DNA of 50,284 nucleotides, taken from the NCBI GenBank assembly GCA_000388065.2, contig KB932206.1. The stretch is one strand, 5' to 3'. Each line of letters starts with the position of its first letter. Positions within the stretch are counted from its first letter, which is position 1. A program made the translations under genes and the position numbers. Positions 1-50,284 of this stretch are shown one piece after another. The notes beneath the pieces are model-generated. The model saw only the letters and a list, made by a program, of their open reading frames with translations. It was not told the origin of the DNA and made no database searches. This DNA is from Fonticula alba ATCC 38817. Lineage: Eukaryota > Protista > Nucleariida.

Positions 1-531
1 CCCCCCGGCCTCTCTGCCCTGGGCATGCCCCCGCGCAACACCGCCCTGGAAGCGGGCAGGGCACGGGGGCGGGGTGGGCTGCTGGCCGGCCGGCCGACGA
101 GCCGGGGGGAGGTGCTGTCGCTCGCAGTTTCTCGCCCCATGCCCCTCTCGGTCTTCCCCGGGGGGGGGGGGAACGGCCCGGGTGGGGCGATCGGGCACTG
201 GCCGGGCGGGGCGCGAGGGGGGGGGGCGTCGAATGAGGGCGGGCACATGAGGCGGCGGACAAACTGCGCAGGCGCGCGCAACCTGCGGCCATGCCCCTCC
301 GGACCGCGGGCCTGGGCAGCCAGCCGGCCGGATCGCCCTGGGCTGGGGGGGGGGGGCGGCGCTGCCACATCCTGGCTGGCTGCCCGGGAAGGGGCAAAGC
401 TGTGTTTGTCGGCTTTTACCGGGCGCCTGAGGAAGAAGCCGGGGGGAGGGGGGGGGGCCCGCTCGGGGGCGGCCAGGACTCGGGTGAGTGCGTGCGTTTT
501 GGGGCATTCGCAGACACCGCGGGGCGCCCCC

Positions 532-579
<48 letters not shown>

Positions 580-587
580 CACGCGCA
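532..587. repeat. (GCAC)n microsatellite
   Basis: Direct tandem GCAC units visible. Confidence 0.9.
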
Positions 588-3500
588 AGCTGAAGAGAGA
601 GGCGTGTGTGTCTCCTCTCGGGCATGGCCCGGACGGCGGCGGCGGGGCCACCGGCGGGACCTGCGGCGCGAAAAGGGAAGAAGCCGGCGCGGGGCATGCG
701 CATGGGCCCGGGACGCCGCGGCGTCTGTCAATGCCTGCGCCTTGCTGCGACGGTGGGCACCAATAATGGAGCGCGCCGCTGGGCACCACACACCGAACGC
801 CCGGGCAGGCCGGCGCGGGAGCGGGCCGACGGCAAGCGCGGCTCATTGCCTCGGCACGCCGGCCATCCCCCTCGGGAGGGGGGTGGGCGCCGCGGCGGCC
901 CATGTGCTCCCCCCCTCCCCTTCGCCGCCCGGCAGGGAGCAGGCCCCGTGGGGGGCGGCGGCGGGGGGCAGTCCGGCCGCTGTCCCCCCCGCCCCCCACC
1001 CGCCTGCGCCCCGTCCCCTGAGCCTCCGCCAGAGACGCCGGGAGCCGACTGTCCGGCCTGTCTCACCCGGCCGGGGTACTGTCACCGGCAGGCGCCCTCT
1101 CTCGCCGGTCGGCGTGTGGGCCGTCTCGCCGCTGCCCATGGGGGTGCCCGAGCCCGGTGGCTGCCGGCCCTCGCCTTCTCGCACGCGCTCGCGCCCGCAC
1201 AGAACCATGCACGTACGCGGGCGCCATGTTCACAGGGCCCCCTCCGCAAGCGTGCGCGTGTGGCCCGGCGTCGGCCGGGCGGGGTGCGCCGGGGAAAACT
1301 GGCAAACTCCAAAACACTCGTCCGGGGAGGGAGAGGAGAGCCGGGGGGGGGGGGGGGAAGGCACCGGCCAACAACAGGGCGAGGCAATGTCCGGGCGAGC
1401 TCCTCGAAAAACGTGTCCCCGGGCATAGGAAGGGGCTTCCAGGAGGGGAGGCGCGGGGCGGGCGCATGTCCGGCCTGGGATTCCTCCCGAATGATCGGCC
1501 CGAAAAAGCGCCCGGGCAATCCCGGGCGCGCACGTTCCGCCGGCTCCCGGGTGAGGCGGCGACCAGCCGGAGCGAGAGACCCAGGGCATGGGCCGCTTGC
1601 ACAGAAACACACACACACACACAGAGAAGCACGCAAAGGCACATGCCGAGCGGGGGCACCCCGGGACCGGGCCCGACGAAGGCAGCCGGGCGCCGCCCCA
1701 CAAGCGGGGAACATGCGCGGCCGGGGCATGCTCCCGGGGGGGGGGGGGGGGCGGGGACGCGGACACCTTCACACGCACGCGCACCAGACGCGCGAGCGCG
1801 CGCGCGCCCGGCGGATGGGGAACCGGCAACAGGGGGCCCCGAGGAGATTTGACCCAAACCAAGGGCGAAACCCCGGCCCTGCCGATTCGTCGGCACCATG
1901 CTCATAATATTCCGGTAACGGCATTCCGCCCTGTCGGCGCGCAGCCAAGGGGTGTGATTTTGCAGGGGTCGGGATCACGTCGAGGCTCGGCTGACGCCTC
2001 GGGCTCCAATCACGCCGGCCGCCGGTCTCCGGCGTGGCCACAATCCCGAAGGGCCCGGATGGATGGGCAACCCATCGGGCGCCCGCGCGGGTAGGGAGAT
2101 TTAGGGCCGAAAGGACACATCGATGTGCAGGCACACCGGTGCGGATACCCCCCCCCCCAGTACCGGGGGCGACGCCGAGAAAAGCCGCGATACGGGCGGT
2201 GCGCCTTGCTCCGGCTGTCGCGCGAGCTGATCGGCTGGATGCGCAGGGGCGCGGCGACGGCGGGAACAACACCGGGGGGGGGACCATTTTACGAGACGCG
2301 AGGGAGCCGGTTCCAGTTTGACGACACCCGGGGGAGGATCGAGCGGCGAGGGGGGCCATCGGCAGCCAGGCCCCTGAGCGGGGGAGGCCAGGCCGGCCGA
2401 AGGCGCCCGGCGCGAACATGCGCCAGGAGCGAGGGTCGTCCATAACGGCGCACTTTTCAGGGGGGGGCGATGGGGGGAGGGGCAGACGAGAATAAGGGCT
2501 TTTTAAATAACAGAGCGCACATACGCCCCCTCCCCCCCTCCCCTATATCTTCAGTGTGTGTCATGTGCATTGCCTGTGTGTTTTTTTCTCTCTCGGGGGG
2601 GAGAGTGGCCGTGCTTTTGTTGGGCCCCCCGGAGCAGCGGCCAGTCGTCCGGCATGGATCCCCCCGGGGGGGGGGGGGGGGGCGACGGGCCGGGTTATTG
2701 GCTGGTCATATATGCGCCTCTCCCACCACCTGCTCGGCGGTTGGTCAGCAGGAGGGAACGCGCATGCCGAGACGCCGGGAGCCGGGCCATATTGGCCGGC
2801 TTTCGCGGCCGTGCGCTCATTATTAGGTGGTTTTCTTCTCGCTCGCCCCCCGGAGCACAGTCATGGATCCCATTCGCGCGCCCCCCCTGCCTCCCCCCCC
2901 CCCGGCTCGCCATTTCAATGGAACTCCCCTCCGTCCGGCGGCCCTGATTCGGGGGAGTTGGAGAGCACCATGGGTGTGTGTGTGCCCACGCGTGTTGTGC
3001 GCATCCAACATGCGCATGCAATCCGCGCCCCCCCCCCCCCGGATAGCGGATGGATGGGTGCTCGGTTGTCGGCGTTGGTGGCCGCGGTTGCCCCCGCCCC
3101 CCGCCCCCCGGCCCGGGCCCCGGCCCCGGGGGCCCCGTTGGCCACTTCTCAACACCGGCGCATGTGCGCCGCACGCTTGTTGGCTGGCGCCGGCCCGCGC
3201 GGCGTCCTCCCCGCATGGAACGTGCGGCTCCCGGCCGATGGGCCGCCGCTTCCGAACACGATGCCGGCCGGCCGGCAATTCCCACACCAATTTGGGGCGC
3301 CCATTCACCAATCTGGATGTCGGGCTCTTCGCCGGTTTATGCCGCCCCCCTCCCCGCCGAATCGTCCCGACTTTTTGGAGGCCCGCCCCGGCGCGGGGCA
3401 CGGCGCCCGGCGAAACCGCGCCGCCCGACAACCAGTCACGCATGCGCGGCGGTGTATTCCGTTTGCCCGCGGCGGTGGGCCACCCGCCCCCCGGCCAGCC

Positions 3501-4775
3501 CCCAAGCCCGGGGAAGAGGGGCGCCGCCCGCCCGCACAATGCACCCAACCCTGCGCCGCGGCCCCCCCCCCCCCCACTCGCCCGGACCTCGCGAGCCTGC
3601 CCGGCGGATCCCCCCCTTCGCACGGGCGCCCTCGTTTCGGCGTCCTTCGGCGGGGCGGCCACAAATTGCCTCGCTGCATTCAGGCACCCGGCACCGGGCC
3701 CGGCTGGTGTTCGGTCCCTCCCCTGCGCCGCCTCCATTCCGCCCCCCCCCCGGGGGGGGGGGGGGGGGGGGGGGNNNNNNNNNNNNNNNNNNNNNNNNNN
3801 NNNNNNNNNNNNNNNNNNNNNNNNNNNNNNNNNNNNNNNNNNNNNNNNNNNNNNNNNNNNNNNNNNNNNNNNNNNNNNNNNNNNNNNNNNNNNNNNNNNN
3901 NNNNNNNNNNNNNNNNNNNNNNNNNNNNNNNNNNNNNNNNNNNNNNNNNNNNNNNNNNNNNNNNNNNNNNNNNNNNNNNNNNNNNNNNNNNNNNNNNNNN
4001 NNNNNNNNNNNNNNNNNNNNNNNNNNNNNNNNNNNNNNNNNNNNNNNNNNNNNNNNNNNNNNNNNNNNNNNNNNNNNNNNNGGGGGGGGGGGGGGGGGGA
4101 GGGGGCGCGGCCGAGGACCGGGACCAGCTGTTCCCCGGCCCGCGCGTCCCCGAGGCTCGGGCGCTCATGGGCCGGTGTTTCCGCCCGCCCCACCCCGGCC
4201 CTCGGTCCCGGGGCGCGGTGGCCGTCGCCGGCCGGCGATCGCGCCAAGAAGCCCGGGGTTCCCCATGGGTTGGGGCCCGCACGCGCGCGCGCGCGCGCGT
4301 CTGCGCCCGGGGACGCAGACGGGGCTCCCCCCGCCCCCCTCCCCCGCCGGCTGTGGCTGGCTCAGGGGCTTCCCCCACCCGCCCCGCCCCCAGCATGGCC
4401 CCCGCGTTCGTGCTGCCTCGGAAGGCGCGCCGGAGCGCCGCACACACCTGCCCCTCGATGACCCCATGCTGGTTCTTCGGAAGGTCCGCCACCCGCCGCC
4501 CCGCGTCCGACTGGCGGGGGTGGCCGGGCCGGGGGCGTGCGCGACGCCGCCCGCCGGGGATCTCTCTCTCTCTCTCTCTCCCTCTCTCTCGCTAGAGATG
4601 CCCACGGCATGGGCCTGTTTCGCCCCGCAGAGGGCGGATCTCGTTGCACGGTGTGCCGCCGCCGCCCCCCCGTGCGAGGCGCAGCGCGTCCCGGCCGGAC
4701 CCTCTTTCGGCCGCCTGGCCAAGGGCGGACCGGCTCCTTGGCCTGACGACAACCCGCCCCGCCGCCTCCCCACCC

Positions 4776-4810
<35 letters not shown>

Positions 4811-4887
4811 GATCCCTCCTCGCTGTCGCTGCCCCCCTCCCGCCCCCCCCCCTGCTTCTTTCCCCACCTCCCCGCCCGCCCTCCAAC

Positions 4888-7800
4888 ATGCAGCCCGGAA
4901 GTGGGGCCGGGATGGACACCGCCCCGGCTCCTTCTGCCCTCGACGCTGCAGCCGCCGCCCCTTCGCCGCGGCTCTCCCCGGGTGTCGGCGAGACTGGCAG
5001 CCAGGCCGAGGAGCAGCCCACCTTCACGGCCCTCTGCCCGGCACACTCTCCCAAGCCGGCCGCTTGCAACGCCGGTGCCGACCCTTCCGCCACGTCCCTC
5101 TGTCCGTCGCCCGGCCTGCTCCCTCCGCCCGCCCCCCCCCTGCCTGCCTGCCTTCTGGGCGCCCCTCCCCGCTGTCGGTCCATCACATGCACCATGCGTC
5201 CAGCTCCTCTGACATCCCCCCCCCCCCTGGTTGCACTCGATCCAGATGCTGGACCACGCTTCTTCTCCGAGTCCGCGCTCTCCGTCGTACGCCGGCACCC
5301 GGCCCACCACCCGCTCGCCCCCTCCTTCCATCTCGCCTGTTCCCCCCCCCCCCCTGCTTTCCCCCCACGCTCACCCACCTCCGTCGTAGCTCGACGCGGC
5401 CCCCGGTCGTGATGACCCCTCGCCGGCGGCCGGCCTCCCCAACGACGCGCTCCACCCCCTGAAGGTGGTCCTCTCGGCATCGGCCATCAGCGACGTCGGC
5501 CAGCCGGCCGGAAGCCCGGAGGCCGCCCTGCCCGGCCTCCCAAATCGCCAGCCCGGCAGCGGCAGCGGCAGCGGCAGCGGCAGCACCGATGGCTCCTCCA
5601 CCGGGGAATCCCTCTACTCGTCCTTCGTCTCCCTCGACGGGGTGTCCCCCACGCCGGATCGCAACCGCTGCCCCGAGCTGTCGGTCCGCATCCCGACCCC
5701 GCCCTTTGGCATCCTCTTCCCGCTGGCCCTGTCGCCCATGGTCCGGGCCCAGAACCAGCGTCTCGAGGAGGACATGCACTGCTGTCATTGCGCCGGGATC
5801 CACCTGCGCAGCCCGCAGTCCGCCACCGAGGCGGAGCACTGCCTCCCGGAGGCGGGCCCCGGCCAGGAGCCCCTGTCCCTGGCCTCGCTCAAGCTCCTGG
5901 CCCTTCGGTCCCAGGCGGCGGCCAGCCGCCCGGCGCATTCCTACACCTCGGCCCTGGAGGGCTGCTCGCCCCGGGCTCTGGTCCACTTGCTCACGTCGCC
6001 CGGGTTCGGCTGCGACTGTTGGCGGCCGCTGGAGGCCGCGGCGCTGCGGGCCTTCGAGGCGCCCGGCCCCGGCCCGGCTCCCGGCAGCACGCCCGCCAGT
6101 GTGCCGGCCATCCCGGACACCCTGTGCCGTGGGGCCACCTGCTTCCCCACGCACGCGGCCGACTTCTTCCTGTCCTTTCGCATTTTCCTCTCGCCGGCGG
6201 TCCTCCTGCGCCACATCCTGCGGGCGTGGTTTGACACGGTCTGTCCCTTGCAGAAGCCCGACCAGTGCGACTGTCTGAATGATGCCCTGCCCGCGTCGAC
6301 CGTCCGCTTTGCCTGTCGCTTCCACTTCGCCGCGGTCCGCCTCTTCCGGTATCCTCCCCTCCCCCCCTTCCTGTGGCTTTCCTCCCTCTCGCCGGCTTCC
6401 AACGGCCACCTCGCACGTTGCTCCGCAGCCACCTGACCTCCCCCCCCCCCTTCCCACCTGCCCCACCTTGCAACNNNNNNNNNNNNNNNNNNNNNNNNNN
6501 NNNNNNNNNNNNNNNNNNNNNNNNNNNNNNNNNNNNNNNNNNNNNNNNNNNNNNNNNNNNNNNNNNNNNNNNNNNNNNNNNNNNNNNNNNNNNNNNNNNN
6601 NNNNNNNNNNNNNNNNNNNNNNNNNNNNNNNNNNCTCTCGCATTGGGTCGAGGCGCACTTTTACGATTTCGATGCCGATCCCCAGCTCCTGCGCTTGTTG
6701 TCGGCATCGGTGGATGCGCTCCACATGTCGGTGGCCGATTCGCTGACCGGGGCATCTGCCCTGGCGGCGGCCCTGCTGGAGTCCATCCGGGATTTGGGCC
6801 GCGCCGTGGCCGCCGCCCGGCCGGGCTACCGCTTCACCGCCTCCCCGGCCCTGATCACGTCCAATCATCGGGTCTTCCTGCAGACGGTCTGCCTGCATCA
6901 CCGCCAGGCGGCCGGCCTCAGTGAGGACCCCCATGCGGCCGGTCTGGCCGATGCCCGCTGCTTGCCGACGGTGCTCGGGTCGCATGTGGCCCTGGCCCCG
7001 GGGCCGCGGCCCGGGCCGCAGGCCCCCTCCGACCCTCGGGCCCCCCAGCAGCCTGCCTCGATGGCCGGGGCCGCCCCCTCGACCGGTGCCATCCACTGCC
7101 CGATGAACAGCTTCCCCCTGCGCATGAACCGCTCCACCTCGAGCCTCTCCTGTGATTCGGTGGCCTCCGGCGCCAGTGGCACTGCCTTCGGCAGCACCGC
7201 CTCCATGCTGCCCTCCCTGTCGGTGCCCCCTTCGCCATCCGGCTCTCAGCCGGCCTTCTTCCTGCCACGGTCGCGCTCCAGCTCCTCCCCCTCGGCCTTG
7301 CTGCATCTGGGCCCGGCGGCCTTGCGGGGCGGCCGTCCGGCCTCCACCATCCTCCCCTCCGGGGAGGAGGGCTCTGCTGGCAGTGGCGCCGGCACGGCCG
7401 CCGGGCCCCTGCGCAGCGGCACCTCCACCACCTTCAACGAGATGGCCGACTTCGAGCCGACCAAGGTCCCCTCGCCGATGCATGGCACGCCTCCCGGCCT
7501 GCCGGGCGACCGGCCGGCATCTCTGCACGCCGGGCTGGACCTCGCCCGGGTGGACATGCGTGCCAATCCCTCGATCACCCTGTCGGTGTGTGCGGCCGGC
7601 TCGGCGCCCGGGCCCGGGCACATGCTCGGCGAGGAGGACCCTGCCCCGGCCTCCGGCGGCAGTGCCCTGTCCACGTTGTCTCTCAGCACCACCTCCTCCG
7701 GGGAGGAGGGCGTCTCGGCCGGGGCCCCGGTGGCCGGCGGCCATGGCAGCCGGTCGGTGTCGCCGGCGCTCGGGCCCACCGATGCCGGGCGTCCCCCGGC

Positions 7801-10690
7801 GCCCCCGGGGTCGGTGGCCCAGCGCCGGCCGAACTTCCTGTCCATCCGGACCAAGCGCCTGTCGCAGATCATCTTCGACGAGCCGGACCCGACGGCCATG
7901 CTGCGGTCTCCCGCCTCGTTGTCTGGATCTGCCTCCACGTCTGCCTCGGTCTCGGCGTCGGCCTCCACTTCGACCTCCACCTCGTCGATCGAGCTCAGCG
8001 GCCAGGGGGTGCCGGCGGCGGCCATGCCGGCCGGGCCGTTTGGCCTGCCGCCGCACCCCCTGGCCGAGCCGCTCCGCATGTCGCCCTTCCGGCTGACTTC
8101 CTTCTCCTTCAGCACCGGCACCGCCGGGCTGCAGACATGTACCCTGCACTTGTTGGATGTGCTGCGCGAGCTGACCGTGGCCACGTCGGACCTCTTTGCG
8201 GCCGTCACGCCGGCCGACTTGTCCTACCGCCTGTTGGGGAAGGTGGCGTCGCCGGATTTCGGGCTGGCGGCCGTGGCCCCCGGGCCCGGGACCGGCCCCA
8301 CGGTCACGGTCCTTGCGCCGGCCGCCGCCGCCGCCGCCGAGGCAGCAGAGCACAACATCGGCGAGTGGCCGGCCCTGGTGGCGCTGGCGCGCGAGTGTGG
8401 CTTCCACCTCCCGGCCGAGCGGGCATCGTGGCTGGTGCCGGAGGCCGGTGCCCCGGCGCCGGATGTTGGCTCCGACCCCGGGCCGGGGGCCCCTCCGCCG
8501 ACCGACGAGCCGAGCCCGGACTACATCCCCATGCCGCCGGCCTTGGCTCGGCTGACGAGTCTCTTCAATCGCATCTCCCAGTGGGTGGCGCATGAGGTTC
8601 TGCTGGCGGCCCTGAGTTCCGGGCAGGCGGGAGCCGGCAGCAGCGGCGGGGGCGGGGGCCCCGGCGGCGGGGCCGCCGGCGCCCGTCGCAAGCGGTCCTT
8701 CTCCTTCTCCTCCAAGCGCCGGTCGACCATCGCGGTGCCGACATCGCCCCTGACGGCCGGGCCGCCGGCGCCGGCGGAGCAGCTGCTCTCCCCGCGCGGT
8801 GGGTCGGCCACCTCCTCGCTGTCGTCGTCCTCTTCGTCGAGCCCGACCGGCAGCATGCCTTCAGTCAGTGGGTTTGGGCTTTCCTGCCCCAACAGCATGA
8901 GCGCCCTTTCCCTGTGGTCCGGGATCCCGAGCCAGCCGCGCTCGCTGCCGGACGGCGCCACCCAAGCCTGGCTGTCTCTCAGTGAGCTGGCCCTCCCGGC
9001 GTGGGCCCCGGCGCCAGCATCGGCCAATGCTGCTACCGCTGCCGCCGGCGCCGGCGCCGGCGCCGCCGGCGCAAGCACCGCGTCGGTGGTGGTCGATGCC
9101 CCGCCCTCCTCGCCGCCGACTCCGGTGTCGCCGGCCGTGGCTCCCGGCTCCTCTGCCCCCACGCCGATCGATGCCTCGTATGGGTCCTTTGTGCTGGGGC
9201 TCTTCATCCAGCTGTCCTACCTGGCGGCGTGCTGGCGTAACTACTTTGTCAGGTGCGGGCCCCCTCGGTCGCCCCTTTGGGTGTTTCCTCTCTGTCTCGT
9301 GCCGCCGGCTGTCCCTGGGGGGTGGTCCATGTCCGCTGCTTATGTCTCATGCCTTTGTCGCTGCTCCTGTCCGGCCATCGGCCTTTTTTTTTCTCCTCCC
9401 CCACTGCCTCACTCACATCGGTTGCCGGGTCTCCGCGCCTAGCCTGGCCATCTACGCGGGGCTTTCCTTGCAGCCGGTGTACCGGCTGCAGTCCCTGTGG
9501 GCTGGCTTGTCGCCGGAGGCCACCGCCCTGTGGGCCTACCTCGGGGAGCACCTCTCCTCGCGACGCAACTACCAGATGTACCGCAATCTCCTGTCACTCA
9601 ATAGCCAGGTGGCCCTGCGCGAGGAGGAGGGCGCCTTCCTCCAAGCGCACACTAGCCCGGCTCTGGCGCACCCGGTGCGCCAAGTCCATGCGCCGGCGCT
9701 CCCGTACATCGGCTCGCTGCTGGGCCGGCTGACCTCGCTGCACGAGCGGTCCCTTTCGTGGCTGCCACCGCGCCCGGTGCCGGCTGTCACCGACTTGGGC
9801 ACCTGCCCCGTGCCTCGGAGCCTGGCCCGGCTGCCGATCACCCGCGAGTCGCAGGATCTCCTGCTTCCCGGGCTGGGGCCGGCCTCGGGCGACGCTGTCC
9901 CAGGCCCCCCGGGGGGGGCGGCCACGGCGGCCACCGGCGATGCGGGGCTCTTCCTGTGCCCCTGCCCGGAGGGCCATGCGGGCCCCGGCACCGCGGGCGA
10001 TCTTGCTGACGGGCCGGTCATCCGTTGGTCCAAGCTCCTGGACTTGGCCCATGTCTTCCGGTCGGAGATCCTCATTCACCAGGTGGCCCTTGGGAGCCGG
10101 GACTTCATGACGTCCTTCATGATGGTCCCGGCCAATGAGGAGGCCCCCGGCCATGAGGCCGATGCCTCCCCGGCCCAGGTGCCGACCCCCACCATGGACT
10201 GGTTCTCCCTCCGCTGGCCGGACCTGTCGGACTTCCTGCCGGCTCCGCTGGCCTCAACCAAGGCCGGCCCCGGGGGCGAGGCCGCGCCGGAGGTCCCGCC
10301 CCTTTTCTCCATCCAGGACCTGCTGAAGCCATTCACCGATCCGTCACTGATGGCGGGCGACCGGCCGTCGGTGGCTGCTCGGGCTTTGGTTGCCCAACGC
10401 CTGGTTCCCGGCTCGGATACCAACTTCTCCCTGGAGTCCCTCCGGACGGAGGACTTCTCCAACATCCTGTTCGCGGTGCGTGTGCTGCCTTCCCTCGGCG
10501 ATGGCCGCTGCCCTGGGGCACGTGTCCCGCCACTGGTGTGCCCTTCGCGCGAAGCCTGACGATCCCCCCCCCCCCCCTCCCCCCTCTGGCATGCGTGCAG
10601 CTATCTTACCTGGTCGAGCCGTCTGGCAGCTCCTCGACCCCGGCGTCGCAGCTGGCGGCCAGCGCCCCCCTCCCTAATGTCAGTGGTACC
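4888..10690 (+). CDS. Ras guanine-nucleotide exchange factor (REM/RasGEF_N plus CDC25 domain), multi-exon, with long S/P/A-rich inserts
   Basis: Phase-consistent exons: 4888-5074, 5246-5286, 5465-~6348, gap, ~6696-9252, 9443-~10476, ~10601 onward. REM-like DFFLSFRIFLSPAVLLRHIL. CDC25 hallmarks LFNRISQWVAHEVL, NYFV|SLAIYAGLSLQPVYRLQSLW, LPYIGSLLGRLTSLHE, IRWSKLLDL and terminal LSYLVEP. The 5' exons and the stop codon are uncertain. Confidence 0.85.
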
Positions 10691-11688
10691 GGCTCCGTGC
10701 GGTTCCGGTGCGTTTTCCTCCTCGCCCCCTGTTGCCCCTTTGGCCCGGATGTGCTGGCGCTTGCCTTTCTGCCTGACTGACGTGTGTGTGTTCCGCCACA
10801 CATTGCACGCTGCTCGTCCTGGTGCCATGCACAGGCGCCTCCGCTCCATCCGGCGGCTGTAATCTCCCCAGGCGGTCTCATTCGCCCCACCTCCACACAT
10901 ACACACACACACAGCTCCCACCCCCCCCCCCCTCCCCCCTTGATGGGTAGCCACGCGCATGGGTAATAGAGCTCTCTCCCCCTGTCTCTGAGCCCTCCCA
11001 CGCGCTGGGTGTGCACCTGTCTCCCCCCTCTCAATAGACTCCTCCCCTTGATTTCATGCGTCGCTGTGTTGGGGATGTATGGTTTTATTTTCGTGCTCTT
11101 CTGACAGCGCCAGCACAGAGTGCATGCTCGGGAGCGCATGGTGCCTTCCCGGAGATCGGCGACCCCGAGAGGCAAGAGAGGAGGCGGCTCTTGGTGCTGG
11201 CTCCGAAAGGGGTGGCAGGGCCCACATGGACAGGTGGTTCTCCCGGGCTCTTTTTCCCTTTCTCCCTGTTTGTCTCTTCCGCCCTCGATTGAGCTGCCTT
11301 GCCTGGTGCAATCCGGCCGCGGGGAGCCGCGCCCAAAGTACGGGACCCGGCGAAGGGCAGGCAACGACAGAGGGGAGGCAGCACAAGAGTCGGAATGTGC
11401 AAGGGCACACATGCACGTATGGGGAACAACTTGTCCGCCATCTCCGTGACCGGCTGCCGCACCATTCTGTCTCACACTTACTCGCTTTGTTCCGGGAAGA
11501 CACGGCGCACAGTACGCGTCTCTGTGTGTGTGCGTGTGTGTGCACGTGCGCAGATGGACATACACACACGCGCAACCACAAATGAATGCGGCCTCGCATG
11601 GTGGCGGCGTGGCACCCTCCCAGGCGAAGGCCCCCCGCCCGCCCCCCGGCCATCGGAGGCAAGGCAGGCCCCCAGGCAGGAGAGCGGC

Positions 11689-16245
<4,557 letters not shown>

Positions 16246-18167
16246 GGCGGCAGTTAAAAGGTCGCGGAAGGGCGCGCTGCCAGCATGAAGGGGCGGTGAA
16301 AGGGCGACAGGAGGGGGGGAGGAGGAGGAGGAGAGGAGGGGACAGGGAGTGAGGAAGGGAGGGGGGGGGAGGGGAGAGGCAGGAGGAGATGGGCGTATGG
16401 GGCGGTCGGTGCTCCGAGTCGCTCGGGCCCCCCGGGCGAGGCCGCACCCCTTCAGCCACGGCGGGAGGCGGGGCGGGGAGGCCGGCGCGCGGAGGCGGCC
16501 AGGGCACACGGCCGGGCGTGCAGGCGGCCAGGGGGGCCAACGGAGAACCACGCCCGGGCGGACCAACAGGGCATGTTTACTTTTTTCCGGCCCATCTGCC
16601 GACAGATTGCCTGCCGCGTCAACTCGGGTGGGTGTGCGTGTCTGCGATCGCGCCGGGCCCCCGGGGCGGGGGGCCCCGCCGCCATCGTGACCGCGGCAAC
16701 TTTGGCGGCTTGTTCGGACACCCAGCGCGACGGACGCCGGAAAGGCCCCTCCCCCCCGCACCCGGCCGGGCGGTCGGCTGGCCGGCTGTCGGGCAAACAA
16801 GACGGTGTTGGCGCGCGCGCGCGCGCGCGCAGTGTGCGCGGCCGCCATGGCGCCGGCGCGTGGGGGGGCCCTTTCCGGCGCGCGGCCGCGGATGCCCCGG
16901 TGGTCGTGCGTGTCGGCGCCGGGCCACGCACATCGCCCGGTCCGCAGGCAGGTGGCACCAGTGTGCCGGGAGCCTGTCCGATCGCCGGGCGCCTGGCTGA
17001 CATGTCGCCGCGGCGGCCGGGTTCCCCCGGCTCCGCCCCCCGAGCACTGTGCCCCGCCCTGGCCACCACCCGGGCCACGACGACGCGCATCATCGCCGGC
17101 CCGCCGGGGCCGCTTTGTTATGCACGCGCGAACACGGGCCGGTGGTGCTTTGCCCAGTCATCCCCCCGACGGCACCTATCTCTCCCGCGCCCTCCGCCGG
17201 GGGCCGGCGGAAACCCAAGGGGACAGGGCGCCGCAGGCGTGTCCGCGCGCGCGCGCGCCCAGAGCCCGGCCGCAGGGGTTGGCACCGGCGCGAAGATAAG
17301 GGCCGATCTCGCCCACAGCCCGAGGGGCGCGAGGGGGCGCCTTCGGATTAGCCCGCCGGCCGGCCGGCAGCCCTGCCTCTGGAGCGCGGATGTCCGTGCG
17401 CGCTCCCGCCCCGGCTGGCACGGTCCCCCGGGGCACCCAACTCACCTCCCTTGGGCAGGTGCCCACGCAAAACGCCACGTTTTGAGATCGGAGAAGTTTA
17501 TTGGCGGCTTCTTTTGCCTGCGTGTGTGTGTGTGTTCGGGGGGGGCGGGGGGAGGGGGTCCCGTGTGCGCGTTTCCCACCTCCGGAGAGGGGGAAATATG
17601 CCACAAGGGACGAGGTATGCTGGATGGGCCCCGCGCGCGCGCGCGTCCATCCTCCCCGTCGGGCGTGCGGGGCCTCCCCGCGGCGTCCGGGGGGGGGGGG
17701 GGNNNNNNNNNNNNNNNNNNNNNNNNNNNNNNNNNNNNNNNNNNNNNNNNNNNNNNNNNNNNNNNNNNNNNNNNNNNNNNNNNNNNNNNNNNNNNNNNNN
17801 NNNNNNNNNNNNNNNNNNNNNNNNNNNNNNNNNNNNNNNNNNNNNNNNNNNNNNNNNNNNNNNNNNNNNNNNNNNNNNNNNNNNNNNNNNNNNNNNNNNN
17901 NNNNNNNNNNNNNNNNNNNNNNNNNNNNNNNNNNNNNNNNNNNNNNNNNNNNNNNNNNNNNNNNNNNNNAGGGGGGGGGAAACAAGGACAGCGGAGCCTG
18001 GGCAAGGGGGAAAGGATGATCTGCCAGGCAGGTGTGATGGGGGTGGCCGGGGCGCGGGGGATCGGGCAATGTGCACGAAGGGGGGGGGGGGGGGCCGCCG
18101 GCGGGGGCGGCCAGGAGCGACCAAATGCCCCACAAGCACCCCCCTCGCCCTCGCTCCACTCCCCGCG

Positions 18168-21100
18168 TTAGAAGAGGTACTGGTCATCCTCCTCCTGCCA
18201 GACATCCTGGCTCTGGTGGCGGATGCGCTCGCGCTCGATGATGGCGGCGCGCTCGCGCTCCTGGGCCTCCTGGATGCTGGTCGCCTGGCGGACCAGCTGT
18301 TCGCGCCGGCGTGGGAGGGCCGACTGCGCCAGGCCGGTGGTCGGCTGGTGGTATGGCTGCCGGGCCGAGGCTTCATCGACCGCGGCCCCGATCGTCGGGC
18401 CCACCACCAACATGGCCGTGGCGGCCGAGGGCTCCGCCTCGCCCTGGGCATTCGGACGGTGGGACCTGGCCGGCTGCCCGACGGTCTCCTCATCCACGGC
18501 ATCGAAGAAGGCCCGGAAGTTGCTGGCCGAATCGTAGCCCAGATACAGGGGCCGGGTGCGGGCCAGCCTGCCGGTCAGGAGGTCGTACGGGCTCCAAAAG
18601 CGCGCGGCCTTCGTCAGGGTCCGCTCGGCCGGAGTCGGCTGGGTGGGGATGAAGCCCGCCGACGAGTCATAGCCATCCAGGGCGGCCTGCGCATCGCGCA
18701 CCAGGCGCCCCAGATACTTGCGATACTTCTCCGGCAACAGGGACCGATACTTGGCGAAGAGGTCCTGCTGGAGCGAGGCCACCAGCTGGTCCTCATGCTG
18801 GTCCTCGGTCCAGGGAGCCGAGTCGACACCGGCGGCCGGGCCTGGGCCTGGCCGCCGCAGGCCGGACGCATGGTCATCCGCAGGGGGGTCATCGTGGAGC
18901 CAGGCAGCCCGAATGCTCGGGCCCATGTGAGCCTCGGCATCGAAATCCCCCTCGGACTCGGGGTCCGAGTCGGAGTAGGCATTTTCGTAGGAGCCGCCAT
19001 GGGGCGAGGCAGCACGGCGCCGGGCCAGGTCGGCGGCTTGGGCCGCCCGCTCGGCTTCCAGAGCACGCTCCTGGGCCATGCGTTCCGGCGACCAGGGCCG
19101 GAAGTCCGGCCGCGTGGCCAGGAAGGCCTCCTCGAACGTGGCGGCCATGATCCGGGGCGCGGCCACATCGACAAAGAACCGCAGGGCCGCCAGGCGCCGC
19201 GCGCGCACCCCCTCGGCCAGCCAAGCCCCGGAGGTGTCCCGGCCCAGCAGGGTCTGGAAGGGCTCCTTCACGGCCTGGAGCAGGTCGCGCGGGCAGATCT
19301 CGCTCGCCGGGTGCCGGCCACAGTACAGACACAGGCCGGCGGCCTGGCGCGCATGCCAGGCATCGCTCTCCAGGATCATGGCCTTGCCAAGGTGGCGGAC
19401 CTGATGCCGGTCCCGGAGCCGGGCACATGGCTCGGAGTTCATGTGCAGCCCGCAGAAGAGACACACCCCGGCCTTCATGCGGGTGCGGATGGTTCGCCGG
19501 GTGAGGGTCCGCTTGCCGTTGCGGAAAACAATCCCCGAGTGAAAGAGCGCCGGGCAAATTTCCGTCGACGGATGCCGGCCACAGTAGGAACACATGGCCG
19601 GATTCCTCCTCGACCGCGGGGCATGGGATGGTACGCCCTGGACCGAGGGGCCGCCGGCGGCCGCGGCCACCGGCTCGTGCGTCAAATAGCACGGCTCATC
19701 TTGCCGGTGCAGGCCGCACCGCATGCACAGGTGGAATTGCGCGCGGCGGCGCATTTCCCGCGGCAACAGCAGCAGCTGCCCATCCATGTAGGAGTACCCC
19801 TGGCGTCGGAGAAGCGGGCACTCGGTGGCCCGGGTGTGCATGCCGCACGCATCGCACAGGCCCAGCCCTCGGCGAGCATGCACCTCGCGGGCGGTGACCA
19901 GCAGCAGCCCATCGGACAGGCGCATCCCCCGGCGCGCCAGCCACGGGCACGCCTGGTCGGCCGGGTGCTGGAAGCAGAAGTGGCAAGTGTCCCCCGGGGC
20001 CGGGGCCGTGGGACCCACTGGCCGGAGGCCAGGGTCCGACTCCGGCGGCAGGGCCACATTCCACAAGCCAATGAGCGCCACATCGTGCCCTCGATGGGGG
20101 GACTTCGGCAGGAGGATCGCCCCCTCCAGGGGCGGGGGGGAACCCCCGGCGGGGGGACCCCCCGTCGTGGCGGCGGCCGCCGCAAGATGGGCATGGGTTG
20201 TCCGGTCCGGCGCCAGCAGCACCGGCCCCTGGAATGCCTTGCTCATGGCCGGGCATGGCCGGTCGAGCGGGTGCCGCCCGCAGAAGATACACACCCGAAG
20301 GGACAGCCGATCTTCACGGGCCTGCCGCGTCAGGAGCCGGAACCGGTAGATGAAGTCCACCCCCTCCCGGCGCAACTGCGGGCATGGCTGATCATCCAGG
20401 TGGTCCAGGCAGATGGGGCATGCCCGGGCAGATGGCTGGTCGGGCCCCGACGAGCATGCGGCCGCCGTCGGGCCCGTCGAGGAGGGATGCAGCTGCTGGC
20501 CAGTGTAGGGGAAAGCCAGGCCCGGGGTGGCATGCTCGTCATCCGGCAAGAAGGGGCATGCTTGGTAGATGGGGTGCAGGCCACACACGGCGCACCGGCC
20601 CAGCTGCACACGCCGGGCGTAGAAGGCCATGCCGGCCGGGCCGGGGGGAAGGTCCAGCAAATGGCCGCGCCTCAGCAAACGTGGACAGATCAGCTCGGCC
20701 GGGTGCTCGGCGCAAAAGGTGCACAGCAGCTCCGGGTACTGGACATCCGGCTCGGGGGAGGCGGTTGGCTCCGGCAGGGGGAGCCCATCTGCCGGGTGCG
20801 GCTCCAGCTGCTGGGAGGCGGCCTCCTGCAGCAGGCTGGCCAGGGCGTCCAGAGACTGGCGCCCGGCCAGCTCACTGACCGAGAAGACATGCTGGATGCC
20901 GTATTGGTTCAGGGCAAAGTCGAGGAGAGGGATCCCGGTTTGGGGACTACCGGGGGGGGGNNNNNNNNNNNNNNNNNNNNNNNNNNNNNNNNNNNNNNNN
21001 NNNNNNNNNNNNNNNNNNNNNNNNNNNNNNNNNNNNNNNNNNNNNNNNNNNNNNNNNNNNNNNNNNNNNNNNNNNNNNNNNNNNNNNNNNNNNNNNNNNN

Positions 21101-21401
21101 NNNNNNNNNNNNNNNNNNNGGGGGGGGGGGGGAAGCATCGACGCAGGCCGAGGGAGAGAGGAAGGAAGAGAAGCTGCTGCATGATGGCGGCGCACGGGGG
21201 AGAAGGAGATGACCAATTCGGGGCGATCCCCGGGAAGAGGGGCACCAGGGGCGGCCCTGCCTCATGGTGATGGCCGTGCTCATGATCCGAGCAGGAGCAG
21301 GGTCCCGCAAGGGTGCTGGCAAGACGCCGGTACGCCGACGCGCGTGGCCCCGAAAAACATGCTCTTCTCACAGGGGGCTTTGAGAGGAGGGCGCGCAGCA
21401 T
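18168..21401 (-). CDS. Uncharacterised protein with ten CX2CX2HX5C zinc-finger-like repeats; possible mitochondrial presequence
   Basis: Open frame 18168-20960 containing 10 regularly spaced C/H motifs (19293-20723) followed by a helical, charged C-terminus. Putative start MLRALLSKPPVRR at 21401 lies across gap 20961-21119, so its linkage is inferred. Confidence 0.75.
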   Translation of the reverse strand: MLRALLSKPPVRRACFSGPRASAYRRLASTLAGPCSCSDHEHGHHHEAGPPLVPLFPGIAPNWSSPSPPCAAIMQQLLFLPLSLGLRRCFPPPPXXXXXXXXXXXXXXXXXXXXXXXXXXXXXXXXXXXXXXXXXXXXXXXXXXXXXPPPGSPQTGIPLLDFALNQYGIQHVFSVSELAGRQSLDALASLLQEAASQQLEPHPADGLPLPEPTASPEPDVQYPELLCTFCAEHPAELICPRLLRRGHLLDLPPGPAGMAFYARRVQLGRCAVCGLHPIYQACPFLPDDEHATPGLAFPYTGQQLHPSSTGPTAAACSSGPDQPSARACPICLDHLDDQPCPQLRREGVDFIYRFRLLTRQAREDRLSLRVCIFCGRHPLDRPCPAMSKAFQGPVLLAPDRTTHAHLAAAAATTGGPPAGGSPPPLEGAILLPKSPHRGHDVALIGLWNVALPPESDPGLRPVGPTAPAPGDTCHFCFQHPADQACPWLARRGMRLSDGLLLVTAREVHARRGLGLCDACGMHTRATECPLLRRQGYSYMDGQLLLLPREMRRRAQFHLCMRCGLHRQDEPCYLTHEPVAAAAGGPSVQGVPSHAPRSRRNPAMCSYCGRHPSTEICPALFHSGIVFRNGKRTLTRRTIRTRMKAGVCLFCGLHMNSEPCARLRDRHQVRHLGKAMILESDAWHARQAAGLCLYCGRHPASEICPRDLLQAVKEPFQTLLGRDTSGAWLAEGVRARRLAALRFFVDVAAPRIMAATFEEAFLATRPDFRPWSPERMAQERALEAERAAQAADLARRRAASPHGGSYENAYSDSDPESEGDFDAEAHMGPSIRAAWLHDDPPADDHASGLRRPGPGPAAGVDSAPWTEDQHEDQLVASLQQDLFAKYRSLLPEKYRKYLGRLVRDAQAALDGYDSSAGFIPTQPTPAERTLTKAARFWSPYDLLTGRLARTRPLYLGYDSASNFRAFFDAVDEETVGQPARSHRPNAQGEAEPSAATAMLVVGPTIGAAVDEASARQPYHQPTTGLAQSALPRRREQLVRQATSIQEAQERERAAIIERERIRHQSQDVWQEEDDQYLF

Positions 21402-22204
21402 GCTACCCGTCGGCCGGGGAGGGGGGGGGGGGGCGCCCTCAGAGCACCAACCGGCGAGTTCTCCGCACGCGACGATCCCGCGGGGTGCGGGGGGCAATGG
21501 GGCCAGGCGGCAGGGGTTGCGGCGGGGATGGCGGCGGCGGCGGCAGCGGCAGCGGCGGCGGTCGCACGGCGGTGAAGGAAGGGGAGAGGGAGCAGAAGCA
21601 AGGGTAGAGAGAGAGAGGGGAGGGGGGAGGAGGGAGAATCACACACCCGTGGCCATGGGTGGACCGACTCCGACGGGAGAAGGAGGCGGAAGGGTGGCGG
21701 AGGCAAAAACCAAAACGGCAGGGAAAAGTGGCCGGGGAGGGGGAGGAGGAGGAGGGATGTCTGTATCAAGGCTCGCCCATGCCATGCGACCATTGCCCGG
21801 CGGCGCTTCAGATCCGACCAGCACAGGGGCCACGCACGACCTGTCGCCGGTTCACGTACATATCCACGCACGCATGCACATCCCCCCCCGNNNNNNNNNN
21901 NNNNNNNNNNNNNNNNNNNNNNNNNNNNNNNNNNNNNNNNNNNNNNNNNNNNNNNNNNNNNNNNNNNNNNNNNNNNNNNNNNNNNNNNNNNNNNNNNNNN
22001 NNNNNNNNNNNNNNNNNNNNNNNNNNNNNNNNNNNNNNNNNNNNNNNNNNNNNNNNNNNNNNNNNNNNNNNNNNNNNNNNNNNNNNNNNNNNNNNNNNNN
22101 NNNNNNNNNNNNNNNNNNNNNNNNNNNNNNNNNNNNNNNNNNNNNNNNNNNNNNNNNNNNNNNNNNNNNNNNNNNNNNNNNNNNNNNNNNNNNNNNNNNN
22201 NNNN

Positions 22205-22236
<32 letters not shown>

Positions 22237-22721
22237 ATCCGGCACTGCACGCACAGGGCTCGATGGGGGTCGCACTCGCGCCGCCGGGTCTTCGTCCTCG
22301 TGCATCAAGGCTCGCGGGGAGAAGCTGCTCCCGGAAAGAAGCGAGGCGCCAACGGCCACGGGTGCCAATGGAGGGATCAAGGTCGTGTGTTTATTCATGG
22401 GCATCTGGAAGGCGCCGGTGCATTGGAGGTGCGCTTGGGCGCCACCGGGGGCCGGCGTGATCATGGCACGGCGTGCGCGACCGGGGCACGCCCCCGCCGG
22501 GCGCCCCCCTGGCCTGCTCCTGCCTGCCCTCCCCCACCTCGCGCTCTCTCTCTTTCTCTCTTTCTCTCTCTCCCCCTTCCTCGGCCCCATGCTGGCCCAT
22601 GTCCCGGGTTGGTGTTTTTCCTTCTTTCTTTCTTTCTCGGCCGTCCGAGGGTTGCCACAGGATCGCCACAGGTGCAATGGGGAGAGGTGCTGGCCAATGC
22701 CGGGGCCCCGGGGTCCCGAGA

Positions 22722-23479
22722 TCAAAGCCCCAGGACGCGGATCCACCTGAGGCATTGCTCCAACTCGGAGTTCAACTGGCGCTGGAAGAACCGGCGATCA
22801 TACTCAATCGGGCCGTCCTCCGTGTCCTCGAAGGGGGGAACGGTGTCGGCCATTTCCAGGCGGCTGTGCAGGTCCTGCACATTGGAGATGATCCCCTCGC
22901 GCAGGGTCTGCGCCGCCAGCAGGGCCTCCCGGTGGGGGGCATTCTCCGGGCGCTGGAGAAGCTCCTCCCTGGTGGGGCCGCTCTGCAGCCAGCCGAATGT
23001 CAGCCGGGACAGCAGCCCCTGGCCGGCCATCTGCTCGGCAGCGAGATGCTCATCGGCCGCGACGGCCTGCGCGTGGACCTTGGCCACATACCGGTCGCCC
23101 ACCTCGAAGAGCTCGCGGTTGCGCGTCTCCGAGCAGGACAGATAGGCCTTGATGTGGTGCGTGCATTCCATCTCCGTCTGCTCCTTGTTCAAGCAAGAGA
23201 GCATATTCCGCAGGGACATGGCGCTGGGTGGGAGGAGGGCAGAGGCACCGGCCGGGGCGGCGAGGGGAGGCGCGCGGGTCAGACACCATGGAGCACGACG
23301 ATGGCATGGCGTGCGGATCACGCCTGACACGGGCGACGGCCGGGGCCGATGGAGGGCGCGCACCACAGGTTGACGGTTTCCGGAATCTCGGACGAGGGCA
23401 TCCCCGGCGGCATGGCCGGCAGGGGAACATCCATCAGGGCGGTCTCCGTGTAACGGCGCCGATCGGAGGTGAAGACCAT
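22722..23479 (-). CDS. Twin CX9C (CHCH-fold) protein, likely mitochondrial intermembrane space
   Basis: Exon 23479-23364 splices to 23223 (GTGCGC...CCCAG) and creates a TG|C Cys codon, giving C-AMSLRNMLS-C-LNKEQTEME-C-THHIKAYLS-C. The 3' end is either the stop at 22722 or a further small exon ending at 22391. Confidence 0.65.
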
Positions 23480-23884
23480 GGTGCGGGTGGCAAAGGAGAG
23501 CGCAGCGAGACAAGGGCACAGGAGGCGGGGGGGGGGGGGAAGGAGGGGGATATCAGCGTGGTGACACTCGGCGCCCGGTGCCGGTGTCATCGGGGCCCCA
23601 TTTCGCTGGCTCCCCTCTCGCCTGCCGGTCCGGGCACACCGGGCCCGGCGGGGCACAGGCAAACACGCCGGCACACCCGCCCGCCGCGGCCGCCCGGGCG
23701 CCGGCTCCCTCGACAAGCCGGGGTCTGGGCAGTTGCCCGCCGCCCGACACAGGCGCCCACTCGCACTCAAGCACACACGCACACGCACACGCACACGCAC
23801 GCACGGGTGGGTGATGATCGGGCCCGGCCATGCCCGGGCCCTCCCTGGCACGTGACGCTTGCCGCGCATTGCTAATCCCCGCCG

Positions 23885-23903
23885 GGGGGGTTATATAATT
23901 TCC
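23885..23903. promoter_or_regulatory. Possible TATA-like element between the divergent CX9C and glutathione synthetase genes
   Basis: ttatataattt is a rare AT island in very GC-rich DNA. No transcript evidence. Confidence 0.3.
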
Positions 23904-24799
23904 TTGCGGAGCGAGGCCAGGAACCGGCGGCCCCCCCGGCCCGGGGTCCTGGGCGCCGCCACCGCGGCCGCCCTCGCCCCCTTGCTTCCTCCTGCTTCTG
24001 GCCACCGGGCCGCCAGATCTCCGTCCAATCTGCGTCCTGGCCGGGGGAGGGGGGGGGGGGGGGGCTCGGCCGCTGTCTAGTCACCCGCATCACATTCGGC
24101 GTGCCGAGGCCGGGACAAGGGGGGCCCGGCAAACGCGAAGGCTCTGTCATGACGCGCGGGGCCAGCCAACCGCACCACCCCCGGGGCCCAGCACGACCCT
24201 TGCCCGGCTCCCCCCTCGTGCGTGCCCCCCCCCCCGGTCCATTTGGGCTGGTGCGGCCCCGATGGCACCTGGGCCCGGCCCACAGCGCCCTCCCCNNNNN
24301 NNNNNNNNNNNNNNNNNNNNNNNNNNNNNNNNNNNNNNNNNNNNNNNNNNNNNNNNNNNNNNNNNNNNNNNNNNNNNNNNNNNNNNNNNNNNNNNNNNNN
24401 NNNNNNNNNNNNNNNNNNNNNNNNNNNNNNNNNNNNNNNNNNNNNNNNNNNNNNNNNNNNNNNNNNNNNNNNNNNNNNNNNNNNNNNNNNNNNNNNNNNN
24501 NNNNNNNNNNNNNNNNNNNNNNNNNNNNNNNNNNNNNNNNNNNNNNNNNNNNNNNNNNNNNNNNNNNNNNNNNNNNNNNNNNNNNNNNNNNNNNNNNNNN
24601 NNNNNNNNNNNNNNNNNNNNNNNNNNNNNNNNNNNNNNNNNNNNNNNNCCCCCCCCCCCCCGCCCGCCCGCTGTCGGTGTCTCCCCCCTTGGCCCCTCCC
24701 TCCTGCCCGGGCCTCTGCCGGGATTTTCGCATGCGCATGGGAATGCGGGGGAGATCGCGCTGCTGACTGCCCGCCTGCCCCACTCGCCCTTGCTCTCAG

Positions 24800-27077
24800 C
24801 CTGGCCCGGTGACCCACGCGCCGGTGACCCTGCAGCCGACCCGCTTCAAGAAGGCTGCCTTCGAGAAGGCCATGGACCTGGCCCCCACCGTGGCGGCCTT
24901 GATGCGCGGCTCGCGCTCGGATCGCGCGTGGCTCGAGTCCATCGTTCGCCTGTGCGTCACGCCTTCGCCCCGGCCCGTGTGCTCGCCTGGCCCCCCGGCC
25001 CCCGCGCGCCTCGGCCCCTTGAGATCGCCCCGCCCCTGGCTGACCCGACTTGCGCCCTGGTCCCGATTGGCAGTGCCGCTTCGGCGGATCCCTTCACCGA
25101 GAAGTTGGTCGGCCTGTGCCTCGATTACTGGGCTCTGCCGGAAGACCCGCAGGTGAGTGGCCTCTCGCGCCTGGGTGTCTGCCTCCCCTCGCCGACACCA
25201 CCCGGCACACTGCCTGCACCTCGCCCTGTTGCTCGCCCTTTGGATCTGTCGCTCCTCCCCCTGCCCCCTGTCCCTTGCCCCTTCCTCACACACGCACACA
25301 CATACATCACCCCCATGCGCACCGGCCTCCGGCAGCCGATCAAGCTTGACATCACTCGCGCCGACTATCTGGAGCATTCGCCCACCAGCGGCGACGACGA
25401 GCGCGTCATCTTGCAGGTGGAGGTCAACACCATCGCCGCCTCCTTCACGGCCCTTTCGGCGCTGGTGAGCGAGCTCCATCGGTGCGTCCTTCGCCCGACG
25501 ACCCCACCCCGGGGGCTCGGCCGCTGTCTAGTCACCCGCATCACNNNNNNNNNNNNNNNNNNNNNNNNNNNNNNNNNNNNNNNNNNNNNNNNNNNNNNNN
25601 NNNNNNNNNNNNNNNNNNNNNNNNNNNNNNNNNNNNNNNNNNNNNNNNNNNCCTCATGGAGCAGGAGGCCGGTGCTCCGGTGGCCGACGCCTGCCTGCCG
25701 GACAACCAGGCCTCCGGCGATGCGGCGCCCTTGGGCATCGGCGCCGCTCACTGGGCTTACATCCGGCAGCAGCGCCGCCACCGGGCCACCTGCTCGACCA
25801 CCACCTGCCCCACCTGGGCGGAGAAGAATGTGCGAGTGCTCTTTGTCGTGCAGCCCGGCGAGCGCAATACCATGGACCAGCGCCACATTGAGTACTCCTT
25901 GCGCGGTCTGCAGGCCGGGCAGTATGGCGATCGCATCGCCGCCTCCCCGGAGACCGGGGCCTTCATCGAGGGTCCGGTGTGGTCGATGCGCGCCTCGCTG
26001 GCGGACATCCATCGCGAAGGCACCATCGACCCGGCCACCGGGGCCCTGCTCTTGTATGTTGGCACCATCTGCCGCACCATCCCTCGCCACTTGCTTGCCC
26101 TCCTGTCGCCATGGGCCGGTGCTGACCGGCAATCTGGGCCTCTCTCTCTCACACACACACTCCCTCTCCCCGTGGGGTCGGGCATGGGCCTCGGCACACC
26201 GGGGCTCCCACAGCCGCGGCTTCGAGATCTCGGTGGTGTACTTCCGCGCGGGCTACTCGCCGAATGATTACCCCACCGAGGCGGAATGGGCCGCCCGGCG
26301 GCTGATGAACCGGTCGACCGCGGTCGAGTGCCCGGACCCGGCCTTCCACCTGGCCGGCTTGAAGAAGGCCCAGCAGGTGTGGTGCGAGGCCGGCGTGGTG
26401 GAGCGCCTGCTGGCCTCCTCCCGGTCGTATGTCCAGGCCGACGGGTCGCCGGATGTGGCGGCGGCCACGGCCGCTGCCCAGGCCCTGCGCCAGGTGTTTG
26501 CCCTGCAGCATGGCCTGGATTCGCCGGAGGCCACGGCCGCCCTGGAGCGCGACGCGGCCAAGTACGCCGCGGCCGAGTCCCTCTGTGACGACGGGCCTGG
26601 GGACTATGTGCTGAAGCCCCAGCGCGAGGGTGGCGGCAACAACGCCCACGGGGCCGGGGCCCGGACCACGGCCGCGAGCCTGCCCCCGTCCGAGAAGCCG
26701 GGCTGGATCCTGATGGAGAAGATCGCGGCCCCGCACCGGCCGAGCGTGTTCATGCGCCACTGCGAGGTTCTCCCGGTGTCCGAGACCATTTGCGAGCTGG
26801 GCATCTATGGCGTCATGCTGGTGTATGTGTCACCCTACCTTGCCTTTCTTCCCTCGGGTTTCATTTTGCCCTCCCCCGCCCGCAGGCGCTGACCTCCAAC
26901 TCGCCCACTCCCCTGGCCGCCCCTCGCCCCTCCTCCTGCCGGACCAGTGACGAGTCCACCAACCAGGTGTTTGTCAACCGCCCGTCCGGGTACCTGGCCC
27001 GCACGAAGCCGGCCACCAGCGGCGAGGGCGGTGTGGCTTCCGGCTTCTCGTGCCTCGACAGTGTGGAGCTGATCTAG
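24800..27077 (+). CDS. GSH2: Glutathione synthetase, eukaryotic type (5' end lost in or near gap 24296-24648)
   Basis: Motifs HAPVTLQP, ITRADY, QVEVNTIAASF, VLFVVQPGERN..DQ, VVYFRAGYSPNDY, LAGLKKAQQ, YVLKPQREGGGNN, ILMEKI, ELGIYG, GYLARTK, EGGVASGFSCLDS. Introns are phase-consistent GT-AG. Confidence 0.95.
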
Positions 27078-27577
27078 ACGCCCGCCACAGGCACGTGTGT
27101 GTGCCTGTGCGTGCATGTGTGCCTTGCTGGCGCGGTGTGCGCTCCGCATCCGTACACACACACACACACACACACACGCAGGCACGCACGCAGGCACGCA
27201 CACGTCAACTCACGGGGCCATGTTGCAGGGAGGGACGGGGCGCCTCGGGTGCGATGCGCCTCCCACTCTGTGTCCTATCCTCGGCCCCTCTTCCCTTCGC
27301 CCTCACTGTCGCGCATACGCTGGCACAGCAAATGAAGCCCGCCTATCTGCCTTAGTTCGGGTGGTGTATTCTGTTTGGAGGTTTTATGGGAGGGGGAGGG
27401 GGGGGGATTTTTTGCGGAAGAGAGTGCTGCTCGGAAAAATGGCCAACGTGCACGCATGGGCCGCCGGACGCCGGCCCCGGCGAGGGCAGGGGAGGGGGCA
27501 ACCGGCCTCGGGGATATGGCACAAGGCAGGGCGCACTGCCCAACCCATGCGAGGCACATGCGCATGCAGCCGGGCGC

Positions 27578-28913
27578 CTACTTCTTCGACCCCTTGGCGC
27601 CCTTCTTCTTGGAGCCCGGGGTGGCCGGAGCCGGAGCCGGAGCCGGCGCGGCAGTGGGGTCGGCCGGGGACGTCGGCACAGCAGCCGCAGAGACCGGGGC
27701 CTCGGCGGCCGGGGCGCCGGGGGCCTTGGGGGCAGCGGCCTTGGAGCTAGTGGCCTGGTCGTCGGCCACCTTGCCACCAGTGGCTGGGGCATCATGGACA
27801 GGCGTGGTGTCAACCACCAGGGGGGAGCCGGGGGCGGATGGCGCACCGGGCTCCTGGCCGCCAGCAGATGGGAGGCTCGGCGAGGCGGGCTGGCTGGATG
27901 TCGGGGTCACCAGGCCGGAGGGAGGGGGGGCCGCGTCGAGGGCCGCCTGCAGGATCTCCGCCGGGATCCGAGACAGCAGGCTTTCCATGTACACGCGCAT
28001 GTTGTTGATTTCGCCGTTCCGCTGCTGCAGGACCGACCGGAGCTCGCGATTTTCGGACCGCAGGAAGACCACCTCCCGGTTTTGATCCACATGCGACTCG
28101 CCGGTGGCGTAATTCATCAGGCGATCAAGCAGGGACGGAGAGGTGGGGCCCATGGCCGAGGGGGAGCCCGGCGCCGCAACGCCGGGAGAGGTGGGCGACC
28201 GCTGAGCCTGCTGCGGCTGGGCCTGCTGCTGGACGAGGTGCCGCTGCAACAGCTGCTGCTGCTGCTGCTGTGATTGCGGCTGCGGGTGCGACCGCGGCTG
28301 CGATTGTGGTTGCGGCTGCGGCTGCGGTTGCGGCCGCGGCTGCGGCTGCGGCTGTGATTGGGGCTGCACCTGGGATGGGCGAGCCATCCCCGGCGTGGGT
28401 GCCATTGGCACGGGCTGGGGCATGCCGCCTGCCATTTTACGGGCGGTTCTCTCGGCGGTTAGCGATGGTCGGCGACGGCGGGAGGGCGGACGAGCACACT
28501 CCCATTCCCCAAGCACCGAGACGGGGGCCGGGGAAAGCGCACCATTCGAAGCGATGAGCGGCTGCACGGGGACCTGGTGGGCGGCCTGCCCGGCAGCCGG
28601 TGCCCGGCGGGAAACGGCCTGCGACCCGGCGCCCGGGGTCTGGACGGCCGAAGACTGGGCAACGGAAGGGCCGGACGCCTTGGGCCCGGCGACCGGGCCA
28701 GTGGACTCGGCTGTCGATCCGAGGAACGCCGGGAGGCTGATGTCGGCTGCCTGGACGCGAGAGATGATCTCCTTCATATCGTTGTAGGAGAGGACCGACC
28801 GGGCATCATCGATCTGGCACAACAGAGGGCCGTGTGGTGACGAGAGGGCGAGCGGGGGGGGGGGGGGGGGGGAGGGAGGTAGATCTGGGCACGGGATCTT
28901 CGCGAGATTGAGC
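27578..28913 (-). CDS. Hypothetical protein with Q/P-rich low complexity and a short coiled coil; start lies in gap 28914-29059
   Basis: Long open frame with an ordered block LLDRLMNYATGESHVDQNREVVFLRSENRELRSVLQQRNGEINNMRVYMESLL, intron-like segments (GCTAAC branch point near 28460) and a lysine-rich end KKKGAKGSKK*. No family recognised. Confidence 0.55.
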
Positions 28914-29263
28914 NNNNNNNNNNNNNNNNNNNNNNNNNNNNNNNNNNNNNNNNNNNNNNNNNNNNNNNNNNNNNNNNNNNNNNNNNNNNNNNNNNNNNNN
29001 NNNNNNNNNNNNNNNNNNNNNNNNNNNNNNNNNNNNNNNNNNNNNNNNNNNNNNNNNNNAGCTGCTTTAAAGACGTGCTGGCGTGGTCCGGCTGCGCGTC
29101 GGCGCAGATCGCACACTTTAACGTCTAGCCCCTTGGCCCTTCTCCCCCCGCCCCCCGGCCCTTGCTCCCGCCCCTGCCTCAATCTCCACCCCTCTTGCCC
29201 CCCGCACCCTCTGCCCTCCTGCCCGAGCCCCGCCCCGCCCTCCCCTCCCCCCACTCCTCCCCA

Positions 29264-32068
29264 ATGAGCGCTCCGCCTCTGAACGTCAAGGCACACGTCG
29301 ATTTCATCGCCGCACTCGACAAGGTTCCTCCTGGCAGCCCTTCGCCCCGCTTCTCCGCCCCCCCCCCCCCCCCTCCCTCCTGCCTGCTCGCCTGGCGCGC
29401 GGCCCCGGCTGACTCCTCTTCCCTTCTCACATCCTTCGGTGACACAAGAAAAAGAATGACTATGAGTACTGGCTCACTGAGCAGGCTGTTCTGAACGGGA
29501 TCTACTGGGGCCTGACGGCGCTCTTCCTGCTGGGTGCCCCGGACACCTTGGTTCGCGAGGATGTCATTCAGTTTGTTGTCGACTGCTGGGACTCGAAGAC
29601 CGGTGCGCCCCCTGACCACAACCCCCTGCCACCGGCCCGCTCTCTCTCTCTCTCTCTCCCTGGTCAACACTCTCTCCTCACATATGCATACACATACATG
29701 CATGCATGTGTGACACTTTCCTCGCCCCACCCGAAGGAGGTTTCGCCGGCAACATCGGCCACGATGCGCACCTGCTGTATACCTTGAGTGCCATCCAGAT
29801 TCTGGCAACTTACGATGCTCTGGATCGGGTGGATACCGATCGCGTGGTTGAGTGTGCGAGATCTGCCCCCCTCCCCCGTTCCCCCGTTCCCCCGCTCCCC
29901 CGCTCCCCCGCTCCCCCGCTCCCCCCCCTTTCGCATGATGGCCCATGTCTGTCGGCCGCCCGTTCCCCCAGTCCCCCTGACTTGGCCCCGCCTCCGGTGC
30001 CTTTCCCGTGCTCCCCCCGACCCCGACGACCCATAACCGACTAGATGTGTGCTCGCTGCAGCTGCCGGGTGGTGCCTTCCAGGGAGATCGCTTCGGTGAG
30101 GTCGACTCGCGCTTCAGCTTCTGCGCCTTGGCCTGTCTCACTCTTTTGGGGAAACAGGACAGTTGCGATGTGCCGGCCGCTGTGGACTTCGTTGTCCGGT
30201 GCAAGAACTTTGACGGCGGCTTCGGCAGTGTCCCTGGCGCCGAGAGCCATGCTGGCCAGGGTGCGCTGCCGCTCGGCGTCACCTGCCCCTTCCCGCCCCC
30301 TCGCCCCCTCACCCGTGCTGATCATACCCTACCCCCACACACACACACACACACATACATACATACACACACGCATGGATACATGTGTATACATATGTCC
30401 AGACGCGCAATTGTGCTTGGCCGCATGCCGCGAGGGGGGCGGGCCGAGCGAGAACGCCGCAAACACAAATGCATGCATGCGCGCGCGCGCGCGCGCACCG
30501 AAGACACACAAGCCCCCCCCCCCCCCCCGGCGACCGGCGCCTGCCCGACTAACCTGCCGCTCGCCGTGCAACAGGAACCCTTCTCCATGATCAAGAATGA
30601 CGACATCACCGCGGCCCTCAGCGAGTTGGCTGGTTCGTATCCGGCCACGCTTCCATGCTGAGACACCTGGGGCAGGGGGAACATGCATTTGTGTGGGCAC
30701 TCGCACCGCGAAGGAGATCATGCTGACACATGCCCGCCTATCTTGTACACGCACGCACGCACGCACGCCCCTTCCACTGGCGCACGTGCGCCGACACATC
30801 CAGACCCCGTCAACCGCCCGGTACTCATCCATTGCAACAAGGGCCGGCAGCGGGTTGGCTGCGTGATTGGCTGTCTGCGCAAGAAGGCCAACTGGTCGCT
30901 GGCCTCGATCTACCACGAGTTTGAACGTCTATCCGGATCGATCAGCCCCTCGGACATGCGGGTAATCGAGCTCTTCCCCATCGAGGCACTCGGGTCCGAA
31001 GACGCGGCCATGGCAGCCGCACCGGGTGCCGGGTAGATGCAGGCGGCCCCTTCTCTCCCAGATGGCCTAGAGCACGTAACAATGTACCGAGGCACTCCGA
31101 GGAACGTATGCTGCCTCGATCCCGGCAGGGGGAGGGCCGAGGAGGCAGGGGGGGNNNNNNNNNNNNNNNNNNNNNNNNNNNNNNNNNNNNNNNNNNNNNN
31201 NNNNNNNNNNNNNNNNNNNNNNNNNNNNNNNNNNNNNNNNNNNNCCCCCCCTCCGCCCCCCGTATCGCCACAGTGTTCTGCTGCGTCGGCGCCTTGGCTC
31301 TCACCAACTCGATTGATAAGCACATCGACCGCGACCACCTGGGCTGGTGGCTGGCCGAGCGCCAGCTCCCGAACGGCGGTCTGAATGGCCGTCCGGAGAA
31401 GCTGGCAGATGCACGTCCCCCTTTGATGCTCCCCCTCCCTGCCTGTCCCTCCGCGCGTTTGGCGGCTCCCTTCCCCCATGCTGACACACGCGCACATGTA
31501 TGCACCTTCGTTCTTCGCATGCGCCGCCCCTGGCTTCCGCAGGTTTGCTATTCCTGGTGGTGCCTCAGCGCGCTGACCATCCTGGACCGGCTTCATTGGA
31601 TCTCGGCCGAGCCGCTGTCCAACTTCATCCTCAACGCCCAGGCCCTCGAGGACGACCAGTACTCGCGCGAGTCGGCCAACAAGCTGTCCGGCCAGGCGCT
31701 GGACGATGCGCAAGACCACGGCGGCATTGCCGATCGTCCGGGTGACCGGCCCGACGTCTTCCACACGCTTTTCGGGGTAGCCGGTGCGCGCACCTCTCGA
31801 GTCGCGGGCTGATGGGGGTTTCTTTCTTTGTTTCTTTCTCTTTTTTTTTTCGCTCCCCCAGCCCCGGACATTGGAACAGCTCATCACGCATTCCCGCTTG
31901 CCGGGTGACTTCCCCCTGACACTCTCCTTTTTCATGCGCACACGCGTGGGCACACACCTTTCAGGTCTTTCCCTGCTGAAGTATCCCGGCCTGGAGCCCG
32001 TGGACCCCCTCTTCTGCATGCCGCTCAAGGTGACCCAGCGCCTTGGCCTGGCCAAGGAGAAATACTGA
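29264..32068 (+). CDS. BET2: Rab geranylgeranyltransferase (GGTase II) beta subunit
   Basis: Exons 29264-29323, 29449-29602, 29737-29853, 30045-30260, 31274-31410, 31543-31783, 31965-32068. Motifs [48 protein letters not shown]|[20 protein letters not shown]|[21 protein letters not shown]. Confidence 0.95.
29873..29920. repeat. 8-bp tandem repeat (CCCCCGYT)x6 in BET2 intron 3
   Basis: cccccgtt x2 followed by cccccgct x4. Confidence 0.85.
30575..31036 (+). CDS. C-terminal half of a Siw14/Oca1-family (PFA-DSP) phosphatase, located inside intron 4 of the RabGGTase beta gene
   Basis: Exons 30575-30632 and 30804-31036 splice in phase to [19 protein letters not shown]|[45 protein letters not shown]. 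The CX5R loop is intact. The N-terminal half was not found in this window. Confidence 0.8.
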
Positions 32069-32720
32069 CGGGCATCCGGATGTATCCGGCACAGGCCCAG
32101 GCGGTGCTGCTCGCTGACAGGACCGGCGCCTGAAGTGGCCCCCTGTGTGCCGGGCTCCCCGGCTACTGACGTCCCCCACTTGGCTGGCGTATGCACACAT
32201 CAATACACATACATACACAGCGGCACGGCTGCACGCGAGGGACAGCCGATTCGAGACAGGGGGAGGATCGTTGGGTATATTGGATTGCTCTCGCGCGTGA
32301 CGCAGGCCCGCACATGCCGAGTCTGAGAGGAGGAAAGGATGATACGAACGGCAGGGGGACGCGGCAATCTCGCTGGGAGACGGTGGGAAATAGCAGAGAA
32401 GAGGAAGACCGGGGAGCGGGGGGGGGGGGGGGCCTGTCCGCCGGAAGAGCGGAGGAGGCGCCTACGCGGCGGGAAGGGGGCCATGCTTCATGCGGAAAGG
32501 GACATACACAGACACACGCGCACGCACGAACAAGGACTGAGCCGGCGTGAGCGCGGAGGTGCCCTGCCGGGGAGAGCAGGGGGCCGGAGACCCGATCAGC
32601 GATTGGAGAGCCGAGAGAGAGGGAGAGAGGAGCGGGTCCACCCAGGAAAGAGCAGACACGAGGAGACATGGACAGGGCACAAGGCAGGGAGAGGGGAGGG
32701 GCCGGTGCAACGGGCCCCTC

Positions 32721-35700
32721 TCAGGGGAAGAGGGGGAAGAGCTCAAAGAAGTGTGCCGGGAGGTGGCCCCCGACGCTGTGATGCAGCAGCCAACTCAGCT
32801 GCCGCAGCCCGATGGTTCCCTCCTCGATGTGGGTCCGAGGGAAACGGAAGGCCCCGGCACGGTCCAGCACGTACGCCTGGTACGCCTGGTCCGGGTGGTG
32901 AGGGTGGTGGTGATGATGATCGGCCGCCTCCGCCTGACCCATGCCGAGCAGATTGCCGAAGCTGCCGAAACTCCCGAAGGCCGAGAGGCTGGCATTGCGC
33001 GCCGGAGGGAAGGCCGCCGACGGCCCTGCGGACAGCATCGGCGTCTGCGGGGCCGGGCCCTGTCGCATGGACTCGTGCCGGTTGAGGATGCGGCTTCGGG
33101 CCAAATTCAAGCCCACATGCTGACTGGACGAGGCCACCAGGCCGGCCTGCTGGGAAATGATGGACAATGTTGAAAGGGCGCGCTTTGAGCCGGCAGGGAG
33201 CAAGGAGAAGAAGAGACCAGGAACGGGCGGCAGGGACGGAGGCGGAGGAGAAAGGCCGGCAGGGGCAAAAGCAGGCGGAGAGGGCAGGAGCGTGCGAGGG
33301 AGGCGTCAGGTATCGGCACAAGGCAAAAGCGACAGCAGGGTGCCCGGCCGGCCGGACCCGGCGCCTGGCAACACACCTGGAGCATGTCCCCGGCCGAGGA
33401 CTCGATCCAATGCAGGGGGAAGGAGAAGCGCTCCAAGACATGGGCCACATCGGACGGGATGACCGGCGGGCGCTTGAAGGTCACATCCGAGGCCGAGTAG
33501 GTCAGGCTACGCCGGCTGAGAGCGGTCAGCAGGGCAACACGCTCCTTCGAGCCCATGGCCTCGAAGGATTGCACGCTCTCGAGCTCGGTCAAGATGGAGG
33601 ATGTGAAGGCGTAGGCCTCGACAACCGGGGCGATGGACGCAGCCAGGAGCTGGGCATGGCGGAGGTTCTTGGACTGCCGGGGCAGGGGCAACCGGCGCAC
33701 ACAGGAACATTAGTTGGTGGAGCAGCAGGAGCAACAGTAGCGACAGGGCTTGGGGGGGGGGGGGGGNNNNNNNNNNGGAGGGAGGGGGCGCAGGTGCCGG
33801 GCCGAGGGCCTTTCAGTCTACTCGGCCACTGCGCGGCCCTCTCTGCCCGGCACGGGGCGGGGCCGGAGAACAGCGTGGGAGGGCCAGACAGGCTGATCGG
33901 GGTCTTGTGCCCCCCTGCCTGTCTGGCCTGCCTGTGCTTCCTTCCTCGGAAAAACTAGTCCACGCCCCGGGAAGAGCCGGCAAGGCGGGGAACCCGGGGG
34001 GGGGCGGCGGGCGGCGGGCGGCGGCAGACGGGGGCGCCCGTGCCGGGATGCGCCCGGCCCGGGGATGTTCTGGCGAATTCACGCTCTCCGGGGTCCTCGA
34101 AAGGTGGCTGGTTCGGCCGCGGGCAGCCTGCCAACGGAGTGGCCCGGCCCCAAAGGGGGATCAAATCGGGCCGCGATCGCGCACCGACCGGCCCGGGGGG
34201 ACAAGGTAGGCACACAAGCCAGACCCTCCCTGCCCTGCCTTGCCCTCTCGTTTCTGCGCCGTAGCTGCTGCATCTGCGCGCGTCTGTGTGTTCGTGTGTT
34301 CGTGTGTGTCTGTCTGCGTGTGTCTTGCCCGTGCACATCCCTCTTCGCGCCTCTCCCGTGCCNNNNNNNNNNGGGGGGGGGCATTCCGATGGCGGAGGAC
34401 GTACGAAGCTCAGGGTGAAGAGGACACGCGCCGGGCGGATGGCCGGCCCGGAAGTCAAGAGCGCGCCGCAAGTGGCGCACCCGCCATGGTCAACAACATG
34501 GGCCTCGAGGAGCCCCTCGCGCACGAGCCAGGCCAGCCCGCGAACCGTCCGCCGCCGGGCATACGAGGCCATGCCCACGAGCGAGGAATCGGCCCAGGCG
34601 CGCGACCCGCGCGAAGCCCACTGATCCAACGGGTCCGGGATGTCCAGCGAAAGGTCCGGCAAGTGCCGGGCCTTGGGATCTATCAGGCACGCCAGCATGG
34701 CCACCTCATCCAGCTGGCCGACCGGCTGCTGGCTGGAGCCGGCCCCGGGGCCGGTGACCGCCGGCAATGGGGCACAGCACTGGCCAGGCTGGAGGGTCGG
34801 GGCGCCGGGGGGGCCGGACGACATGGCGCCCCCCAGGGCAGCCATCCCGCCGGCTCCCGGGCCGAGAGCCGCAAAAACCGGCGACCCGCCAGAGGCACCA
34901 CCGCCCCCGGCACGAGAGGAAGCCCCCCGGCCGCTGAGGTGCACCGGCGAGCCGCCCGACGCGCCGGGGTCCCCCCCCGGCAGCGGTACCCCCACCGTGG
35001 GGGCGGTTTCATCCTCGTCGCACAGGAAGAACTCCCCGGCGAAGAGGGCCCGCACCAGCCGCGTGCGCTCCAGGATGTCCCGCGCCGAGAGGACCAGCCC
35101 ATCCGACCAGGACCACGGATCGCCCAGGGTCTCAAGCGGCCGGGCCGACGCGCCGGGCCCGGAGCCCATGTGCTTGCGCGGCGCCGAGGGGGCACACAGG
35201 GTCAGGGTAGCGGCAAAGGCCAGCGCCTCGGGCAGCAGCGCCTGCGACGCCTGGTTGGAATAGTAGCTGCGCGAGAAGCGCGCATCGTCGGACGGCAAGA
35301 CCGTCAACAGGGGCGCCGAGCAGCCGGCCACACTGGCGGCTGGCGAGGCCACGCGCGCGCGGAAGCGCGCCGCCGCCGTTGCCGCCGCCGCCGCGGTCGC
35401 CTTGGCGCCCTGGCCGCGTGCCACCGTGCCCAGCCCCTCGGCCAGGTCCAAGATCCCCAGAGACCCGGGACCCGCCACACTGAGGGCCGACAGGAATTGA
35501 GGTGGCGGCGGCGGCGGCGGCGGCGGCGATGGCGATGGCGATGGCGATGGCGATGGCGATGAAGGCGACGACGTCCCGGGCACCGGGGTCGGGCTGGTGG
35601 CACTGGCCCCGGCCGCCGTGACCGCGGCCGTGGGGAATTGCCCCCGGCGGCCATACTCCAACCCGAAGACCGGCTCCCCGCTGGTGAGGACCCCGCGCGA

Positions 35701-38455
35701 GAAGAGCACCTCCCGGACAAAGTGCCAACCATCCAGCAGGTCGGCCGCCGAGACGACCGCATCCACCCGGTGGCGGGCTGGGCTGGCCAAAATCCGAGCC
35801 AGGGCCTCGCCAAGGGCACCCCGGTGGAGGGGCGGCACCTCGGAGTCGGGCGTCGCCTCGGGGGGGGTACCTGTGCCGGTGACGCTGGCGCCGCCATTGC
35901 CAACGCCGCCGCCGCCGCCGCCGAGCGGCCCGAGGCCCCGGCGCAGGCACCAGTTCGGCCCGAGGAAGAAGGCATCCAGGGCCAGACAGAGAACCGGGAC
36001 ATCGGGCGCGGCGCAGGCATCCCGCGAGCGCTGCATCGCGTACATGGCCAATGCCTGGACATCGGACGAGTCCCACCCATCGATGGCCCGGCGGAGGGCA
36101 TGGTCATCGGCGGTGGCCCCGCCAGCCTTGTACAGCAGGCGCTGGGTGACAAAGTGCCGGGCGGAAATCGGCCGGCCGACGTCCATGTAGACACGCGCCC
36201 CGCGGCGCCCGCCGGGGCCGGAGCCCGATCCGCCGAAGAGCCCGCTGACCGCGGCCCAGGCCGCCGAGAGGAGGGACTCCGGCGTCTTCGGCAGCCCGGC
36301 ACGCTCACGCCCATAGGTGGCCGCATCCTCGGGGATGCTGTCATACGCCACGCCACAGGGCACACACACGACATCGCGAAGCACCGGCATGGGATCGGCC
36401 CGTGCAATGACCCCCGTCGGCACCGGATTGCTGGCGGACGCCGCCGCCAGGAAGGGGTCCAGCACGGCCGAAAAGAGCCCGATCTTGGGGGGCCCGATCA
36501 GGCGCCCGGTGCGCGACCGACCGCCCTCGAGGAAGATTTGCAGGTGCGACCCATTGGCCGCCGCCACGCGGACGTACGCCCGCAGCAGGGCACTGTTGAG
36601 GGTGTTGTCGCTGACCGGGACCCCCGGGTCATTGGCGCCGGTCAGGGCCCCGGGCACCGGCGTTGCCGGGGGGGCTGGCACCGGCGGCAAATGCGGCGCC
36701 TCGGCATCCGAGGCATCGGTGGCGCGAAGGACCGGAGACGGCCGGAAGGAGGGCAGGTTGACGGCCGTCACCGGCATGGCACCCGGGAGCATGGCCCCGG
36801 TGCTGGTGATGCCACCGCCGGGGGGCGTGTCCGCCGGGGGGGCGCCGGTGGTGGTGGTGGTGGTGGTGGTGGTGGTGGTGGTGGTGGTGGTGGTGGTGGT
36901 GGTCATGGTGGTGCTCGTCAGGGTCGGAGCCGCCACCGTCGCCGGGGGGGCGCCGGTGGTGGCCGTGGCCGCCGGCATGTCCGCCCCCCCGGGGGCTGGC
37001 TTCTTGGCCGGCTGGCCGGATTCCCCGACATTCCCCAGGCCGACGGTGCGCCGGCGGACGAAGAAAGCCCCAAGGGCCCGAGCATAGCGGCCCACAACCG
37101 GGAGGTTGAGATTGTCACCGGCCGCGATGTGGGGCAGGGCCAGGCCGGTGGCATAGCAGATCAATGACACGAGCAGATAGTCGGCGTGCGATTTGTCTGC
37201 CGGCCGGGGGGGGGGGGGGCATTTCGGGGCCGGGCAGAAGGTCAGTGGCAGGACGGCCGGCCCGGCCCGGCGCATGAGAGCCGAGGAGGTCGAGGCAGGA
37301 AGAGGCCGGGGAACAGGTGGGCGGGCGGGCGGGCGGGCGTGCGGGGGACAAGCGTACGTGTTGGCAGTAGCAGGATGCATGCGCCCTCCTCGTCCTGGAG
37401 GCGGCGAAGCTCCTGGAGCTGGTCCCAGTCAATGATGACCCCGCCAGGGAAGAGGGCCTCCAGGAGACGCATCAGCAGCGCGGAGGACAGCCGTGCCAGG
37501 GCCGGGAAATGCCGGGCGGAGATGCCACCGAGCGAGCGCCGGGCCCGCTGGAGGGCCGCCGCGTCGGCCGCCTGGGTGGCCGGATCGCCGGCATTGAGGG
37601 ACTCCACGCGCAGCGGGTCAAAGAGGGACGAGGCCCCAGCCACGACGCCGATATCCCGGCGGAAGACCGGCGAGGCGAGAATCATCGGATCCAGCGATGC
37701 CTGGAGCTGGGCCGGCGGCCGCGGCGCCAGGAGGCTGAAAAACAGGGGGGCCAGCATGGAGGGAGGCTGGCGGTAGACCAGAGGCCCACAGTGGCGATCC
37801 AGCAGGCCACGACCCTGGCACAGCTGGTGACCGGTGGCATGGCAAAAGCGATTCCCGGCATCGAGGCTCAATTGCAGCAGAGCATGTGTGTCCGATGGCA
37901 GCGCCGAGCCGGCACCGGGCGGCCCATGGCCGGGGTGCCCGGAATCCGAGGCCCGAAGGACCGGCGAGCCCGGGCCCGCGGGCGGGCTGGCAAAGAGCGC
38001 CGGACTGGCGGGCTGCACCCGCCACAGGGCCGGCAGGATGAACATGACCGCGCGCATGGACCGGTGCGGGAGCAGGCCGCGCGCAAGTTGCGAAGGCTCC
38101 GGCGGGGGGGAGGAGGGCAGGGCCACCTCGGGCAGATCGGCCACCGTGAAGGAAAAGGGCAGGGGGACATTCTCCTGCAGAGGGCCATGCGGGGAATCGG
38201 TCGACCCGCCCCCCGGCGCGTGGTGACCATACGCCGGGATCCGGGACAGCAGCGGCGAGTTTCGCCACGATGCGAGGTGGCTGTTGCGCACGGCGGCCTC
38301 CAGCGACTTGGGGGCCGCTCGCGGAGGGGAGAACCCCTCGGCCGGGTCGTCGGAGAAGAAGAAGGATCCGCGTGAGGCCGGGGCGGCGGCCGCCACCGCG
38401 GCCACCATCGATTGCGGCTGGGGATGGCCTGTCGGGTGGTGATCGTATCCGACCA

Positions 38456-38507
<52 letters not shown>

Positions 38508-39129
38508 GTGCTGGTGTTGCGGCTGCGGCTGCTGGTGTTGCCCAGGAGGGGATGACTCTTCGTCGGCGAGCTGCCGGGAGGGGAACCGCCGCTCGCCGAG
38601 CATCAAATCCTCGGCCAGGGAGTCCTCATCGCTGGAGGACATGAGCGGCTGCGTGGTGGGGGAATCGTCTGCGGGCGAGCCCGGGCACCAGGGAGCGGGG
38701 CTTGGGAGTGACTTTCCGGGAGGGGCGCTGGCCGCCAGTTCAGAAGGGGCCAGCCCCAGGGAGCTGAGAGGCATCAGAGGGGGGGGAGACGGGAGGGCGA
38801 GGGGAGACTCGGGGGATGGGGAATGCACGGGAGTGACAACACGATAAGGCGGCAAGGCGCGGCTCGTAGCTGTGACACAGGGGCGAGAGGGGGGGGGGGA
38901 GGATATGCGAACGACGAGGGGCGGAGGCGAGAAGGCGGGAGGAGGGGGGGGGGAACCAGCGCGTGCGTGCGAGGGGCTGAGGAAGAAGGGGGGGGCCGGG
39001 GGGGGCCGGGGGGGAGCCGGGGGGGCCTCCCCGCCACGCACCTGCCGGGAGAGCAAGCAAGGGGGGCGCCCTGCAGGAGCCGCACATGTGGAAACCCCAC
39101 GGTGTTGCGGGAGAGGAGGCCTCGACCAT
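32721..39129 (-). CDS. PlsB-type glycerol-3-phosphate / dihydroxyacetone-phosphate acyltransferase (GPAT/GNPAT-like), greatly expanded
   Basis: Motif I H|KSHADY is split by a phase-1 intron near 37197-37357. Also PHIAAGDNLNLP, motif II GAFFVRR, motif III FLEGGRSRTG and VPCGVAYD. Downstream exons 33673-33377 and ~33149-32721 are phase-consistent. The start (39129 or further upstream) is uncertain. Confidence 0.85.
36847..36903 (-). repeat. (ACC)n trinucleotide repeat encoding poly-Thr in the acyltransferase
   Basis: About 19 GGT units on the + strand, in frame in the GPAT exon. Confidence 0.9.
38455..38500 (-). repeat. (CAG)n repeat encoding poly-Gln in the acyltransferase N-terminus
   Basis: Run of ctg units on the + strand; translates to a QQQQ tract. 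Confidence 0.85.
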
Positions 39130-40662
39130 GCCCGGAACTGGTGCCAGACCTCGCCCCCCCCCCCCGGGCCAGGGTGTGGTATTTGCTCGCCTCTGTTTGT
39201 CCCCTCCACATGAGCCGAGCGAACGCGCGCTCCCAGGTGGTCCTCCCCGGGCGGTGGATGGGCAGCACCTGGCCCGGAGAGCTGAAATATATGACACACA
39301 CCTCGACACGTAGTCGGCGCTCCTCCCCCCCTTGGGGGTTCGCCTTATCCTCTCCGATGTCGGAACGTGGAGAGGCCCAGGCGGGAGACGGGCAGGGCGA
39401 CGGCGCGGAAGAGGGTGCGGGAGAGACGCATGCACACACACAAAAAGACACGGAGATAGGCGCGGAGGGAGATACAGAAGGCCCGGAGACACACCATGAG
39501 AGCGCGAGGCAGAGCGAGCAAGCGAGGGACAAGGCGCAAAGCGCAGAGATAGCGACACCCACCCACCGGGCGTGGGAGCGCCCCTCCTCCTCCGCCGAAC
39601 AGCAGGCACGCCGCGGGCCGGGGACGGCGGTGGATGGGCCGGCCCCGGGGTCTCCCCCCCCCCCCCCCAAACGCGTGTCCTGTGCGTGGATAGCCCAGGA
39701 CAGCCCTCGTGTGGCAGGCTGCGCGGGGCTGTGGCCGCCGATCGGCGCCCGCAGGGGCGCACATCTGCCAATCAGTGCCCGCCCGGGGTGGGTCATGCAG
39801 CGCCGAAAAAACAATAACGCCTGCGCGGTCTCCCCGCCGCTGCTGGCCCCGGCCGCCGTCGGCGTTGTCGCTGCCACCACCGCGGCCGCGCGACCCTGCG
39901 GCCACCTGGCGCACCGCAGGCCAGGGGGCAGCCCGGTCACACACGCCGTCCGGGGTGGAGTTTAGATCCGCCCACATCGCAAATCGCACGGAGCGCAGGG
40001 GGGACTGTGTGGGGGCGCGCGCCGGGGGACAACTGGGAGATCTTGCCCGAGGGAGATTGTCCAGCCGAAAACACCCCCCCCCTCCCGAGCCGCGTCGCCA
40101 CCAGCCCCCCGGCAGCCGCCGACGCGCGCGCATCAACAGGCCCTGTCCATGGCGGCCCGCGCGCAGGGGGCGGCCTCGTGGGGAGGACGCCGGAGACGCC
40201 ACCACAGCACACGGAGCAACAAAAGGGCCCGCGGGCCGGTGTGGGATGCTCCCGGCCGGCGGGCAAGCTTACAGGCCACATATGCACACACACGCTTGGC
40301 GCCGTGGAAGTACGAGCTCACGGGAGTTGTTCCGCGGAGGCTGATCGCCACGGCCCCCAGCCACCGGAGAGAAGGGCACGGCGGGGGAGGGGGGGAGGGG
40401 GGGGGGGCGGCCCCGAGCAAAGGGCCCACAACCTCGCCTCCCCCGCCCGCCAGCGCCAGTCGCTCGCCCCGGGGGGCCACCAGCCTCAAGGCATCACATC
40501 AAAGGGCCGTTCCGGGGCGAAGGGTTGTGGGCGCACCCCCGGCCCCGGCCCCGGCCCCGCCCTTGCACCCCCACCACCCCGGGGAGGGGGAGACGGGGGG
40601 GGGGGGGGGAGGGGTGGGCGCGCGCGCTGCAGCAACAGATAGGCGCGCCCGGCCGGCCGGCC

Positions 40663-40703
<41 letters not shown>

Positions 40704-42312
40704 CCATACGAATCACCCCCCTCCCCCTCTCACCCGCGCACATGAGTGCTGTCAGTGCGGCGAGCGCTGCCCCTCCGCCGCATACCCGGGCCAGCGCACC
40801 CCGCGCCGGCATATCGAATATTCCCGTGCGTCGGAGCGAAGGGGACACACGCGGCACACACGTTGCGATTGGTGCCCCGGAAATGCCCCCCCTCCCCCCC
40901 CCCTGGCCGCGAAGACGAGCACATTCACCGAGAGCAGATGATGCCCCGTGCCCCGCCGACCCCCGCACCCTGGAATGAGTGCCTGGGCACCTATTAACCC
41001 ACACACAATGGACGCTCTGAACTACGCGCGAGGGCCCCCGGGCGTCGCCGGGCCAACCGGCCCCACGGCGGCAGGCCCCCGGCCCCCCCCCCCCCCGCCC
41101 CTTGCCCTTCTCTTCGGCCCGCCCCTCCGCCCCGGAACGAGGGGCCGATGGGCCCTCCTCCCCTCGCGGCACGAACAATCCGCGAATAAATATTCGCTCC
41201 TACGCCCCGACCCGCCCCCGCCCGTCCTCCCCCCCCTGAGCCCGGCTCGCGCCAGACGATCACATACCAACGAAATGGCCCCGGGCCTGGCCCAAATACA
41301 TTGGGATGTCCCACTGGCGTCCGGCCATCGGGCCTGGGCGGGGGGGGCTTCCGCACCGAGGGACGGCGCGGCCAGGGAACTCTCCCCCGGCGGCCGAGGA
41401 ATCCGCTGAAGGTAGGGCCGCGAGGGACAGGGCCGCCGAGGCCGAGGCGCCGGGCCCCGGAGAAGAACAGCCACGATCCCCAGCCCGCACATGTGCGCGC
41501 CGAACTGCGCTGTTTACTCTCCCCCGGCGGCCCCTGCCCGCTGGTCGAACGGGGAGGGGGGGGGGGGGCGGAGGCAGAGATGGACCACAGCACATCACCC
41601 GCTGTCGGGTTGCCCCGACCCGGACTCTCGCCCCGCCCCCCCGCCCCCCCGCCTGCCCACCCGCCCAGGCACACCCACCCACTGTCATCTGTGTCTGCCG
41701 ACGAGGTGCTCCGTCGCGGGATCACGCCCCCGGCTGCTGACACCCCGGCGTGACACCCCGGCGTCGGTTGCCGAAATACATTTGCTGGCGCACCCCTGGA
41801 CGGCCCCACACCAGGGGGGTGAAACTCCAGCGCGAAATCCCCCCTCCCCCCTTGCCTCTCTGCCCGCACGCCTCGCCGAATCCCCTCCCAGCTCCCCTCC
41901 CGACTCTGCTCCCACCCGGCCTGCGCGCACCCCCCNNNNNNNNNNNNNNNNNNNNNNNNNNNNNNNNNNNNNNNNNNNNNNNNNNNNNNNNNNNNNNNNN
42001 NNNNNNNNNNNNNNNNNNNNNNNNNNNNNNNNNNNNNNNNNNNNNNNNNNNNNNNNNNNNNNNNNNNNNNNNNNNNNNNNNNNNNNNNNNNNNNNNNNNN
42101 NNNNNNNNNNNNNNNNNNNNNNNNNNNNNNNNNNNNNNNNNNNNNNNNNNNNNNNNNNNNNNNNNNNNNNNNNNNNNNNNNNNNNNNNNNNNNNNNNNNN
42201 NNNNNNNNNNNNNNNNNNNNNNNNNNNNNNNNNNNNNNNNNNNNNNNNNNNNNNNNNNNNNNNNNNNNNNNNNNNNNNNNNNNNNNNNNNNNNNNNNCCC
42301 CCCCCCCGAGGC

Positions 42313-44673
42313 ATGACCGCCGACCTGCGGGACTCGCGCCTGGTGGCGCTCCACCGGCTGTGGCTCAGCCGGCCGCAACACCACCACCCCGCCCACGCCC
42401 GGGGGCATGTCGTGTGCTCCGGGGCACCGGCTCCTGTCGGCCGCCTGGATGCCCTTCCCCTGCCGGAGTACCCCAGCGCCAGTGTCGCCGCCGCCGCCGG
42501 TCAAGACCCGAATCCCGCGGAGCCTGTACGCTTGGCACCCGCCCGGCTCGCCCGTCCCCTCGCGCCCGTTGCCCCGGCTGACCCCCCCCCCCCCCCCCCC
42601 CTCGCCCCAGCCGCTCTGGCTGCAGACCCTCTTCCAATTGCACACGGCCCAGGCCCTGCCGCAATTGTCATCCAAGCCGGCGCCCGGGTTCGTGCCTCCT
42701 GCCGGCGAGGAGGATGCCATCACCGCCACCGAGCGCCAGGCCCGCTGGGGCACCCATCCGCTGCACCTGGCCGAACACATTGGCCGGCTCCTCCGTGCCA
42801 AGCCCCCCCCCGGGCCGGACGCCTTTGCCCGGCTGCTGAGCGCGCGTCTGCTGTGTCTGGAGCGCGCCGGGCTGCAAGCCGAGGCCCTCGCCGAGGCCGA
42901 GGCCTTCCTCCAGCAGGCCGAGGAGCCGGACGTTGCCGAGGAGACCGCCATCGAGGCTGCTGAAGTCCTCACCACCACCTGGGTCCCCTTTCACCTGCGG
43001 CTACTGCATGCCCTGGCTCCGGCGTGTGTGTCATCGACACCCTCATCGCCGGCGCCGCCTCCGTCGGACTTTGTCCAGCGCCACACGGAGGCCACTCGGC
43101 GCTTGGGACGCCTGCTGGCCCATTGCCGTGCGATTGTCCGGCTGCTGGCCGACGCCGAAGCGGCCAAGGCCCCGGCCGCCCCCAAGAGCCTTCCCCTCCA
43201 GCAGGCGGCCAGCCCGGGCACCGGCACGGCCGATGCTGCCGCCGCCGCCAAGCCGATGCTTCACCACCTGACTCCGGAAGACGCACGGATTGGGCTGGAC
43301 CTGTGGCGGTCGCGCATGCGCGCCTGCGTGCTGACTCTCTGCGGCTTGCTGGCGACCACCCTCCCGCCGTCGGCCATCCATGATGGCGAGCCATACACGG
43401 CCCTGTATGCCCCCCCGGGGGCCGACTCGGCGCCGGCCACCCCCAGCCGAAGCGCCCCCGCGGCCGGTCTGCCCGGCCGCGCGTCGGTGTCCAGCGCCAA
43501 TGTCCCCGCTGCCGGCGATCAAACGGCGGCCCACGACCACTCGGTGCTGCGTGCTTCGCCGGCCGTGGCGGCCCGCGCGGCGGCCGGCTTCCACTCGCTG
43601 CAAGGGCTGCTGTCCCCCTCGCGTGCGGTGGATCTCCTCCGGGCCCTGCCTGACGACATGTTCCCTCGGGCGATGGTGGCTCGCGACCCCTCGGGCCCGG
43701 GCGCCCTTGCCCTGGAGCAGCTCCTGTGCATGGTTCAGGCCGCGAAGCTGCTCACCCGGAATGGGAATCTCGCCGCCGCCGGGGCGCTGCTCGCGCATGG
43801 CACCGAACTCCTGGCCACAGCGCGTGCGGCCGCCCCCTGCTCCGGTGGCCCGGACACGCCTGACATTCTCTTTGCCGCCTGCTCCTTGGACCTGGCTCGG
43901 TGCGTTGCCCGTGCCCCACTTCCCCTGCCGCCACTTCCTGCCCTCTGACACACGGCGCCGCCACCTCGCACGTGTGGTTCCGAAACACACCCACAAATAT
44001 GTACATCCACACCCACCCACCCACCCACCCACACACACACACACATGCAGCGCTTCCTTGTGGCTGGTCAGTCGCCCGCCCTCTGAGGCACAGCAGGTGC
44101 TTCTGTCCACTGTGATTCGATTGCTCCGCGCCCGGGCCGAGCCCTGTCCGTCTGGCATGGACTCCGGCAACTTGGCCCCCCATCCGGAAGTGGCCTCCGA
44201 GCAGGCGGCCTTCTCCTGGCATCAGCACCGCCTGGCTGTGGGTCAGCTTCTGCAGGACTGCCTGCTGACCCTGTTGGCCACTGCCCCGACGAATGGCCAA
44301 GCTCTGAGTGTGCGTCCGGGCCGCCATGTGCCCGCACTTGACCCTGTGTGGGTACCTTGCCAAATGTCCCCCGCTAACTCCGCCCACGGGAACCCGCCGC
44401 CACGCGCAGGTCATTGCCATCGTCGAGGGGATCATCCTCCCGGCCAAGTTTTCCCGCGCGGTGCACACCCTGTCCGAGCAGAGTGCCTCCTCGCCGGCCG
44501 TGCAGGAGCTTCTGGCCATGATCAACTCGCCGGCAGCTGATGGCACGCCGCTCCTTCCACCGGACGAGCGCATTGCCACCTCCCTCCTGAGCTTGCTTGA
44601 TTTGGTGGGCTTCCCTCTTTCGCGGAAGATCTCCATTCTGGCCAATATCCTTGTTGCCGGGCACTTCTTCTAG
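42313..44673 (+). CDS. TRAPPC12 (TTC15)-like TPR protein
   Basis: Ordered blocks resemble TRAPPC12 as I recall it: ARLLSARLLCLERAGL..A..E, VPFHLRLLHAL, RRLGRLLAHC..I..LL, LWRSRMRACV, then TPR-like helices. The 5' end abuts gap 41936-42297 and is uncertain. Confidence 0.6.
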
Positions 44674-45323
44674 ATTGCAGCCCGTCGGATGCTCGTACAA
44701 ATAGACACTCAATGTGGCTGGCTCCTGCTGGAAGGCAGGCGATGGGAGGACGCATCGGGAGAGGGGGGAGCGGAGAGAGATGGAGGGGGAGAGAGATGGA
44801 GGGGGAGAGACGGAGGGCGAGGGGGGGGGGGATAGGAAGAAGGCGGGCAGGCACCCCCACACACCGACACGAGACGTTGTCCCGGCCCCAGCCGCATCCC
44901 GATCGAAGCATTTTCACTATAACGCATTGACCCACAATCTCGATTGATCACGTTGCGTGGGCGTGAGATGTAGGCCAAAATGGCAAGCGTGTACCACCCC
45001 GCCCGCCCCGCGCCCAGAGGGGGAGGGGGGGAGAGAGAGAGAAGGGCAGCATCTCCCGCTCATTCCCCCCCCCCCGGCTCGTGGGCCCTTTTCCCGGGGG
45101 GAAAAACACCCACACGAATGTTGCGCGGATGGTGGGTGCCAGCTCGATGGGGGGACTTTTGTCACACTCACCCGCTCGGCGGCCAGCCTCCCTGCGGAGG
45201 CCCTGCCATCCCCCGCTCCCCCTCTCCCTTCTCCTCCCCCTACTATCAGCTACCTCCACCATCTTACACACACACACACACGGACAGATACCCGGACAGA
45301 CTCATCCATAGCATACATTCAGC

Positions 45324-48244
<2,921 letters not shown>

Positions 48245-48556
48245 GGCGTTAGCCTGGCCCCGCCCACCCCCGCTGCCACCATGCGGCAGGAGGTGAAGGG
48301 GAAAAGGAGGCGAGCAAGTGCTGCGGGATTCATTTTCCCTCTTGCCCTGTCCCCCTCCTACCCGCCTCCCTCTCCCTGGGACCCCCCCACATATGAGCAT
48401 GCTCCCATGCCCAGGGATGTTAGAAATAGATGTATAGCCACGCCAGGAGAGTCGCCGGGGCTGGGCGCGTGGGGCGTGGAAAATCAGCGGTTTAATGTAC
48501 AAGTCGAAGGGAGGTGCGCGGCACGGAGAATGGGCCCCCCTGGGTCCGGTCACCGG

Positions 48557-48781
48557 TTAGTTGTGGGACATGTGGTCATCGGACTGGGGAGGAGCAGTCG
48601 GAGCCGCGGTGTTGAGGGAGGCCAGCACCGAGGCCGGGGTGGCGGCCCCAAGGCCGGCCAGCAGGGGGGTCACCCCGAGCGGGCGGTTCACCTGGGACGG
48701 AGACTTGATGGCCCGGCCCATGCCTGAGATAGGGGAGGTGGATTAGCTGGGGTCCGAAGGAGAAAGAGATGGGGAGAAAGT

Positions 48782-48825
<44 letters not shown>

Positions 48826-49491
48826 GGGGGGGGGGGGGGGCAGCAAGGGGGGGAGACGCACCAGCGGCGGCCTCGGCCTCCTCGTGGGTGTAGGGCTCGT
48901 CCTTGAGCTCGCGAACGCTGTTGGCGCGAGATGCGTTGCCAGCAGGAGAGGGAAAGAGAAGGATCGTCAGATCGTTGTGCGAGGGGGGGGGGGGAGGAGA
49001 CAAGGGAGGAGGGGCAGAGGTTGGCGGACAGGTCTGCAGGATGAGGGAGAGCGGCAACATACCGCTGCTTATGCTGCTTGGAAAGCTTGTGCTTGCTGAG
49101 GTGGTCGGGGCCCTCGAAATAGCGACTGTTGCAGGGACAGACAGACAGACAGACAGGGGCAGAAGAGGGGTCAGCAACTTCGATGGAGGGGGAGAGGGAG
49201 GCAGGGGGAGATCGCCGAAAGTGCTGGCGCCACACCGAAGACACAAGTAAAAGGGCGGAGCGGCCCCTGCCGGAGGGGAGGGGGGATGACGTACGCGCAC
49301 TCCAGACAGTAGAACTGACCAAGACCGGGGAGATCTTCGTCCTCCGGCTGGTTGGTCATCTTCTGGTTCTTGGCCGGGTCATGGATGTCCTCGTAGATTT
49401 GGTCCAGATCGCGTGGGCGGCGCCGAGTCCGGATGGACTTGCGGAACTCCTTGTTGTTCTTGTGCACGCGCTTGCGGCGGACTCGAGTCAT
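48557..49491 (-). CDS. BUD20: Bud20/ZNF593 C2H2 zinc-finger 60S biogenesis factor
   Basis: Exons 49491-49295, 49125-49063, 48917-48862, 48723-48557. Motifs [31 protein letters not shown]|RYF...DHL..H..SKQHKQR|[19 protein letters not shown]|MG. Confidence 0.93.
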
Positions 49492-50284
49492 CGTGTTGGT
49501 GGGGGGGGGCGGGGGGGGGGAGGAGGAGGAGAGGGGGGATGAGAGGGAGGGGAGGTGGAGGAGGGGGAACGAGCGGCGGACTTAGAGGGACCAAGACAAA
49601 TGCGAGAAGGGGGGGGGGGAGGGGAGCATGTCTCGACCAGGGCCGGCCAGGGACGCCACACGAAGGCCGGCCAAATAACAGGAGGATGTGGACGCGCACG
49701 CGCGTGCACACCCGTGCGGCACCAGATCTCGCGCCCGGCGCGCTCGGGCGGGGCTGCGGCTCCCACAGCTAGGATGGGGGAGGTCAATCTCGGTGGCCGC
49801 GCCGCCTGGACAGACGGGGACACACGCTGGCTGGGCGCCCGAGCAAAGGGGACGAGGGGCAGGGGGGGGGTGCGCAGGGCACAACTCCAGGTCCGGGGCA
49901 GGGCAGGGGCGCGGGCACACGCGTGCGCGCGGAGGGCGCAGGCCGTCTGCCACGCAAGTCCCCACGAATGACACCAACGTTGGCATATGATTTGACCTAC
50001 GCAATGACATTATGTAACGTCATTTGGGGCTCATCGTTGGTTGGCTGATTTACCGTACCTCTCGTCCGTGCATCCCCACCCTTCCAGCGGCGGCAGGGGG
50101 GGGGGGGGGGGGGCGGGGACAGAGGGTGAGAAGCCCCGGCCAGGGCACGAGAGACGCGCGCCCCCTCCGCGGCGTTGTCTCCCCCCGGAGCTGGACAGGA
50201 AAAACAGCCCACGCCTGCTGGCTGTCCTTTTGCAGGGTCGGGGTGGTTTCCGTGGCTCGGCGGCACACGCGCGCGCCGCCAGCG

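What the first reader, a model, noticed from the sequence alone, without database searches (positions are those of the whole stretch)
19293..20723. Ten-copy array of an unusual CX2CX2HX5C zinc-finger repeat with a fixed 43-aa period
Seen: ten motifs with identical spacing (CTFCAEHPAELIC, CAVCGLHPIYQAC, CPICLDHLDDQPC, CIFCGRHPLDRPC, CHFCFQHPADQAC, CDACGMHTRATEC, CMRCGLHRQDEPC, CSYCGRHPSTEIC, CLFCGLHMNSEPC, CLYCGRHPASEIC). They are grouped 2+2+3+3. Linkers within a group are 30 aa (five cases) or 31 aa (one case) and share roughly P-x-L-x-R-x-G-h-x-h-x-[DN]-G...L-T...R-x3-G-L. Linkers between groups are variable and low-complexity. Known: the canonical knuckle is CX2CX4HX4C, and I do not recognise this spacing as a named family. 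Inference: a modular, Arg-rich nucleic-acid-binding repeat protein, possibly a sequence-reading RNA binder.
Basis: partly seen in the sequence, partly recalled or inferred. Interest (0 to 1): 0.85.

Follow-up and report, generated by a model that had tools for sequence, protein, structure and literature searches.

The report
Ten-unit re-spaced zinc-knuckle array gene
This transcribed, apparently unannotated gene of the amoeba Fonticula alba encodes ten copies of an undescribed Cys-Cys-His-Cys zinc-knuckle module that resembles the RNA-gripping part of a retrotransposon coat protein and probably binds nucleic acid.

Summary
Ten C-x2-C-x2-H-x5-C motifs lie in one minus-strand frame at 19293-20723, and there are none in any other frame of the window. 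About 0.03 would be expected by chance.

They lie in an open, intronless, transcribed reading frame (18168-20960) that runs 5' into an assembly gap.

The protein belongs to a family seen only in Fonticula alba. An exhaustive HMMER search of 1.84 billion representative proteins found three F. alba hypothetical proteins and, more weakly, one fish array of canonical knuckles. No Pfam model, solved structure or paper matches the spacing.

AlphaFold2 models the 43-aa unit confidently as knuckle, short helix, beta-hairpin, helix, next knuckle.

The helix-plus-knuckle part resembles the Ty3/gypsy Gag nucleocapsid module: profile-profile probability is 95.6%, weak fold matches are mostly Gag proteins, and one family unit keeps the canonical spacing.

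My best reading is a host gene family built by capture, re-spacing and tandem amplification of a Gag nucleocapsid module, acting as a multivalent binder of single-stranded nucleic acid. Zinc binding, nucleic-acid binding, sequence specificity and location are all untested.

The scan had already noted this stretch once (s1-065945) and the same module at nine or more other loci of this genome.

The parts
18168..20960 (-). Open reading frame of 930 codons plus stop (stop at 18168-18170). It is open at its 5' end into the assembly gap, so the start codon is not defined.
   Evidence: Codon-position GC is 0.73/0.54/0.85 and even along the whole length. Exact, unspliced RNA contigs lie between 18261 and 20929 in four runs.
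20556..20723 (-). Knuckle group 1 (units 1-2, period 43 aa)
20421..20555 (-). 45-aa spacer between groups 1 and 2; it does not fit the linker consensus
20253..20420 (-). Knuckle group 2 (units 3-4, period 43 aa)
19986..20252 (-). 89-aa low-complexity (Ala/Pro/Gly-rich) spacer between groups 2 and 3
19689..19985 (-). Knuckle group 3 (units 5-7, period 43 aa). Units 5-6 were modelled.
   Evidence: The AlphaFold2 model has pLDDT 87-94 over the knuckle-linker-knuckle part.
19593..19688 (-). 32-aa spacer between groups 3 and 4
19293..19592 (-). Knuckle group 4 (units 8-10, periods 43 and 44 aa)
18171..19292 (-). C-terminal half without Cys: net acidic, predicted helical or disordered, ending in a long helix. 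No relatives were found.
   Evidence: Composition. No homologues, no Atlas lead. The single-sequence AlphaFold2 model is poor (pLDDT 51, helices only).
20961..21119 (.). Assembly gap (159 N) flanked by homopolymer C. It hides the 5' part of the gene, so reading in frame across it means nothing.
21120..21401 (-). Possible 5' coding piece starting with an ATG at 21401. Its first 33 residues have 7 Arg/Lys and no Asp/Glu, like a mitochondrial presequence. Its link to the gene is unproven.
   Evidence: Codon-position GC is weak (0.68/0.62/0.71). RNA contigs hardly cover it.

Best explanation
The stretch is the core of a transcribed, intronless host gene, very probably of Fonticula alba. It is one member of a dispersed family found so far only in that species.

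Each 43-45-aa unit is a Cys3-His zinc knuckle with the spacing C-x2-C-x2-H-x5-C. It sits on a small scaffold of short helix, beta-hairpin and basic helix.

The basic helix plus knuckle (L-[ST]-x2-E-x2-R-R-x3-G-L-C-x-[YF]-C-G) most likely derives from the nucleocapsid end of a Ty3/gypsy retrotransposon Gag. Two residues were lost before the His and one was gained after it, and the module was then amplified in tandem.

Inferred mechanism: each unit binds one Zn. It grips a few exposed bases of single-stranded RNA or DNA with the aromatic residue inside the first C-x2-C and with the Arg-rich helix. Rigid blocks of two or three units, joined by flexible low-complexity spacers, give multivalent and possibly chaperone-like binding. 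The acidic, helical C-terminal half would be an effector or oligomerisation part.

Shown: the motif array, family membership, transcription, the predicted fold of the unit, and the similarity to Gag-type helix-knuckle modules.

Inferred only: zinc binding, nucleic-acid binding, the Gag origin, and any target.

Family:
- phmmer against 1.84 billion representatives gave only four hits.
- Three are F. alba hypothetical proteins: H696_05279 (E 5.9e-40), H696_02790 (E 4.3e-24) and H696_00495 (E 5.3e-05).
- They lie on three different scaffolds, among ordinary host genes, with no RT, protease or integrase nearby. Two are intronless.
- The 43-45-aa period and the grouping in twos to fours recur in these proteins.

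Transcription:
- The four runs are true RNA. In the neighbouring GFAT gene their contigs skip five GT-AG introns, and the intergenic DNA is empty.
- Exact unspliced contigs from the same runs lie between 18261 and 20929, and the flanks are empty.

Fold:
- AlphaFold2 on an 18-row alignment of two-unit segments gave pLDDT 78.6 overall and 87-94 in the structured part. The order is knuckle, helix, hairpin, helix, knuckle.

Gag link:
- hhalign of the 31-unit profile against the fish knuckle unit gave probability 95.6% and E 1.1e-8 over 37 columns, with no gap from the linker into C-x2-C-G.
- The unit HMM scores the fish units at 19-24 bits. Ninety phage canonical knuckles that share C-x-Y-C-G..GH....CP score a mean of 8 bits.
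- Foldseek against AlphaFold DB clusters, and the ESM Atlas shape search, mostly return Ty3/gypsy Gag proteins for residues about 51-80. Rmsd is about 2 A and identity 24-40%, but E is above 1.
- One unit of H696_02790 keeps the canonical C-x2-C-x4-H-x4-C spacing.

From established knowledge:
- CCHC knuckles with an aromatic residue in the first C-x2-C and a Gly after the second Cys bind exposed bases in retroviral nucleocapsids such as those of HIV-1 and MoMLV.
Against: - No experiment and no coordinates were available, so Zn geometry for the shortened C-x2-H spacer is unchecked.
- All structure-search matches are statistically weak (E > 1, TM < 0.5), and VIA-align found nothing.
- The family profile does not hit any nucleocapsid in the PDB or any Pfam knuckle model.
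- The fish protein is not itself shown by a tool to be Gag-derived. Its locus shows only knuckle arrays and a distant reverse-transcriptase ORF on the other strand. That its flanking motif is typical of Ty3/gypsy Gag rests on my own knowledge.
- Lineage-specific zinc modules can also serve protein-protein contacts.
- The N-terminus is hidden by a gap.
Confidence: 0.55

Rival explanations
1. Same protein and same nucleic-acid-binding role, but the module arose from ordinary cellular CCHC knuckles (CNBP/Gis2/Air-type) or de novo. The likeness to Gag would then be convergence on 'basic helix plus knuckle'.
For: No Pfam Gag or capsid domain in any member. All fold matches are weak. The family profile finds no nucleocapsid in the PDB. 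The similarity is short, at 37 columns.
Against: The match to the fish unit keeps one register, without gaps, across L(-14), E(-10), RR(-7/-6), G(-2), L(-1) and C-x-Y-C-G. Canonical knuckles lacking that helix score about 14 bits lower. The named fold matches are mostly Ty3/gypsy Gag proteins, not cellular knuckle proteins.
Confidence: 0.2
2. The knuckles are zinc-stabilised protein-protein interaction modules, as in FOG-type CCHC fingers or LIM/Stc1-like adaptors. The protein would be a scaffold, not a nucleic-acid binder.
For: The structured 30-aa linker and the rigid pairs and triplets are unlike the flexible bead-on-a-string knuckles of CNBP. There are weak feature and fold mentions of Stc1-like proteins. 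The C-terminal half is acidic.
Against: The finger region has a net positive charge, with 63 basic and 46 acidic residues. An Arg is near-invariant at -6 (24 of 30 units). An aromatic residue at +2 and a Gly at +4 are nucleocapsid hallmarks. The best sequence and fold likenesses are to nucleocapsid-type modules.
Confidence: 0.15
3. It is the Gag or ORF1 of an undescribed or decayed transposable element, not a host gene.
For: Gag-like module; intronless ORF; the earlier notes of the scan report Ty3/gypsy-type LTR elements in this genome.
Against: No reverse transcriptase, protease, integrase or capsid domain lies in or next to any of the four loci. Family members are only 27-40% identical, differ in architecture, are single-copy and have ordinary neighbours. 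No repeat of this gene occurs elsewhere in the window.
Confidence: 0.06
4. It is a chance ORF of a GC-rich genome or a dead gene.
For: GC-rich DNA gives long ORFs in many frames. A 1253-aa ORF runs on the opposite strand across the same DNA.
Against: Ten exact motifs against 0.03 expected. The units are recognised by an HMM built from other proteins. Codon-position GC is strong and uniform. The ORF is transcribed.
Confidence: 0.02

Closest known systems
Retroviral / Ty3-gypsy Gag nucleocapsid zinc knuckle (Pfam zf-CCHC PF00098, C-x2-C-x4-H-x4-C)
   Same: Same Cys-Cys-His-Cys ligand set. An aromatic residue inside the first C-x2-C, a Gly after the second Cys and a Pro after the last Cys. A preceding basic helix with E..RR....L in the same register. 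The named weak fold matches are mostly Ty3/gypsy Gag proteins.
   Different: The spacing is C-x2-C-x2-H-x5-C. No Pfam knuckle model matches. There are ten units per protein instead of one or two. There is no capsid domain and no pol. It is a host gene among ordinary neighbours.
Cellular multi-knuckle proteins (CNBP/ZNF9, yeast Gis2, trypanosomatid UMSBP/HEXBP, Air1/2, ZCCHC3)
   Same: Tandem arrays of CCHC knuckles in host proteins that bind single-stranded nucleic acids. [quoted passage not shown]
   Different: By my knowledge, those have the canonical spacing, short flexible linkers (period about 20-25 aa) and small size. Here the period is 43-45 aa with a folded alpha/beta linker, the units form blocks of two to four, and there is a large orphan C-terminal half.
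Anabas testudineus LOC113155357 (P0003), a tandem array of canonical knuckle units with an 89-aa period
   Same: A repeated 'linker helix plus knuckle' unit. It is the only hit outside Fonticula in 1.84 billion proteins (E 3.1e-9). hhalign probability is 95.6%.
   Different: It has the canonical C-x2-C-x4-H-x4-C spacing and is recognised by Pfam. Its units are nearly identical, so the amplification is recent and satellite-like. The period is different.
Organellar repeat RNA binders (PPR, OPR, HPR)
   Same: An analogy only. They are lineage-expanded families of tandem 35-45-aa units, and some members here have presequence-like N-termini.
   Different: Those are all-helical folds without metal, and there is no homology. 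One member here (H696_00495) has an acidic N-terminus, and the N-terminus of the window's gene is unknown.

Membership tests
Pfam zf-CCHC (PF00098) retroviral-type zinc knuckle | C-x2-C-x4-H-x4-C spacing | tested here: not met
   None of the 10 units here has it. One of 32 family units does (H696_02790, residue 393).
Pfam zf-CCHC (PF00098) retroviral-type zinc knuckle | Match to the family HMM at its gathering score | tested here: not met
   No zf-CCHC family appears at E <= 1 for this protein or for the three F. alba relatives. The fish control matches nine knuckle-type families.
Pfam zf-CCHC (PF00098) retroviral-type zinc knuckle | Cys-Cys-His-Cys ligands that bind one Zn | not testable with these tools
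   The four ligand columns are invariant in 31 units. Metal binding itself needs experiment.
Ty3/gypsy Gag (Retrotrans_gag PF03732 / Ty3_capsid PF19259) | Capsid domain upstream of the knuckle | tested here: not met
   No Pfam hit.
Ty3/gypsy Gag (Retrotrans_gag PF03732 / Ty3_capsid PF19259) | Lies in an element with protease, reverse transcriptase and integrase | tested here: not met
   The called genes around the three relatives are ordinary host genes. The nearest neighbour in the window is GFAT.
Ty3/gypsy Gag (Retrotrans_gag PF03732 / Ty3_capsid PF19259) | C-terminal basic helix plus knuckle motif | tested here: inconclusive
   hhalign probability of 95.6% to a fish knuckle unit. The weak fold matches are mostly Gag proteins. 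No curated Gag profile was available to compare.
CNBP/Gis2/UMSBP multi-knuckle proteins | Canonical knuckles separated by short linkers | tested here: not met
   The period is 43-45 aa with a folded linker, and the spacing is non-canonical. No such protein is among the hits.
Fonticula C-x2-C-x2-H-x5-C array family (H696_05279, H696_02790, H696_00495) | Significant full-sequence similarity | tested here: met
   E-values of 5.9e-40, 4.3e-24 and 5.3e-05.
Fonticula C-x2-C-x2-H-x5-C array family (H696_05279, H696_02790, H696_00495) | Units recognised by a unit HMM built without this protein | tested here: met
   10 of 10 units found, 233.7 bits in total; shuffled controls reach at most 6.1 bits.

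The most novel reading that the evidence does not exclude
The family is a new class of modular, base-reading RNA-binding repeat. It would have been built from a captured retrotransposon nucleocapsid module, with each 43-aa unit specifying one or a few nucleotides, as PPR and PUF repeats do. Some members (H696_05279, H696_02790 and perhaps this gene) would be imported into mitochondria to act on organellar transcripts.
Probability: 0.12. Interest if true: 0.85.

Novelty: new variant of a known kind. Interest (0 to 1): 0.58.

Why it matters
If the reading holds, this is an unusual case of retroelement domestication. What was captured and multiplied is not a whole Gag but its small RNA-gripping module, which became arrays of 4 to about 18 units across roughly ten host genes in one protist lineage.

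It would add a new metal-site spacing and a new folded 43-aa scaffold to the zinc-knuckle repertoire. It would also give a compact, repetitive module that could be tested for designable recognition of single-stranded nucleic acid.

The gene also appears to be missing from public protein sets, so the family is under-annotated.

Tried and rejected
**Searches that found nothing**
- Two word-seeded homologue searches, one on the finger region and one on the C-terminal half, found nothing, not even the gene's own product. They were swamped by low-complexity candidates. Together, this suggests the gene is unannotated.
- A third search, on one fish unit, returned only the query itself, so I could not collect true Gag sequences for a profile.
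- Pfam gave nothing for any family member.
- A PDB sequence search with the unit profile gave only chance-level rows.
- Foldseek against PDB, VIA-align wide and Swiss-Prot models gave nothing usable.
- ESM Atlas feature searches of the fingers and of the C-terminal half gave no score above 0.73.
- Rfam and tRNA scans of the window were empty.
- Literature searches for the spacing, and for Fonticula with zinc fingers or knuckles, found nothing relevant.

**Other attempts**
- The C-terminal half was modelled from its single sequence. pLDDT was 51, so I did not use it for fold search.
- A degenerate DNA pattern for C-x-[FY]-C-G-x-H-P-x5-C-P was scanned over the metagenome contigs. It gave 31 loci with one motif each, about the number I estimated for chance; many have stops in frame and none has an array.
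- The fish locus was inspected for Gag or pol. It holds only more knuckle units and a distant reverse-transcriptase ORF on the other strand.

**Ideas rejected**
- A heme C-x2-C-H motif: the spacing is wrong.
- Disulfide-rich secreted repeats: the His is invariant, and the ORF as far as it can be read shows no signal peptide.
- An active transposable element: see the rival explanations.
Full report
**1. The observation**

A regex scan of all six frames finds exactly ten C-x2-C-x2-H-x5-C motifs.

Start-to-start spacings are 43, 58, 43, 102, 43, 43, 45, 43 and 44 residues. This gives blocks of 2+2+3+3, with within-block linkers of 30 aa (five) or 31 aa (one).

Shuffling the window gives a mean of 0.03 motifs. 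Shuffling the protein region gives 0.0025. Of the 31 cysteines in the translated ORF, 30 are motif ligands. At the DNA level the copies have diverged too far for Tandem Repeats Finder to see them, so the array is old.

**2. The gene**

The motifs lie in a minus-strand ORF that runs from an assembly gap (159 N at 20961-21119, flanked by homopolymer C) to a stop at 18168-18170.

Codon-position GC is 0.73/0.54/0.85 and uniform over all 930 codons, including the Cys-free C-terminal 370 residues. The 1253-aa ORF on the opposite strand is a by-product of the GC-rich DNA.

Four small runs of 2012 are true RNA. In the neighbouring GFAT gene (11600-15810, minus strand) their contigs skip five GT-AG introns, and the intergenic DNA at 15868-17400 is empty. 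Exact unspliced contigs from the same runs lie between 18261 and 20929, and the flanks are empty. So the ORF is transcribed, and no intron is seen in the parts the contigs cover.

The 5' end is hidden by the gap. An upstream ATG at 21401 opens a presequence-like peptide with 7 Arg/Lys and no acidic residue in its first 33 residues. Its codon-position signal is weak and RNA contigs hardly cover it, so its link to the gene is unproven.

The gene's own product did not appear in any protein search. It therefore seems to be missing from public protein sets.

**3. The family**

An exhaustive phmmer search of 1.84 billion representative proteins returned only four hits:
- H696_05279 of Fonticula alba: 932 aa, ten units, E 5.9e-40.
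- H696_02790 of F. alba: 1213 aa, eight units, E 4.3e-24.
- H696_00495 of F. alba: 384 aa, four units, E 5.3e-05.
- A fish protein, Anabas testudineus LOC113155357, E 3.1e-9.

The names come and the unit counts.

The three F. alba genes sit on three different scaffolds among ordinary host genes, with no reverse transcriptase, protease or integrase nearby. Two are intronless. A unit HMM finds no extra units in their 10-kb flanks. An HMM built from those three proteins alone recognises all ten units of the window's protein, at 233.7 bits against at most 6.1 bits for shuffled controls.

The modal period of 43-45 aa, and the blocks of two to four units, recur in all members.

No Pfam model matches any member, not even the zinc-knuckle models. 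No paper in the library mentions the spacing. A degenerate DNA pattern for the knuckle, scanned over the metagenome contigs, gave 31 single-motif loci. That is about the number I estimated for chance, and none is an array.

Earlier notes of this scan describe the same module at nine or more other loci of this genome. Judged by their lengths of 3642 and 1155 letters, two of those notes are the genes of H696_02790 and H696_00495. The notes also include this same stretch read from another window. I could not fetch the other loci, so the family size of about ten is hearsay from unchecked notes.

**4. Anatomy of the unit**

Across 30 units the consensus is L-[ST]-x2-E-x2-R-R-x3-G-L-**C**-x-[YF]-**C**-G-x-**H**-P-x3-P-**C**-P-x-L-L-R-x-G.

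| Feature | Units with it |
|---|---|
| The four ligands (Cys, Cys, His, Cys) | invariant |
| Arg at -6 | 24 of 30 |
| Gly after the second Cys | 23 of 30 |
| Pro after the last Cys | 20 of 30 |
| Aromatic residue at +2 | 16 of 30 |

AlphaFold2 was run on an 18-row alignment of two-unit segments. Mean pLDDT is 78.6, and 87-94 over the part from the first knuckle to the second. The order is knuckle, short helix, beta-hairpin, ten-residue helix, next knuckle, short helix. The 30-aa linker is therefore predicted to be folded, not a flexible tether. The spacers between blocks are low-complexity.

The C-terminal half has no relatives. From a single sequence it models only as low-confidence helices.

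**5. What it resembles**

Solved structures give no match by sequence or by fold.

The AlphaFold DB cluster search gives only weak rows, with E above 1. Most of the named rows that align residues about 51-80 (helix plus knuckle), at about 2 A rmsd and 24-40% identity, are retrotransposon Gag or Ty3-gypsy proteins. The ESM Atlas shape search again lists clusters carrying Retrotrans_gag and Ty3_capsid.

At the sequence level, the 31-unit profile aligns with the fish unit at 95.6% probability (E 1.1e-8) over 37 columns. There is no gap from the P-L-L...G start of the linker through E..RR....L to C-x-Y-C-G. The alignment stops where the spacing changes.

As a control, 90 phage canonical knuckles carrying the same C-x-Y-C-G..GH....CP core score a mean of 8 bits against the unit HMM. 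The fish units score 19-24 bits. The likeness therefore lies largely in the upstream helix, not only in the cysteines.

One unit of H696_02790 still has the canonical C-x2-C-x4-H-x4-C spacing behind the same helix. It looks like a relic of the ancestral form.

That the L-[ST]-x2-E-x2-R-R-x4-L-C-x-Y-C-G motif is typical of Ty3/gypsy Gag C-termini is my own knowledge. I could not fetch curated Gag sequences to test it. The fish locus itself shows only more knuckle units and a distant reverse-transcriptase ORF on the other strand.

**6. Mechanism**

I commit to this reading, at about 0.55. The gene encodes a multivalent binder of single-stranded nucleic acid. Its units descend from a Ty3/gypsy nucleocapsid module that was re-spaced and amplified.

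By analogy with retroviral nucleocapsids (established knowledge), each knuckle would bind one Zn and clasp exposed bases with the +2 aromatic residue and the Arg-rich helix. The rigid blocks of two or three units, joined by flexible spacers, would give avidity and possibly RNA-chaperone activity.

Zinc binding, the ligand preference, any sequence code and the role of the C-terminal half are all inferred, not shown.

Mitochondrial import is possible for some members. H696_05279 has no acidic residue in its first 62 residues, and an in-frame stop lies 14 codons upstream of its Met. H696_02790 is similar. But H696_00495 starts with an acidic stretch, and the GC-rich genome makes Arg-rich N-termini common. 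I rate mitochondrial import at about 0.3.

**7. Rivals**

- Convergent or cellular-knuckle origin: 0.2.
- Protein-protein interaction scaffold: 0.15.
- Transposable-element Gag or ORF1: 0.06.
- Chance ORF: 0.02.

The evidence for and against each is in the Rival explanations section.

**8. Novelty and verdict**

The ligand chemistry and the idea of knuckle arrays are known. New are the C-x2-C-x2-H-x5-C spacing, the folded 43-aa scaffold, the block architecture, the probable origin by amplification of a Gag nucleocapsid module, and the restriction to one nucleariid-related amoeba. I file it as a new variant of a known kind.

Its interpretation is partly supported.

Interest is moderate to high. 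It is a clean and testable new zinc module and a possible new mode of retroelement domestication. But its function is unknown, and so far it is known from one species only.

Noticed in passing
window 11600-15810 (minus strand): The neighbouring gene is glutamine-fructose-6-phosphate aminotransferase (GFAT). RNA contigs confirm GT-AG introns at 12157-12424, 12554-12691, 12823-13099, 13780-13970 and 15613-15744. They also carry 140 letters across the 600-N gap at 14765-15364.
   Followed up: partly
window 17451-21212 (plus strand): A 1253-aa ORF runs antisense across the whole gene. It is a by-product of the GC-rich DNA, and gene callers could be misled by it.
   Followed up: partly
window N runs (for example 17703-17969, 20961-21119, 21891-22204): The N runs inspected (for example 20961-21119) are flanked by homopolymer C or G, so they look like assembly gaps at homopolymers. 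Gene models next to them, including this gene's 5' end, are unreliable.
   Followed up: partly
L035, L039, L045 and about 100 other IMG/VR loci: A conserved phage ORF carries two tandem canonical CCHC knuckles (C-T-Y-C-G-S-x-L-H-x4-C-P ... C-G-Y-C-G-Q-S-G-H-x4-C-P).
   Followed up: no
P0002 (H696_02790) residues about 457-606; L002: A perfect tandem duplication of about 70 aa lies between the first and second knuckle blocks. It is either a recent duplication or an assembly artefact. The first unit of this protein (residue 393) keeps the canonical C-x2-C-x4-H-x4-C spacing, and one unit (residue 931) has H-x6-C.
   Followed up: partly
L155 10001-14031 (Anabas testudineus): The fish 'protein' is a satellite-like array of more than 11 nearly identical 89-aa knuckle units, and the array continues into the next ORF. 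It may be an amplified retroelement fragment annotated as a gene.
   Followed up: partly
L001 5175-7666: The gene about 2.3 kb upstream of H696_05279 encodes a DnaJ protein with weak PPR matches. This is probably a coincidence.
   Followed up: no
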